Below are positions 1 through 64,000 of a DNA stretch of 64,000 nt, piece by piece; the stretch's first letter is position 1; each line of letters begins with the position of its first letter. Position numbers and translations under genes: made by a program. The notes under the pieces are model-generated. The model was not told the DNA's origin. It worked only from the letters and a program-made list of their open reading frames with translations, and did not search any database. The stretch is taken from NCBI GenBank assembly GCA_036351015.1, contig JAZBOG010000013.1, positions 2,998 through 66,997 on the forward strand. Reading direction: 5' to 3'. Origin of the DNA: Bacteroidales bacterium (lineage in GTDB: Bacteria > Bacteroidota > Bacteroidia > Bacteroidales > UBA12077).

Positions 1-722
1 AAATTCTCTCGGTTCTCCTGGATAATGCAGTTAAATTTACTGAAAAAGGAAGGATTGAATTCGGTTTTACACATCCTTCCGAAGAGGATATTCAATTCTA
101 TGTTAAGGATACAGGGATCGGGCTGGATGATCAATATCAGGATGTAATCTTTGAAAGATTCAGGCAGGTTGATGAAGGAGCTACCAAAAAATATGACGGA
201 GCAGGCATCGGGCTCTCCATTGCCAAAAAACTTACCCAATTGTTAAATGGAAAAATCTGGGTTGAATCAACCCTGGGGATGGGAGCTACCTTTTATGTAA
301 AAATCCCCCACAAGGGTCAGGAAACCGTTACCGAGCCAGTACAACCGGATACTTTTCACTGGAGTAATAAAAGGATCCTGGTTGCCGAAGATAAAAAAAT
401 AAATTTCGACATCATCCGTGAAACGCTTAGTATAACCCAGGCTGATCTGATTTGGGCAAAAAACGGGAAAGAAGCCATTGAAATTGTCCGCTCGGATCAT
501 GTTGATCTGATCCTTATGGATATTCAGATGCCTGTGATGGATGGTTATGAAACTACCCGGGAGATCAAAAAAATAAATGCGGATATCCCGATTATTGCCC
601 AAACAGCCTATGCCTTACCTCAGGACAATTTCAAATGTATGGATGCCGGTTGTGACGATTACATTGCCAAGCCCATTTCCATTGATCAGTTTCTGAATAA
701 AATCAACCGGTTTTTATCGTAG
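1..722 (+). CDS. Hybrid sensor histidine kinase, C-terminal part (HATPase_c + receiver domain); 5-prime end lies outside the window
   Basis: The reading frame is open from position 3. The translation ILSVLLDNAVKFTEKG...DTGIGL...GAGIGLSIAKKL...GMGATFYVKIP carries the N/G1/G2 ATPase boxes. A REC domain follows (ILVAEDKKINF...DLILMDIQMPVMDGYE...IAKPI). Confidence 0.85.
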   Translation, partial: ILSVLLDNAVKFTEKGRIEFGFTHPSEEDIQFYVKDTGIGLDDQYQDVIFERFRQVDEGATKKYDGAGIGLSIAKKLTQLLNGKIWVESTLGMGATFYVKIPHKGQETVTEPVQPDTFHWSNKRILVAEDKKINFDIIRETLSITQADLIWAKNGKEAIEIVRSDHVDLILMDIQMPVMDGYETTREIKKINADIPIIAQTAYALPQDNFKCMDAGCDDYIAKPISIDQFLNKINRFLS

Positions 723-729
723 TAAATCG

Positions 730-1539
730 CTAAAGAGCTTTGCGCAGATGGCTTAATTTTGTCAACAGCTTTTCCAGGTAATCCAGGTGGAGCATATTGG
801 CTCCATCCGATTTGGCCTGTCGGGGATCCGGATGGGTTTCTATAAACAGGCCGTCAGCACCTACAGCAATCCCGGCTTTCGCAATCGTTTCGATCAGTTC
901 TGGTTTTCCTCCGGTAACTCCCGATGATTGGTTCGGTTGTTGTAAGCTGTGGGTAATATCTAATATTACAGGATGTCCAAATTGTTGCATTTCAGGGATT
1001 CCCCGGTAATCAATAATCAGGTCCTGGTAACCAAACATCGTTCCCCGTTCGGTTAACATCACCTTTTCGTTGCCGGATTCAACCACCTTATCTACGGCAA
1101 ACTTCATCGATGCCGGGGAAAGAAACTGACCTTTCTTGATATTTACCACTTTTCCCGTTTGAGCAGCGGCAACCAGCAGATCTGTTTGGCGGCAGAGAAA
1201 AGCGGGAATCTGTAATACATCCACATAGGAGGCTGCCCGTTCGGCCTCTTCGGCCGTATGAATATCGGTAACTACCGGTACCTTAAGCTGCTCACGTACT
1301 TTTCCCAGGATCTCTAATGCCTTTTCATCCCCAATGCCGGTGAATGAATCGATCCGGGAACGGTTGGCCTTACGGTATGAGGCTTTAAAAATATATGGAA
1401 TCTCCAGCCTGTCGGTTATCGCAATAACTTTTTCGGCGATCCTGAAAACCATCTCTTCACTTTCAACGACACAGGGGCCAGCCAGTAAGAAAAAATTATC
1501 CTTAGCTGTAAATTTTATGTGGGGAATTTGATCAAGCAT
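730..1539 (-). CDS. kdsA: 3-deoxy-8-phosphooctulonate (KDO-8-P) synthase
   Basis: The 269-aa product matches the KdsA family pattern over its full length (FLLAGPCVVESEE, FKASYRKANRS, DITHSLQQP, GLFIETHPDP). Confidence 0.9.
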   Translation of the reverse strand: MLDQIPHIKFTAKDNFFLLAGPCVVESEEMVFRIAEKVIAITDRLEIPYIFKASYRKANRSRIDSFTGIGDEKALEILGKVREQLKVPVVTDIHTAEEAERAASYVDVLQIPAFLCRQTDLLVAAAQTGKVVNIKKGQFLSPASMKFAVDKVVESGNEKVMLTERGTMFGYQDLIIDYRGIPEMQQFGHPVILDITHSLQQPNQSSGVTGGKPELIETIAKAGIAVGADGLFIETHPDPRQAKSDGANMLHLDYLEKLLTKLSHLRKAL

Positions 1540-1574
1540 AGTATAAGATTTAAAGGTTTATTCGGTGTATAAAA

Positions 1575-2867
1575 TTAATAATTATATTTTCCTTTCCAGA
1601 GATTTTTTAATCGATTGAGCAATTCTGTCTCTTTGCTGTTTTTTTGAGGTTTGTAAATAATTGTATTCTTTAGTGCTTCGGGCAAGAAATCATCCTGTAC
1701 AAAATTTCCTTCATAGCTGTGAGCATATTTATAATTCTTGCCATATCCCAAATTTTTCATCAAACGGGTGGGAGCATTTCTGATATGCAAAGGCACCGGC
1801 AGGTCTCCTTTTTCTTTCACCCATTGTTGTGCTTCGTTGATCGCCTGGTAGGCCGAATTACTTTTGGGCGATGTAGCCAGGTACAGGGTAACCTCGGAGA
1901 GGATAATCCGGGATTCGGGCCATCCGATTTTATTTACGGCATCAAACCCGTTGTTTGCCAGGAGCAGAGCATTGGGATTGGCCAGGCCGATATCTTCCGC
2001 CGAAAGAATCAGTAGCCTGCGGGCAATAAACTTCGGATCCTCACCTCCTTCAATCATCCTTGCCAGCCAATATACGGCTGCATTGGGATCACTGCCACGT
2101 ACCGATTTGATGAAAGCAGAAATTATATCATAATGCTGTTCCCCTTTTTTATCATAGGTTGCAATATTTTCCTGCAAAATTTCCACCACGACCTTATTGT
2201 TAATGGTAATCTTATCCCCCTGGAGCCTGGCTTTTTCGGTATTGATTACCAACTCCAGAATGTTATACAATTTCCTTGCGTCACCTCCCGAATAACGAAC
2301 CAGGGAGTCATACTCTGCAAGTTCTATGGGAAGTTCCCTTAAATAGGTGTCCTGTTTCAGGGCCCGGTCAATGAGTGTAGTCAAATCCTCTTCTTCCAGG
2401 GGTTTTAGAACATAAACCTGGCACCGCGAAAGGAGAGGAGAGATAACCTCAAAGGAGGGGTTCTCGGTAGTGGCTCCGATTAAAATAAAAATACCCTGTT
2501 CAACGGCTGCCAGCAGGGAGTCCTGCTGCGATTTATTAAACCGGTGGATTTCATCAATGAAAAGAATGGGGTTGGGTGCATCAAAAAACTGTTGTTTTTT
2601 GGCCTTTTCGATGGTTTCACGGACATCCTTCACCCCGGAGTGCACGGCACTCAAGGTAAAAAAAGGGCGATGCTGCTGGTTGGCAATGATTTTGGCCAGG
2701 GTGGTTTTTCCCACACCCGGGGGGCCCCATAGGATAAACGAAGGAATATTTCCTGATTCAATGGCTTTTCGTAAGATCGCATTTTCACCCACCAGGTGTT
2801 CCTGCCCGATATATTCATCCAGGGTTTTCGGTCGCAGCCGGTCGGCTAAAGGTTGATTGATGGCCAT
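1575..2867 (-). CDS. rarA: Replication-associated recombination protein A (AAA+ ATPase)
   Basis: It has Walker A GPPGVGKTT, Walker B FIDEIHRFNK and an MgsA-type C-terminal region (AVYWLARMIEGGEDP). The track ORF extends to 2948, but I placed the start at MAINQPLADRLRP. Confidence 0.88.
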   Translation of the reverse strand: MAINQPLADRLRPKTLDEYIGQEHLVGENAILRKAIESGNIPSFILWGPPGVGKTTLAKIIANQQHRPFFTLSAVHSGVKDVRETIEKAKKQQFFDAPNPILFIDEIHRFNKSQQDSLLAAVEQGIFILIGATTENPSFEVISPLLSRCQVYVLKPLEEEDLTTLIDRALKQDTYLRELPIELAEYDSLVRYSGGDARKLYNILELVINTEKARLQGDKITINNKVVVEILQENIATYDKKGEQHYDIISAFIKSVRGSDPNAAVYWLARMIEGGEDPKFIARRLLILSAEDIGLANPNALLLANNGFDAVNKIGWPESRIILSEVTLYLATSPKSNSAYQAINEAQQWVKEKGDLPVPLHIRNAPTRLMKNLGYGKNYKYAHSYEGNFVQDDFLPEALKNTIIYKPQKNSKETELLNRLKNLWKGKYNY

Positions 2868-3019
2868 ATTCAAACAATTGTTGGGTTTGCTTGATGAATC
2901 GACTGATGGATTGATGGATAACATTTTTTCCGATTCACCGTAAAACAATTTATATTTAACCCTACAAAAATAAACTTTTTAATCGTTATCCGAACGAAAC
3001 ACACGAAAAACCTGATATT

Positions 3020-4144
3020 ATGAAAAAACACAGATTCTTTGCAAAAATCATGGCCTTTTCTCTTTTGTTAGTATCATCAACAACTTTTGCTCAATTTAGC
3101 CAAATTGGAAATTTTATGGCAGGAAGCGCTGAAGATGCTGAGAAACTCTTCGAAGCCTATATTTCACCTTATGCCAATGGCATGGGAGCCGGTTTAAGTG
3201 CCGGCTGGTACAATACCGCCAAGTCACACAAGTTGGGTGGTTTTGATGTAACCGTAACCTTAAATACGGCTATTATTCCTTCTGCAGATAAAACTTTTGA
3301 TCCCGCAGGATTAAGTTTAGGGGAAGGGAGTTCACTGATTTCCAGGGTGGATTTTTCAGATAATGAATCTCCAACCGCCGCAGGTAAAAAAGAAGCAGGT
3401 ACCCTGGTAACCTATTATACCGAATTGCCTCTGGCCGGTGAAACAGAACTGGCTTCTTTTAATTTACCGAAAGGATCTGGATTTGGGTATACCCCAACCC
3501 CAATGGTTCAGTTAGGAGTCGGTACGGTAAAAGAAACAGACATTATTGTACGCTATTCCCCCGAATTAAGCATCGGTAGTGGTGGAAAAGTGGGATTATG
3601 GGGGGTTGGAATAAAACATAGCCTGAAGCAATGGATTCCTGCACTAAAAAGACTCCCTGTTTTCGAGATGTCTGTTATGGGTGGATATACACAATTAACC
3701 TCAACTACCGATATCAACTTTATGCCTTCATTTTACCAGGATTATTCCAGCAATGTAAATGTTTTGCCCTATGATGAAAGCTTTTATTCAGGACAACAGA
3801 TGCTACTGGATATCAACAATATTACAGCCAACCTACTGGTTTCTGCCAATCTGCCGGTAATCTGTATTTACGGTGGAGTAGGAATCAGCTCAAGTACAAC
3901 CAATTTGAAACTCGCCGGAAACTATCCATTTCCTCAGATACAGGGAGATCAGGTAGTAGTTGATTATGATACAGCGGTGAAAGACCCGATAGACATTTCC
4001 ATTAAAAATAAAGACGGAAGCGTAACCCAGCCCAGGTTAAACGCAGGTTTTCGGTTGAAATTTGCCGTGGTTACCCTCCATTTCGACTATACCTATGCCA
4101 ATTATTCCATCGCCACAGCCGGCCTGGGGGTAACCTTACGATAA
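3020..4144 (+). CDS. Secreted / outer-membrane-like protein of unknown function
   Basis: There is an N-terminal signal peptide (MKKHRFFAKIMAFSLLLVSSTTFAQ). The composition is beta-rich and Gly/Tyr-rich, and the C-terminal aromatic-containing strand is typical of OM barrels. I recognise no catalytic motif. Confidence 0.6.
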   Translation: MKKHRFFAKIMAFSLLLVSSTTFAQFSQIGNFMAGSAEDAEKLFEAYISPYANGMGAGLSAGWYNTAKSHKLGGFDVTVTLNTAIIPSADKTFDPAGLSLGEGSSLISRVDFSDNESPTAAGKKEAGTLVTYYTELPLAGETELASFNLPKGSGFGYTPTPMVQLGVGTVKETDIIVRYSPELSIGSGGKVGLWGVGIKHSLKQWIPALKRLPVFEMSVMGGYTQLTSTTDINFMPSFYQDYSSNVNVLPYDESFYSGQQMLLDINNITANLLVSANLPVICIYGGVGISSSTTNLKLAGNYPFPQIQGDQVVVDYDTAVKDPIDISIKNKDGSVTQPRLNAGFRLKFAVVTLHFDYTYANYSIATAGLGVTLR

Positions 4145-4167
4145 ACTACATCTTTAACAAAAAAAAT

Positions 4168-4199
4168 AAAACCCGCTGAAAGTTTCAGCGGGTTTTTTT
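4168..4199. terminator. Bidirectional intrinsic terminator between convergent genes
   Basis: The sequence AAAACCCGCTGAAAGTTTCAGCGGGTTTTTTT forms a 9-bp GC-rich stem flanked by an A-run and a T-run. Confidence 0.65.
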
Positions 4200-4215
4200 A
4201 GGCCTGGTATCAGGT

Positions 4216-6525
4216 TTACTTCGAATATTCGGTAATGTCGGTGGCAATCTTGAGCACTTTTAAGGGGGATCCGTCTTCGTCAAGAATGGGTGTATAGGTT
4301 GCCACAAAAACATATTTTTTTTCCTCAAATTCCACACGCTCGGTCTCCTTTTTCGTAATTCCGTTGCGTAAATCATTCCAGAACAACTCGTTATCCTTCA
4401 ACTGGGCTTTGGTCAGTTTCATGTTATCGGTATGATGGGTTCCGATCAGCTGATCGCTCGTGGTACCCACCAGTTGCAGGTAGTTGTCATTAACCGAGAT
4501 GATCCGCCCATCCAGGTCATATTCGATCACCAGGTTGGCACGGTTCAGCGCATCGAGTAATCCCTGCATTTCGGCACTTCGCCGGGCCGCTTCTTCCTGG
4601 GTAGCCTGGAGTTCTTCCATATTCTGACGCATCTCTTCTTCCTGGGCTGCCATCTCCTCACTCTGCTGCTGGGATTGTTCCAGCAACTGGTTGGTCCGGA
4701 TATTAATCTTGGTCGTAGAAATCGTTGAGGCAATACTTTCACCGACCTCTTCGACAAACTTAATTACATGATCCTCAAAGGAATTAAATCCTGCCAGCTC
4801 AACAACACCATGGATTTCATCGTTCACCTTTAGCGGAACAATAAGCAGGGCATTGGGAACCGATTCACCCAGCCCAGAAGTAATATTGATATACTCTTCG
4901 GGTAAATCGGTCATATAAATAGTTTTTTGCTCCTGAACACAACGACCGATTAATCCAACGCCTATATCAATCCGTTTTTCCATATATTTTCGCCGTTCGT
5001 AAGCGTAACAGGCAAGCAATTCAATAAACTTATCTTTCTGGTCATCATCATTAATAATAAATAATCCCCCCTGGTTGGCATCGATGTATTTAACCAGGTT
5101 ACTGATAATATGATACGCAAATTCGTTCATGTCGTCGTTATTCTGCCGCAGGATCTCTCCAAATTTAGCCAGTCCCTGGGTAGCCCAGTTTTGTTTTTGG
5201 TCTTCCACTTTTCTCTTTTCTTCCTGTTCCCGGGCAATCTTTAAACTTTTACGCATCTCTAACAACGAGTTTCCTAAAACATCCTTATCGCTCAGGAGTT
5301 CAAACTCCTTGTCCAGGTTTCCTTTTCCGATTTCCCGGGCAAAACCGGCAGTCTTGTTTAGCCCGTCGATCAACGTGTTGACCGATTGATTCATTTCCCC
5401 GATCTCGTCTTTTGATTTGATCTTAACTTTTTTCGACTCATCGATATCCCCCCGGGCTAAATCACTTAATACCCTAGTGGTTTTAACTACCGGTTGGGAA
5501 ATATTGTGAGCAATAATCCAGGTAATGAGAGCAATCAGGATTAAGCCTATCAATCCAACGATAATGGATCGCTTGAGTGTTGCTTTTGATTCTTCCATAA
5601 TGATATGAACAGGAACGGCAAAACCAAAGGACCAGGGGGTAGGACTTTCGCCAATATAAACGGGAGCAAAAGAGACCCAGTATTCTTTTCCGTCTTCACC
5701 GGTTATGGTATAGGAAAACTCTTCGCCTTCCTGGATATTTTGAAGCAATTCATCCGTTTCCAAGATCTTACTCCAGTCTTCTTCGATAAATTTACCTACC
5801 AGCTGTTCATTGTTATGGGCAACATATTGCCCGTTACAGGCGATTAAGAAGGCATAACTCTGGTCAATGGGGTGAATATTGACAATTAAATCCTGGAAAC
5901 GCTGCAAGGGAAGATCAAAGCCTGCTAATCCAACGGCTTTATTTTGATCTAATATGGGAACGGCAACACTGGTTTCCAGAACCTCTTCTTCTCCGGCCTG
6001 GTAGGTAAAATAGTAAGGATCCATAACATATTCAACCTTCTTATTCAGAATATCATAATAGGCACCGCGGGTAAACCCCGGAACCGTATCCAGAATCTCT
6101 TCCTTATAAAGTATCTGTCCACCCATCCGGTAATAGGTCAACCGCAAACGGCCATGAGGCTTATCCCAGTCGGGCCAGATAGCACTTAATTCCCAATTGT
6201 ACCAGGTGGATAAAAAATTGGGATTATCCTTAATTAAGTGCAGCAGCATCTCTTTCTGAATCTCTTTTCGATTCTGCGGATCAAGATTTTTATATCCTTT
6301 GGATACCTGTGCCAGAGCCCTGGTCATATTCATGTCCACATTTAAATCCGCTTTAACATAGTTGGCATATTCGCGGGCATAGGTGTCGGTTAACTCTTTG
6401 GCATTGTTAAATGCTATATTATTTAGTTTTAAACTAACATAACCCAAAGCTAATGCATAAATTATGGATGACGCGGTAAGAATATATACCAGCATCTTTG
6501 TTTTAAGATTCATCTTGATCTTCAT
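4216..6525 (-). CDS. Membrane sensor protein: periplasmic Cache-like domain, TM, HAMP, GAF, coiled coil, PAS; no recognisable output domain
   Basis: Two TM segments flank a roughly 290-aa extracytoplasmic region. A HAMP-like segment follows the second TM (ISQPVVKTTRVLSDLARGDID...). Next come a GAF-like block (GGLFIINDDD...IGRCVQEQKTIYMTD...VPLKVNDEIHGVVELA), a Glu/Gln-rich coiled coil and a C-terminal PAS-like block (VIEYDLDGRIISVND...). Confidence 0.75.
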   Translation of the reverse strand: MKIKMNLKTKMLVYILTASSIIYALALGYVSLKLNNIAFNNAKELTDTYAREYANYVKADLNVDMNMTRALAQVSKGYKNLDPQNRKEIQKEMLLHLIKDNPNFLSTWYNWELSAIWPDWDKPHGRLRLTYYRMGGQILYKEEILDTVPGFTRGAYYDILNKKVEYVMDPYYFTYQAGEEEVLETSVAVPILDQNKAVGLAGFDLPLQRFQDLIVNIHPIDQSYAFLIACNGQYVAHNNEQLVGKFIEEDWSKILETDELLQNIQEGEEFSYTITGEDGKEYWVSFAPVYIGESPTPWSFGFAVPVHIIMEESKATLKRSIIVGLIGLILIALITWIIAHNISQPVVKTTRVLSDLARGDIDESKKVKIKSKDEIGEMNQSVNTLIDGLNKTAGFAREIGKGNLDKEFELLSDKDVLGNSLLEMRKSLKIAREQEEKRKVEDQKQNWATQGLAKFGEILRQNNDDMNEFAYHIISNLVKYIDANQGGLFIINDDDQKDKFIELLACYAYERRKYMEKRIDIGVGLIGRCVQEQKTIYMTDLPEEYINITSGLGESVPNALLIVPLKVNDEIHGVVELAGFNSFEDHVIKFVEEVGESIASTISTTKINIRTNQLLEQSQQQSEEMAAQEEEMRQNMEELQATQEEAARRSAEMQGLLDALNRANLVIEYDLDGRIISVNDNYLQLVGTTSDQLIGTHHTDNMKLTKAQLKDNELFWNDLRNGITKKETERVEFEEKKYVFVATYTPILDEDGSPLKVLKIATDITEYSK

Positions 6526-6751
6526 GGGGTTGTATCTTTATGTGTTTAGGTTTAAGAATTATTGGATAATATCCACTATTTAGAGCACACAATGTATAAA
6601 AAAAAAATCATTTTTGAAAACAATAGAAAAAAATGGGCAAATCGGATCAAAGATTAAACAAAATGTTAATAAATCCATATCCAATCGTTAGTAAAAAAAG
6701 GAAATAAAGTGTTTTCTTAGCATAGCTGTTTACCAACAAATAACCAAACTT

Positions 6752-8545
6752 ATGATATTAGCACGTATTGACTGGGCAATTGTGTTTTCATTCTTTGTTC
6801 TTTCCCTGCTGATAGGGATCTATTCGGCCAGAAAAGCAGGAAAGAGTGCCTCGGAGTTTTTCCTTTCCAACCGGAACATGCCCTGGTGGTTACTGGGGGT
6901 ATCGATGGTAGCCACTACTTTCTCGTGTGATACCCCGAACCTGGTTACCGATATTGTACGGCAGGACGGGGTGTATGGTAACTGGGCCTGGTGGGCCTTC
7001 CTATTAACCGGTATGCTTACCGTCTTTATCTATGCCAAACTATGGCGCCGGTCGGGGGTAATGACAGATCTTGAATTTTATGAAATCCGCTACAGTGGAA
7101 AAATAGCTGCTTTTTTACGGGGATTCAGGGCCATATACCTGGGAGCCTTTTTTAATATTTTTATCATTGCTACGGTTTCGTTGGCATTAATAAAGATCAG
7201 TGCGGTCATGCTTCAATGGCCCCCTGTAAAAACGATTCTTATTGCTTCCCTGATCACTGTTATATACAGCACACTGGGCGGTTTACGGGGAATTTTACTC
7301 ACCGACTTTTTCCAGTTTTTTATGTCGATGGCAGGTGCCATTGGGGCTGCGATCATTGTATTAAAGATGCCCGAAGTAGGAGGGATGGAAGGTTTGGTTT
7401 CTCATCCCGAAGTCATTCCAAAACTCCGGTTTTTGCCTGATTTTTCCAATACCGAAGCATTAATAACCCTGTTGGTATTGCCCCTTGCCGTTCAATGGTG
7501 GAGCGTTTGGTACCCCGGGGCTGAACCCGGCGGAGGAGGATATATTGCCCAGCGTATGCTATCAGCACGTAACGAGAAGGGATCAATTCAGGCGACCTTG
7601 TTTTTCAACGTGGCTCATTATGCATTACGTCCCTGGCCATGGATCATTGTTGCCCTGGGCTCAGTCATTATCTTTCCTGACCTGATCAGTTTACAGCAAA
7701 CCTTTCCCAACATTGATCCTCAGCTGGTAAAACACGACCTGGCTTATCCGGCTATGCTCTCCATGCTTCCCAAAGGATTGCTGGGGCTGGTGGTGGCTTC
7801 GCTTATTGCCGCCTACATGTCTACGGTATCCACCCAGTTAAACTGGGGAGCTTCTTACCTGGTCAACGATTTTTATCAACGTTTTGTAAACACGAAAGCC
7901 TCTGAAAAACAGCTGGTAAGAGCCGGAAGGTTATTCACCGTTCTCCTGATGCTCTTGGCAGGTTTATTTACCCTGATCCTGAGTAATGCATTACAGGCTT
8001 TTCACATTATCCTGCAAATTGGCGCAGGTACCGGGCTGATTTTTATTCTTCGCTGGTTTTGGTGGAGGATCAATGCATTATCCGAGATTACAGCCATGGT
8101 GGTATCTTTCCTGGTTGCCCTCTTTTTACAGTTTGTCTATCCGCATTTGGGATATCCGCCCCTTTCAGGGCCGATCCAGATGCTCATCGGAGTCTTTATT
8201 ACCACGATGGCCTGGTTATCGGTTGCCCTTTTAACCCGGCCCACCGATGATAAAACCCTGATTCGGTTCTACCGGTTGGTTCAGCCAGGCGGACCGGGAT
8301 GGAAAAAAATGATTGCCAGAGCCCGGAAACAAGGCGTCGTGTTTAGCGACGAAAAGGAAAAAAGCTGGGATGTCCCCGCAGGGATCCTGTGCATGGTAAT
8401 CGGTGCCTTTGCCATCTATTCAGCACTCTTTGCTACCGGGTACTGGATCTACGGTCAATATCTTCAGGCTACAATTTTAACATTTGTGTCTATTTTGGCT
8501 ATCTTTGCCCTTCTTAAGTTATGGAGTAAACTCAAAATACAGTAA
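6752..8545 (+). CDS. Sodium:solute symporter (SSS) family transporter
   Basis: The 597-aa product is polytopic with about 13-14 TM segments. The pattern is SSS-like (GGGYIAQRMLSARNEK, WWxxW motifs). Confidence 0.85.
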   Translation: MILARIDWAIVFSFFVLSLLIGIYSARKAGKSASEFFLSNRNMPWWLLGVSMVATTFSCDTPNLVTDIVRQDGVYGNWAWWAFLLTGMLTVFIYAKLWRRSGVMTDLEFYEIRYSGKIAAFLRGFRAIYLGAFFNIFIIATVSLALIKISAVMLQWPPVKTILIASLITVIYSTLGGLRGILLTDFFQFFMSMAGAIGAAIIVLKMPEVGGMEGLVSHPEVIPKLRFLPDFSNTEALITLLVLPLAVQWWSVWYPGAEPGGGGYIAQRMLSARNEKGSIQATLFFNVAHYALRPWPWIIVALGSVIIFPDLISLQQTFPNIDPQLVKHDLAYPAMLSMLPKGLLGLVVASLIAAYMSTVSTQLNWGASYLVNDFYQRFVNTKASEKQLVRAGRLFTVLLMLLAGLFTLILSNALQAFHIILQIGAGTGLIFILRWFWWRINALSEITAMVVSFLVALFLQFVYPHLGYPPLSGPIQMLIGVFITTMAWLSVALLTRPTDDKTLIRFYRLVQPGGPGWKKMIARARKQGVVFSDEKEKSWDVPAGILCMVIGAFAIYSALFATGYWIYGQYLQATILTFVSILAIFALLKLWSKLKIQ

Positions 8546-8548
8546 GTT

Positions 8549-9469
8549 ATGGATTTAACCTTATTAGTTCTTGCAGCAGGGATGGGAAGCCGTTACGGAG
8601 GCTTAAAACAACTCGACCAGGTTGGCCCGTCGGGTGAAACAATCATCGATTACTCGGTATACGATGCCCTGGAAGCAGGCTTTACTAAAATCGTATTTAT
8701 TATCCGGAAGGATATTGAACAGGAGATGAAAGAACTGCTCTTTAAAAAATATAGCCAACGGATTCCCGTTGATTATGTTTTTCAGGAATTAGACAATGTC
8801 CCCGAAGGGATAAAAATACCGGAAAACCGGGTAAAACCCTGGGGAACCGGGCACGCCGTTTTAATGGCCAAAGATGTCATCCACGAGCCATTTGTGGTTA
8901 TTAATGCCGATGACTTTTATGGGAAAGGAGCCTTTCGGGTTGTGGCAGATTATATCCGGAGCCAGCAACATGATTTAAGCGGCAAGTATTGTATGGCCGG
9001 GTACCTGCTCAAAAATACCTTATCTGACCATGGTACCGTTTCCCGGGGCGTTTGCCGCGTAAACGAAAACCATGAACTGGTTGATATAACCGAAAGAACC
9101 AAAATTGGCCGGGAAAACCACCAGATTGTTGCGGATAGCGAACAAGGAAAACTATCTTTTACCGGGGATGAATATGTATCAATGAACTTCTGGGGGTTTA
9201 CTCCCGATGTATTCCCTGAACTGGAAGCTGAATTCAAAAAGTTTATTCAGCAAAATTCGGATCAGCCCAAAGCTGAATATTATATTCCAAGCATTGTAAG
9301 TCACCAGATGGAAAATCATCAGGCAACGGTAAAAGTAATCCCTGCCAATAGCCAGTGGTTTGGTGTTACCTACCGGGAGGATAAGCCGGTAGTGATCGAA
9401 AAAATCAAGGAATTGACCCGGGCAGGAGAATACCCGGCAAAACTTTGGGATGAACCTCTAAAATCATAA
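8549..9469 (+). CDS. Sugar-1-phosphate nucleotidyltransferase family protein
   Basis: The N-terminal LAAGMGSRYGG matches the GxG(T/S)R signature of NTP-transferases. The start lies 3 nt after the transporter stop. Confidence 0.8.
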   Translation: MDLTLLVLAAGMGSRYGGLKQLDQVGPSGETIIDYSVYDALEAGFTKIVFIIRKDIEQEMKELLFKKYSQRIPVDYVFQELDNVPEGIKIPENRVKPWGTGHAVLMAKDVIHEPFVVINADDFYGKGAFRVVADYIRSQQHDLSGKYCMAGYLLKNTLSDHGTVSRGVCRVNENHELVDITERTKIGRENHQIVADSEQGKLSFTGDEYVSMNFWGFTPDVFPELEAEFKKFIQQNSDQPKAEYYIPSIVSHQMENHQATVKVIPANSQWFGVTYREDKPVVIEKIKELTRAGEYPAKLWDEPLKS

Positions 9470-9503
9470 GAAAACCCGGATTCCCTGTTCCGGGATTTAC
9501 AGG

Positions 9504-10580
9504 ATGAAAACCATTCAAGCAGTTTTTGAACAATTTAACCTGGAAGGAACCTATCAAGGGGCCACCCCCTACGGTTCAGGACACATTAACGATACCTGGC
9601 TGGTAAAGACCTGCGGAACAGATGCTCCTGACTATATCCTACAACGAAACAATCCCCGGGTATTTACGGATATTCCCCGAATGCTCAGGAATATCAACAG
9701 GATTACCGAATACCTGCAGGCCCGGGAACCGGGATCCCCAAACCTGATCCTATACCCATCTCTCCGTGGAGAGCCTTTTGTTCAGGATAAAGAGGCTTAT
9801 TACTGGAGTGCTTATCCTTTTATCGATGGCGTAAGCTATAACCTTGTCCAAAATGAGCAACTGGCCCTGGAAGGAGGGAAGGCCTGGGGTAATTTTCTCC
9901 GTCAGGTAAAGGATTTTCCTATCCACCAGCTCCAAGTGACGCTTCCGGGTTTTCATAACCTGCAGGAACGATTAATCCAATGGGAGTCAGCCCTTGAGAA
10001 TGACAATAAGCAGCGGGCCAATGCCCGGCCTGAAATGATTGACTTTGTGCTTTCCCGTAAAAAAAGGATGCTTGAATACGAACAGGGCTTATTGAATTCA
10101 TCGGTTCCTCTCCGGGTAACCCATAATGATACAAAATTCAATAACATTTTATTTGACCGGAACGATCATTATCTAACGGTTATTGATTTAGGAACGATTA
10201 TGCCCGGGTATATGGCTTATGATTTCGGGGATGCAATACGTACCATTTGTAATACTTCGGCCGAAGATGAAACAGATCTCAATAAAACGTCCTTTTACCT
10301 GCCTTATTTTAAAGCGTTTACCCGGGGGTATCTTTCCCTTACCCAATCCTTTTTAACCGACCAGGAGCTTGATTTTCTGCCTTTTTCTCCCTTGTTCATG
10401 ACCTACCTGATTGGTTTACGGTTTTTTACCGATTATTTACGCAACGACATCTATTTTAAAACCCGTTATCCGGAGCATAACCTTCAACGAGCCAGGGTCC
10501 AGTTTCAACTGCTGCGTAGTATGGAAAAACAGCAACCCGCCATGATACAATCAATTCAGCACCTTCGTTACCACGGGTAG
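9504..10580 (+). CDS. APH-family phosphotransferase, NahK/anomeric sugar kinase-like
   Basis: It carries the Brenner motif HNDTKFNN (HxDxxxxN) followed by IDLGT (a DxG-like metal site). Its size (358 aa) and context next to a nucleotidyltransferase fit this call. Confidence 0.7.
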   Translation: MKTIQAVFEQFNLEGTYQGATPYGSGHINDTWLVKTCGTDAPDYILQRNNPRVFTDIPRMLRNINRITEYLQAREPGSPNLILYPSLRGEPFVQDKEAYYWSAYPFIDGVSYNLVQNEQLALEGGKAWGNFLRQVKDFPIHQLQVTLPGFHNLQERLIQWESALENDNKQRANARPEMIDFVLSRKKRMLEYEQGLLNSSVPLRVTHNDTKFNNILFDRNDHYLTVIDLGTIMPGYMAYDFGDAIRTICNTSAEDETDLNKTSFYLPYFKAFTRGYLSLTQSFLTDQELDFLPFSPLFMTYLIGLRFFTDYLRNDIYFKTRYPEHNLQRARVQFQLLRSMEKQQPAMIQSIQHLRYHG

Positions 10581-10945
10581 GATTCTTCCCACTCGTTATC
10601 GGTTAAATTGATAGTAATCCGCCGGTCTTCATAGAAATGAATCCCATCATTGGAATAGGTGCTTAATGAAGGATGGTTTGAAGTAACCTGGATGTTGTAA
10701 ATATAATCCCCTTCAGCACTTAAGGTAAATGTCCTGCTGCTCCCGGGTTGAATATTACTGCTGATTCGGTTGGAACCAAACCCCGTATGGGCATAGTAAA
10801 CCCCAGTGATAGCATAGAGGGTGGAAGAATTTTCCACCACAAAGAAAGCCTCTTTCTCAAAAGGTTTTTCACAGGTTATCAGTACTGGAAAAACCAATAC
10901 CATTGAGAAAAGTAGTCCCAGGGAAACGTTTTTTATTTTCATCAT
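10568..10945 (-). CDS. Small secreted hypothetical protein
   Basis: It has a signal-peptide-like N-terminus (MMKIKNVSLGLLFSMVLVFPVLITC) and a beta-rich body. It overlaps the convergent upstream gene end by 13 nt. Confidence 0.5.
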   Translation of the reverse strand: MMKIKNVSLGLLFSMVLVFPVLITCEKPFEKEAFFVVENSSTLYAITGVYYAHTGFGSNRISSNIQPGSSRTFTLSAEGDYIYNIQVTSNHPSLSTYSNDGIHFYEDRRITINLTDNEWEESYPW

Positions 10946-11085
10946 TTATGCGATTAATTTATTGCAAATTAGTCAATGATCACCTGAAAGTCAACAGGTT
11001 AAATAATTTATCCGGAATTCGCACGGTTTTTGTGGCTTCTCTTTAAAAAAATGCTTACATTTATTAACCTATAGAAAACGGTTTC

Positions 11086-11808
11086 ATGAAAAAAGCTTTC
11101 GCTCATCTCTCGGTTTTTGCACTGATCTTCCTTATTGTGGCTGCAATTCCGGTCAACACAATACAGGATCCTTACCAAAAGGTGAGGCAGCGAATGGTCC
11201 GGAACCAGATTGTAGCCCGGGGAATCAAAGATCAGAAAGTAATCCAGGCCATGTTAAATGTGCCACGCCACCTGTTTGTTCCGGAAAGCTACGGGCGGAT
11301 GGCTTATGAAGACCGTCCTTTGCCTATCGGTGAGGGGCAAACCATTTCCCAACCCTATATTGTGGCCCTGATGACAGAAACCCTGGCGCTGGACCCTACG
11401 ATGAAGGTGCTGGAGATCGGAACCGGTTCGGGTTACCAGGCAGCAATCCTCGGGGAAATCGTCCGGGAAGTTTATTCCATAGAAATTATTCAGTCGCTGG
11501 GAACAAAAGCTGAAAACCTGTTAGCCCGCCTGGGATATGATAATATCCACGTTAGAATTGGTGATGGATACCAGGGATGGCCCGGGAAAGCCCCCTTTGA
11601 TGCCATTATTGTTACCTGTGCACCCACTGATATTCCCAAACCCCTGGAAGAGCAACTCAGAGAGGGCGGACGAATGATCATTCCCGTAGGAGGCAGTATT
11701 GTTCAGGAGTTGGCGCTGCTGGAGAAAAAAGACGGAAAAATGATTAAGAAAGTGGTTGCCCCCGTGCGTTTTGTGCCCATGGTCCGCCAGGACGGAAAAC
11801 AATATTAA
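11086..11808 (+). CDS. pcm: Protein-L-isoaspartate O-methyltransferase (with N-terminal signal/anchor)
   Basis: It has the Pcm family pattern QTISQPYIVALMTE and the SAM motif LEIGTGSGYQAA. Confidence 0.9.
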   Translation: MKKAFAHLSVFALIFLIVAAIPVNTIQDPYQKVRQRMVRNQIVARGIKDQKVIQAMLNVPRHLFVPESYGRMAYEDRPLPIGEGQTISQPYIVALMTETLALDPTMKVLEIGTGSGYQAAILGEIVREVYSIEIIQSLGTKAENLLARLGYDNIHVRIGDGYQGWPGKAPFDAIIVTCAPTDIPKPLEEQLREGGRMIIPVGGSIVQELALLEKKDGKMIKKVVAPVRFVPMVRQDGKQY

Positions 11809-11853
11809 GATTGCCAATCGTTCAGAGATCTTTTTTCTCAAACAATATCTTGA

Positions 11854-12297
11854 TCAAATGATTTTCAGTTTTATCCATCCAAGAGTATAAATCAATGACC
11901 ACAACACTTGTCCTAAAAACAGGTAAAGATAGCTGCTCTTTTTTTTACCGTAATATTTTACATTCAAAAAAGCACCTACAGGAATCGACAGGATCACAGG
12001 GGTTAAAATAACAATTCCGGGGAGACCGTATTTTTTCTTAAGAATGATTAACCGGCGGTTACGTTTACCAAATGTTTTTCGTTTTTTTGTTTTGCAGCGC
12101 CAATTCTCCGGCCAGTAATGATCAAATAAGGAAAGTAAGCCCCTGGATAAGAAAGAAAAGAAGATTAACCCGAGAAGTCCGCCAAGGTTAGTATACAAAA
12201 GGGTTTCGTAAGAAGACATCTGAAATACATAGATGGCAACAGGAAAGGTAGCTGCAAATTTCCAGGTAGCAGAAAAGATAACAATCAGTTCTTTCAT
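11854..12297 (-). CDS. Small integral membrane protein, unknown function
   Basis: It has about 4 hydrophobic segments with a basic loop (KTKKRKTFGKRNRR). Confidence 0.5.
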   Translation of the reverse strand: MKELIVIFSATWKFAATFPVAIYVFQMSSYETLLYTNLGGLLGLIFFSFLSRGLLSLFDHYWPENWRCKTKKRKTFGKRNRRLIILKKKYGLPGIVILTPVILSIPVGAFLNVKYYGKKKSSYLYLFLGQVLWSLIYTLGWIKLKII

Positions 12298-12389
12298 GAT
12301 GAATAAAATTACTGAATTATAACAAATTTATTATTTTTTATTGATTTTAATTTACATCTTTGTATCTATATTATTAGATATTTACAATT

Positions 12390-12638
12390 ATGAAGTTTAA
12401 AAAATTAGAATTACAGGACGAGACCAACTGGCTGAAAAGGTTGATTAAATCACCCCAGACCAAAAAGACTATCTTGTTTACCATCCTGGGTGCGGGAGCA
12501 GGATTTCTCTATTTTTATATAAGTAAAGGAAGAGCGATGAATATCATGGAACCTGGCGAAATTATCCAAAGCCTGTTGGTGGGTGGTTTTTTTGGTTTTT
12601 TTATTACCAACAGCCCGTGTGCCAGGAACCGGTGTTAG
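12390..12638 (+). CDS. Small membrane protein, unknown function
   Basis: The 82-aa product has two hydrophobic segments. It is the last gene before the AT-rich spacer that opens the accessory block. Confidence 0.4.
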   Translation: MKFKKLELQDETNWLKRLIKSPQTKKTILFTILGAGAGFLYFYISKGRAMNIMEPGEIIQSLLVGGFFGFFITNSPCARNRC

Positions 12639-12797
12639 TTAGACAACAATATCTTAAATTGCTTTGAACTAAATACTGAGAATTTACAGGTAGATTAATT
12701 AATATTCCAATTCCTGCAGTATACTCAGGATTTAAAATTTTACAAATTCCTTATTATTAAACATTTTAATATAACTTCTTTTTTTGCTCTTTTTTGT

Positions 12798-12805
12798 TAA
12801 CTTTG
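12798..12805 (+). promoter_or_regulatory. Bacteroidota-type -7 promoter box (TAACTTTG) upstream of hsdR
   Basis: It matches the TAnnTTTG consensus and ends 35 nt upstream of the hsdR ATG, inside an AT-rich spacer. Confidence 0.35.
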
Positions 12806-12840
12806 AATTTACTGATTAATACCTTGTAGATTCAAGTATA

Positions 12841-15636
12841 ATGAGCCCGACAGAAGCAGTAACCAGAAAACAAATCATTGATATCAAGTTAAAAGATGCT
12901 GGGTGGAACGTGAAAGACCGTTCACAAGTAATCGAAGAATTTGATATTGAAGTAGGACTTCCTGAAGGTGTTTCTGAACCGCGAACAGAATATGATGGTC
13001 ATCAGTTCAGTGATTATGTGTTAGTAGGAAAAGATGGCAAACCGCTTGCCGTTGTTGAAGCAAAAAGAACTACCAAAGATGCTGAAATAGGTCGTGAACA
13101 AGCTAAACAATACTGCCAAAATATCGCAAATCAGAATGGGGGTGAACTTCCATTTTGTTTTTATACTAATGGATTAGAAATCTACTTTTGGGATTTAGGG
13201 AATTATCCACCTCGAAAAGTGGTTGGATTTCCTACCAGGGAAGACTTAGAACGTTATCAATACGTAAGAAAAAACAGGAAACCTTTGGCTGATGAACTAA
13301 TCAATCCGAATATTGCCGGGCGTGATTACCAAATGACTGCCATTAGAACTGTGATGGAATCTTTAGAAAAAAAACATCGCAAGTTTTTATTGGTAATGGC
13401 TACTGGAACAGGTAAAACAAGAACCTGTATTGCATTTGTGGATGCTTTAATGCGAGCTGGTTGGGCAGAACGAGTTTTATTCCTTGTTGATCGTATTGCT
13501 TTAAGAAATCAAGCAATAGATGCTTTTAAAGAACATCTGCCTAATGAACCACGTTGGCCCAATCCTGAAGATAAAGAGATTGAAAAGAATCGTCGAATAT
13601 ATGTATCGACATACCCAACGATGTTGAATATAATCCGCAGTGATAAAGCTTTATCTCCGCATTTTTTCGATCTAATAGTAATAGACGAGAGCCATCGTTC
13701 CATTTACAATACGTATCAGGAAGTATTGGACTATTTCAATACCATAAGCCTGGGTTTAACAGCTACACCAACCGATGTAATCGATCATAATACATTTGAT
13801 CTGTTCAATTGTGAAGATGGCATGCCAACGTTTGCCTATTCTTATGAAGAAGCTATAAACCACGAACCACCATACTTATGCGATTTTCAAGTAATGAAAT
13901 TGCACACTAAATTTCAGGTTGAAGGAATTAGTAAACGTACAATCAGCCTTGAAGATCAAAAAAGATTGATTCTGGAAGGAAAAGATGTAGAAGAAATCAA
14001 TTTTGAAGGAACGGACCTTGAAAAGAAAGTAATCAATAAGGGTACAAATACGCTTATCGTAAAGCAGTTTATGGAAGAGTGTATTAAAGATCCTAATGGT
14101 GTATTACCTGGTAAAACCATTTTCTTTTGCTCTTCGATGAAACATGCCCGAAGGATTGAAAAAATATTTGATGCACTATATCCTGAATACAAAGGCGACC
14201 TGGCAAAAGTAATTGTTTCAGACGACCCACGAGTTTATGGCAAAGGTGGATTATTGCACCAGTTTACTCACAGCGATATGCCCCGAGTGGCAATTAGTGT
14301 AGATATGCTTGATACAGGGATTGATGTGCGTGAGATTGTAAATCTTGTATTTGCAAAACCTGTATATTCCTATACCAAATTCTGGCAAATGATTGGTCGT
14401 GGAACTCGTTTATTAGAACCCAAGAAAATCAAACCCTGGTGCCCTGAAAAGGATGTTTTCCTGATTATTGATTGCTGGGATAACTTCGAGTATTTCAAAT
14501 TAACTCCAAAAGGAAAAGAATTAAAACCATCATTGCCTTTACCGGTTAAATTGGTTGGTATCAGATTGGATAAAATCGAAAAAGCAAAAGATACCAATCA
14601 TACTGAAATAGCTCAAAAAGAAATTGAAAAACTACGAAATCAGATAAGCGAATTACCTGAAAAATCCATTGTTATTCAGGATGCTGCAACAGATTTAGAG
14701 AAATTAAAAGATGAAAATTTCTGGATCAATCTATCTCATGATAAAATTGAATTCTTGAGAACCAATATCAAACCATTATTCAGAACAGTATCACAAAGCG
14801 ATTTTAAACGCATGCGTTTTGAAAAAGATGTATTGGAGACATCATTGGCTCACCTGGAAGAAGAAAAAGAAAAATTCGATGCTTTAAAGGATAATTTAAC
14901 CGAACAGATCAGTGAATTACCATTATCGGTTAATATTGTTGCACTTGAAAAGGATTTAATCAAAAAAGCTCAAACCAATCAATATTGGGTTACAGTAACG
15001 GATGATTTAATGGATGAACTGATTGAACGAATTGGACCTTTGATGAAATACAGGCAAGGAGAAGAAAAAACGGGTCCTGTAAGGCTTAATCTACAAGACG
15101 AAATCGTAAAAAAAGAGTTTGTTGAATTTGGTCCTGAACATGAATCGGTGAGTATTACCAAATACCGTGAAATGGTGGAAGAAAAGATCCGTGAACTGAC
15201 TGCCAATAATCCTATCCTTCAAAAATTAAAGGAAGGAATGGATATCAACGAGCAGGAAGCCGAACTCCTGGCTGAGCAGTTACACGATGAAGATCCTTAC
15301 ATTACTCTTGATTTGCTGCAAAAAGTGTATAAAAACCGCAGAGCTAAGTTTATCCAGTTTATCAAGCATATTTTAGGAATTGAAGTCTTGAAAAGTTTTC
15401 CTGAAACCGTAAGTGAATCTATAGATCAATTTATTCAGGAACATAATTATTTATCGACACGACAATTGGAGTTTATTAATCTTTTAAGAGATTATATCAT
15501 ACAACGTGGAAAAATTCAAAAAAAGGACCTTATTCAGGCTCCATTTACGGTAATTCATCCCCAAGGTATACGAGGTGTGTTTTCACCCAAAGAAATTGAA
15601 GAAATTCTTACACTTACACAAGAACTGGTAGCTTAA
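12841..15636 (+). CDS. hsdR: Type I restriction enzyme R subunit (EcoEI/IB-like C-terminus)
   Basis: The N-terminal HSDR_N nuclease has SDYVLVG...AVVEAKR (D...ExK). Helicase motifs are MATGTGKT (I), VIDESHR (II) and LGLTATP (III). The C-terminal block (STRQLEFINLLRDYIIQRG...FTVIHPQGIRGVF) resembles the EcoEI R C-terminal domain. Confidence 0.92.
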   Translation: MSPTEAVTRKQIIDIKLKDAGWNVKDRSQVIEEFDIEVGLPEGVSEPRTEYDGHQFSDYVLVGKDGKPLAVVEAKRTTKDAEIGREQAKQYCQNIANQNGGELPFCFYTNGLEIYFWDLGNYPPRKVVGFPTREDLERYQYVRKNRKPLADELINPNIAGRDYQMTAIRTVMESLEKKHRKFLLVMATGTGKTRTCIAFVDALMRAGWAERVLFLVDRIALRNQAIDAFKEHLPNEPRWPNPEDKEIEKNRRIYVSTYPTMLNIIRSDKALSPHFFDLIVIDESHRSIYNTYQEVLDYFNTISLGLTATPTDVIDHNTFDLFNCEDGMPTFAYSYEEAINHEPPYLCDFQVMKLHTKFQVEGISKRTISLEDQKRLILEGKDVEEINFEGTDLEKKVINKGTNTLIVKQFMEECIKDPNGVLPGKTIFFCSSMKHARRIEKIFDALYPEYKGDLAKVIVSDDPRVYGKGGLLHQFTHSDMPRVAISVDMLDTGIDVREIVNLVFAKPVYSYTKFWQMIGRGTRLLEPKKIKPWCPEKDVFLIIDCWDNFEYFKLTPKGKELKPSLPLPVKLVGIRLDKIEKAKDTNHTEIAQKEIEKLRNQISELPEKSIVIQDAATDLEKLKDENFWINLSHDKIEFLRTNIKPLFRTVSQSDFKRMRFEKDVLETSLAHLEEEKEKFDALKDNLTEQISELPLSVNIVALEKDLIKKAQTNQYWVTVTDDLMDELIERIGPLMKYRQGEEKTGPVRLNLQDEIVKKEFVEFGPEHESVSITKYREMVEEKIRELTANNPILQKLKEGMDINEQEAELLAEQLHDEDPYITLDLLQKVYKNRRAKFIQFIKHILGIEVLKSFPETVSESIDQFIQEHNYLSTRQLEFINLLRDYIIQRGKIQKKDLIQAPFTVIHPQGIRGVFSPKEIEEILTLTQELVA

Positions 15637-15692
15637 TGTGTTTAAATGAATTTTATATGGAAAATATTGCCTTAAAAATGAATAACTGGTTT

Positions 15693-15757
15693 TTATCGAT
15701 TAATAAGTCGATAAATATTTTTTATTCCATTAAAAATCGATAAATTTACTATATTTG
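15693..15757 (+). promoter_or_regulatory. Internal promoter/operator-like region in the hsdR-to-cassette spacer
   Basis: There is an inverted repeat TTATCGA-N8-TCGATAA (15693-15714) and a third ATCGATAAA half-site (15736-15744). A TATATTTG box (15750-15757, TAnnTTTG) ends 15 nt upstream of the ATG at 15773. Confidence 0.4.
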
Positions 15758-15772
15758 TAAAAAATTATAGTT

Positions 15773-16465
15773 ATGAAAAAAGCAGTAATTTCAGGAGACA
15801 TAGTTGCATACACAAGCTTAAGAACTAAAGATAAAGATTTAATTGACAGTGCTTTAAAGAATCTAATAAAAGAGTTAGAAGCAAGGTTTGATGCATTTTC
15901 AAGAATAATAAAAGGTGATTATATAGAATGCTATGTGCCTGATCCTAAAAATGCTTTAAGAGCTGCATTATGTATAAAAAGCTATATAAAATCCATATCA
16001 CAGGATATAAAAGATAAAAATAGGCGCTTAAACGCTTTTAAAACACATGGTATACGATTAGCGATTGGGATAGGGGAAATAAACCGATTTGATAAGGAAA
16101 AAGGAATAATTGATGGTGAAGCGATTTATTTTTCCGGAAGAATCATTAACAAAAGTAGAACCACTTCAGATAAAAAGAGAATCGTTATTAAGAAGACATT
16201 ATTCATTCAATCAAATAATCAGGATTTTGACCAAACAGTGGAAGTTATTCTCGGGCTCCTGGATGTATTCATAAGCAAAGCTACAGCTAAGCAATGTTCT
16301 GTTTTATACCTAAAATTAATAGGCAATACAGAGGATGAAATAACCGAAAAACTGAAATTAAAGTCACAGTCAACAGTTAACAAACATTCTACATCCATAG
16401 GCTGGAATGCTATAGAAGATGCTGTATTGTGGTTTGAAAAACAATTAATGGAAAATAATAAATAA
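15773..16465 (+). CDS. SatD-like protein: nucleotidyl-cyclase-homology core + C-terminal HTH
   Basis: AVISGDIVAYTSL aligns residue-for-residue with the class III cyclase motif xVLFADIVGFTxL. IIKGDYIECYV supplies the second GD. RLAIGIGEI resembles RIGIHTGEV, and GEAIYFSGRI resembles GdtVNlAARl but with Tyr in place of the Asn. The C-terminus (KQCSVLYLKLIGNTEDEITEKLKLKSQSTVNKH) is LuxR/sigma-r4-like. Confidence 0.7.
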   Translation: MKKAVISGDIVAYTSLRTKDKDLIDSALKNLIKELEARFDAFSRIIKGDYIECYVPDPKNALRAALCIKSYIKSISQDIKDKNRRLNAFKTHGIRLAIGIGEINRFDKEKGIIDGEAIYFSGRIINKSRTTSDKKRIVIKKTLFIQSNNQDFDQTVEVILGLLDVFISKATAKQCSVLYLKLIGNTEDEITEKLKLKSQSTVNKHSTSIGWNAIEDAVLWFEKQLMENNK

Positions 16466-17196
16466 TGGATTTTTATAAACTTTTTATTTTACAACTTATC
16501 GGGCATATTCTGGCAGATTTCTTTTTTCAGAGTGATTTATGGTCCAGGCATAAAAGAAGGTATGGATTTCGATCAAAAATTATGTACTGGCATGTTTTGA
16601 TTGTATTTCTAACTTCTTATGTACTTTCTTTTCAGTGGAATTTTATTTGGGCATCAGGCCTTATTCTTTTTATACACCTGCTCGTTGATGCTTTAAAGCT
16701 TAATATAGGCAGAATAAAAATTGACAAATCAAATCCATTCAGGAATTTTACATTTTTTATCGACCAAATATTACATATACTAACCATCTGGTTTGTAGTT
16801 TATATTTTCTCAAAATATGCTACAATAAATCCTGTAATAAACATTTCTGTAGCAAATTCTACCTTAGTTATCGTACTCGCATATTTACTTTGCTTAAAAC
16901 CTACAAATATTCTTATCAGAGAGGTATTCTCCATATATCGAATAAAAATTAAGAAGCAACCTGATGAAGATCTGTTAAATGCCGGTAAACTCATTGGAAA
17001 TATCGAGCGCATTTTGACTTTAACGCTTCTTCTTATTGGCCAGTACGAAGCCATAGGTTTTATCATTGCCGGTAAGTCTATTTTACGTTACGAGGGAGTA
17101 AAAACATCCAAAACAGAATATGTGCTTATAGGTACATTGCTAAGTTTTGGAATCGCCATATTAATTGGAATAATAGTTACCAAAATAAATATATAG
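16465..17196 (+). CDS. DUF3307-like polytopic membrane protein
   Basis: The start overlaps the upstream stop (TAATG). The N-terminal HILADFFFQ and the later GKLIGNIERILTLTLL...AGKSILRY...EYVLIGTLLSF fit my memory of the DUF3307 pattern. It has about 6-7 hydrophobic segments and ends 9 nt before hsdM. Confidence 0.7.
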   Translation: MDFYKLFILQLIGHILADFFFQSDLWSRHKRRYGFRSKIMYWHVLIVFLTSYVLSFQWNFIWASGLILFIHLLVDALKLNIGRIKIDKSNPFRNFTFFIDQILHILTIWFVVYIFSKYATINPVINISVANSTLVIVLAYLLCLKPTNILIREVFSIYRIKIKKQPDEDLLNAGKLIGNIERILTLTLLLIGQYEAIGFIIAGKSILRYEGVKTSKTEYVLIGTLLSFGIAILIGIIVTKINI

Positions 17197-17205
17197 CCAA
17201 CATCC

Positions 17206-18795
17206 ATGTTACAAAATAATGCTCAAATAAAATCATTAATCGATAAGCTTTGGAATCAGTTCTGGAGTGGTGGTATATCCAATCCTTTAACAGCCATTGA
17301 ACAAATTACCTATTTATTGTTCATGAAACGTTTAGATGATCTGGATTCGAAACGTAAAGCGGATGCCGAATTTACAGGCGAAACCTATAAATCGAAATTT
17401 GTAGGAGAGTGGTTGCCCCCCGGAATGGAAGATAAAAAGGAAAATTATGTGGATAAAGACAGCCTGCGATGGAGCAATTTCAAGCATATGAAAGCCGAAG
17501 ATATGCTTCAGCATGTGCAACTAAAAGTGTTTCCTTTCCTGAAAACCTTGAATGGAGAAACATCACAGTTTACGAAGCACATAGCAAATGCCGTGTTTAT
17601 TATTCCTAAAGCAAGTTTACTGGTTGAAGCCATTAAAACCATCGAAGAGATTTTTATTGAGATGGATAAGGATGCCGAAAAAGGTGGACAGGCATTTCAG
17701 GATATACAGGGTGATGTGTACGAATACCTGTTGAGTGAAATAGCAGCGGCAGGTAAAAACGGGCAATTCCGAACTCCACGCCATATTATTAAATTAATGG
17801 CTGAATTGGTGCAACCCCAATTAGGGCAGCGTATTGCCGACCCAGCATGTGGCACAGGCGGTTTCTTATTGGGAGCATACCAGTACATTGTGACACAGCT
17901 AAATAAAGATAAAAGCAAGTTAAAACCTGACGAAGATGGTTTTTTCCGTAGCTCTGTGAGTGGAATGCTAACTGAAAAAGTAAAAGATATTCTTGACCAG
18001 AGTATTTTTGGCTATGATGTAGATACTACCATGGTTCGCTTAGGATTAATGAACCTGATGATGCATGGTTTTGAAGACCCTAACATTGATTATACCGATA
18101 CTTTAAGCAAAAGCTACAACGAAGAAAACACCTACGATATAGTGATGGCAAACCCGCCGTTTACAGGCAGTATTGATAAAGGCGATATTAACGAAAGCTT
18201 TAAAACTGCTACCACCAAAACCGAATTATTGTTTGTTGAGCGAATTTTTAACATGCTAAAAATAGGTGGAACAGCAGCCGTGGTTGTGCCACAAGGCGTT
18301 TTATTTGGCTCCGGCAAAGCATTCAAACAAGTTCGGCAATTAATTATAGAGCAAGCCGAATTAAAAGCAGTAATAGCGGTGCCAAGCGGAGTATTCAAAC
18401 CTTATGCAGGAGTAAGTACCGCTATATTAGTATTTACCAAAGGTGGTGAAACAAATGATGTTTGGTTTTACGATATGCAAAGCGATGGATACAGTTTAGA
18501 TGATAAACGAGCAAAGCTGGATAATAACGGTGATTTACAGGATATTGTTGTACAATTTAACAATAGAAATAGAAATAAAAAAGAAAACAGTAAAAACAAC
18601 AGCCGCAAAGCAAAACATTTCTTTGTGCCTAAAAAGGATATTGTAGATGAAGGCTATGATTTAAGCATATCCCGTTACAAAGAAGATAATTTTGAAGAAA
18701 TAGAATATGAATCTCCTATGAAAATTCTTGAAAAATTGGAAAAAATAGAGAATGAGATAACCCAGGAGTTTAATGTCATAAAGGAGATGTTTTAA
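17206..18795 (+). CDS. hsdM: Type I R-M N6-adenine DNA methyltransferase subunit
   Basis: It has the HsdM_N pattern (LWNQFWSGGISNPLTAIEQITYLLFMKRLDD), SAM motif I DPACGTGGFL and catalytic motif IV NPPF (VMANPPFTGS). Confidence 0.95.
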   Translation: MLQNNAQIKSLIDKLWNQFWSGGISNPLTAIEQITYLLFMKRLDDLDSKRKADAEFTGETYKSKFVGEWLPPGMEDKKENYVDKDSLRWSNFKHMKAEDMLQHVQLKVFPFLKTLNGETSQFTKHIANAVFIIPKASLLVEAIKTIEEIFIEMDKDAEKGGQAFQDIQGDVYEYLLSEIAAAGKNGQFRTPRHIIKLMAELVQPQLGQRIADPACGTGGFLLGAYQYIVTQLNKDKSKLKPDEDGFFRSSVSGMLTEKVKDILDQSIFGYDVDTTMVRLGLMNLMMHGFEDPNIDYTDTLSKSYNEENTYDIVMANPPFTGSIDKGDINESFKTATTKTELLFVERIFNMLKIGGTAAVVVPQGVLFGSGKAFKQVRQLIIEQAELKAVIAVPSGVFKPYAGVSTAILVFTKGGETNDVWFYDMQSDGYSLDDKRAKLDNNGDLQDIVVQFNNRNRNKKENSKNNSRKAKHFFVPKKDIVDEGYDLSISRYKEDNFEEIEYESPMKILEKLEKIENEITQEFNVIKEMF

Positions 18796-20046
18796 ATGAA
18801 GATTCTCATTCGAAAACTTGAAGAAATAGCAGATGTTATAGCTGGTCAGTCGCCACCTTCAGTAACTTATAATGAGAAAGGAGATGGTTTGCCATTTTTT
18901 CAAGGGAAAACTGATTTTGGAGAAAAGCATCCCACAATAAGGATTTGGTGTTCAGAACCTAAAAAAATTGCACTCCCAAACGATATTCTGATATCTGTTC
19001 GAGCACCTGTTGGTCCTGTGAATATTGCAAATAAGAAATCATGTATTGGAAGGGGTTTAAGTGCAATCAGAACTAAAGAAGGTAATAGCATAGATTTCTT
19101 ATTTTATTTTTTAAAATCAAATGAAAGATTAATTGCAAAAAATGCATCAGGCTCAACTTTTAGTGCAATAACTCAAAAGGATTTAAAAGAATTAAAAATA
19201 CCAATCCCTGAAAAACTTAAAGATCAAATTCACATAGCCAATGTATTATCCCGAGCAGAAACATTAATTACCAAACGCAAAGAAAGTATTCAGTTACTGG
19301 ATGAACTTCTGAAATCTACCTTTTTGGATATGTTTGGTGATCCGGTTAGAAATGAAAAAGGGTGGGAGAAAAAAGCTACTATTTCATATGCTGATTGTAT
19401 TGTTCCTGGAAGAGACAAACCAAAAAGTTTTACTGGAGATATTCCGTGGGTTACTACTGATGATCTAGAACATTTATCAACAACAATAAAGTCAAAAAAG
19501 GATATTGGACTTTTAAGAGATGAAATAAAGCAAGTAAAAGCAAGATTAATTCCTAAAGACAGTGTTCTGATGACTTGTGTGGGTGATTTAGGAGTTATAT
19601 CATTAGCTGGGCAAGATATGGTAGTAAATCAACAATTACATTCTTTTCAGTGTAAAGAAGATATTAACAATAAATTCTTAATGTTTGCATTGTCTTATCA
19701 GAAAAAATATATGTACAGAAAAGCTTCAAAAACGACTGTTCCTTACATGAATAAGACTATATGCAATAGCATTCCAGTAATTAAGCCGCCATTGGAATTA
19801 CAAAACAAATTTGCTCAAATAGTTGAAAAAGTAGAAAAAATCAAAACCAAATACCAGGAAGGCTTGCAAGAACTGGAAAACCTGTATGCTTCGTTGAGCC
19901 AAAAAGCTTTTTCATCTGCCGGAAATTTATTGAAGGCAGGTAAAGGTGAGTTGGATTTGAGTAAGATGGAAATAGAGCAGGAGAGATTGGATATAGCTGC
20001 GGAAGAAGGAGTGGGGTATGGGAAAAAGAGTCATCTAAAAAAGTAA
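18796..20046 (+). CDS. hsdS: Type I R-M specificity subunit (two target-recognition domains)
   Basis: The ATG directly abuts the hsdM stop. There are two TRD-like halves separated by the conserved helical spacer (IANVLSRAETLITKRKESIQLLDELLKSTFLDMFGDP). The C-terminal conserved helix is FAQIVEKVEKIK...LYASLSQKAF. Confidence 0.9.
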   Translation: MKILIRKLEEIADVIAGQSPPSVTYNEKGDGLPFFQGKTDFGEKHPTIRIWCSEPKKIALPNDILISVRAPVGPVNIANKKSCIGRGLSAIRTKEGNSIDFLFYFLKSNERLIAKNASGSTFSAITQKDLKELKIPIPEKLKDQIHIANVLSRAETLITKRKESIQLLDELLKSTFLDMFGDPVRNEKGWEKKATISYADCIVPGRDKPKSFTGDIPWVTTDDLEHLSTTIKSKKDIGLLRDEIKQVKARLIPKDSVLMTCVGDLGVISLAGQDMVVNQQLHSFQCKEDINNKFLMFALSYQKKYMYRKASKTTVPYMNKTICNSIPVIKPPLELQNKFAQIVEKVEKIKTKYQEGLQELENLYASLSQKAFSSAGNLLKAGKGELDLSKMEIEQERLDIAAEEGVGYGKKSHLKK

Positions 20047-20047
20047 A

Positions 20048-20070
20048 AGGCTGCCATTTCTGACAGCCCT
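20048..20070. terminator. Hairpin between convergent hsdS and a small minus-strand ORF
   Basis: GGCTGCCATTTCTGACAGCC forms an imperfect 8-bp stem followed by CTTTTATTT. Confidence 0.5.
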
Positions 20071-20075
20071 TTTAT

Positions 20076-20219
20076 TTAACCTACTTTTCTATACTCTGTG
20101 TTATCACATTTTGGACAAGGTGGTAGTGTATCACTATCATCATCCAGTATTACTATTTGAAAACACTTTGTACATTGATACCTGCCTTTTCCAGGCTTCT
20201 CTCCAGTTCTGTAAATCAT
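20076..20219 (-). CDS. Small zinc-ribbon protein (47 aa), absent from the ORF track
   Basis: I translated it by hand as MIYRTGEKPGKGRYQCTKCFQIVILDDDSDTLPPCPKCDNTEYRKVG. The CxxC...CxxC arrangement resembles FmdB-type zinc ribbons. Confidence 0.5.
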   Translation of the reverse strand: MIYRTGEKPGKGRYQCTKCFQIVILDDDSDTLPPCPKCDNTEYRKVG

Positions 20220-20248
20220 TTTTTTTTTAAGATTTTAAAAGTTTAACA

Positions 20249-20416
20249 TTATTTTTCTTTCCGTACACCCTTAAATGGGTCTTCATCATGTTTTACATCC
20301 ATAAACTTACCATCTGGACCACGTTTAATCCAATGTCCATTAGGATGCTTAAACTGACTACGATCACGAACAGCTCCAACCCGGTGATTGTCACCGTATG
20401 GTTTATTTCTCGCCAT
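20249..20416 (-). CDS. Small basic hypothetical protein (55 aa), absent from the ORF track
   Basis: I translated it by hand as MARNKPYGDNHRVGAVRDRSQFKHPNGHWIKRGPDGKFMDVKHDEDPFKGVRKEK. The composition is more protein-like than the antisense 70-aa track ORF at 20288-20500. Confidence 0.45.
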   Translation of the reverse strand: MARNKPYGDNHRVGAVRDRSQFKHPNGHWIKRGPDGKFMDVKHDEDPFKGVRKEK

Positions 20417-21171
20417 TTTAATAGATTTTTCTCATCTTCTACAACCAGTAGGAGAAGACTAACCACCAAGGTCTTTTCTGTTCTTTTGATTTTTAATTAA
20501 ACTTTTCTTAAATTTGACTTGCACATTCAAAATGAAAAATTAATTAAGGCCAGGTCAAATTTCCTTGTAAAACGCACCTGGCTTTACTATATACAAAAAT
20601 ACCGCTTAATCCCTTTATTTCCGAGAGGTACAAAGCAAAAGTTTTCCACAAGGCACTATTTTAACTGCACTATTATCAATTAGTTATAATTATTTGTGTT
20701 AATTTTTAATAATCTATAACAACAACAAAATCAATATTTTATGACTTTTCTTTAAAACAAGCAATTTAAAACCCTTTAATACTCTTTTTATCAAGATCTT
20801 ATAACATATATGTGTTGAAAACTTCCTGATCAATTCAAAATTAAAGAATCATGAAATAGTAATCTTACAGTTTAAACTTCCTAAACCCGCATTGTTTTTT
20901 TAGATAAGTTTTGTAGTAAAAGTGGCTTTTACAAAGAATTAGTAGCTTAATGCTTTGTTGATTCAGTCAAACATTTAAAATATCAAATTTAGTTAATGAG
21001 TAAATTTGAATTATTAAAGATAATAACGTCTTTAATAACAAATGCTAAATACTTGGATATTAAAAAATAAAGATATAATTTCATAATTCCTGCCGCCCAA
21101 TTAGGGCATACATAAGAACGAAATTTGGATTGGAACCGGAGTGTTAATTTATTAATTAATATAAATATATC

Positions 21172-23121
21172 ATGAAAGTTCTTACTAAATCAAGATTTAA
21201 ATTAGGACTAGAATGTCCAAACAAGCTATTTTATACACAAAAAAAGGAATATGCCAACACGAAGGAGTTAGATCCGTTTCTTGAAGCTTTAGCCCAAGGT
21301 GGTTTCCAAGTTGAAGAACTCGCAAGAATGCATTACCAAAATGGAATCTTAATTGAAGGTAATGATGGAGACTATGAATATCTATGGAATAGAACATTAG
21401 AGTTGCTGAAACAAGATGATGTTATAATCTATGAAGCAGCATTTTTATATAATGAATTGTTTGTTCGAACTGATATCTTGGTAAAAAAAGGAAATAATAT
21501 TGAATTAATTGAAGTAAAGGCAAAATCATTTGATCCGAATGATGATAATATATTCATTGGCAAAAGAGGAGGTATGGTAAGTAAATGGAAAGCATACTTA
21601 TTCGATGTGGCTTTTCAAAAATATGTCATTCAGCAATGTTTCCCAGAATGGAATATTAATTCATTCATAATGATGGCTGATAAAACAAAAAAAGCGAGTA
21701 TAAATGGTTTAAATCAACTTTTTAGAATAAGCAGTAAAACGGATCATAGAACAGGTATTATAAATAAGGCTAATTCAATAGAAGATACTGGAGATTCAGT
21801 TTTAGGAAGAAAAAATATAACTCAAATAGTATCTGAAATTGAATCTGATAAGCACAAATATCATGATAATTTAACATTTATTGAATCAATAAATCTATTT
21901 AAGGATTTATATCTTAAAGATGAATATTGCAGTTGGCCAGCATCTTTTGGAGCTTGCAAAAATTGTGAGTTTAAAAGTTCGGATGATACGCTTAAATCAG
22001 GTTTTAAGGAGTGCTTTAAAAAACAGTTTAATTGGAGTGAATATGACTTTAATAAACCTAATATTCTAGATATATATGATTTTCGAAAAGGACATAAATT
22101 ATTTGCTGAAGGTATATTCTTTAAGGATGAATTAACCGAAGAAAAAATTGATCTAAAAACCGATCCTAAAAAACTTACTAATTCTCATAGACAATGGTTA
22201 CAAATTGAAAAAGAAGTAAGAAATGATAATTCCTTTTATATAGATAAAGATGGACTAAAGGAAACTATGAATGAATGGACTTTTCCTTTACACTTCATAG
22301 ATTTTGAGACCAGTGCAGTTGCGCTGCCTTTTAATGAAGGTAGAAAGCCATATGAGCAAATTGCTTTTCAATTTTCTCACCATGTATATCACAAAGATGG
22401 AAAAATAGAACATGCTAATGAGTACATAAACAATCAACCTGGTGTTTTTCCAAATTTTGAATTTATTAGGGAATTAAAAAAAGCGTTGGGAAATGATAAT
22501 GGTACAGTTTTCAGGTACGCTGATCATGAAAACAGCATTCTTAATGCAATTTATTCTCAATTACTAGACTCGAATGAAAGTGATAAAGAAGAGTTAATGA
22601 ATTTTATTCAAGACATATCACATTCAACCAAAGGAAATGCGATAGAATGGGAAGGGGCAAGGGATATGGTGGACCTTTGTAAAGTTGAGAAATACTTTTA
22701 TTATAATCCTTTTACAAAAGGATCTAATTCAATCAAACAAGTATTACCGGCTTCATTGAGTTCGAGTAGTTATCTACAAGAAAAGTATTCAAAGCCTATT
22801 TCACAAATCAACTTAACTAGTAAAAATTTTAGTAGTGATCATATATGGTTAAAAATAGAAAATGGTGCAGTAGAAAATCCATATAAATTACTTCCACCCG
22901 TATTTAATGAATGGAGTGATGATCAAGTTGAAAATGTATTATCAGAAATTGAAGATATTGCTGATGGTGGTGCTGCTCTTACAGCTTACGGCAAGTTACA
23001 ATATACCGATATGGAGCAGGAAGAAATTGATGCAATTACATCTGCTTTATTAAAATATTGCGAATTAGACACATTAGCAATGGTAATGATATATGAACAT
23101 TTTAAAGAAATAACCGAATAA
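21172..23121 (+). CDS. DUF2779-like protein: Cas4/RecB-like PD-(D/E)XK nuclease domain fused to a DEDD (DnaQ-like) exonuclease-like domain
   Basis: RTDILVKKGNNIELIEVKAKS gives the D...ExK motif. The Cys set C15 ... CSWPASFGACKNCEF...KEC is arranged like a Cas4 Fe-S cluster. In the C-terminal half, HFIDFETS gives DxE, YADHENSILNAI is HN-like and CELDTLAMV supplies an Asp. Confidence 0.75.
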   Translation: MKVLTKSRFKLGLECPNKLFYTQKKEYANTKELDPFLEALAQGGFQVEELARMHYQNGILIEGNDGDYEYLWNRTLELLKQDDVIIYEAAFLYNELFVRTDILVKKGNNIELIEVKAKSFDPNDDNIFIGKRGGMVSKWKAYLFDVAFQKYVIQQCFPEWNINSFIMMADKTKKASINGLNQLFRISSKTDHRTGIINKANSIEDTGDSVLGRKNITQIVSEIESDKHKYHDNLTFIESINLFKDLYLKDEYCSWPASFGACKNCEFKSSDDTLKSGFKECFKKQFNWSEYDFNKPNILDIYDFRKGHKLFAEGIFFKDELTEEKIDLKTDPKKLTNSHRQWLQIEKEVRNDNSFYIDKDGLKETMNEWTFPLHFIDFETSAVALPFNEGRKPYEQIAFQFSHHVYHKDGKIEHANEYINNQPGVFPNFEFIRELKKALGNDNGTVFRYADHENSILNAIYSQLLDSNESDKEELMNFIQDISHSTKGNAIEWEGARDMVDLCKVEKYFYYNPFTKGSNSIKQVLPASLSSSSYLQEKYSKPISQINLTSKNFSSDHIWLKIENGAVENPYKLLPPVFNEWSDDQVENVLSEIEDIADGGAALTAYGKLQYTDMEQEEIDAITSALLKYCELDTLAMVMIYEHFKEITE

Positions 23122-23123
23122 TT

Positions 23124-24131
23124 ATGCCAAAAAATAAAGAAGCACTCAAAAGATATAGAATTATACACAATGTCTTAAGAAGGGGTGGGAAGCACAAATC
23201 AAGCAGAATAATGGAGATCTGTAATGATGCAGGAATACCAGTTAAAATAAGAACAATTCAAAAAGATTTAGAAGATTTAGCGGAAGACACTGAATTAGGT
23301 TTTTTTCTTCCAATAAAAAAAGATGAGAGTTCCAAAACCTACTATTATGAAGAAATACCTGATTATATATTTCCATCGTTAGAGTTAGAGCCTGGCGAAA
23401 TAAATGCATTACTTTTTTATGCAAAAACAATTAGCCAGTATAAAGATTATCCTTTATTTAATGAAATATCAAAAGCAGTTCAGAAAGTACTAGAAAACTC
23501 AAATATTGCCCCACATACTAGAGAGTTATTTGAAAAAGAGACATTACTAGAAACAGAAAAACACCCTTCAATTGGTGGCATTGAGCTTATTGCAGACATT
23601 TTAGAAGCCATTACAACCAAAAGGGTTATTCAAGTAGATTATCAAAGATTTGATGACTTTATACGCAAACATGAAGTCAAACCAATTTTACTGAAAGAAG
23701 ATAAAAAATTATGGTATATAATTGGTTATAGCTTAGATAAAAATTCAATAATTACACTTGCTTTAGATAGAATAATTGATGTAACTGTCACAGAAAAGAA
23801 ATTCAGGAAAATAGAATTCAATAGCACAGAATATTTTAAATATTCATTTGGAATTACGGTTTTAAATCATGAACCTATTGAAGTTGTAATCTCATTTAAT
23901 CCTGAACAAGGAAATTACTTAAAAACACTACCAATACACTCAACCCAAACTATCTTATCAGATACAGATAGGGAATTTGTAATTTCAGTTAAAGTAATTC
24001 CATCATATGAGTTTTTCTCTAAAATAAGTAGTTATGGTGATCAAGCAACCGTAATTTCTCCAGAAACTATCCGCGATTATTTTATTGAGTCTATTACCAA
24101 CTCCTTAAAAAACTACGAATCAATACTATAG
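23124..24131 (+). CDS. WYL-domain transcriptional regulator (wHTH-WYL-WCX; BrxR/CapW-like architecture)
   Basis: It has an N-terminal HTH (RYRIIHNVLRRGGKHKSSRIMEICNDAGIPVKIRTIQKDLEDL), a WYL core (KKLWYIIGYSLDKNSIITLALDRI) and a C-terminal extension. The start lies 3 nt after the upstream stop. Confidence 0.85.
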   Translation: MPKNKEALKRYRIIHNVLRRGGKHKSSRIMEICNDAGIPVKIRTIQKDLEDLAEDTELGFFLPIKKDESSKTYYYEEIPDYIFPSLELEPGEINALLFYAKTISQYKDYPLFNEISKAVQKVLENSNIAPHTRELFEKETLLETEKHPSIGGIELIADILEAITTKRVIQVDYQRFDDFIRKHEVKPILLKEDKKLWYIIGYSLDKNSIITLALDRIIDVTVTEKKFRKIEFNSTEYFKYSFGITVLNHEPIEVVISFNPEQGNYLKTLPIHSTQTILSDTDREFVISVKVIPSYEFFSKISSYGDQATVISPETIRDYFIESITNSLKNYESIL

Positions 24132-24163
24132 TAAAAGAAACGAAAAATATTTATGATTTATTT

Positions 24164-24203
24164 ACATGGCGCAAGTACACTGCGCCATGTCGTATTTTCT
24201 TTG
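24164..24203 (+). terminator. Perfect 10-bp GC-rich hairpin with T-rich tail between the WYL gene and the Ubl operon
   Basis: ACATGGCGCA-AGTACAC-TGCGCCATGT (24164-24190) is followed by CGTATTTTCTTTG. It could be a terminator, an operator or both. Confidence 0.55.
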
Positions 24204-24239
24204 TAATGTAAAATTAGGTTTAATTTAAATTTTAGGACA

Positions 24240-24521
24240 ATGGTAACTAAAGAAAACAAAAATGATGCCCCAGGGCAAAACAAAGAATTTACGATTTATG
24301 TAAATGGAACGCCAGAAACATGGCATAGTAAAGAAATCTCATTCAGCGAAGTGGTATCACTGGCTTTTGAAAAACCACCTTATGGTGTAAATACGGAATA
24401 TCAAGTAGTTTTTTCAGAAGCATTGGGTCCATTAAAGGAAGGAACTTTGGCTGAAGGTCAAACGGTGCATATTAAAAAGGAAGGGACGCAATTCGATGTT
24501 AGCGCAACTGATAAGTCATAA
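24240..24521 (+). CDS. Small beta-grasp, ubiquitin-like (multiubiquitin-domain-like) protein
   Basis: The 93-aa product reads EFTIYVNGTPETWHSKEISFSEVVSLAF...YQVVF...GTLAEGQTVHIKKEGTQFDV, which fits my memory of the prokaryotic multiubiquitin domain pattern. It ends ...SATDKS with no terminal Gly. Confidence 0.65.
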   Translation: MVTKENKNDAPGQNKEFTIYVNGTPETWHSKEISFSEVVSLAFEKPPYGVNTEYQVVFSEALGPLKEGTLAEGQTVHIKKEGTQFDVSATDKS

Positions 24522-25674
24522 TGATGACATAAAACGACTATGGGATGAAGGACTTGTAATGGAAGAAAGAAATAGCTTCCTTATTATTCATAGAGTACCA
24601 TACTTAAATTCCAAAAAGGAAATTAAGTATGGTTCCCTTGTTTCAAACCTTCAATTGAGTGGATTTATAACAAATAAAAATCCTTCTCATACAGTATATT
24701 TTGCAGGAGAAATTCCATGCAAATTAAATGGAAAACCTTTTTCAATTGTGAATAATAGTAAAGCTTGTGAAATTGCTAATGGCTTTAAAGTTGACCATTA
24801 TTTTTCAAGTCTCCCTAAACCACATGGATATAAGGACTACTATCATAAAATGATGACGTATATTAATATGATATCTGCTCCAGCTAAAGCGTTAGATTCA
24901 TCAGTTACCGAAAAAGGTAAACAAATTCTTCAAACAGATGCAGAATCAGTTTTTAACTATATGGATACCAACTCTAGTAAACCAGAATTAAGTTTATTCT
25001 CTGAGTTATATAAAAACCAGAAAATTGGAATCATTGGACTTGGAGGAACGGGGTCATATATCTTAGATTTAGTAAGCAAAGTTCCTGTAAAAGAGATTCA
25101 TATCTACGATATGGACTGGTATTATAATAATAATGCGTTTAGGTCTCCTGGTGCGGCATCTATTAAAGATCTTTTAATCCCTAAGAAAAAAGTGGATTAT
25201 TACAAGGAAATTTATTCTAAGATGCATAAAGGAATCTTTGCACATCCTGAGAATATTACTTCAACTAATATTAATGAACTATTGAATTACCACTTTATTT
25301 TTTTAAGTATTGATAAAGGTGATATTAAAAAGGAAATAATTCAGTTGCTAGAAGAAAATAAAATCCCTTTTATTGATGTTGGAATGGGAATTTATAACAA
25401 TAAAGGTGCATTGACAGGTTTAATAAGAGTTACTACGGGGACACCAGAAAAAACAGATCATATCTGGAATAAAGGATGTATATCCTTTAAAGAAGGTCTT
25501 GATAATGAATATGACTCTAATATTCAAATAGCTGAACTTAATTCATTAAATGCTGCACTGGCAGTTATAAAATGGAAGAAACTGTTGGGATACTATCATG
25601 ATCTAACAAAAGAACATAATATGTTTTATCGAATTAATTCAAATAAAATGTTAAATGAAGAAACTGAGACATGA
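24496..25674 (+). CDS. E2-like domain fused to ThiF/E1-type adenylyltransferase
   Basis: The C-terminal Rossmann domain has KIGIIGLGGTGSYILD (GxGGxG), IHIYDMD, FRSPG and DVGMG. The N-terminal ~150 aa carry SHTVYFAGEIPC (H65-x9-C75), spaced like HPN...C of UBC enzymes. The ATG at 24496 overlaps the Ubl ORF by 26 nt; the next in-frame Met is at 24559. Confidence 0.8.
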   Translation: MLAQLISHNDDIKRLWDEGLVMEERNSFLIIHRVPYLNSKKEIKYGSLVSNLQLSGFITNKNPSHTVYFAGEIPCKLNGKPFSIVNNSKACEIANGFKVDHYFSSLPKPHGYKDYYHKMMTYINMISAPAKALDSSVTEKGKQILQTDAESVFNYMDTNSSKPELSLFSELYKNQKIGIIGLGGTGSYILDLVSKVPVKEIHIYDMDWYYNNNAFRSPGAASIKDLLIPKKKVDYYKEIYSKMHKGIFAHPENITSTNINELLNYHFIFLSIDKGDIKKEIIQLLEENKIPFIDVGMGIYNNKGALTGLIRVTTGTPEKTDHIWNKGCISFKEGLDNEYDSNIQIAELNSLNAALAVIKWKKLLGYYHDLTKEHNMFYRINSNKMLNEETET

Positions 25675-26029
25675 GTTTGTAGAGTTTATTCCTAAGGAAT
25701 TAGAAGATAATGTAATCTATATTTCGATTCGTTTCAAAACAGTAGTGCACAAATGTGCTTGCGGGTGTGGAAATAAAACTGTTACTAGGTTATCTCCAAC
25801 AGATTGGAAATTTACTTTTGATGGCGATTCTGTTACGCTTTATCCTTCAATCGGAAACTGGGGGTTTCCATGCCAATCTCATTACTGGATAACTAATAAT
25901 AAAATAGAATGGGCTGAAAGTTGGTCTAATAAATGGATATCTAGTAACAGAGAAACAGCCAAAAAAGAAAAAAGGAAATATTTCAAGAAAAAGAAAAGAT
26001 GGAATTTTCTAAAATCTATATTATCATAA
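25655..26029 (+). CDS. Zinc-ribbon protein, DUF6527-like
   Basis: The 124-aa product has HKCACGCGNK ... FPCQSHYW (CxCxC...CxxH) and a Lys-rich tail. It overlaps the E1 stop by 20 nt. Confidence 0.65.
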   Translation: MKKLRHEFVEFIPKELEDNVIYISIRFKTVVHKCACGCGNKTVTRLSPTDWKFTFDGDSVTLYPSIGNWGFPCQSHYWITNNKIEWAESWSNKWISSNRETAKKEKRKYFKKKKRWNFLKSILS

Positions 26030-26033
26030 AGAA

Positions 26034-26060
26034 ATCGTGAAATATATCACGATTTTTTTT
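26034..26060 (+). terminator. Intrinsic terminator closing the Ubl-E2/E1-Zn-ribbon operon
   Basis: ATCGTGA-AATATA-TCACGAT is a perfect 7-bp stem followed by T7, and it starts 5 nt after the stop codon. Confidence 0.75.
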
Positions 26061-26145
26061 AATGTTATGACTTAGAATACAGTAATTTAATTTGTGTTTT
26101 GTATTCTTATTAGTAACTTTAAATAAAATACAAATATGCCTAGTT

Positions 26146-27609
26146 ATGTTTATTAGAAATTTATTCTTTCTATTATTTATAGTGGATATACTTATTATAT
26201 GGCTTTTTCCTGAAGGAACATTAAAGAGTATAACAATAGCAATAATTTCTGTTTTATTATGTGCTTCTGGTTATTCATTCAAAGATATTTTTGAGAAGAA
26301 GCTTAAACAAAAATCAATAAAAAGATTTCAGAATATTATTATAGAGAGATTCAATAATTACTTTTATTTTCAATTAGGATTTAGAATTAATACCAATTCA
26401 TTGAAATATGAAGAGAATGAAATTGAGATACTTCAAGAATCCATAAAAAATTGTCTTGGTGAAGATTCAAGTAAGATAAAAGTTAATTCACTATTATTAT
26501 GTTATCAATGTAAAAAATGGGATGAAACTAAGTCTCCTGAAGATTTTCAACAGATACAAATTCAATCTGAAAATTTGGGAATAAAATATGGAGAGATTAC
26601 GTCAGATGTGCATATGTTTTTGGAGTATTATTCAAAATTAATTCTTAAAAAGGAAAACACTGAAAATGATAAAGAAATTTTTGATCAATTTTCAGTAAAA
26701 CATTATAAAGATCTTCAGTTTTATAGTATTAAAGAAGAACTTTATCAGTCAAAGAACCTACATGATACTTTAGTCAAACTTATAAAAGATGGGAAACTAT
26801 CAACATACGGAATAAATTCAGATTCATTATACAAACTCCAAAAAGACTTACAAACAAAGTACTTAAAACAAAACACTTACTTAATCTTTACTAATAAAAT
26901 TCCAGAAAATGTAAGATCCTATCTAAAAAGTTTACCAGGATTTTCGGGAAGTCGTATTTGGTCAAAAAATGTACCTGAACATAGCAGTTTGTTTGGTGCA
27001 TACATCGTAAGACCACCTGAAATACATTCAATTGATGAGTTAATTGAAATAATTAAATTAAAAGCTGGTAAGCAGGATTCCCAAACCTTAATAAGGATAA
27101 TTCCGCTTGATTTCTTGCATAGTAAAATATATACAATCCCAGAGGATCAAAGTTTTACAACAAGAGGTTTGCAAGAGAGTTACGAAACATTAGAATGGTT
27201 TAGAACAGGTTATGTCATGCAAGATTCAGTAATATGGAATGAAATTGCAAAATCTAGTATAAGTCCAAATGAATTATTAAAAGTAATTCCTTTCAATATT
27301 TTTTGCCCAGGAATTATACCTGTTGAGCAGAGTTTTTTAATTAAACATTATGATACAATTAAAACAGAATTTAATATTGAAAAATTAGATGAATGGCGTA
27401 ATGTGGATGCAAGTTTAATGCGTGATTATATTTTAAATTTAGGAAAACCTGAATATTCAGAAGAACATTTTAATAATACACTTAAACTTAATAAAGATTC
27501 TAGTGATGACGATTTCAAAGAAGCGGTAAGGGTAAGGATGTTAGAACTTTGCGAACAAATAAAAGATAAATCAAATGATTTTTATAATTCTATGCAACAC
27601 CAAAACTAA
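26146..27609 (+). CDS. Membrane-anchored protein of unknown function (2 N-terminal TM segments + ~430-aa soluble region)
   Basis: The track ORF begins at a TTG (26092). The first ATG (26146) gives MFIRNLFFLLFIVDILIIWLF...ITIAIISVLLCASGY. I recognise no motif in the remainder. Confidence 0.55.
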   Translation: MFIRNLFFLLFIVDILIIWLFPEGTLKSITIAIISVLLCASGYSFKDIFEKKLKQKSIKRFQNIIIERFNNYFYFQLGFRINTNSLKYEENEIEILQESIKNCLGEDSSKIKVNSLLLCYQCKKWDETKSPEDFQQIQIQSENLGIKYGEITSDVHMFLEYYSKLILKKENTENDKEIFDQFSVKHYKDLQFYSIKEELYQSKNLHDTLVKLIKDGKLSTYGINSDSLYKLQKDLQTKYLKQNTYLIFTNKIPENVRSYLKSLPGFSGSRIWSKNVPEHSSLFGAYIVRPPEIHSIDELIEIIKLKAGKQDSQTLIRIIPLDFLHSKIYTIPEDQSFTTRGLQESYETLEWFRTGYVMQDSVIWNEIAKSSISPNELLKVIPFNIFCPGIIPVEQSFLIKHYDTIKTEFNIEKLDEWRNVDASLMRDYILNLGKPEYSEEHFNNTLKLNKDSSDDDFKEAVRVRMLELCEQIKDKSNDFYNSMQHQN

Positions 27610-27615
27610 TCACTC

Positions 27616-28701
27616 ATGAATAAAGAGATATTACAAAATCATATTAAGAACTTCCTAAATAAACTTAACAATGAACCAGAAACCTTAAAAAGCGGCCAAG
27701 TCGAAAGAGAAGAAAGAATTGCATATTATCAAAGCTGGACGAAGGATAAAATACTTATCATGACACCAGATGATTTGCTTGAATATTTAAGTAAATTATG
27801 GGCTATGCTTATATGGGGTAATAAGCAATATGCTGTGGATAAAATGATTTTAGATAATGAATTAGATCATTTAAGAAAGGAATTGGCAGAACTACTTTGG
27901 GGGGCAGAAAACATTGAAAAACGGTGGGATAGGGGGCGTAAAAATATTAAAGGGATGGGGCCTGCCATGCTAAGTGAGCTTTTATGTCATGTTCATCCTG
28001 ACGATCACATATTATGGAATAGAAGAGCTTTTGTTGGTTTTAATTATTTAGAAATTAATAATTTACCACGTTACAATTATCAACTAACAGGTAAAAAATA
28101 TAAGGAACTATCAATTATTGCCAAGGATATTGCAATTGAGATGAAAAAAGCAGGTGCAAAAGATTACACATTATTAGCAGTTGATTATTTCATTTGGGAA
28201 GAACTTCAAGTCGAAGATAATCTTACACAAATACACAAAAAGGTAAAGGATGAAAAACCTGTAGAAAAACTCACAAGCGAAGAATCTAAGTTTATTCATA
28301 ATGATGTGCGTGACGCAATAAGTGAAATTGGAGATTGGTTAGGTTTTAAATCTCATATTGAAAAGAAAGTAGCTGACGGTTCTGTTGTTGATGCAGTGTG
28401 GGAAGCCACGATTGGTAATATGGGGCGAGTAATGTATGTATTTGAGGTTCAGACAAAAGGCTCAATTGATAGCTTAATTTTAAATCTGTTAAAGGCACGA
28501 AATAATCCAGCAGTTCAAGGTGTAGTAGCTGTTTCAGATGCAAAACAATTAGAAAAAATCAAGAAACATGCTGCTGGTGTACCTGGTTTAGGTGAAATTC
28601 TAAAAGTATGGGACTATAACGAAGTTCTAAAAGCTCATGAGAGCTTGGAATTTGTTAATTCTACTATAAACAAGCTTAATTTAGTACCTGAAGGTTTTTG
28701 A
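27616..28701 (+). CDS. Hypothetical protein with C-terminal PD-(D/E)XK-like nuclease motif
   Basis: The C-terminus reads ISEIGDWLGF...VVDAVWEAT...VMYVFEVQTKGS, an E...D...ExQxK arrangement. The N-terminal helical region contains IKGMGPAMLSELLCHVHPDDHILWN, which looks HhH-like. The start lies 6 nt after the upstream stop. Confidence 0.55.
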   Translation: MNKEILQNHIKNFLNKLNNEPETLKSGQVEREERIAYYQSWTKDKILIMTPDDLLEYLSKLWAMLIWGNKQYAVDKMILDNELDHLRKELAELLWGAENIEKRWDRGRKNIKGMGPAMLSELLCHVHPDDHILWNRRAFVGFNYLEINNLPRYNYQLTGKKYKELSIIAKDIAIEMKKAGAKDYTLLAVDYFIWEELQVEDNLTQIHKKVKDEKPVEKLTSEESKFIHNDVRDAISEIGDWLGFKSHIEKKVADGSVVDAVWEATIGNMGRVMYVFEVQTKGSIDSLILNLLKARNNPAVQGVVAVSDAKQLEKIKKHAAGVPGLGEILKVWDYNEVLKAHESLEFVNSTINKLNLVPEGF

Positions 28702-28943
28702 AAATTATCAATATGCTAAAATTACATGAAGCGATTGCAGTTGTTTTATTAAATAAGCCCAACAGAACAGCATCAGAGCAAGAGATTGCAGATGAAATAA
28801 ACAAAAGAAATTTGTATCAACGTAGGGATGGTAATCCGGTTCCAGCATACCAAATAATGCAAAGAACTAAACTTGCTAAAGGTCTATATCATCATTTGTT
28901 TGATTATCAGTCAAAAGACAGAATAGTTTTAAAGAATTTATAA
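28698..28943 (+). CDS. Small winged-helix (HARE/Mrr_N-like) protein
   Basis: LHEAIAVVLLNKPNRTASEQEIADEINKRNLY...GNPVPAYQIMQR fits a wHTH. The track start is a TTG overlapping the upstream stop; an alternative ATG lies at 28713. Confidence 0.5.
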   Translation: MKIINMLKLHEAIAVVLLNKPNRTASEQEIADEINKRNLYQRRDGNPVPAYQIMQRTKLAKGLYHHLFDYQSKDRIVLKNL

Positions 28944-28971
28944 ATAATATGTTTAATTAAAATTTAATATT

Positions 28972-29163
28972 ATGAGTTACAATTCACCCGAATTACAAGA
29001 TTTAGGAGATAATAATAGAACTGGTAACACTTGCCATGTTGCTGGAAGATGGTGCTGCAAAGATCATCCTTCAGTTGAAAAATCTGTGCGTAAAGATGAG
29101 TTTTTTCCTAAATGTGATCATGCTGGCGGTCATGATACTAAATGGTTATATGTAAAATATTAA
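28972..29163 (+). CDS. Small Cys/His-rich hypothetical protein
   Basis: The 63-aa product carries TCHVAGRWCCKDHP...PKCDHAGGHD, a possible metal-binding set. Confidence 0.4.
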   Translation: MSYNSPELQDLGDNNRTGNTCHVAGRWCCKDHPSVEKSVRKDEFFPKCDHAGGHDTKWLYVKY

Positions 29164-29176
29164 AATTTTAAATATT

Positions 29177-29368
29177 ATGAAAAAGTTTGAATACAAAATC
29201 ATTTTTGTAAAAAAAGAACATCAAAATGGTTTGCAGGATGTTTTAAATGAAATTGGCAAAGATGGATTCGAATTAATTAACTTCAGAGAAAAGGTTTCTG
29301 GTTTTGATCCTGACTTTGGAGATATGACAGAAATTGAATTAATATTTAAAAGAGAATTGAATTCATAA
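29177..29368 (+). CDS. DUF4177-like small protein
   Basis: MKKFEYKIIFVKKE...LNEIGKDGFELINF fits the DUF4177 pattern as I remember it. Confidence 0.5.
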   Translation: MKKFEYKIIFVKKEHQNGLQDVLNEIGKDGFELINFREKVSGFDPDFGDMTEIELIFKRELNS

Positions 29369-29597
29369 TTAAAGTTAACTCTCTGAGAATTGAATATTTG
29401 AAAATAGTTTGGATATATGATCGTATAACAGAAAAATCAGAAATTAAAATTCGACATTTTAACTTACCATTTTAGACAATTTAACTTATCTGCCACACGG
29501 GAAAGAAAATTATGTTAATTATGGTTTGCAGCCCTAAACACAATTTTCTGAAGCAATGTCCTATAATTAATATTATGTTAAATAGAAAGATTTAAAA

Positions 29598-29630
29598 GAA
29601 AGGGGGAAATAATTAAATCTCCCCCCTTTG
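29598..29630. terminator. Hairpin downstream of the minus-strand TPR gene, at the right edge of the accessory block
   Basis: AAAGGGGGA-AATAATTAAA-TCTCCCCCCTTTG forms an imperfect G/C stem flanked by A/T runs. Confidence 0.5.
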
Positions 29631-29649
29631 CTTAAAATCCTTTAAAATC

Positions 29650-30834
29650 TTATTGATTCTGTTCGGCCATCTTCTCAGAGATCGCTTCGTATTTATCGTT
29701 CATCTTCAAACGATAGTATAATGTTCTTAACGTTGACATGATGCCCATATCGTTGGGTTGTAACTCATGCGCCTTTTCAATATACGGCAATGATTTTTCG
29801 AATTCAGCATCCGCTTTTTCTTTGGCTTCAAGATATTTCTTGTTATCGGTAATCTTGTTAGCCTCTTCGGTTAACGCAACCCCTTCGTTGAAATAAAGTA
29901 CCCCTAAGTTATAATAAGCATCAAAAAAGGTAGGATCAATTTCAATGGCCTGCTTATACATCTCTTTGGCTTTTTCTTTGTTTCCTGTCTTATCGTAAAG
30001 GTGGGCTTCCGCATTATAGAACTGTGGATTGTCAGGATCACCTTCACGGGCCACTTTCAGATATTTAAAGGCTTCGTCAGCATCTTCAGCTTCGAGCAGG
30101 TAATAATTGATTAAAGTCCCCAGGATCGATTGATTTCCGGGATATTTCTCAAAGCCTTTCTTCAGGGTTGCCACATACTGATCGTTATCCCCTTTATTTT
30201 TGTAACACTCGGCCATCAATGCATAGGTATCCCCTTCGCCATAACCATATTTGGCGGATTCCTGATAATATTCAATCGCTTTGTCATACTTTTCAACCCG
30301 CTGTGCGGTAAGGGCGGTGTTAAAAATAATGGCAGTATCAATTTCGCCTTCAAACACAGGCATCTCTTTCACTTCCAGGGATTTCTCAAAATATTTGAAA
30401 GCTTTTTCAAAGTCTTCTGCCTGGTAGGCTTCCACTCCTTTGTTCACAAACATAGATGACATGTTTAAAAATTTGGCATCAATGGGTCCCTGATACATGT
30501 TGCTTCCTTCCATGGTATAGGCTTTCTTGTAATTATCAAAAGCATCAAACAATGGATATTCAGTTATACTTTTAAATTCAGGATTATCACTTTTGGCAAT
30601 GGCTTCGTAGGTTAATCCCTTAACATAATACGTTTTTGCCCAGTCCCTGGTATCTTCTGCTTTTTCGGCAGCATTCAGGGCTTTGATGGCGGTATCTAAT
30701 TTAACACCTTCTTCGGCCCAACGCTGAGCATTGGAAACTAATGCTTTATTACCACCACAGCTGCTGGCTAGAATGGCAATGACAGAGACCAATAACATTG
30801 GATAAAATTTCTTTATACGCTTCATGGTTTTCAT
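29650..30834 (-). CDS. TPR-repeat lipoprotein
   Basis: It has a lipobox-like signal (LVSVIAILASSCGG) and multiple TPR-like repeats (AxxYxxKGxxYxAIxxFxKALEIDP-type). Confidence 0.8.
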   Translation of the reverse strand: MKTMKRIKKFYPMLLVSVIAILASSCGGNKALVSNAQRWAEEGVKLDTAIKALNAAEKAEDTRDWAKTYYVKGLTYEAIAKSDNPEFKSITEYPLFDAFDNYKKAYTMEGSNMYQGPIDAKFLNMSSMFVNKGVEAYQAEDFEKAFKYFEKSLEVKEMPVFEGEIDTAIIFNTALTAQRVEKYDKAIEYYQESAKYGYGEGDTYALMAECYKNKGDNDQYVATLKKGFEKYPGNQSILGTLINYYLLEAEDADEAFKYLKVAREGDPDNPQFYNAEAHLYDKTGNKEKAKEMYKQAIEIDPTFFDAYYNLGVLYFNEGVALTEEANKITDNKKYLEAKEKADAEFEKSLPYIEKAHELQPNDMGIMSTLRTLYYRLKMNDKYEAISEKMAEQNQ

Positions 30835-30907
30835 AATTTAAGATTAAAATTTTTTTCAAAAGTAAAATAAATATAGTTTATGTCAAATTTTCGTACTCAA
30901 TTTTCAG

Positions 30908-33418
30908 TTAATCTTCCTGCTCATTTACATTTTCTTCCGGGTTTCCAGGAACATTATTGTTGCCGGGCTCCTCTTCATTTTCTTCTTTTTCAATTTGAGC
31001 CACAGCGGCAATCCTGTCATTATTGCGCAGGTTGATGAGCCTTACTCCCTGGGTAGCACGTCCGGTAACGCGGATATCTTGAACGGCAACCCGGATGGTA
31101 ATCCCGGAACGGTTGATGATCATCAGGTCAATATCATCATTCACCCCTTTGATGGCGACCATTTTCCCGGTTTTCTCGGTAATATTCAGGGTCTTTACTC
31201 CTTTTCCTCCCCGGTTGGTAATCCGGTATTCGTCAATGGTTGAGCGTTTTCCAAATCCTTTTTCTGAAACTACTAATATTTCATGATCCGATTCTTCGAC
31301 CCAAACCATTCCGATCACTTCATCATCGTCTTTACTCAGGGTTATTCCTCTTACGCCCGAGCCGGTTCTTCCAATGGCTCTTACCTTGGTTTCGTTAAAA
31401 CGAACCGCTTTCCCTTCGCGGGTAGCCAGGATGATGTCGCTTTTGCCGTCGGTCAATTTGGCTTCCAGCAAATAGTCGCCCTCCTTAATGGTAATGGCAT
31501 TCACCCCATTCACCCGTGGACGGGAATATGCTTCGAGCAGTGTTTTTTTCACGATTCCCTTTTTGGTACACATTACAATGTAATTGTTCCGGATATACGC
31601 TTCATCATCCAGGCTTTTTACATTGATAAATGCTTTGACCTTATCGTCGGGTTCGATATTAATCATATTCTGAATAGCCCGTCCTTTGGAGCTTCGGGTT
31701 CCTTCGGGAATCTGGTAGACCTTGAGCCAGAAACATTTTCCTTCGGCCGTAAAGAAAAGCATGGTATTATGCATCGAAGCAATAAACATGTGCTCCAGGA
31801 AGTCTTCGTCGCGTGTTGTGCTTCCCTTTGAGCCGACCCCTCCCCGATGCTGTGTTTTGAAGTCCGTAACCGGAGTTCGTTTAATATACCCCAAATGCGA
31901 GATGGTAATTACCATGTCCTCGTCAGCATAGAAATCCTCGGGGTTAAACTCGCCTTCATCCGGAACAATCTCTGTTCTACGTTCATCTCCATAGGTCTCC
32001 TTCACCTCGATCAACTCCTCCTTAATAATCTGCATCCGCAGTTCCTCACTCTCCAGTATCGATTTTAAATACTCAATCAGCTTTTGCAGCTCCTGGTATT
32101 CTTCTTTCACCTTATCTCTTTCTAAACCAGTTAGCTTCTGAAGCCTCATGTCAAGTATTGCTTTAGCCTGAACTTCCGAAAGCTGAAATTTGGACATTAA
32201 ACCTTCTTTGGCTTCGTCCGGAGTTCTTGAGGCCCTGATCAGGGCAATCACTTCGTCGAGATGGTCCAGGGCAATCAATAATCCTTCAAGGATATGTGCT
32301 TTTTTCTCGGCCTGGTCCAGCTCGTACTGGGTACGCCGGACAACTATTTCATGACGATGATTTACAAAGCTATGAATGAGCTGTTTAAGGTTAAGTGTTT
32401 TAGGTCTTCCTTTAACTAATGCAATATTGTTGACATTAAAGGATGTTTGCAGTTGAGTATATTTGTACAATTTATTTAAGACCACATTGGCAATGGCATC
32501 CTTGCGAATATCGTAAACAATACGCATTCCGTTGCGGTCCGACTCATCGTTAATATTGGATATTCCTTCAATTTTTTTATCATTGACCAGCTCGGCCGTT
32601 TTTTTGATCAATTCGGCTTTATTCACCTGGTAGGGAATTTCTGTAACAATAATTCTTTCCCTTCCATTGGCATCCGTTTCAATTTCCACCCGGGAGCGGA
32701 TCACAATTCTTCCCCTGCCGGTTTCAAAAGCATCCTTAATACCCTGGTAGCCATAGATAATACCACCTGTAGGAAAATCAGGAGCTTTGATATGATTCAT
32801 CAGTTCGGCAATCTCGATATCATTATTATCGATATAGGCAATAATGGCGTCGATGGACTCGGATAAATTATGCGGGGGCATGTTGGTAGCCATCCCCACA
32901 GCGATTCCGGAAGCTCCGTTTACCAAGAGGTTTGGGATCCGTGTAGGGAGTACGGTAGGTTCCTGCAACGAATCATCAAAATTTAGCTGAAAATCCACGG
33001 TATTCTTGTCCAGGTCGCGAAGAATGGCTTCGGTTACTTTTTCCAGCCGGGCTTCGGTATAACGCATGGCTGCGGGGCTATCCCCGTCCACCGAACCGAA
33101 GTTACCCTGTCCGTCGACCAGCGGATATCGTAACGACCAGTGTTGTGCCATGCGGACCATCGCTTCATAAACCGATGAGTCACCATGAGGGTGATATTTA
33201 CCCAGCACCTCTCCCACAATTCTGGCCGATTTTTTATGAGATTTGTTGGAGGTTAAACCCAATTCTGACATTCCAAACAATACCCTGCGGTGTACCGGTT
33301 TAAAACCATCCCGTACATCCGGCAATGCTCTGGAAACAATAACCGACATTGAATAGTCAATGTAGGCCGATTTCATCTCCTCTTCGATATTTATCTTAAC
33401 AATTCGTTCTTCTGCCAT
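30908..33418 (-). CDS. gyrA: DNA gyrase subunit A
   Basis: It has [27 protein letters not shown], the active-site region [10 protein letters not shown] and C-terminal beta-pinwheel repeats. I placed the start at [15 protein letters not shown]; the track ORF extends 15 codons further. Confidence 0.95.
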
Positions 33419-33768
33419 ATATTCATGTATTTGATTAATTTTCCATCGTTTTTCTAAAATCATACAAAAATACTAAAATAGGTGCTTTAAAACGAATATT
33501 TTGGGGTTATAATTTAGGATTTTTCAACAACCGGCTGTTTATAACCTTTGCCAGAGAGAATAGGGATTTCATGCAATTTTGAACGATGGCTGAACAAGTT
33601 GAAAATGAATTTGTTTTAGTATTTAATTAACATCACCCCAAAAGAATTAAAACCGGACTGTTTAAATCTATTTTGGTAGAAATCAGGGATTATTTTTTAA
33701 TTTTAAAGGGTTATGTATTAATTTTGTTTTTTTTAGAAAGTGTAGAATATTATTTTGAGATAACGATT

Positions 33769-36321
33769 ATGGATGCAAAATTTTCACAACGAATAAAGGA
33801 TGTTTTAAGCTTTAGTAAGGAAGAAGCGGTAAGGCTCGGGAATGCCTACATTGGTACCGAGCATTTGCTGTTAGGCATTTTACGTGAAGGCGAAGGGATT
33901 GCAATTAATCTATTGGAAAATTTAAATATAAATCTTGTAGAACTCAAAACCTCCATTGAAGAGAGGATTAAGTCAGATGAGAATTTAAAACTTTCTGATT
34001 CGGATAATATCCCCCTGTTTAAAACTGCCGAACGGGCGCTCAAGCTGGTTTATCTTGAAGCACGTTCATTCAACAGCCCAACGGTAAATACCGGGCATTT
34101 ACTGTTAGCCATATTAAAGGACGAGAACAGTGTAGTTACGCAATTTCTTGAAGAGAAGAGTATTAACTATCAAACCCTGAGAACAGAGATGGAGTCGATC
34201 ATTCCTGAGGCCAAAGCGGATTTTGAAGATGAAGAGAATGAGATTCCTTTCGGTTCGGGAAAAGGCGGAAGTCATGGTTCCTCACAGCCCGGGCAGAAGG
34301 CCAAGTCAGAAACCCCTGTTTTGGATAATTTTGGAATTGATTTAACCAAGGCCGCCGAGGATAATGCATTGGATCCCATTGTAGGGCGGGAAAAAGAGAT
34401 TGAGCGACTGGCACAGATTTTAAGCCGAAGGAAGAAGAACAATCCGGTATTAATTGGAGAACCCGGGGTTGGAAAATCGGCCATTGTAGAAGGGCTGGCC
34501 CTGCGTATTGTTCAGCGGAAAGTATCGCGGGTACTCTTCGATAAGCGAGTGATCACGCTTGACCTGGCATCCATTGTAGCCGGAACAAAATACCGGGGAC
34601 AGTTTGAAGAACGGATGAAAGCCATTTTAAACGAGCTTTCCAAGTCGACCAATATTATCCTGTTTATTGACGAGATTCATACCATCGTAGGGGCCGGTGG
34701 TGCAACCGGGTCCCTGGACGCAGCCAACATGCTCAAGCCGGCTCTCGCCCGGGGCGAGATTCAGTGTATCGGTGCCACTACCCTGGATGAATACCGCCAG
34801 CATATTGAAAAAGATGGTGCCCTGGAACGCCGTTTTCAGAAGATTATGGTAGATCCCACATCGGAAGAAGAAACCGTAGAGATCCTCCACAATATTAAGG
34901 CCAGGTACGAAGATCATCATAACGTAAACTATACCGATGATGCCATTGAGGCCTGTGTAAAGCTAACCATGCGTTACATCAGCGACCGGCACCTCCCCGA
35001 CAAGGCGATTGATGCCCTGGACGAATCCGGTTCGCGGGTACATATCTCCAATATTGTGGTTCCCAGTCGAATCATTGAGTTAGAAAAACAAATTGAAGGG
35101 ATACGTAACGAAAAAATTGCTGCCGTAAAAAATCAGAACTTTGAGAAAGCAGCCAATTTCAGGGATAATGAAAAGAAACTCATGGATAACCTGGAAAAAG
35201 AGAAAGAGAACTGGGAAAAGGAACTGGTAAAGAACCGGGAAACCGTTTCGGAAGAAGAAGTTGCCGAGGTGGTTGCGATGATGACCGGGGTACCCGTACA
35301 ACGGATTGCTCAGGCCGAAGGAACCCGGTTAATGAAGATGGGTGACGAATTGAAGAAAAATGTCATTGGCCAGGATGAAGCCATTGGCAAAATCGTTAAA
35401 TCCATTCAGCGAAACCGTGCCGGTTTAAAAGACCCCAACAAACCCATCGGATCCTTCATCTTTTTGGGACCAACGGGTGTTGGAAAAACCCAGCTGGCAA
35501 AAATCCTGGCACTGTATCTCTTCGACAGTGTGGATAACCTGATCCGGATGGATATGAGTGAATATATGGAGAAGTTCTCGGTATCGAGACTTGTCGGAGC
35601 ACCTCCCGGCTACATAGGTTATGAAGAAGGAGGACAACTCACCGAAAAGGTACGCCGTAAACCCTATTCGGTTGTTTTACTTGATGAGATAGAAAAAGCA
35701 CATCCTGATGTATTCCATCTACTTCTTCAGGTGCTGGACGAGGGTCAGCTGACCGACAGCCTGGGACGAAGAGTGGATTTCAGAAATACCATTATCATCA
35801 TGACTTCGAACATTGGAAGTCGGCAGATCAAAGACTTTGGCCAGGGAGTTGGTTTTTCCACCAAGGCGAAACAGGAATCCGCCAGCCAGCATACCAAGAG
35901 TGTGATTCAAAATGCACTCAAACGCTCATTTGCTCCCGAGTTTCTGAACCGCCTGGATGATGTGGTGATTTTTAATTCCTTAACCAAAGACGATATCTAT
36001 CAAATCATTGATATTGAGTTGAGAGGACTCTATCAGCGGGTTGAGAATCTTGGCTACTCCATCGAAATAAGTAAGGATGCCAAAGACTATATTACCGAAA
36101 AAGGATTTGATGTGAATTTTGGTGCAAGACCTCTGAAACGAGCCATTCAAAAATATCTTGAAGACCCGATGGCCGAAGTGATCATCAAAACCTCCATCAA
36201 GGAAGGTGAGATTCTAAAAGTTACCTATGATCAGGAGAAAGATGAGATTATCATTACTCCCACTCCGGGGAAAAAAGAACCCTCCCGGGGGAAACCAAAG
36301 GAACAACAAAAAAAGGATTAA
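33769..36321 (+). CDS. clpC: ATP-dependent Clp protease ATP-binding subunit ClpC-type (double AAA+)
   Basis: It has Clp_N repeats, Walker A GEPGVGKS and GPTGVGKT, and a UVR-like coiled coil between the NBDs. I placed the start at [13 protein letters not shown]; the track ORF begins 32 codons upstream. Confidence 0.92.
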
Positions 36322-36332
36322 AAACCTAAACA

Positions 36333-36370
36333 AAGCCTTACCGATATTGTTATAACGTAAGGCTTTTTTT
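36333..36370 (+). terminator. Intrinsic terminator after clpC
   Basis: AAGCCTTAC-N15-GTAAGGCTT is a 9-bp stem followed by T7. Confidence 0.7.
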
Positions 36371-36392
36371 AAAACATAAAAATTGTATAACC

Positions 36393-36908
36393 ATGGAAAA
36401 AAATAAAAATAAAGTAACCTTTGGAGGAAAACCAGTAACCCTTTTGGGCAAAGAAACCAGGGTAAATGATCAGGCCGTTGACTTTACGGTGTTGAATAAC
36501 AACCTGGAACCCGTAAAATTATCAGACTTTGAGGGGAAAGTAAAAATCTTATCGCTTTTCCCTTCCATTGATACCGGGGTTTGCTCAAAACAGAGTCATA
36601 CCTTTAATGAAAAAGCTGCAAACCTGAGTGATGATATTGTAATCCTGGCCATCTCCAACGATTTGCCTTTTGCGTTGAAGAGATTTTGCGGAGCAGAAGG
36701 AATTGATAACCTGATTACTTTATCGGATCATAAAGAATTGGATTTTTCATCCAAATATGGATTTTTAATTGAAGAGTTAAGGCTCATTGCCCGGGGAGTA
36801 ATTGTTGTAGATAAGAATAACACTGTAAAATATGTGGAATATGTTCCGGAAATTGGAAATGAACCGGACTATGAATCAGCCATCAATGCGGCAAAATTAC
36901 TGATTTAA
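36393..36908 (+). CDS. tpx: Thiol peroxidase
   Basis: It shows the Tpx family pattern FPSIDTGVCS (peroxidatic Cys) and is 171 aa long. Confidence 0.9.
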   Translation: MEKNKNKVTFGGKPVTLLGKETRVNDQAVDFTVLNNNLEPVKLSDFEGKVKILSLFPSIDTGVCSKQSHTFNEKAANLSDDIVILAISNDLPFALKRFCGAEGIDNLITLSDHKELDFSSKYGFLIEELRLIARGVIVVDKNNTVKYVEYVPEIGNEPDYESAINAAKLLI

Positions 36909-36933
36909 TTCATCCTCAAGGATTTTATAACGG

Positions 36934-36962
36934 CCACAGCATCCCCCTGCTGTGGTTTTTTT
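36934..36962. terminator. Bidirectional terminator between tpx and rimO
   Basis: CCACAGCA-TCCCCC-TGCTGTGG is followed by T7. Confidence 0.65.
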
Positions 36963-38271
36963 ATTCTGCAACTTCTCCATACAGGTCAAAATCATCGGCT
37001 CTGGTAATCTTCACCTGATAGAACGAACCTACCCTCAGGATTTTGGGAGAATTTCCAATAATCACCTCATTGTCTACCTCGGGAGAATCATATTCCGTTC
37101 GGCCGATAGAATAACCTCCTTCTTTGCGGTCAATTAAAACATTTAATTTTTTGCCTATTTTATCCTGGTTTAACTGATAAGAGATCTCCTGCTGAATTTC
37201 CATCAGCTCATTTAAACGGGACTGTTTAACGGCCAGGGGGATATCATCCTTATAGTTTTTTGCCGAACGGGTATCTTCTTCTTCCGAATAGGTAAACACT
37301 CCCAGTCGTTCGAATCTGGCAAATTTAACGAAATCCAGAAGTTGCTTAAAGTCCTCGTCGGTTTCTCCGGGATGACCTACCAGCAATGTTGTACGTAAAG
37401 AAATCCCCGGGACCTCATTCCTGATTTTTTCAATTAAAGCATAGGTATCCCTGGCAGTATGCCCCCGGCGCATCATTTTAAGCAGTTTATCGCTAATATG
37501 TTGAACCGGAAGATCGAGGTATTTGCAAATATTTGGTCGGGTTTGAATTAAATGTAAAACATTTTCAGGGAATTGTGCCGGATACGCGTAATGCAATCGT
37601 AGCCATTGCACCCCCTCAAGATCTGACAATTGTTCGAGCAGTTCGGCCAGTTTAGAGGTTTGGTCAAGGTCATATCCATAATAGGATAAGTCCTGGGCGA
37701 TAAGGATCAATTCCCTGGCTCCGTTTTTTACCAGGAACCTGGCTTCGCTTACCAGTTGAGCAACCGGTTTCGATATATGCTTTCCTTTGATTAAGGGAAT
37801 GGCACAAAAGGCACATCTTCGATTACACCCTTCGGAGATTTTGAGGTAAGCATAGTGTTTGGGAGTAGTCACCTGCCGTTCATTCATGAATTCGGGCCGG
37901 TAGTTACCTCCAAGATATTCGATCAACTCTTTGTGCTGGTATACTCCAAAGAACTGATCTACGTGAGGAATCTCTTTCTCCAGCTCAGCCTTGTATCTTT
38001 CCGACAAACAACCAAAAACAATAACTTTTTCTACTTTTCGCTGATGTTTTAGCGTTTCGAACTGCAAAATCGTATCAATGGATTCTTCTTTGGCATCCTG
38101 GATAAACCCACAGGTATTAATGATGACAATTTCAGCAGGCTGGTTTACGTTATGCTTTACCGAATAACCATTCAACCCCAGTTGTTTCATCAGGTATTCT
38201 GAATCCACCAGGTTTTTGGAGCATCCCAGGGTAATTACATTGATCGTTTTAGGAAGTTTTGTTTGCATCAA
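36961..38271 (-). CDS. rimO: Ribosomal protein S12 methylthiotransferase
   Basis: It has an MTTase N-domain (TLGCSKNLVDSE), the radical-SAM motif CNRRCAFCAIP and a C-terminal TRAM domain. Confidence 0.92.
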   Translation of the reverse strand: MMQTKLPKTINVITLGCSKNLVDSEYLMKQLGLNGYSVKHNVNQPAEIVIINTCGFIQDAKEESIDTILQFETLKHQRKVEKVIVFGCLSERYKAELEKEIPHVDQFFGVYQHKELIEYLGGNYRPEFMNERQVTTPKHYAYLKISEGCNRRCAFCAIPLIKGKHISKPVAQLVSEARFLVKNGARELILIAQDLSYYGYDLDQTSKLAELLEQLSDLEGVQWLRLHYAYPAQFPENVLHLIQTRPNICKYLDLPVQHISDKLLKMMRRGHTARDTYALIEKIRNEVPGISLRTTLLVGHPGETDEDFKQLLDFVKFARFERLGVFTYSEEEDTRSAKNYKDDIPLAVKQSRLNELMEIQQEISYQLNQDKIGKKLNVLIDRKEGGYSIGRTEYDSPEVDNEVIIGNSPKILRVGSFYQVKITRADDFDLYGEVAE

Positions 38272-38298
38272 TACCTGTTTTTCAAAGTGTTTTTGGAG

Positions 38299-39249
38299 TT
38301 ATTCGGAAAAGAGAGAATCGACAAATTCTCTTTTGTTAAAAACCTGCAGGTCTTCCATTTTTTCACCAATGCCAATATATTTCACTGGAATTTTGAATTG
38401 ATCTGAGATTCCGATAACCACCCCTCCTTTGGCTGTTCCATCCAGTTTGGTAAGGGCCAGGGAGGTAACATCCGTAGCACGGGTAAACTGCCTGGCTTGT
38501 TCGAAGGCATTCTGACCGGTAGATCCATCAAGGATTAATAGTATCTCATGGGGGGCACCCGGAACGACTTTATCCATAACCTTTTTAATCTTGGAAAGTT
38601 CGTTCATCAGGTTTACTTTATTATGTAAGCGTCCGGCGGTATCGATGATGACCACATCGGCATCGTTGGCTTTTGCAGAGGAAAGGGCATCAAAAGCCAC
38701 TGAAGCGGGATCCGATCCCATCTTTTGTTTCACGATGGGTACCCCCACCCGGTCAGCCCAAATGGTCAGCTGATCAACGGCAGCGGCCCGGAAGGTATCG
38801 GCAGCTCCCAGGTAAACCTTTTTCCCCATATTTTTAAACTGATAAGCCAGTTTTCCGATGGTGGTCGTTTTCCCCACACCGTTAACACCCACAACCATAA
38901 CAACATAAGGCTTGTCAACTGAACTAAAATTTAATTCAATGTCGGAGGAGTTATTTTCTTCCAGCAAAGCAGCAATTTCCTCTTTCAGAATAATATTTAA
39001 TTCTTCGGTACCCAGGTATTTGTCCCGGGAAACACGATCTTCTATCCGTTCGATAATTTTCAGGGTAGTATCCACGCCCACGTCGGAGGTAATCAACACT
39101 TCTTCCAGGTTATCCAACACTTCATCGTCCACTTTTGATTTTCCGATCACCGCACGGGATAACTTTTTCAATACATTCTCCTTTGTTTTTTCCAGTCCTT
39201 TATCTAAGGTTTGTTTCTTCTCCTTCGAGAAAATTCCAAATGTACCCAT
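38299..39249 (-). CDS. ftsY: Signal recognition particle receptor
   Basis: It has SRP GTPase motifs GVNGVGKTTT, DTAGR and TKLD. Confidence 0.93.
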   Translation of the reverse strand: MGTFGIFSKEKKQTLDKGLEKTKENVLKKLSRAVIGKSKVDDEVLDNLEEVLITSDVGVDTTLKIIERIEDRVSRDKYLGTEELNIILKEEIAALLEENNSSDIELNFSSVDKPYVVMVVGVNGVGKTTTIGKLAYQFKNMGKKVYLGAADTFRAAAVDQLTIWADRVGVPIVKQKMGSDPASVAFDALSSAKANDADVVIIDTAGRLHNKVNLMNELSKIKKVMDKVVPGAPHEILLILDGSTGQNAFEQARQFTRATDVTSLALTKLDGTAKGGVVIGISDQFKIPVKYIGIGEKMEDLQVFNKREFVDSLFSE

Positions 39250-39372
39250 GGTTTTTCCTTTCCAAATTAATATAACACAGCCGGTAAATTTAATATAATT
39301 TGAGCATATGGCAGATATAAAAAAAGCTTTCTTAGCAAAAGAAAGCTTTTTTCATCTGAACATACGTTTGAT

Positions 39373-39525
39373 TTATTTTTTTGCAAAAAAATCTTTTATT
39401 TTTTCATTGTTGACCATTTCTTCAATGTACTGGTAGCTCCCTTTTTCGGTTTTAACCATTTTTATGCATTTGGTTAAATTTCTACCAGCTCCTGTTTGTA
39501 ATGTTGCAACTGCTTTTTTAGCCAT
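39373..39525 (-). CDS. DUF4295-like small protein (50 aa), absent from the ORF track
   Basis: I translated it by hand as MAKKAVATLQTGAGRNLTKCIKMVKTEKGSYQYIEEMVNNEKIKDFFAKK. Its position directly downstream of rpmG is the conserved Bacteroidota arrangement. Confidence 0.7.
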   Translation of the reverse strand: MAKKAVATLQTGAGRNLTKCIKMVKTEKGSYQYIEEMVNNEKIKDFFAKK

Positions 39526-39532
39526 AATTCAA

Positions 39533-39715
39533 TTATTTTATTTCTTTATGAACGGTTACTTTCTTGAGTATTGGATTGTACTTTTTTAGTTCAAGTCGTT
39601 CCGATGTATTTTTCTTGTTCTTAGTAGTTATATATCTTGACGTTCCTGGTTGACCTGAATCTTTGTGTTCTGTGCATTCCAGAATAACCTGTACTCTGTT
39701 TCCTTTTTTTGCCAT
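39533..39715 (-). CDS. rpmG: 50S ribosomal protein L33
   Basis: [18 protein letters not shown]...YITTKNKKN...LELKKYNP matches L33. Confidence 0.95.
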
Positions 39716-39731
39716 AATCTACTCCCCCTTT

Positions 39732-39974
39732 TTAATACTTGTTAATATAACCTTTTTCCTTTGCTTTTTCCAAAGCAGCTTTCAAACCAATTTTATTGAT
39801 TGTTCGAATAGCAGAAACCGAAACTTTCAAAGTTATCCAACGATCTTCTTCTTCAAAATAGAATTTTTTTGTCAATAAATTTGGATAAAATTTTCGTTTA
39901 GTTCTCCTCTTGGAGTGGGAAACATTATTCCCAACCATTACCTTTTTTCCTGTAATTTGACAGATTCGTGACAT
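39732..39974 (-). CDS. rpmB: 50S ribosomal protein L28
   Basis: [33 protein letters not shown] matches L28. Confidence 0.95.
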
Positions 39975-40083
39975 TTTTATCTAATTTTTTATCGTATTCT
40001 AAAAACAGATCGCAAAATACGTGATTTTTATTTAATTATTCAAATATATTGACAATTATTTTTAAAAAAAAACAGTATTTTTT

Positions 40084-41319
40084 TTATACGAGTAATTTTC
40101 GGAGCATATTGATTGCAGTTAATGATGCCCGCTGGATATTTCGATCCCGTTGGTCTCCGAAAACGTATCCGGCCGAAACGATGTTATTCTTCGTGGCAAC
40201 GGCAATCCAGGTCGTCCCTACGGGTTTCTCCAGGCTTCCTCCGCCAGGACCGGCTATACCTGAAGTTGCAATGGCAAAGTCTGTATCATAGCATTTTAAA
40301 ATTCCCCGGGCCATCTCTTCAACAACCTGTTTACTTACAGCACCGTAAGTTTCTATATTTCTTTTACTTACACCTAAGATTTTCTCTTTAATTTCATTGG
40401 AATAGGCAACCACCCCTCCCTTAAAATATGCCGAACTTCCGGAAACAGAGGTAATTAACCTGCTGATATTTCCTCCGGTACAGCTTTCCGCCACACTTAG
40501 GGTATAATGCTGTTGTTTCAACAGATTCCCTGCAATCACCTCCAGCCGGTCTTCGTCGAAGCCACAAAGGTATTCCGGGATAATTCCTTGCAGTTCGGCT
40601 AATTTCTCATGAATATTCTTTTCGAAATCTTCCCGGTTCGTTCCTGTTGCCGTTATCCTTAATTTAATAATCCCCGGAGATGGTAAATAAGCGAGGGCCC
40701 AATGATGAGGTAATTCCCTTTCCCATTTTTCCAGGATCTCTGCTAATTTGGATTCGGGTACTCCCTGGGTTAAAATGATTTTATGAAATATCGGGGAGCC
40801 ATCATTTCTGAGCTGCAATTCGCGGAGAATATGACGATTCATCATTTCTTTCATTTCAAAAGGTACCCCGGGCATTGAAATTACAATCCTTCCCTGATCT
40901 TCGAACCACATGCCGGGAGCAGTGCCTATGGTATTGGGAATGACCCGGCAGTTTTCAGGCACCAGTGCCTGTTCTATATTTCGCTGGTTCAGTTCAGCAT
41001 TTCGTTTAAGTAAAAAGGTCCTGATATTATCCAGCACTGCATCATTCGTCACCAGCTTTACTCCAAAATACTCTGCCAGCGCTTTTTTGGTGATATCATC
41101 ATTGGTGGGGCCTAATCCTCCGGTAAAAAGCACCAGGTCGGTGGAGGGGTCAACCTGATCTAATGCTTTAAATATAGAGCTCTTTTGATCTGATATTGAA
41201 ATTATTTTACAAATATTAATTCCAGATAAATTCAGCTGGTTGGCAATCCAGGATGCATTGGTATCGACAATTTGTCCGATCAGGAGTTCATCACCAATGG
41301 TTATTATTTCAGCATTCAT
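40084..41319 (-). CDS. cinA: CinA family protein (MoCF-binding domain + nicotinamide-nucleotide amidohydrolase PncC domain)
   Basis: The N-terminus has IITIGDELLIGQIVDTN...TGGLGPTNDDITK. The C-terminal CinA domain has SVAESCTGG...ATSGIAGPGGG. Confidence 0.9.
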   Translation of the reverse strand: MNAEIITIGDELLIGQIVDTNASWIANQLNLSGINICKIISISDQKSSIFKALDQVDPSTDLVLFTGGLGPTNDDITKKALAEYFGVKLVTNDAVLDNIRTFLLKRNAELNQRNIEQALVPENCRVIPNTIGTAPGMWFEDQGRIVISMPGVPFEMKEMMNRHILRELQLRNDGSPIFHKIILTQGVPESKLAEILEKWERELPHHWALAYLPSPGIIKLRITATGTNREDFEKNIHEKLAELQGIIPEYLCGFDEDRLEVIAGNLLKQQHYTLSVAESCTGGNISRLITSVSGSSAYFKGGVVAYSNEIKEKILGVSKRNIETYGAVSKQVVEEMARGILKCYDTDFAIATSGIAGPGGGSLEKPVGTTWIAVATKNNIVSAGYVFGDQRDRNIQRASLTAINMLRKLLV

Positions 41320-42605
41320 AACAATTTTCGGTTAACTTGTTCAATAAACTGCAATCGCTTCAACAGAGGAGGGTGAGAATAATGGACAAAAACATATACG
41401 GGATGCGGGGTGAGGTTGGATAAATTATTGACCGAAAGGTTTTTCAGGGCATCCTGGAGTAACCGTCCATCAAAATGCAGGGCTGCAAAACGGTCTGCTG
41501 CATATTCATTTTTACGGGAGACCCTGTTCATGAACAACCCGGTAAGGGTTGAAATAGGGCTGTAAAGAAATCCAAAGGCCACGAGTCCCAGGTGGAAACT
41601 TGCCTCATGGGCTCCCAGGGCTCTGGATAAAACAGGGTTATTGATAAAGAGGGATAAGATGTAGAAGGTAATACCGGTTTGCAAAATGGACGCAAAAACA
41701 GCCATAAAGGTATGTTTTTTCTTGTAATGTCCAATTTCGTGGGCAAGGACAGCTACAATCTCTTCCGGAGATAATTTATCGATCAAGGTATCGAACAATA
41801 CGATTTTTTTCTTTTTTCCCAGGCCGCTAAAAAAGGCATTGGCTTTACTGCTTCGTTTTGAGCCATCCATGATATATACATTTTCAAGCCGGAAATCAAC
41901 CTTCTCACAGAACTGAGTAATCTGTTTTTTCAACTCCCCATCCTCCAAAGGCCTGAGTTTATTAAATAGGGGTAAAAGCAAGGAGGTGTAAAACATGGTC
42001 ATAAAAATCATGAAAAGACTAACAGCCAGCCATCCATAAATCCAGAATACCGGACCGGTTTGTTGATAAAACCAGATTATTAAAGCCAAAAGACCACCTC
42101 CTAAAACAGCCATGATGAACCAGCTTTTAAGTTTATCTGTGACAAAAAGGCCGGGGGTAGTTTTGTTAAACCCAAACTTTTCTTCAATCACAAAAGTATC
42201 ATAAATACTGAAGGGTGTATTAATGATATCCGATGCAAACATGATGATTCCAAAAAATACAAGTGCAGTCAGGACTGAGTTCGAGGTAACGGACCGGGCG
42301 ATTTCGTCCACCCAGGCAAATCCTGACAAGAACAGAAAACCTAAAAGGATGAGCAAGTTAACAGTGCTTGTCACCACCGAAAACCGGTGATTGGCTTTTT
42401 CATACTCCTGGGATTGTCTGTATTTCTCCTTGTTGTAAATACCTGTAAGTTCTTTGGGTAATTTTACATTTCTATGGGTAGCATTTAAATAATTCAACCA
42501 TTGATCCAAAATATAATCAACGATTAAGATGCCAACAATTATGTAGAATAGCGTTTGATGCATCATCAATAGATTTGAGATTTTCCTGAGGCCCAAAATT
42601 AACAA
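41316..42605 (-). CDS. M48 family (Ste24-like) zinc metallopeptidase
   Basis: It is polytopic, with HEIGH followed by downstream E/NEYxAD. The true start may be the internal Met pair at about 42563-42566. Confidence 0.85.
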   Translation of the reverse strand: MLILGLRKISNLLMMHQTLFYIIVGILIVDYILDQWLNYLNATHRNVKLPKELTGIYNKEKYRQSQEYEKANHRFSVVTSTVNLLILLGFLFLSGFAWVDEIARSVTSNSVLTALVFFGIIMFASDIINTPFSIYDTFVIEEKFGFNKTTPGLFVTDKLKSWFIMAVLGGGLLALIIWFYQQTGPVFWIYGWLAVSLFMIFMTMFYTSLLLPLFNKLRPLEDGELKKQITQFCEKVDFRLENVYIMDGSKRSSKANAFFSGLGKKKKIVLFDTLIDKLSPEEIVAVLAHEIGHYKKKHTFMAVFASILQTGITFYILSLFINNPVLSRALGAHEASFHLGLVAFGFLYSPISTLTGLFMNRVSRKNEYAADRFAALHFDGRLLQDALKNLSVNNLSNLTPHPVYVFVHYSHPPLLKRLQFIEQVNRKLL

Positions 42606-42632
42606 AAAAGTACAAAGAAAGGAACTTTAAGA

Positions 42633-43622
42633 TCAGAGTTGCTGTTGAAGTTGCTGAAGCTCATCTTTTCTTTGTTGTAGAATATAGATGTACTCTTTGG
42701 TTCTTGATTTCTTTTTAATTACATAGGACCGGGCTGCATATTTCAGGGCCAGGTCAAGCTTGCCGAGCATCTCGCTGGCCACAGCCATATTATAGTTTGC
42801 CCTGCTTGCCAGTTCGCGATCCTGATCCTGAATATACTTATCCCATAATTCTGCGGCTTCCAGCCATTGATGTTCCTCTGCCAGTTCGGCTGCTTTTTCA
42901 AAATCCTCATTTCCGGAAACGAAATATTGCCTGGTTTCCAACTGCCACCGGGGAAAAATCCGGTTTGCATAATCATAAGCTGCAAAATAACTGACTTCCC
43001 GAATAGATTGCTCCAGGGAAGGTAACTGGCTTTTCAGTTTGTTCAGCGTATACGCAGTAGCATCCCAGAATAACGTGTCGGTATAGGTATACTGATCAAT
43101 CATTTTTTCATTTGGCAGGTCAAATACTTTCAAGTAAGCCTGAACGGCAATTTCCCGGTAAGCATAATACTCCGGAACATCATACCCTCCAATAATGAAC
43201 TGATCACTTTCCATGGAAAGGTTTAATGAATCAAGGACAATAAACAGATCGGCATGATTCCCGGAAATATTTTTTAAATATCGCCAGTTAATGGCTGACT
43301 GGATATAAAAATGGTTGTTGCTGGGATATCCTTTTACATATAAAAAATCAGAGGAATCAATCATTGCTGCAGTATAGCTTGCATCTCTAAAACCCAGGGC
43401 CATTTCGCTGGTAATTAACTTATACAGGATGGTATCAATCTCCCCATCGTTATTGATATCATTTTCTAAATTGATAAAAGCTATTTTATTAAAATCTCCG
43501 GGGAAATTTATTTCCGAGGGTTTCATGGTTTCTATGGAGAGGGTTTTCAACTGTGGAGTGCAATTTTGCAGGAAAAATGAGAGTATTATAATAACAAGTA
43601 AAAATCTTCTGTTCGTTTTCAT
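42633..43622 (-). CDS. Lipoprotein with C-terminal TPR-like helices, unknown function
   Basis: It has a signal plus lipobox-like sequence (FFLQNCT) and a helical C-terminus (WLEAAELWDKY...ANYNMAVASEMLGKLDLALKYA). Confidence 0.6.
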   Translation of the reverse strand: MKTNRRFLLVIIILSFFLQNCTPQLKTLSIETMKPSEINFPGDFNKIAFINLENDINNDGEIDTILYKLITSEMALGFRDASYTAAMIDSSDFLYVKGYPSNNHFYIQSAINWRYLKNISGNHADLFIVLDSLNLSMESDQFIIGGYDVPEYYAYREIAVQAYLKVFDLPNEKMIDQYTYTDTLFWDATAYTLNKLKSQLPSLEQSIREVSYFAAYDYANRIFPRWQLETRQYFVSGNEDFEKAAELAEEHQWLEAAELWDKYIQDQDRELASRANYNMAVASEMLGKLDLALKYAARSYVIKKKSRTKEYIYILQQRKDELQQLQQQL

Positions 43623-43773
43623 GTTTTAAAGTTCGATTAATACTTAATAAATACAAAATAAGTGCCAAAATTGTTTGTTTCGGGGACTATTTTTCTATGT
43701 CATAATACTGAAATGTGAAAAAAAAGCACTTACAAAAGGGATAAGTGCTTATAAAACGTTTGTTTTCTATTCA

Positions 43774-44520
43774 TCAGGTTTGCATGGCACCGCAAACATT
43801 TATTACCTGACCACTAACATATGCGGAGAGGTCAGAAGCTAAAAAGAGGGTGGTATTGGCAACATCTTCGGGTGTCCCTCCGCGTCGTAAGGGAATTTTT
43901 TGTTCCCACTCTTTACGGACTTCTTCCGACAGTTTAGCCGTCATTTCGGTAATGATGAATCCGGGAGCAATGGCATTGCAGCGAATATTGCGGGATCCCA
44001 CTTCTTTGGCTACAGATTTGGTAAACCCGATAATTCCTGCTTTGGATGCTGAATAATTGGCTTGTCCTGCATTACCTGCAACCCCAACTACAGAACTCAT
44101 GTTAATAATACTACCAGACTTTTGTTTCAACATATATTTCTGGGCTGCTTTGGTAAAATTAAAAACAGATTTTAAATTCACCTGAATCACTGCATCCCAT
44201 TGTTGCTCTGTCATTCGCATAAGGAGCGTATCCTGGGTGATCCCTGCATTATTAACCAGGATATCTATACTTCCAAATTCTTTCTGAATTTGATCTACAA
44301 TTTCCTGTGTTTCTTCAAATTTACTGGCATCGGATGCATACCCTTTTGCTTTTACACCCAGGGCAGCAATTTCTTTTTCCACTTCCCGGGCTGCTTCATT
44401 GTACTGCAAATCTGTAAATGCAAGGTTTGCTCCATGTTCAGCAAGTTTTAAGGCAATGGCCTTACCTATACCCCTTGCTGCACCAGTTACTATTGCGGTT
44501 TTACCTTCCAATAATTTCAT
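43774..44520 (-). CDS. fabG: 3-oxoacyl-[ACP] reductase
   Basis: It has the SDR motifs TGAARGIG, NNAG and YSASKAG, with a full-length FabG-like pattern. Confidence 0.9.
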   Translation of the reverse strand: MKLLEGKTAIVTGAARGIGKAIALKLAEHGANLAFTDLQYNEAAREVEKEIAALGVKAKGYASDASKFEETQEIVDQIQKEFGSIDILVNNAGITQDTLLMRMTEQQWDAVIQVNLKSVFNFTKAAQKYMLKQKSGSIINMSSVVGVAGNAGQANYSASKAGIIGFTKSVAKEVGSRNIRCNAIAPGFIITEMTAKLSEEVRKEWEQKIPLRRGGTPEDVANTTLFLASDLSAYVSGQVINVCGAMQT

Positions 44521-45289
44521 ACATTCAAAATTTAAGGGTTTAACGTCGATAAAAAAACAAAAATAATTAAAGTAAATGTATTAATTGATAAAAAGCGGGA
44601 GAAAGTACACTTTTTTATACCTTAAGAACGAGTAATCCCCAAATAATATGTTCACAAATGTAATATTCATTTATTTTTTAATATTTTATTTACAAATGTA
44701 ACCTCCCCGATTCTATTTTTCGTTTTGTCTGGTAGAACAATCATTCTAAAATATTTTATTGATCATTTAATCAGTTACTTATAGGATTCAACTAAAGTGA
44801 TTTTTTATCTATTTAAGGTTATTTGCCCGGATATTGGAAAAAAACACATCACATTTAATTTTAAGATACTGATAACCAATATTTTTTATTTATTAACTTA
44901 AGTATAACATTAAAATATCGATTAATCCAGACCTGTTTGTTCGGTTACCTTTTGCCTTTTGCTGTTAGCCATCTATAATTCCCTTTTCCTTAAGCTATAC
45001 ACGTTATGCAGCCGGAATGACAAGAAAACACAACAGGTTTGCCTGCAATTTTCTCAGAATTTTACTTTAAACCGTAGCATTTTTCCTTTATCGTTTATTG
45101 CAAAAGCACTTTACTAATCTCGAAAAGGGATTCGTGGGGAATAAATTAAATAAGGAGGAGATGATCCGGAAAAACGACATTTAATCTAACTCATTGAATT
45201 GAATAGAATCCCATAAAATAGGATTTTAAACCTGTCAATATCAGCTATAGCTAAAAAAATCTACAAACATTATTCAATCAGGATGATTG

Positions 45290-45358
45290 TTACATTTGTC
45301 AATTGAAAGATTTACATTTGTAAATACATTTGTCAAATTTTTATATTACATTTGTAAA
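45290..45358 (+). promoter_or_regulatory. Four tandem copies of (T/A)TACATTTGT(C/A)AA immediately upstream of the XRE regulator gene
   Basis: Copies lie at 45290-45302, 45312-45324, 45325-45337 and 45346-45358. Each contains TACATTTG (TAnnTTTG). The TTACA-TT-TGTAA copies are perfect palindromes. Confidence 0.55.
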
Positions 45359-45384
45359 TACTCTTTTTAAGACAGACATTAATC

Positions 45385-45792
45385 ATGCGAGAAAGAATTT
45401 TAGCCTTTTTAAAAGAGAACCAGCTATCGGCAACCCGGTTTGCAGATACCATCGGTGTTCAGCGGTCCAGTATATCTCACCTGCTTTCCGGACGCAATAA
45501 ACCCAGTTTCGATTTTATTGAAAAAACTCTTCTAGCCTACCCTGAGCTTAATGCTCAATGGTTAATCACGGGAAAAGGAGAAATGTATACTCATCAAAAA
45601 ACAATCTTTGACCAGGAACATCTCCCCACAAAATCTGCCGAAAAATTATCTCCTCGAGAATCGAATATTCAAACCGAATCCGGAGATAAGGACGAAGTAA
45701 AAAAACCTGAGGAGGATAATAAATACAACGAAAAAATTGAACGAATCGTTCTTTTTTATCGTAGTGGAAAATTTCAGGAATATAAACCTTAA
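45385..45792 (+). CDS. XRE-family helix-turn-helix transcriptional regulator
   Basis: LSATRFADTIGVQRSSISHLLSGRNKPSFDFIEKTL is a Cro/C1-type HTH. The C-terminal tail is acidic/basic and low in complexity. Confidence 0.8.
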   Translation: MRERILAFLKENQLSATRFADTIGVQRSSISHLLSGRNKPSFDFIEKTLLAYPELNAQWLITGKGEMYTHQKTIFDQEHLPTKSAEKLSPRESNIQTESGDKDEVKKPEEDNKYNEKIERIVLFYRSGKFQEYKP

Positions 45793-45832
45793 ATTATCCA
45801 ATAAAACTATATTATCTTTGTATAAAAATTCC

Positions 45833-46885
45833 ATGTATAAAAATATTATCCGTCCCATTCTTTTCCTGTTAAAGCCTGAACCAATCCATCATTTAATTGT
45901 ATTTATCCTTCGGGTATTTTTCAAAATTCCTGGTGTTAAAGCTGTCCTAAAACGCAGATATATCCTAAAAGACCCCCGATTAAAGCGTTCTTTCCTTGGT
46001 CTGGAATTTTCAAATCCTGTAGGTTTTGCAGCAGGTTTTGATAAAAATGCTGAAGTATTCAGTGAATTTTCCACGTTTGGTTTCTCTTTTATAGAAATCG
46101 GTACGGTAACCCCCAAAGCCCAGCCGGGCAATCCTAAACCCCGATCATTCCGAATCCCTGATGACCAGGGATTAATTAATCGTATGGGATTTAATAATAA
46201 AGGTGTTGATTATGCCACTCAAAAATTAAAAAAGAAACAACGAAAGATCATTATTGGAGGAAACCTGGGAAAAAATACACTAACCCCGAATGAAGAAGCC
46301 CTCCACGATTATATTTATGGTTTTGAAAAGTTATATCCATATGTAGATTATCTCGTGGTCAATTTGAGTTGTCCCAATATTAAAGATCTCGATAAACTGC
46401 AGGATAAGGATTCCACGCTTGCCATTCTTCATCAATTAAGCAGTATCCGACAAACAAAGAAGACTTACAAACCCATACTGTTAAAAATTTCTCCCGACTT
46501 AACTGATGAACAATTGGATGATGTGGTAGAAACCTATCACAGGACGTCTATCGATGGAGTTGTGGCAACCAATACCACACGATCCAGGGAAAATTTAAAA
46601 ACCAAAGCCGAAAAAATTCAGCAGATTGGTGATGGAGGACTTAGCGGAGCTCCATTATCCCAGCGTTCGACAGAAATTATCAGGTATCTTCATAAAAAAT
46701 CAAAGGGAAAGATGCCCATCATCGGTGTTGGAGGGATCATGACGGTTAAAGATGCCCTGGAAAAACTGGACGCCGGAGCAACCTTAATTCAGGTATATAC
46801 CGGATTTATCTACCAGGGGCCGGCCTTTGTAAAGAAAATCAATCAGGCTATTCTCAAGAATTCATTGGACCGTTTGCCAGGATAA
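45833..46885 (+). CDS. pyrD: Dihydroorotate dehydrogenase (quinone), class 2
   Basis: It has GLEFSNPVGFAAGFDKN, IEIGTVTP, NLSCPN and GVGGI. I placed the start at MYKNIIRPILF; the track ORF start at 45737 overlaps the upstream gene. Confidence 0.92.
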   Translation: MYKNIIRPILFLLKPEPIHHLIVFILRVFFKIPGVKAVLKRRYILKDPRLKRSFLGLEFSNPVGFAAGFDKNAEVFSEFSTFGFSFIEIGTVTPKAQPGNPKPRSFRIPDDQGLINRMGFNNKGVDYATQKLKKKQRKIIIGGNLGKNTLTPNEEALHDYIYGFEKLYPYVDYLVVNLSCPNIKDLDKLQDKDSTLAILHQLSSIRQTKKTYKPILLKISPDLTDEQLDDVVETYHRTSIDGVVATNTTRSRENLKTKAEKIQQIGDGGLSGAPLSQRSTEIIRYLHKKSKGKMPIIGVGGIMTVKDALEKLDAGATLIQVYTGFIYQGPAFVKKINQAILKNSLDRLPG

Positions 46886-46991
46886 AAGCAGATTTTTCTC
46901 TTTTCTGTTAGAGGGATCCAGCAGGTAAACTTCTCGCCCCTCTCTGAAAGGGACAAAAAAAAGCCTGGCTTTTGGCAGGCTTTTTTTCAGG

Positions 46992-47064
46992 TGACCCAGC
47001 AGGGGCTCGAACCCTGGACCCCATCCTTAAAAGGGATGTGCTCTACCAGCTGAGCTACTGAGTC
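46992..47064 (-). tRNA. tRNA-Lys (anticodon UUU)
   Basis: The reverse complement GACTCAG-TA-GCTC-AGCTGGTA-GAGC-A-CATCC-CTTTTAA-GGATG-GGGTC-CAGGG-TTCGAGC-CCCTG-CTGGGTC-A folds as a 73-nt cloverleaf. No CCA is encoded. A TAGTTTTG box lies upstream (forward 47082-47089). Confidence 0.9.
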
Positions 47065-47409
47065 GGTTAAAATTGCGTTTGCAAAACTAATACCTTAATT
47101 CTTAAAATCAAATTTTCACACCAAAAAAATTTAAAAAATTTTTTAATTGTAAATATTTTCTTTAATTAAACACCCAAAATGCACTAATTTATAACATCTT
47201 ACTGGAATTCTTTACATTTACAGAACCCAAAACTTTTCCCTCACCTTTTTTTGAGATAGACCCAGCAGGTAAACTTCCCGTCTCTCTGTCAGGTTTTTAC
47301 GTGACCCAGCAGGGGCTTCCCGACACAACTCCCGTTGGTCGGGATAAACTTCTCGCCCCTCTCTGAAAGGGACAAAAAAAAGCCTGGCTTTTGGCAGGCT
47401 TTTTTCAGG

Positions 47410-47482
47410 TGACCCAGCAGGGGCTCGAACCCTGGACCCCATCCTTAAAAGGGATGTGCTCTACCAGCTGAGCTACTGAGTC
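47410..47482 (-). tRNA. tRNA-Lys (anticodon UUU), second identical copy
   Basis: It has the same 73-nt sequence as 46992-47064. Its own TATTTTTG box lies upstream (forward 47493-47500). Confidence 0.9.
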
Positions 47483-47689
47483 ATTCGGATTGCAAAAATA
47501 ACACCTTATTCTTTCAAAACAAATATTTGAGCTTAAAATCTTCAATTAATTTTCAAGCAATTGTCATTCTGAGAATTATAATAACACGACCCACGCGAAT
47601 AGAGAAAAAAATTTCAGAATGGTATAAAAAATTTGTATAAATTAATAGATTTACATTACTTAGTTTTACGAATTAATAGTTATTAATGA

Positions 47690-48496
47690 ATGAAAAATAA
47701 AGTGGTGATTATAACCGGTGCTTCTTCCGGAATTGGCCGTGCATGTGCATATGAGTTTGCTTCCCGTAGAGCTAAAATAGTTTGTGCTTCCCGCAATTAT
47801 GAGCAGCTGAAAATTATTGAAAAGGATCTAAAGGCAAAAGGATCTGAAGCTTTTGCGGTTCAAGCGGATGTGTCGCTGGAAGAAGACTGTAAAAACCTGA
47901 TTGCACAAACCATTGAAAAATACGGAAAAATTGATATCTTAATTAATAATGCAGGAATATCTATGCGCGCATTATTCAAAGATGTTGATTTAAACGTTAT
48001 CAGGCGTTTAATGGATGTTAATTTCTGGGGTGCGGTTTATTGTACCAAGTATGCCTTACCCCATATTCTTGATTCCAGGGGGTCGATAGCAGGAATCACA
48101 TCGATCGCAGGGTTTCATGGTTTGCCCGGTCGTTCAGGCTATTCAGCTTCCAAGTTTGCCCTTCATGGGTTTTTAGAGACCTTAAGGATCGAAAATCTGA
48201 AAAATGGTTTACATGTATTAATAGCCGCACCAGGTTTTACAGCTTCCAATGTGCGGAAGTCTGCCCTGTCGGCAGACGGGTCACCCCAGGGACAATCTCC
48301 TTTAAATGAAAGTAAGTTAATGCCTGCCGAAAAAGTTGCCCGCCAAATTGCCAAAGGCATTATCTTTCGAAAAAGGAATATTATTATTTCCTTTGAAGGA
48401 AAGTTATCCGTTCTTTTACAACGGGTGATTCCAAAATCCCTGGACAGACTGTTTTATAATCATATGGCAAAAGAACCAGATTCACCCTTTACTTAA
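47690..48496 (+). CDS. Short-chain dehydrogenase/reductase family oxidoreductase
   Basis: It has TGASSGIG, NNAG and YSASK. Confidence 0.85.
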   Translation: MKNKVVIITGASSGIGRACAYEFASRRAKIVCASRNYEQLKIIEKDLKAKGSEAFAVQADVSLEEDCKNLIAQTIEKYGKIDILINNAGISMRALFKDVDLNVIRRLMDVNFWGAVYCTKYALPHILDSRGSIAGITSIAGFHGLPGRSGYSASKFALHGFLETLRIENLKNGLHVLIAAPGFTASNVRKSALSADGSPQGQSPLNESKLMPAEKVARQIAKGIIFRKRNIIISFEGKLSVLLQRVIPKSLDRLFYNHMAKEPDSPFT

Positions 48497-48507
48497 GTCC
48501 CTGTATT

Positions 48508-48918
48508 ATGTTCACTTATGAAACCAAGCTCAGAGTAAGGTATGGCGAAACCGACAAGATGGGTTATGTTTATTACGGCAATTACCCACTCTATTATGAA
48601 GTTGGAAGAACAGAATTAATGCGTTCCCTTGGTTTTTCCTACAAAACCATTGAAGAAATGGGTATTATGTTGCCTGTTAGATCTCTAGAGGTTAAATACT
48701 ATAAACCGGCAGTATACGACGATCATTTGACGATAAAAACGATCATCAAAGAATTGCCAAAAGCAAGAATCACTTTCTATTACCAGATCTTCAACGAAAA
48801 CGAGGAATTGCTTAACCAGGGTTTAACGACACTTGTTTTTGTGGACGAATCGACACGAAAGCCCCGGAGGGCTCCTTTAGAGTTAATCGAACAACTTAGG
48901 CCCCATTTTAAGGATTAG
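48508..48918 (+). CDS. Acyl-CoA thioesterase, 4HBT/YbgC family
   Basis: VRYGETDKMGYVYYGNYPLYYE shows the hotdog-fold catalytic Asp pattern. Confidence 0.85.
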   Translation: MFTYETKLRVRYGETDKMGYVYYGNYPLYYEVGRTELMRSLGFSYKTIEEMGIMLPVRSLEVKYYKPAVYDDHLTIKTIIKELPKARITFYYQIFNENEELLNQGLTTLVFVDESTRKPRRAPLELIEQLRPHFKD

Positions 48919-49136
48919 CGGATTTTACTAATGATCCAGATAATAAAGCTGATCACGATGCTAAGCAATAACATTGTGGCAAAAGGAGCATAAAAAGAAA
49001 AATGCTCTTTTTTTATTTTAATATCGCCGGGTAAATTTCCAAACCATTGCAGTTTATCCCCAAACACGTAAAAAATAATTCCCAGAATAATAAGTACAAT
49101 TCCTAATATAAGAATGACTTTACCTGTTTGTTGCAT
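48915..49136 (-). CDS. DUF2905-like small membrane protein
   Basis: FGNLPGDIKIKKEHFSFYAPFATMLLLSIV fits the DUF2905 pattern. I placed the start at MQQTGK. Confidence 0.6.
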   Translation of the reverse strand: MQQTGKVILILGIVLIILGIIFYVFGDKLQWFGNLPGDIKIKKEHFSFYAPFATMLLLSIVISFIIWIISKIR

Positions 49137-49278
49137 AACTAAGACCACTCATTATCAATATTATAAACAAATTATATCTTTTTTTTGTAATGATTAAGTT
49201 ACTGATTCGTCTTGTTATTGAATTAAGCTTGATTCTATAGTTAAACCGATTTAAAAACAAATTTAAAAAAATAATATT

Positions 49279-49788
49279 ATGAAACGAATAAGTATAATTA
49301 TCACCTTCATTGCGCTTCCATTTTTAGTCAATGCACAGGATTTTGTAGACCAGCTCATTGAGAAGTATCAGGGAAAATCAGGATTTACCACGGTAGTTAT
49401 CCACAAGAATTTATTTGAATTTGCAGCAGCTATAGAGGATGATGAAGATCTTCAGAAAATGAAAGGAATGATTGATAACATCCGGATTATAGCCCTGGAA
49501 GATGAATTAAATCCTGAAAAAGTCAATTTTTATGAGGAAATCATCGGACAGGTTGACAAAAAAAGCTATCAGCAACTGATGAGTGTTAAAGAAACAGACC
49601 ATGATGTTATCTTCTATGCGAAATATGCAGGAAAAGATATTGAAGAGATCCTGTTAATTGCGGGTGGAAATCACGAGAATGCAGTAATCAGCATCAAAGG
49701 CAAACTAAACCTCAAAGAGATGGCTTCGCTTTCCAGATCGGTTCACATGAGCGGTTTTGAGCATTTCGATGCATTAGATAACGAATAA
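49279..49788 (+). CDS. DUF4252-like secreted protein (paralog 1)
   Basis: It has a signal peptide. The pattern YQGKSGFTTVVI...IRIIALED...LLIAGGNHENAVISIKGKLNLKEMASLS is shared with 50938-51450. Confidence 0.7.
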   Translation: MKRISIIITFIALPFLVNAQDFVDQLIEKYQGKSGFTTVVIHKNLFEFAAAIEDDEDLQKMKGMIDNIRIIALEDELNPEKVNFYEEIIGQVDKKSYQQLMSVKETDHDVIFYAKYAGKDIEEILLIAGGNHENAVISIKGKLNLKEMASLSRSVHMSGFEHFDALDNE

Positions 49789-49858
49789 GAAAGGGAGAAA
49801 TTAAACTCCCTTTCTAAAAAATTATTTGTAATTTAACTGCCTCTTGAATGACCAATAA

Positions 49859-50404
49859 ATGACTACGGAAGACTTTAAAGAAAATATTTTGCCCTTAAAC
49901 CGGAAATTATTGGGTTTTGCCAACCGTTTTATGAAAGATCTGGATGATGCAAAGGATATTGTTCAAGAAATTTATATCAAACTTTGGAATATGCGTCAGG
50001 ATCTTGACCAGTACCATAGTGTTGAAGCCTTAGCTATGAGAATGACACGCAACTTATGCCTGGATAAGATCAAGCTAAACAAAACGGTTCCTTTAAACGG
50101 ATTCCGCAAAGAAAATATCGAAGACAAACACCATGTTTATGAAAAAAAGGAGGAATTGGAGCTTGCCGTAAAAAGAGTAAAAGATATTATCGATCACCTG
50201 GAAGAGCCTCAAAAAACCATCATTCTCTTAAGAGATATCGAGGGCTATGACAACCAGGAAATTGCCCAGATATTAAATATGAATGTAAATACCATTCGAG
50301 TGAATTTGTCAAGAACAAGAAAAAAAATCAGGGATATATTATTAAAAAAATATTATCAACATGAACCGGGAAAAAATAAAAGCTCTATTAGAGAAATATT
50401 ATAA
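49859..50404 (+). CDS. ECF-type RNA polymerase sigma-70 factor
   Basis: Region 2 is DAKDIVQEIYIKLW and region 4 is LRDIEGYDNQEIAQILNMNVNTIRVNLSRTRKKI. Confidence 0.9.
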   Translation: MTTEDFKENILPLNRKLLGFANRFMKDLDDAKDIVQEIYIKLWNMRQDLDQYHSVEALAMRMTRNLCLDKIKLNKTVPLNGFRKENIEDKHHVYEKKEELELAVKRVKDIIDHLEEPQKTIILLRDIEGYDNQEIAQILNMNVNTIRVNLSRTRKKIRDILLKKYYQHEPGKNKSSIREIL

Positions 50405-50930
50405 TGGGGATACCACGCTGGAAGAAGAAGAAGAATTAAGAACCTATTTCAACGGCACCTCCATCGATCAGGAATTCCTCCCGTATCGGGATATTTTTAT
50501 CTTTTCCACTCACGAAATAGAAGCTGCGGAAGATATTCCTGAATTTGGCGATGAAATCTTGGAAAATATCAACAACCATCAAAACAGGAAAACACAGAAG
50601 AACAGAAAGATAATAAATTACACCTTAAGTATTGCTGCAAGCATTTCGATTCTTATTGTTTCTTTCTTTTTCATTCAGAATGAGTTTAAGAATGAACATG
50701 CCAACTCCTTCCAGGACACCTATGAGAATCCAGAGCTTGCCTATCTGCAAGCTAAAGAAGCCCTGCTTTATGTGTCGGCCAAATTAAATTCGGGAACCGA
50801 GCACCTGGAACCGCTTCAAACGATTGATAAAGGCGCAGATGAACTCAGGGTTTTATCCACTTTCAACCAGGGTTTAAATGAGTTAAAAACCTTTGAAAAA
50901 TATAATGTTGTAAAAAAATATATTAAATAA
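50361..50930 (+). CDS. Putative anti-sigma factor (single-pass membrane protein)
   Basis: It sits directly downstream of the ECF sigma and overlaps it. The N-terminal cytoplasmic helix is LLEKYYNGDTTLEEEEEL, and there is one TM segment (YTLSIAASISILIVSFFFI). Confidence 0.55.
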   Translation: MNREKIKALLEKYYNGDTTLEEEEELRTYFNGTSIDQEFLPYRDIFIFSTHEIEAAEDIPEFGDEILENINNHQNRKTQKNRKIINYTLSIAASISILIVSFFFIQNEFKNEHANSFQDTYENPELAYLQAKEALLYVSAKLNSGTEHLEPLQTIDKGADELRVLSTFNQGLNELKTFEKYNVVKKYIK

Positions 50931-50937
50931 AAATGCT

Positions 50938-51450
50938 ATGAAAAAGATAATTTTAAATTGTATCGTATTCTTCATTCCGCTATTCTCTTTGGCCCAGAAT
51001 ACGCCTGTTGATGAGCTTTTTGAAAAATACAGCGGGAAAGAAGGATTTACATCCGTTTACATTACCAGTTATATGTTTAGTATGTTTTCAGAAATGGAGT
51101 CGGATGATCCTGAATTTGATGAGCTGGTAAAAAACTTAACCGGAATCAAGATCCTGGCTACCGATGAGACCTTTTCCGGAAATGTTAACTTTTATAACGA
51201 AATAATTAATAAACTCCCCATGTCCAAATACAAAGAATTAATGGTTGTGAAAGAAAAGGACCAGGATGTAAAATTTCTTGTTCATGAGAAGGATGGGAAA
51301 ATTATTGAATTATTACTTATTGCCGGGGGAAAAAACGAAAATGCTTTAATCAGTATTCAGGGGAATATTGATTTAAAAAATATCTCCAAATTATCCAAAT
51401 CGATGCAAATTGAAGGATTAGAACATCTTGAAGAAATAGAAGAAAAATGA
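50938..51450 (+). CDS. DUF4252-like secreted protein (paralog 2)
   Basis: YSGKEGFTSVYI...IKILATDE...LLIAGGKNENALISIQGNIDLKNISKLS parallels 49279-49788. Confidence 0.7.
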   Translation: MKKIILNCIVFFIPLFSLAQNTPVDELFEKYSGKEGFTSVYITSYMFSMFSEMESDDPEFDELVKNLTGIKILATDETFSGNVNFYNEIINKLPMSKYKELMVVKEKDQDVKFLVHEKDGKIIELLLIAGGKNENALISIQGNIDLKNISKLSKSMQIEGLEHLEEIEEK

Positions 51451-51965
51451 AAAAATTAGTTGCCCTCTTGTTAATGGTATTATTCCTTGGACAATCATGT
51501 ATTACTGACCAGAAAAGGTATAAGGAAACCGATATTTTTGAAGAATTTGAGACACAACAAGGATTTGTTGTTTTACACCTCCCTCCTGTTCTTTTTAAAT
51601 TAGTTCTTAATTTATCGGAAGAGAAGAACCAGTTTAACACTGATCTAACTGACAAGATTGAAGTAATTAAGATAATTTTTTTCGAAGAAACCAAACACAC
51701 AGTTTCCAATCAAGAGGTCAGTCAAACCCTTCAACAAAAGGCAAAGGATGCAAATTACCAGCTTCTTACCCAAATCGCCCAGGAGGGTACCAATATTTCC
51801 ATTTTCATTTTTGAGCAAGACAAAATCATTCATGAAATTTTGTTTACTGCCCTCTCGGAAAAGGATTACTTTGGTGTAAATGTGGTAGGAAATTTTACAC
51901 GTGAAGAAGTATTAAAGATTTATCAATCCATTAATATGCAACAAGTAAAATCTATGGGCAACTAA
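51447..51965 (+). CDS. DUF4252-like protein (divergent paralog 3)
   Basis: It starts with an ATGA overlap on the upstream gene and has a lipoprotein-like signal (LGQSC). The architecture is similar (QQGFVVLHL...IKIIFFEE...). Confidence 0.5.
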   Translation: MKKLVALLLMVLFLGQSCITDQKRYKETDIFEEFETQQGFVVLHLPPVLFKLVLNLSEEKNQFNTDLTDKIEVIKIIFFEETKHTVSNQEVSQTLQQKAKDANYQLLTQIAQEGTNISIFIFEQDKIIHEILFTALSEKDYFGVNVVGNFTREEVLKIYQSINMQQVKSMGN

Positions 51966-51999
51966 GCCCATAGATTTTTTCTAAGTATTTTGCAAAGAA

Positions 52000-53223
52000 T
52001 TATATTTTATGGGCGTTTTGCTCTACCTGCCGAAAGACCCTAAGAAAGTTTTCCCCCCATATTTTCTGAATCTCCTTTTGGGTATACCCCCTTTTCAGCA
52101 TTTCAATGGTGATATTTTTCATCTGGCTGGCATCCATGCATCCTTCAACACCTCCACCCCCATCAAAATCTGTTCCTATTCCAACATAATCAATCCCAAT
52201 TGTATTAACCACGTAATCAATGTGATCGACCACATCGGATACCGTGGCTAACTCTTTAGGAAAATTTTTATCGGTTTCTCTCCATTCCATTACGGCTTTT
52301 TGATGTTCTTCCTCAGATAAGCCCTCAAAATGATTGTATTTTTCACGCAAGGCCGTAAATGCAGAATCCCTGGCAGGATTGGGTGCTGCTTCTTTTATAT
52401 AGTCACTTAGAATACATATCTGGATTACCCCTCCATTTTTTTTCAAAGCATGCAGCATGGTATCGGAGAAATTTCTTGGGCTGTTACACAAGGCTCTTAC
52501 GCTTGAATGCGAAGCAATTACCGGTGTCTTTGTAATGTTTAATACATCAAAATAGGCCGAGTCCGAGATGTGGGAGACATCAATCATCAACCCCAGTTGA
52601 TTCATTCTTTGGACCACTTCTTCCCCGAAACTGCTTAAGCCATTATGTTCCGGTCCTTCAGGGTCAGTTGAGGAATCACAAAGGTCATTGTTGCGAGTGT
52701 GAGCCAAGGTAATATAACGAGCCCCCAGATCATAAAATGTATCTACCATCATTAAATCAGTGCCAATGGGGTATCCATTTTCCAATCCAATATATACTGC
52801 CCGTTTACCTGCTTCTTTGATACGATAGATATCTCCCGGCCGATAGGCTATTTCGGCCATATCAGGATACTTTCCGACCTGCTTGTGCAAAGCATCAAAA
52901 ATTTTGAGAGCTCTTTCTTTTGCTTTCCGGTTTCCTTCATCATCTCTAGCTCTTTGCCCAATAAATACAGCCATAAAAGCAGCATCCAATCGTCCGGCTT
53001 TCATTTTAGGAAAATCTACCCGTGAACGTGTTTCTTCGAAATCATTCCATTTTCCAATATCAAAATCCGGATCTAAAAAATTCAGCGGGGTATCCGTGTG
53101 GGTATCAATCGAAACAATCTTGTCGTGAATTTTTTCTGCCTGCTCTTCCAGGCTTTCTTCCTTACAGGAAGTAAATAAAAAAATAAAACTCAGGATAAAG
53201 AGGTATAAAAATTTATTTTTCAT
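52000..53223 (-). CDS. Membrane dipeptidase (peptidase family M19)
   Basis: DTHTDTP supplies the HxD zinc site. ITLAHTRNN, DVSHIS and GIGTDFDG are also present. I placed the start at MKNKFLYLFIL. Confidence 0.88.
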   Translation of the reverse strand: MKNKFLYLFILSFIFLFTSCKEESLEEQAEKIHDKIVSIDTHTDTPLNFLDPDFDIGKWNDFEETRSRVDFPKMKAGRLDAAFMAVFIGQRARDDEGNRKAKERALKIFDALHKQVGKYPDMAEIAYRPGDIYRIKEAGKRAVYIGLENGYPIGTDLMMVDTFYDLGARYITLAHTRNNDLCDSSTDPEGPEHNGLSSFGEEVVQRMNQLGLMIDVSHISDSAYFDVLNITKTPVIASHSSVRALCNSPRNFSDTMLHALKKNGGVIQICILSDYIKEAAPNPARDSAFTALREKYNHFEGLSEEEHQKAVMEWRETDKNFPKELATVSDVVDHIDYVVNTIGIDYVGIGTDFDGGGGVEGCMDASQMKNITIEMLKRGYTQKEIQKIWGENFLRVFRQVEQNAHKI

Positions 53224-53486
53224 GGGTTGAATGATTTTAAGTGATAACAATTTTATTAGATGAGATTTTTATTTCATGGTTTAAAATCAGATTAGTTCTG
53301 TTTATAGTTAAATAGATTAATATAAAGATAAAGACACCTCTAGATACTTATATTAAAAAAAAGATTTTTTCAATGCTTTTAAACACAAATCGATATGCTT
53401 AAAATCATCAGATTCCATGGATTTATTAAATAGTTTTGAGTCGTTCAAGTAATTTAAATTTATAGATAAACTAAAAAAAAAGAATT

Positions 53487-53918
53487 ATGGCTATATCAAC
53501 CGTTAAACTTGAAGCTCAAGTAAAAGAAGGTTTCAAAACAGACATTAAGTGTTCGCACAATTTTGTTATTGATCAACCCAAACAAGGGGGAGGACAGGAT
53601 TTAGGTCCTAATCCGCTGGAAATTTTCCTTTCATCGTTACCTGCCTGTATTTGTGCTATAGGAAAAATCATTTCGAATCAAAAAAGATTAAACGTACGAG
53701 GGATAAATGTAAAGGTAGAAGGTGATATCGATAAAGATTTCTTAATGGGTAAAAGTGAAGAAGGAAGAGCCGGATTCACAGAAATCAGGAGTTATATCGA
53801 TGTAGATGCAGATCTTTCCACAGAAGAAAAAGAATCTTTCATCAGGGAAATCGAAAAGCGATGTCCGATTGCAGACAATATGGCTTATCAGAGTAATCTT
53901 AAAGCAATTTTAGTTTAG
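53487..53918 (+). CDS. OsmC family peroxiredoxin-like protein
   Basis: It has GPNPLEIFLSSLPACI and a C-terminal RCPI, the two-Cys OsmC pattern. Confidence 0.85.
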   Translation: MAISTVKLEAQVKEGFKTDIKCSHNFVIDQPKQGGGQDLGPNPLEIFLSSLPACICAIGKIISNQKRLNVRGINVKVEGDIDKDFLMGKSEEGRAGFTEIRSYIDVDADLSTEEKESFIREIEKRCPIADNMAYQSNLKAILV

Positions 53919-53940
53919 GAGCTATTAAAATAGTAAGAAA

Positions 53941-53970
53941 AGAGGCTGCCTTATTGGACAGCCTCTTTTT
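53941..53970. terminator. Bidirectional terminator between the OsmC gene and the S9 peptidase gene
   Basis: AGAGGCTGCC-TTATTG-GACAGCCTCT has one mismatch and is followed by T6. Confidence 0.6.
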
Positions 53971-54006
53971 TATTTATTTTTTTGAGAATAAGGTTTATTT
54001 CTAGAA

Positions 54007-56415
54007 TTATTCAGTTTCTTTCAAATACTTTTCCAGCCACTGATCCTGCTCCCACAATACATGTAATACCGATTCGCGGGCAGCATAACCATGACTTTCC
54101 CTGGGCAGCAATACCAATCGAACAGTTGCTCCCAGCCCTTTTAGTGCATTAAAATAGCGTTCACTCTGCATGGTATAGGTTCCAGAATTATTATCGGCAG
54201 CGCCATGAATGAGCAACAAAGGAGTTTTCATCTTATGGGCATGCATAAAAGGGGACATTTCATAATAAATTTCCGGAGCTTCCCAATAATTACGTTCTTC
54301 ACTTTGAAAGCCAAAAGGGGTTAGCGTTCTGTTATATGCTCCGCTACGGGCAATTCCTGCGGCAAAAAGGTTAGAATGACTCAACAGGTTTGCTGTCATA
54401 AAGGCACCATAAGAATGCCCCCCTACAGCTACTTTATTTCGGTCGATATATCCCATCTCATCCACAGCATCGATAGCTGCTTTGGCATTGGCAACCAGTT
54501 GTTCAACAAACGTATCGTTGGGTTCGTTTTCGCCTTCGCCAACAACAGGGAAAGCAGCGTCGTCAAGCACTACATAACCACGTGTAACCCAAAACACAGG
54601 GGATCCATAGTAAGGATAGATAAATTCATGGGGAGAGGAGGTTACCTGTCCGGCAGTACTTTTATCTTTATATTCCCGCGGGTAAGCCCACATGATCATA
54701 GGGTATTTCTCCCCTTCCTGGTAATCGGTGGGTAAGTATAAAGTTCCTGACAACTCTAAGCCATCCTCACGTTGATATTTAATTACTTCCTTATGGACAT
54801 TTTGCAGGCTCTCGAAGGGATTTTTAAAATTTGAAATCCGGGTTAACTCACCCGTTTGAATATTTCGGAAATAGTAATTGGGATATTGACTTTTCGATTC
54901 AATTCTTGTAAGCAATTTCCCTTTCGCGGGGTCTATCAAATCGACAATATTTTCCAGGGTTTCTTTTCCATCGGCACGCCAGAGTCGATCGGTACTTTTT
55001 GTAGTAAGATTAAACTGATCAAGAAAAGGGCGGATTCCTTCCTCACAATATCCTCTGCCAATTAAATACAAATGATCTGTCTCCATTAGCAACACATTTC
55101 GTCCGTAATTATTGCGTACGGTAACGAAATACCCCGGGTCATTATATCTGTCCTGGTAATTCCGGTCAAAAATAATTTCGGGTTGAACCGACTGATCCGA
55201 AGGGCTAAAGAGATATGATTTTGTATTTCGAGTATTCCACCAGTAATCCGTTGCTACAGCAACGTTATCGTTTCCCCAGGTAATCCCGGAAAAACGGTTA
55301 ATAGTTTTTAACAAACTTTGCTTTTCGCCTTGAAATGGGGCATTTAACTCAAACACTTCATCCCGGTGTTGAGCCTCCCGGGATGGATCTCCTCCATCTA
55401 GAGCTTCCACCCAGTATAATGTTGAGGGTTTGTCTGTTCTCCAGGCAAGATCACGCATTCCTTCTCGTTCGGCCATAAATCCCTGGGGCAGATCTTCAAT
55501 CAGGTGAACCTCTAACATCTTTTTAATTTCGGCTCCACCCTTATCATAAATAACTGTTTTGGATGGGAAACGATAAAAAGGAACAAGGTAGGAAAAAGGT
55601 TTTTCAATGGTAGTAACCAAGATGTAATTTCCATCGGGCGAGAAATTGAGTCCTCTGTACATTGCCTTTTTTTTCCAGGGAGTACTATTCCCTTTTAGGT
55701 CAACCTGAACCAGTTCAGATAGCGCGAGTTGTTCGAAATTAAACTCATCATTTTTATTTTCCAACAGATCCTGGTAGGTTCTGTTCTGTGCTTTCTGTCC
55801 TTCGTTAACGGATACCGTTGGTCCTGAGGGGACTACCAGGGTTTCATCGATCAAAGGTTTTCTGTCCCCGGGCAGCACCTTAACCAGAAGGGATTTCCCA
55901 TCCTGAAACCATTCGAAAGGAGTCCCAAGGTTTGCATTCAGATTGTCTGTAGTTAATTTATTTAAACGGCCTTTGGAGATATCCAGCACCCATAATTCAA
56001 CTCCACCAGGAGTTGTATTTGTGAAGGCCATCATGGACTGGTCGGGCGACCAGGCAAAATTGGATAACCGGGCATTCTCCGGTAATCCATGCAAAGGGAC
56101 TGTTTTTTGTTTTTTCACATTGAATACTTCGATATGAGTATAGTACCGGACCCTGCTGGGGCTGTTCGTTACCGGATTAATACGCAATCCGCCAAGACGA
56201 AGTTCTTTTTCCGAGAGTTCTTCAATACTTTTATACTGGTTACGGTACATAAAAAGAGCATAAGTACCTTCTGCATTCATATAGAAAGAAGGCGGGAGGT
56301 CAACATCAGCAAGTTCCAGAATCTCTTTCGGAGGGGTTTGATAGGAAATATCAAGCTGGGCTTGGGTACTAATAAAAATAGCAGATAAGATAAAAGAAAA
56401 TAACAGTTTTTTCAT
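54007..56415 (-). CDS. S9 family serine peptidase (beta-propeller + alpha/beta hydrolase)
   Basis: It has a signal peptide and the nucleophile motif GGHSYGAFM (GxSxG). Downstream HGAADNN and ESHGY supply the Asp/His of the triad. Confidence 0.9.
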   Translation of the reverse strand: MKKLLFSFILSAIFISTQAQLDISYQTPPKEILELADVDLPPSFYMNAEGTYALFMYRNQYKSIEELSEKELRLGGLRINPVTNSPSRVRYYTHIEVFNVKKQKTVPLHGLPENARLSNFAWSPDQSMMAFTNTTPGGVELWVLDISKGRLNKLTTDNLNANLGTPFEWFQDGKSLLVKVLPGDRKPLIDETLVVPSGPTVSVNEGQKAQNRTYQDLLENKNDEFNFEQLALSELVQVDLKGNSTPWKKKAMYRGLNFSPDGNYILVTTIEKPFSYLVPFYRFPSKTVIYDKGGAEIKKMLEVHLIEDLPQGFMAEREGMRDLAWRTDKPSTLYWVEALDGGDPSREAQHRDEVFELNAPFQGEKQSLLKTINRFSGITWGNDNVAVATDYWWNTRNTKSYLFSPSDQSVQPEIIFDRNYQDRYNDPGYFVTVRNNYGRNVLLMETDHLYLIGRGYCEEGIRPFLDQFNLTTKSTDRLWRADGKETLENIVDLIDPAKGKLLTRIESKSQYPNYYFRNIQTGELTRISNFKNPFESLQNVHKEVIKYQREDGLELSGTLYLPTDYQEGEKYPMIMWAYPREYKDKSTAGQVTSSPHEFIYPYYGSPVFWVTRGYVVLDDAAFPVVGEGENEPNDTFVEQLVANAKAAIDAVDEMGYIDRNKVAVGGHSYGAFMTANLLSHSNLFAAGIARSGAYNRTLTPFGFQSEERNYWEAPEIYYEMSPFMHAHKMKTPLLLIHGAADNNSGTYTMQSERYFNALKGLGATVRLVLLPRESHGYAARESVLHVLWEQDQWLEKYLKETE

Positions 56416-56578
56416 AGCTATCGTTCATTTTGGTTATGATCTTTAGATGATTCATAAGATTAGAAGTTTAATACAAATCTTTTTTTAATGAATAAAATAC
56501 TTGACAAGTTGATTCTGAGAGTTTATATTTATTAACTGACAGTTTATCATTTTTAATTTTTTCATAAAAATTGTTGCC

Positions 56579-56749
56579 ATGTCACACGAAAAAACAATTC
56601 ACGACGGGAAAAAGAAAAAAAATCCCATTAAGAAATTAAAGGAAAGGCGAGCAGAGCGAAAAGCCCGGCGCGCAGAGAAAAATCAGGAGAACCTGTTTGA
56701 ATCCAAGCATAAGCGAAAACCCAGACAGCGGCAGGTCTCTTCATCATAA
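56579..56749 (+). CDS. Possible small, very basic protein (56 aa)
   Basis: I translated it by hand as MSHEKTIHDGKKKKNPIKKLKERRAERKARRAEKNQENLFESKHKRKPRQRQVSSS. The support is weak (composition only). Confidence 0.3.
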   Translation: MSHEKTIHDGKKKKNPIKKLKERRAERKARRAEKNQENLFESKHKRKPRQRQVSSS

Positions 56750-56839
56750 AATTTCAAACTCCCAAAAACATATTGGGAGTTTTTTGATTATAAAAGACAA
56801 ATTATACCTTTGCCCCCGAAAACCGGGAAATTACTTTTC

Positions 56840-57955
56840 ATGCATTTATCCATTGAGCGTAAACCCACTGAGTCATTACACCGACGGCGTGTACTTCCCC
56901 AGACTTCTTACTGGGCGAGGGTTAAGGAAAAGCAGGGTTATCAGCCCCGGGCCTTTACCGTAGAAACAGAACCAGTATCGCTGCAAAAGCATTCGTTAAA
57001 GGAGGATCTGCTAATCATTATTCGTACTATCGGCAAGGAAGGTTCTGTTGCTTATATTCCTTATGGCCCTGATATTGAACTACCCGAAGAGGAACAAGGT
57101 GTTTTTCTGGAGGAGTTATCCGAGGCTCTGCGTCCCTATCTTCCCTCCGATTGTATCTTTATCCGGTATGATCTGTCCTGGGCATCGCCATGGCAGGATG
57201 ATGAGGATTGCTATAATGAATCCGGGGTATGGCTGGGACCTCCGGAAATAAGACTTCAGGAGCTGAGGATGAATTTTGACACACAAAACTGGAATCTTCG
57301 CAAAGCACCGTCGGATATTCTTCCCTCACATACCCTTTTTCTAAACCTGAAAAAGGATAAGGATGAGCTATTACAAAGTATGAAATCGAAGACCCGTTAT
57401 AATATCCGGTTATCGCACCGGAAAGGGGTACGGGTAAAAGATGTTTCGGCGGACAATTTATGGATTTGGCATAAACTATATCAGGAAACAGCCATTAGAA
57501 ATGGTATTGCCTACCAGGATATTCATCATTTTAAGACCATCTTAGAAACGCGGGCAGAAGATACGGCTTCACCAGCTGAAGTACATATGCTTCTGGCTGA
57601 AGAAGAAGAAGAAGAAGAAGATCCTCTGGCTGCTTTATTAATGGTAATTTCCGGAGGGCGTGCAACCTATCTGTATGGGGCATCTACAACAAAAAAAAGG
57701 AATCTTATGGGGACCTATGCTTTACAGTGGGAAGCGATATGTAAAGCCAAAAGTAAAGGATGTAAAGAATACGATTTTTTTGGTATCTCTCCTACACCCG
57801 ATAAAGCTCATCCCATGTATGGATTATACCGGTTTAAAAAAGGGTTTGGCGGATCGGAATACCACCGACAGGGATGCTGGGACTATCCATTACAGGAAGA
57901 AGCCTATGAGATCTACCGGTCGGTAGAAATTTCCAGCAAAGGTTATTATGTATAA
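56840..57955 (+). CDS. FemAB-family aminoacyltransferase-like protein (peptidoglycan bridge formation family)
   Basis: The pattern is Fem/MurM-like (KSKTRYNIRLSHRKG, YLYGAS...KRNLMGTYALQWEAI, YDFFGI, LYRFKKGFGG). I placed the start at MHLSIERKP. It contains a (GAA)7 poly-Glu tract. Confidence 0.72.
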   Translation: MHLSIERKPTESLHRRRVLPQTSYWARVKEKQGYQPRAFTVETEPVSLQKHSLKEDLLIIIRTIGKEGSVAYIPYGPDIELPEEEQGVFLEELSEALRPYLPSDCIFIRYDLSWASPWQDDEDCYNESGVWLGPPEIRLQELRMNFDTQNWNLRKAPSDILPSHTLFLNLKKDKDELLQSMKSKTRYNIRLSHRKGVRVKDVSADNLWIWHKLYQETAIRNGIAYQDIHHFKTILETRAEDTASPAEVHMLLAEEEEEEEDPLAALLMVISGGRATYLYGASTTKKRNLMGTYALQWEAICKAKSKGCKEYDFFGISPTPDKAHPMYGLYRFKKGFGGSEYHRQGCWDYPLQEEAYEIYRSVEISSKGYYV

Positions 57956-57966
57956 AACATAAAAAA

Positions 57967-57985
57967 AGCCCTGACTAACAGGGCT
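57967..57985 (+). terminator. Hairpin after the FemAB-like gene
   Basis: AGCCCTG-ACTAA-CAGGGCT is preceded by an A-run and followed by TTTT. Confidence 0.6.
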
Positions 57986-58012
57986 TTTCAAAGTCAAAAT
58001 TAGTAATTCAAA

Positions 58013-58204
58013 CTATTTAAGTTTAACATTTACTGCATTTAATCCCTTTTTACCTTCTTGGAGTTCAAAAGTTACTTCATCATCTTCCTTAATTTTATCA
58101 ATTAACCCGGAAACATGAACAAAGTATTCTTTGTCTGACTCTGCATCTTTAATAAACCCATACCCTTTTGATTCATTAAAGAATTTTACTTTACCTTCTT
58201 TCAT
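58013..58204 (-). CDS. Cold-shock domain protein
   Basis: GKVKFFNESKGYGFI (RNP1) and FVHVS (RNP2) are present. Confidence 0.93.
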   Translation of the reverse strand: MKEGKVKFFNESKGYGFIKDAESDKEYFVHVSGLIDKIKEDDEVTFELQEGKKGLNAVNVKLK

Positions 58205-58335
58205 AAAAAAAATATAAATTATTAAATATATATCAAAGGTATGAATAATAATTTAAATTTGCTTACAAGATTCTTTGAATAATTTCTCCTCAGATTTTTC
58301 TTAAATCATCCTGGCCAAAAATTGTGCAAAAAAAA

Positions 58336-58361
58336 AGCCGGATAAATTAATCTATCCGGCT
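58336..58361 (-). terminator. Intrinsic terminator after the fasciclin gene
   Basis: On the minus strand, AGCCGGATA-GATTAATT-TATCCGGCT is followed by T9. Confidence 0.65.
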
Positions 58362-58380
58362 TAAAGTAGACAAAGCAGAA

Positions 58381-60156
58381 CTACTTGGTGGGCGGTAATA
58401 AAACTTTATCAATCACATGAACTACACCGTTACTGCCTTGTACATCGGTTAATATCACATTGGTATCCCCGTTAATGGTAACTGATGAACCAACATTTAT
58501 TGTAATATCTCCATTTAAGGTGCTAACATTACCTGAAGATAAATCAGTTGAAAGTACATTTCCGCTAACCACATGATACTGAAGAATAGGTACCAGATCT
58601 TCTGCAGTTAAATCTTCAATTCCTGTAATTTCCAATTCAGCAAATAAAGCCTCAAAAGCATCATTGGTTGGCGCAAATACCGTAAATGGACCGTCTCCAC
58701 TTAATGTTTCCACTAAATCAGCTTTAACCACCGCTTCAACCAGAATACTAAAGTTCGGATTGTTAATGGCAATACCCACTATGGTAGGAGGCAATAAGAC
58801 TTTATCGATTACATGAATTACCCCATTGGAAGCATCAATATTTGCTGTAGTTACATTTGTGTTTCCATTTAGGGCAACCCCATCGGATAAATCAACCAGG
58901 AGATCAACATTTGTCGACTCCGGACCACTACTCAAGGTAGCAACGTAACCATTTGTCAGGTCGGTTGACATTACTTTTCCTGAAACAACATGATAAAGCA
59001 GAATAGGCACTAATTGTTCGGCAGTAAGGTCATCAAGACTAGCCACGCCAAGATCACTAAGCAGAGCATCAAAAGCATCATTGGTAGGCGCAAAAACTGT
59101 AAACGCACCGTCACCCTGCAGAGTTGAAACCAGGTCGGCTTTTGTAAGAGCTGCTACCAGCGATGAAAAATTATCATCTGCCGAAGCTATGTCAACAATA
59201 GTTTGAGGTTCTTCTTCAGGAAGCAATACTTTATCAATTACATGAACTACCCCATTGGTTCCCTGAACATCTGTTAATAATACATTGGACATCCCATTGA
59301 TGGTTACCGAAGAACCAACATCAACGGAGAAAGTACCATTGAGGGTAGCTACTTCGCCGGAGCTTAGATCGGAAGATAAAACATTTCCGCTAACCACATG
59401 ATACTGAAGAATAGGTACCAGATCTTCAGCAGTTAAATCTTCAATTCCTGTAATTTCCAATTCAGCAAATAAAGCTTCAAAAGCATCGTTGGTAGGCGCA
59501 AAAACAGTAAATGGACCGTTTCCATTTAGGGTTTCAACCAATCCGGCTTTTACCACAGCATCAACCAAAATACTAAAATCGGGATTATTTACAGCAATAT
59601 CCACAACTGTTGGAGGAAGTAATACTTCATCCACAACATGAATTACTCCATTGGAAGCTTCAATATCGGCTGTAGTTACATTTGTTGTAGAATTCAGTGA
59701 AACTCCGCCATTAACATTCACGAGCAGGGAGGCCTTGGTATTGTCTGCGCCAGGGCTTAAAGTAGAAACATACCCGTTATTTAATGCAGAAGACATGACC
59801 TTACCGCTCACCACATGATACAGTAGGATTGGCTCTAGTTGTTCTGCGGTTAATTCATCCAGGCTACTTACGCCTAAATCAGCAAGTAAGGCGTTAAATG
59901 CTGCATTGGTTGGAGCAAAAACAGTAAAAGGGCCATTTCCTTCTAATGTTGAAACCAGGTCAGCTTTTGATAAAGCTGCAACAAGTGTAGAGAAGTTGTC
60001 ATCAGCTACAGCTATCTCAACAATATTCTCCAGCTGATCATCAATCACATCATTAATTACATCATCGTCATCATCTTTATCACAAGATGTAAACATCAAT
60101 CCGGCTAATAAAGCGATAGCTGCGATTGATAAAAATTTTTTACCGATTGTTTTCAT
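58381..60156 (-). CDS. Lipoprotein with four FAS1 (fasciclin) domains
   Basis: It has a signal plus lipobox (LMFTSCDK). There are four copies of the pattern GPFTVFAPTN(A/D)AF...LLYHVVSG...NGVIHVIDKVLLP. Confidence 0.9.
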   Translation of the reverse strand: MKTIGKKFLSIAAIALLAGLMFTSCDKDDDDDVINDVIDDQLENIVEIAVADDNFSTLVAALSKADLVSTLEGNGPFTVFAPTNAAFNALLADLGVSSLDELTAEQLEPILLYHVVSGKVMSSALNNGYVSTLSPGADNTKASLLVNVNGGVSLNSTTNVTTADIEASNGVIHVVDEVLLPPTVVDIAVNNPDFSILVDAVVKAGLVETLNGNGPFTVFAPTNDAFEALFAELEITGIEDLTAEDLVPILQYHVVSGNVLSSDLSSGEVATLNGTFSVDVGSSVTINGMSNVLLTDVQGTNGVVHVIDKVLLPEEEPQTIVDIASADDNFSSLVAALTKADLVSTLQGDGAFTVFAPTNDAFDALLSDLGVASLDDLTAEQLVPILLYHVVSGKVMSTDLTNGYVATLSSGPESTNVDLLVDLSDGVALNGNTNVTTANIDASNGVIHVIDKVLLPPTIVGIAINNPNFSILVEAVVKADLVETLSGDGPFTVFAPTNDAFEALFAELEITGIEDLTAEDLVPILQYHVVSGNVLSTDLSSGNVSTLNGDITINVGSSVTINGDTNVILTDVQGSNGVVHVIDKVLLPPTK

Positions 60157-60325
60157 AACATTAATTTTTTAGTTTTTAATAGTTTTTAATGAATGGAAAA
60201 CAACGGTGCTTAAAAAATGTTCATTTATTTTTATATTTTTTTAAACAAATATTTATAAATTAATACAAAACTCCCTCTTATAGAAGATTATAGCGTATTA
60301 TATGTATAATTATTTTTATTTATTT

Positions 60326-60904
60326 TTAAACAATCTTTTTGTTTTTAAAATCAAAATACAGGATCATTGTATCCAGGGCGTATTTGATTGCATCATTTAC
60401 AGGAAGTTGTAATGTGCTCATTTGAGGATCAATGCTATACAATTGCATGGAATATTTTGTAATCTGTGGATATTTGGAAGGGGAAGAAATTTTTTGTTCC
60501 CACAGAATCGTTGATGGGTTTGTTTTAATTTTACTACAGGCAATCAGTACTTGATTTCCTTTTTTACCGGTATTTGCAGTAAATCCAAAAAGCCGGCAGA
60601 TAAACCCCCTGTATGGATAATACTGACAGGCACCCAGTTCAGAGAATGGATTGTATAAGCCACAGAGATCTGCATTTGCCTGGTGCTTGAGTTTTTCGAT
60701 CCAAAGAAAAGCTATCCTTTTTTGATACAGGAAATAGGCTAGTGGGAGAAACTCCAGGGGACTTGCAAGGATTCCTTTTTTAGTACAACATTCATTACAG
60801 TTTTCGGGACAACGAATATTGCTTTTCCTTTTTACAAGGTCAATATCCTTATCGAGGGAAGAATAAATTTTTTTTACTGCCCTAACTTTATCGGTAATGG
60901 TCAT
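60326..60904 (-). CDS. YkgJ-family cysteine-cluster protein
   Basis: CPENCNECC matches the CxxCxxCC motif, and there are additional downstream Cys residues. Confidence 0.7.
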   Translation of the reverse strand: MTITDKVRAVKKIYSSLDKDIDLVKRKSNIRCPENCNECCTKKGILASPLEFLPLAYFLYQKRIAFLWIEKLKHQANADLCGLYNPFSELGACQYYPYRGFICRLFGFTANTGKKGNQVLIACSKIKTNPSTILWEQKISSPSKYPQITKYSMQLYSIDPQMSTLQLPVNDAIKYALDTMILYFDFKNKKIV

Positions 60905-61031
60905 GTCAGAAATTATTACAGGACCAAAATTAACTAAAATCAGGGTTCAAGGATCTGTTGTCTAAAAATATTATATACCTAGCTATCAGAACTTTACAAA
61001 TCAAGCAAAGGAACAATGCACAGAATTACGT

Positions 61032-61640
61032 TTATTTCAGGTTATCTTTAAAAACTTTTTTAAACTTTTCCAGTTTTGGAGTAATTACGAAAGAACAATA
61101 GGGTTGAAATTTATTATTTTCGTAATAATCCTGATGATATTCTTCGGCTTGATAGAATGATTCGAAGGGAGAAATTTCAGTAACAATAGGTTTTTGATAG
61201 ATTCCTGCCTCATCCAGTTTCTGTTTAAGGGTTTGGGCAATCCTTTTCTGTTCGCTGGAGTGATAAAAGATAACAGAACGATATTGTGTTCCCACATCCG
61301 CCCCCTGGCGGTTTAAAGTAGTAGGATCATGGGTTTGCCAGAAGATCTCCAAGAGAGACTGATAAGAGATTATGCGGGGGTTATAGGATATCTGAACGAC
61401 TTCGGCATGACCGGTATTCCCGGTACAGACTTCTTTATAGGCTGGATTTTTAATTTTTCCTCCGGAATATCCCGAAACCACTGATTCAACTCCATTAACT
61501 TTTTCGAAGATCGCTTCGGTACACCAGAAACAACCTGAACCAAATGTTGCTAATTCCATGCTGAAATTTTTTTGTGAATAAATTTCATGGCTCATCATCG
61601 CCATGATTAAAAGACTAATGATTAACTTTACCTTTTTCAT
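61032..61640 (-). CDS. msrA: Peptide-methionine (S)-S-oxide reductase (secreted form)
   Basis: The active site GSGCFWCTEAIF is present, along with GHAEVVQISYNP. I placed the start at MKKVKLIISLL (signal peptide). The track ORF extends 60 codons upstream and overlaps the divergent gene. Confidence 0.9.
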   Translation of the reverse strand: MKKVKLIISLLIMAMMSHEIYSQKNFSMELATFGSGCFWCTEAIFEKVNGVESVVSGYSGGKIKNPAYKEVCTGNTGHAEVVQISYNPRIISYQSLLEIFWQTHDPTTLNRQGADVGTQYRSVIFYHSSEQKRIAQTLKQKLDEAGIYQKPIVTEISPFESFYQAEEYHQDYYENNKFQPYCSFVITPKLEKFKKVFKDNLK

Positions 61641-61701
61641 TCTTACTTTTACAGGATAACATGAATGAAAGCAAAATTGTTTAAACAGATCACTCATTTT
61701 G

Positions 61702-62229
61702 ATGAATTTCAGAGAACAGTTACTGGCAGAACTGTCCAAAAGGAATATTGAGTACATCGCCTCTGTTGTAGGTGAAGACCGGGCATTATTCAAGGAATTG
61801 ATGGATTTAATTTTCACCAACGAGCCTTATGTATCCGGGCGTGCTGCCTGGGTTTTAGAAACCCTCTGGCATAGCTACCCCTGGATGATCGAACCCTTTA
61901 TTCAACCAATAATTCAGTTTTTACCCAGGGCTAAATATAACAACCAACGCAGGCATTTTACCAAGATTCTTTCTGCCCTTCCATTAGATTGTTTAGACGA
62001 AGACCACCTGGGCATTTTAATCGATTGTTGCTTTACCTGGCTGGAAGAACCAAACTACCCCCCAGCGGTTAAGGTATATTCGATGCAAATCCTTCAGAAT
62101 TTTGTAGCAAAAGAACCGACCATTGCTTCCGAGCTCATTGCCATAATAGAGCATCAGATGGAAGATGCAACCCCCGGATTACAAAACAGGGGATATAAGA
62201 CCCTTAAGGCTCTTTACAAATTGATATAA
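61702..62229 (+). CDS. Helical-repeat (HEAT/ARM-like) hypothetical protein
   Basis: The pattern is all-helical (RAAWVLETLWHSYPWMIEPFIQPII...). I placed the start at the ATG one codon after the track TTG. Confidence 0.5.
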   Translation: MNFREQLLAELSKRNIEYIASVVGEDRALFKELMDLIFTNEPYVSGRAAWVLETLWHSYPWMIEPFIQPIIQFLPRAKYNNQRRHFTKILSALPLDCLDEDHLGILIDCCFTWLEEPNYPPAVKVYSMQILQNFVAKEPTIASELIAIIEHQMEDATPGLQNRGYKTLKALYKLI

Positions 62230-62348
62230 TCGGATATTTCAAATCCATAGTTCCAAGCAATAAATTTATTTCGAATTTATATATACATATATATTAATAG
62301 TTAAATTAATTTATTAATTTTGCACCTTCATTCAAAAAGAGATTTAAA

Positions 62349-62540
62349 ATGAAGAGAAATATTGTAGTAAACGAAAGTTATTGTCCTCAAAATCATCCCT
62401 GTCCTTCAACCGGGATATGTCCTGTTGGAGCTATTACTCAGAAGAGTCCCTTTAGCGCTCCGGAAATTGATTACAGTAAATGTACCGGTTGTGGTATTTG
62501 TACCCGATCATGTATGGTATTTCAATGTACAAATTGTTAA
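62349..62540 (+). CDS. Small 4Fe-4S ferredoxin-like protein
   Basis: It has CPxxxxCPSTGICPVGAI and CTGCGICTRSC cluster motifs. Confidence 0.6.
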   Translation: MKRNIVVNESYCPQNHPCPSTGICPVGAITQKSPFSAPEIDYSKCTGCGICTRSCMVFQCTNC

Positions 62541-62727
62541 AAAAGGCTGTCCAAAAGTAGAATTATTCAGGTTTTCAGCATAACTCCCAAAGAATTAAAC
62601 TGCTATAAATCAGTCTTCCGGAGCGCCCCATTTGCCAACAGGCAGGCTTCAGTCAGGTCTTTAGGGCATGGGGCACAATTGTTTTTTAGCGTTAACGGAT
62701 TAGAATGCTTTTTGGACAGCCTTTCCT

Positions 62728-63597
62728 TTATAATCTTGATGATTTTCTTGATTTAATCCTAAAAAGGAGATACATACTCACCAGGGCATAAACCAAAATC
62801 GCTAGAAGAGAAGTTTCAATTCCGAAAGCTCCTCCATTCAATAATCGGTGATTATTTTCTAAATGAATGGCAACAATACTGTTTATTTCATTAACCGGGG
62901 CACTTGAAACTTTTAAAATCCTGCCGGCAAAAAACATATTCCAGGCCATATGTACCAAGGCAGCAGCAAAAACATTCCGGGAATAAACCACGATCAAACT
63001 AAACATGATTCCAACCAAGCTTCCTCCAATCAATAAAAGAGCAAAATCAATCCAATGAAATGATTTTAACATGGTAACATGCATTATCCCGAATAAAACA
63101 GAAGGTATTAATACCGCTATCCTCAAATTCCATTTTTCTTTCAGAAGCCCCAGGATATAGCCCCTGAACAATGTTTCTTCGAGAAAACCTCCATTGATAG
63201 CCATGGCTATGGTTGACAGGATATAGAAAATCAACCAGGTAGAATCCAGGGATCCTCTTTTATCCATGATCGTTACAGGATTAAAAATCACGATCAAAAT
63301 GAAAAAAGCGATTGAAATCACAAGTCCAAACAACAACCATTTAAACAGGCTTTGTGTAAAATTTCTCAGATAAAAAGTTTCTCTGTTCATCTTAATTACT
63401 TTTTGTGCAAATAAAGACATCAAGAAAAGGGTCAGTGGGAGGCGCAGGATTAGCTCTCTAACGATAAATTTAAGGTTTACCGAGGGGATCCATTGGGTTG
63501 CAAGGTCGCTTATTATTGCAACGATAAAGAATATCGCTATTAAAGCAATACAATACAAAAGGGTTAACCACCAGGGTACATGCATTTTCTTTTCCAT
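62728..63597 (-). CDS. CPBP family intramembrane glutamic endopeptidase (CAAX protease/Abi family)
   Basis: It is polytopic, with EETLFRGY, FGIMH and HMAWN motifs. Confidence 0.8.
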   Translation of the reverse strand: MEKKMHVPWWLTLLYCIALIAIFFIVAIISDLATQWIPSVNLKFIVRELILRLPLTLFLMSLFAQKVIKMNRETFYLRNFTQSLFKWLLFGLVISIAFFILIVIFNPVTIMDKRGSLDSTWLIFYILSTIAMAINGGFLEETLFRGYILGLLKEKWNLRIAVLIPSVLFGIMHVTMLKSFHWIDFALLLIGGSLVGIMFSLIVVYSRNVFAAALVHMAWNMFFAGRILKVSSAPVNEINSIVAIHLENNHRLLNGGAFGIETSLLAILVYALVSMYLLFRIKSRKSSRL

Positions 63598-63813
63598 AAT
63601 TTTATTTTTTTTAATTAATTAACCGAAAATAGGCTTATCCCCGGGGAGTCAAAAACTTATTCCAGGTAGTGCAACTTAGGGGTGATAAAGATTAATTATC
63701 CTTATGTAAAAGTAGTTTACATGGTATTTTATTCATTTTACATCATTTTTTGCTACTTTTAAACAATAAATTATGATTTACCCATAGAAAAGATGATTTT
63801 CGTTTAAAAATCT

Positions 63814-64000
63814 ATGAAAAAAACAACGTATATAATTCATGTGTTGATTTGGGTTTTTCCCGTTATTTATATTCTTTTTTTAACAGATAATTTTATCATT
63901 GGTGTATTTAGCCGTGCTGAGGGTAATTTAAAGATTCCACTACTGTATGGTACGCTTTTAAATATGCTGCTTTTTTATTCCATATCATTCTATATTATTC
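63814..64000 (+). CDS. 5-prime part of a membrane protein gene that runs off the window end
   Basis: The frame is open from the ATG at 63814 to the window end. The product MKKTTYIIHVLIWVFPVIYILF...LLYGTLLNMLLFYSISFYII is hydrophobic and resembles the N-termini of Bacteroidota membrane sensor kinases. That assignment is tentative. Confidence 0.4.
   Translation, partial: MKKTTYIIHVLIWVFPVIYILFLTDNFIIGVFSRAEGNLKIPLLYGTLLNMLLFYSISFYII

Follow-up and report, generated by a model that had tools for sequence, protein, structure and literature searches.

The three tightly packed genes on the plus strand between positions 26092 and 28943 of the window (the whole 64,000-nucleotide stretch of Bacteroidales DNA analysed here) are best explained as independently travelling island genes and not as one system. 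The middle gene, ORF2 (27616-28701, 361 aa), forms a single-gene unit, and its fold, its conservation and the literature identify it as a candidate modification-dependent nuclease of the END type, most likely a single-protein anti-phage enzyme. We regard this explanation as a whole, with three independent island genes and ORF2 as a stand-alone END-type modification-dependent nuclease, as likely. Its directly observed part comprises the relation of the sensor domain to known folds and families, the conservation of residues, the lack of synteny, and the setting among defence and restriction-modification (R-M) genes.

The three open reading frames were found again at the coordinates given in the earlier note. 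With the first-listed starts, ORF1 (26092-27609) encodes 505 aa and ORF3 (28698-28943) 81 aa, both from TTG codons; ORF1 and ORF2 are separated by 6 nt, and ORF2 and ORF3 overlap by 4 nt. The terminator placed before ORF1 was likewise recovered as a terminator-like hairpin on the plus strand (26032-26060), in which an 8-bp stem with an intervening loop, AAATCGTG-N8-CACGATTT, is followed by TTTTTT at the end of the upstream Bub (Ubl) operon. A conserved leader element of 32 nt (26092-26123, plus strand), probably untranslated, contains the TTG at 26092 and has no second copy in the window or elsewhere in the genome. Another copy of this element, about 85% identical, is kept 5' of an unrelated 521-aa gene that precedes the ORF2 homologue (END gene) of a different locus, L004. 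Only 26 homologues of ORF1 were found, and because every one of them begins at the position of M19, the true start of ORF1 is most likely ATG 26146, with a product of 487 aa. For ORF3, ATG 28713 is the probable start, which makes the protein 76 aa long and leaves an 11-nt gap in place of the overlap. The tight packing described earlier is real, but it does not in itself indicate a conserved operon, and the trio is probably cotranscribed here only through its close packing.

ORF2 belongs to a horizontally spread family of more than 2,600 unannotated proteins, whose members, drawn from more than 15 phyla of bacteria and archaea, are about 60% identical. Its distribution is patchy and strain-specific, and the gene is missing from all 40 relatives of the source genome. 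Searches of ORF2 against Pfam, PADLOC, NCBIfam and PHROG gave no direct match, the Pfam family PF21790 (OGG-like) had no match when searched against the window's own genome, and PDB sequences, queried by sequence and by profile with ORF2 and with A1, A4, A5 and A6, yielded nothing meaningful. By tblastn, the family had no homologue in phages and only four on plasmids, all annotated 'hypothetical protein'. The N-terminal domain of ORF2 also occurs in other architectures, fused to a McrB/LlaJI-like GTPase in one protein (P0285) and combined with a different restriction-enzyme-like C-terminal domain in three others (P0264, P0276 and P0287). One relative weakly matches DpdI (E-value 1.3e-4).

The sensor half of ORF2 (residues 1 to ~205; 27616-28230, plus strand) is an Ogg2/EndoIII-like domain of the HhH-GPD fold, modelled by AF2 with a pLDDT of ~90 and predicted to sense modified bases. 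The best Foldseek matches of ORF2 are the Ogg2-type glycosylases 3knt and 3fhf (MjOgg), 3n0u (TmOgg) and 3fhg (SsOgg), each with a probability of 1.0, followed by MagIII and MutY; the E-values are only ~2e-3 and the TM-scores, normalised to target length, are 0.45-0.54. PF21790 was matched by 16 of 48 diverse relatives of ORF2 (best E-value 4e-6). The HhH-like N-terminal region proposed in the earlier note is supported. The HhH hairpin IKGMGPAMLSELL (G113, G115, A117 and E121) and the stretch through W134-N135 occupy 27943-28020 on the plus strand, and both the motif GMGPAxxSE(I/L)L and W-N135 show little or no variation in the family, with A117 invariant and N135 nearly invariant. When ORF2 was aligned by hhalign with the EndoIII of the same genus, Ala117 fell on the catalytic Lys and Asn135 on the catalytic Asp, at a probability of 0.4%, which is not significant; the Lys-to-Ala and Asp-to-Asn assignment therefore rests on the motif register. 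In that register, the glycosylase domain of ORF2 appears to have lost both catalytic residues and would be inactive. ORF2 resembles the Ogg2-type glycosylases in the fold of its N-terminal 200 residues and in the HhH hairpin, and differs from them in that Ala and Asn apparently stand where the glycosylases have the lyase Lys and the catalytic Asp, by a predicted additional nuclease domain, and by being an accessory and not a housekeeping gene.

The C-terminal half of ORF2 (residues 223-361; 28282-28701, plus strand) is predicted to be a PD-(D/E)XK-type nuclease domain. Its secondary structure in the AF2 model, where the pLDDT is only 40-84, runs helix, three strands, helix, strand, helix, and this PD-(D/E)XK-like topology together with D259 and E277-x-Q279 supports the restriction-endonuclease-like C-terminal domain proposed in the earlier note. 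The conserved core of the family consists of H228, E249, D259 and E277-x-Q/H279 (E277-V-Q279 in ORF2). The segments ISEIGDWLGF, VVDAVW and VFEVQTKGS, from which an E...D...ExQxK arrangement had been read, are all present, but K281 varies in the wider family and Q/H279 replaces the canonical Lys of (D/E)XK. By sequence, the C-terminal half had no match among nuclease families. The restriction enzyme EcoT38I is Foldseek match 3 of ORF2 (probability 0.94), and no structure paper for EcoT38I turned up in a search of the literature.

A published class of enzymes has the architecture predicted for ORF2. In END proteins, sensors (iEndoIII/PF21790) that are reported to be without glycosylase catalytic residues have one of three fusion partners, namely a PLD nuclease, a 'NucS-like PD-DExK' nuclease or McrB (Yee et al., bioRxiv 2025, PMC12191111). 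The tested END-Mag (MDV2503288.1), a 'PD-DExK-iEndoIII' fusion, restricts phages whose G is modified, and the HHpred matches of END-Mag are Ogg enzymes of S. solfataricus, M. jannaschii and T. maritima (PMC12191111), the same three organisms from which the top Foldseek structures of ORF2 come. Compared by published description and not by sequence, ORF2 would, like END-Mag, combine in one polypeptide an Ogg/EndoIII-like (PF21790-related) domain without glycosylase catalytic residues and a PD-(D/E)XK-type nuclease. ORF2 is also, like the END nucleases, a solitary gene in defence islands with sister architectures that contain a McrB GTPase. It differs from END-Mag in that its sensor is N-terminal (the domain order of END-Mag is not given in PMC12191111) and that its predicted nuclease shows E-x-Q/H and no conserved Lys. 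The classical type IV enzymes (Mrr, MspJI/SRA, EVE-HNH VcaM4I and McrBC) similarly join a reader to a nuclease, have no cognate methyltransferase and often stand beside type I R-M systems, but the predicted reader of ORF2 is an apparently disabled HhH-GPD glycosylase fold and not an SRA, EVE, wH or DUF3578 domain.

In the favoured explanation, three independent accessory genes have piled up head-to-tail in a variable defence hotspot, which is flanked on one side by the type I R-M/Bub block and on the other by the TPR-gyrA core genes. The HhH-GPD domain of ORF2 may act as a base-flipping reader of the non-canonical (hypermodified) bases of an invading phage's DNA, and the C-terminal PD-(D/E)XK-type domain (D259, E277 and Q279) would then cut that DNA. 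Host DNA, which would lack the modification, would be spared, and ORF2 would therefore need no methyltransferase partner. For thousands of 'hypothetical proteins' missed by Pfam, PADLOC and NCBIfam, candidate modification-dependent END-type nuclease can serve as a working annotation; if the specificity of the family differs from that of the tested END nucleases, it may provide a tool to detect hypermodified phage DNA.

The earlier note had read the trio as one compact system of a membrane protein, a nuclease and a DNA binder, a three-component defence or abortive-infection system that might work together with the Bub (Ubl) operon. The genes do share one strand and a tightly packed position after a terminator, they lie within a defence island, an unknown protein of 520-565 aa also precedes the END gene in L004 and in a further locus, L006, and L004 has the leader element in common with the window. 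However, none of the 84 other loci with an ORF2 homologue contains a relative of ORF1 or ORF3 by BLAST clustering and profile HMM, and none contains a Bub (Ubl), WYL or DUF2779 gene, which argues against the trio as a unit and against its cooperation with the Ubl operon. Homologues of ORF1 and ORF3 are found in loci without an END gene. In addition, when the window was compared with L004, identity did not extend beyond the END ORF, and in a locus whose ORF2 gene is 94% identical in DNA the homology runs from start codon to stop codon and is confined to that interval. The ~500-aa genes before END in the window, L004 and L006 were considered as remote homologues and rejected, the upstream proteins of the latter two loci being unrelated to ORF1 and to each other. 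With this evidence, a single three-component system is very improbable; tight packing in a defence hotspot can look like an operon-encoded system. The checks suggested in the earlier note gave no PADLOC match for any of the three proteins, Ogg2-type matches in Foldseek for ORF2 and no synteny, a result that the note itself had named as refuting its proposal. The note could not match the trio to a named system; the middle protein can be matched to the END nucleases. The setting of ORF2 raises another alternative, namely that it is an accessory or alternative nuclease of an adjacent R-M system (type I, IIG or BREX) and reads methylation state instead of phage hypermodification. Frequently the gene closely follows a type I R-M operon, with hsdM/hsdS upstream on the same strand in 19 of 47 loci and an HsdR gene immediately upstream in about nine. 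MmeI-type IIG enzymes and BrxL are among its other immediate neighbours, as are NERD and AAA_15/21 proteins, and the database holds gene-call fusions of the family with HsdS, HsdR and methyltransferase fragments. Such R-M, BREX and Abi-type neighbours agree with the defence-island setting assumed earlier. Against an accessory role, the partner is not always of one type (type I, type IIG, BREX or OLD-like), and in many loci, among them L003 and over half of the long loci, no R-M genes lie near the gene. In the window itself, the type I genes are 7.5 kb upstream of ORF2, with other operons and a terminator between. Type IV enzymes classically adjoin type I systems, as in the hsd-mrr-mcrBC region of E. 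coli, so an association with type I genes is expected for ORF2 anyway. Across the 84 loci no conserved partner gene was found, and ORF2 behaves as a self-sufficient single gene in defence islands. We consider a role as R-M accessory unlikely.

A similarly low probability applies to the view that ORF2 is an active glycosylase with a nuclease or AP-processing domain, either removing modified bases as a 'restriction glycosylase', in principle like Brig1 or R.PabI, or serving as a horizontally mobile repair enzyme. Its N-terminal HhH-GPD glycosylase fold would suit such an activity, as would the strong conservation of the pocket residues at ~60% identity across phyla, and the Asn-for-Asp assignment is not statistically secured. 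Nevertheless, an invariant Ala and a nearly invariant Asn stand at the positions that align with the catalytic Lys and Asp, and neither the patchy, strain-specific distribution nor the R-M and defence context is suited to a repair gene. The fusion of the same domain to a McrB-type GTPase and the reported lack of catalytic residues in END sensors (PMC12191111) also speak against an active glycosylase. The END-type reading of ORF2 is preferred over it. Within it, we only tentatively entertain a combined proposal with two parts. The ORF2 family (Ogg2-like, with Asn for the catalytic Asp and a Lys-less E-x-Q/H nuclease) might form a lineage separate from the tested END-Mag that has a substrate specificity of its own or even retains some base-excision chemistry; separately, ORF1 might be a new membrane-anchored single-gene defence protein, in a variable slot for a gene before END that is marked by the shared 32-nt leader.

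ORF1 (26146-27609, plus strand) is a rare protein whose N terminus forms a two-TM anchor; it has no recognisable fold and represents an independent island cassette. The two N-terminal TM helices postulated earlier are borne out by two hydrophobic segments in the Kyte-Doolittle profile and by helices in the AF2 model (pLDDT 72, pTM 0.40). The remainder of the protein, described before as lacking a recognisable motif, indeed matched no family: Foldseek of the model against PDB and BFVD gave no match, with all probabilities low, a profile search of PDB sequences found nothing, and Pfam, PADLOC, NCBIfam and PHROG had no match. Among the homologues, C137, C140, H224 and C405 are invariant. They are encoded without the other two genes of the trio, whether behind a type I R-M operon, on their own, or in the genome of an archaeon. 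ORF1 is accordingly viewed as a separate membrane-anchored protein and possibly as another single-gene defence candidate.

ORF3 (28698-28943, plus strand; 76 aa from ATG 28713) encodes a small HARE-HTH-like winged-helix protein that marks the right-hand border of the variable island. It is best explained as a separate small HARE-HTH DNA-binding protein, by prediction, that is tied to the border of the hotspot. The window's ORF3 itself stays below the threshold of PF05066 (HARE-HTH) in Pfam, and PADLOC, NCBIfam and PHROG likewise gave no match. Half of its relatives (14 of 28) match PF05066 weakly, none with an E-value better than 6e-4, and UniRef gives one relative the name 'HTH HARE-type domain-containing', in line with the small winged-helix protein proposed earlier. 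ORF3 resembles HARE-HTH in being a small winged helix, but it stands alone, with 76-81 aa. An ORF3 homologue in the locus L116 occupies the same chromosomal site beside TPR-gyrA, but there it follows a Vsr gene.

Three closely packed ORFs on the plus strand (ORF1 at 26092-27609 and ORF3 at 28698-28943, as drawn in the earlier note, and the middle gene ORF2, called at 27616-28701) follow a terminator consisting of a hairpin and T-run at 26032-26060. The 6-nt gap between ORF1 and ORF2 and the 4-nt overlap between ORF2 and ORF3 were found as that note had annotated them. The start codons of both outer ORFs need correction: ORF1 likely starts at ATG 26146 and not at TTG 26092, since all 24 aligned homologues begin at the position of Met19, and ORF3 probably starts at ATG 28713. 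The block holding the trio has a GC content of 28-35%, against ~43% in the flanks, and further contains a type I restriction-modification (R-M) system (hsdR at 12841-15636, hsdM at 17206-18795, and hsdS at 18796-20046), a DUF2779 gene, a WYL regulator, and the Multi_ubiq / DUF6791-ThiF / DUF6527 operon (Bub, or Ubl operon). None of the three ORF proteins matched Pfam, PADLOC, NCBIfam or PHROGs.

The trio had been proposed to form one three-component defence system, possibly functioning together with the Ubl operon. We gathered 84 further loci with the middle gene and, after ORF calling, grouped every neighbouring gene into clusters. Searched with profile HMMs built from the ORF1 and ORF3 families, 0 of these 84 loci gave a match, leaving the window as the sole match, and Bub, WYL, and DUF2779 genes were likewise found at none of them, which argues against both parts of the proposal. 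The settings of ORF1 homologues vary: 3' of a type I R-M operon (a Flavobacteriales genome), amid housekeeping genes (an archaeal genome), or on their own. An ORF3 homologue occupies the same chromosomal site in comparison locus L116, from a different Bacteroidota genome, adjoining the TPR and gyrA genes, where L116 shares 72% nucleotide identity with window positions 29507-33545; there its predecessors are an AAA_15/21 gene and a Vsr endonuclease gene, with which it has a 26-nt overlap in the latter case (L116 4586-5243). Because the trio recurs at none of the 84 other middle-gene loci and homologues of ORF1 and ORF3 are found elsewhere, the three ORFs are independent cassettes within a variable hotspot.

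Residues 1-197 of the middle protein (361 aa) were modelled by AlphaFold with a pLDDT of ~90, and the top Foldseek matches in the PDB were the Ogg2-type 8-oxoguanine glycosylases 3knt, 3n0u, 3fhf, and 3fhg (probability 1.0, E-value ~2e-3), followed by MagIII, MIG, and MutY. The protein itself has no direct Pfam match, and PF21790 'OGG-like' is matched by 16 of 48 diverse relatives (best E-value 4e-6). The invariant segment IKGMGPAMLSELL...LWNRR of the family is shaped as an HhH hairpin. The glycosylase Lys and Asp appear to be replaced by Ala117 and Asn135, respectively, which hhalign against the EndoIII of the same genus places at the lyase Lys and catalytic Asp positions; this register is supportive only, the alignment alone being not significant. 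The same N-terminal domain is joined to an McrB/LlaJI-like AAA_5 GTPase in the relative P0285 (Pfam AAA_5; PADLOC REase_II PDLC03547, E-value 4e-62). In P0264, P0276, and P0287 its partner is instead another C-terminal domain of restriction-enzyme-like type (PADLOC REase_II, PDLC03534). Such swapping of effectors behind one domain is characteristic of the readers in type IV restriction enzymes.

The C-terminal domain has no sequence family matches and was modelled at a pLDDT of 40-84. Residues 229-353 are predicted to form a helix, three strands, a helix, a strand, and a helix, and H228, E249, D259, and E277-x-Q/H279 are kept across the wide family. EcoT38I, a restriction enzyme, ranks third among the Foldseek matches (probability 0.94). 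The topology, together with D259 and E277-x-Q/H279, agrees with the PD-(D/E)XK fold guessed earlier and points to an E-x-Q variant, as occurs in BglII, at lower confidence than for the sensor domain; the Lys of the suggested 'ExQxK' motif, K281, is not kept. The C-terminal domain of another relative, P0214, weakly matches PADLOC DpdI of the 7-deazaguanine Dpd cluster (E-value 1.3e-4), maybe by chance.

The recently described END nucleases, as defined by Yee et al. (bioRxiv 2025, PMC12191111), serve in defence and have at their core an EndoIII/Ogg domain that lacks catalytic activity. The sensor of the founding enzyme END-PaCF1 matches PF21790 in HHpred, and END-Mag, a tested PD-DExK-iEndoIII fusion, matches the Ogg enzymes of S. 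solfataricus, M. jannaschii, and T. maritima (PMC12191111). The top Foldseek Ogg relatives of the middle protein come from the same three organisms. Because these relatives and the domain architecture agree, the previously unannotated middle protein fits the END kind in its architecture and is probably a new member of it. Mechanistically, the Ogg-like domain would probe incoming DNA and flip non-canonical bases into its pocket without excision, and base binding would license cleavage by the fused nuclease. Host DNA without the modification would stay uncut, so no methyltransferase would be required. What is still novel is the uncharacterised ORF1 family, along with the possibility that the middle-protein subfamily is a distinct lineage.

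The middle protein has >2,600 database relatives, and an exhaustive search yielded 679 clusters at 50% identity. The family is ~60% identical across phyla, including Bacteroidota, Thermodesulfobacteriota, Zixibacteria, Acidobacteriota, Chloroflexota, Spirochaetota, Patescibacteria, and Hadarchaeota, among others; the gene was not found in any of 40 relatives of the source genome, 24 of them from the same genus. Across the 84 loci, no neighbours recur other than type I R-M subunits, which are encoded upstream in the same orientation; of the 47 loci with 7 kb or more of upstream flank, 19 have HsdM or HsdS. By Pfam tally, the immediate neighbours include HsdR, MmeI-type IIG enzymes, and BrxL upstream, and NERD, AAA_15/21, and PDDEXK_4 downstream. 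Type IV enzymes cluster with type I systems, and the frequent slot 3' of type I R-M operons matches this pattern. The arrangement is biologically sensible, since hypermodified phages often evade classical R-M systems.

The middle gene (27616-28701) is ~94-95% identical (94% as DNA) to positions 8001-9086 of comparison locus L004. This identity runs exactly from ATG to stop codon, the DNA on either side is unrelated, and both flanking genes differ; the sharp boundary at the ORF edges suggests cassette-like replacement. A 32-nt element, TTGTGTTTTGTATTCTTATTAGTAACTTTAAA, at 26092-26123 contains the TTG formerly taken as the ORF1 start and is single-copy in the genome. An ~85% identical copy lies at ~6435-6470 of L004, 5' of a 521-aa gene that is unrelated to ORF1 and precedes the END gene. 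With leader and END gene common to both loci, the intervening gene has therefore been swapped between them; the element may be a promoter or a recombination site.

The ORF1 family is rare, with 26 homologues among 5.8 billion proteins. The protein carries two hydrophobic helices at its N-terminus, and C137, C140, H224, and C405 are invariant in its predicted cytoplasmic part. Foldseek, run on a weak model (pTM 0.40), found nothing for it in the PDB or BFVD. A defence role is plausible but unproven, given the location 3' of a type I R-M operon in locus L087 and within the island of the window. Archaeal genomes of DPANN type (L089 and L090) also carry homologues, with 36-40% identity, between prefoldin/SRP genes and ribosomal-protein genes, which implies transfer of this family between domains of life.

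ORF3 is predicted to be a small winged-helix protein that weakly resembles HARE-HTH. It keeps a fixed position at the island border and may be a border marker of the variable defence hotspot. Two small ORFs follow it at 28972-29368, encoding a 63-aa Cys/His-rich protein without a match and a 63-aa DUF4177 protein (Pfam 7e-7; NCBIfam Sp36 family, below cut-off). Just 3' of them, a 123-nt stretch at 29375-29497 shows 90% identity to L004.
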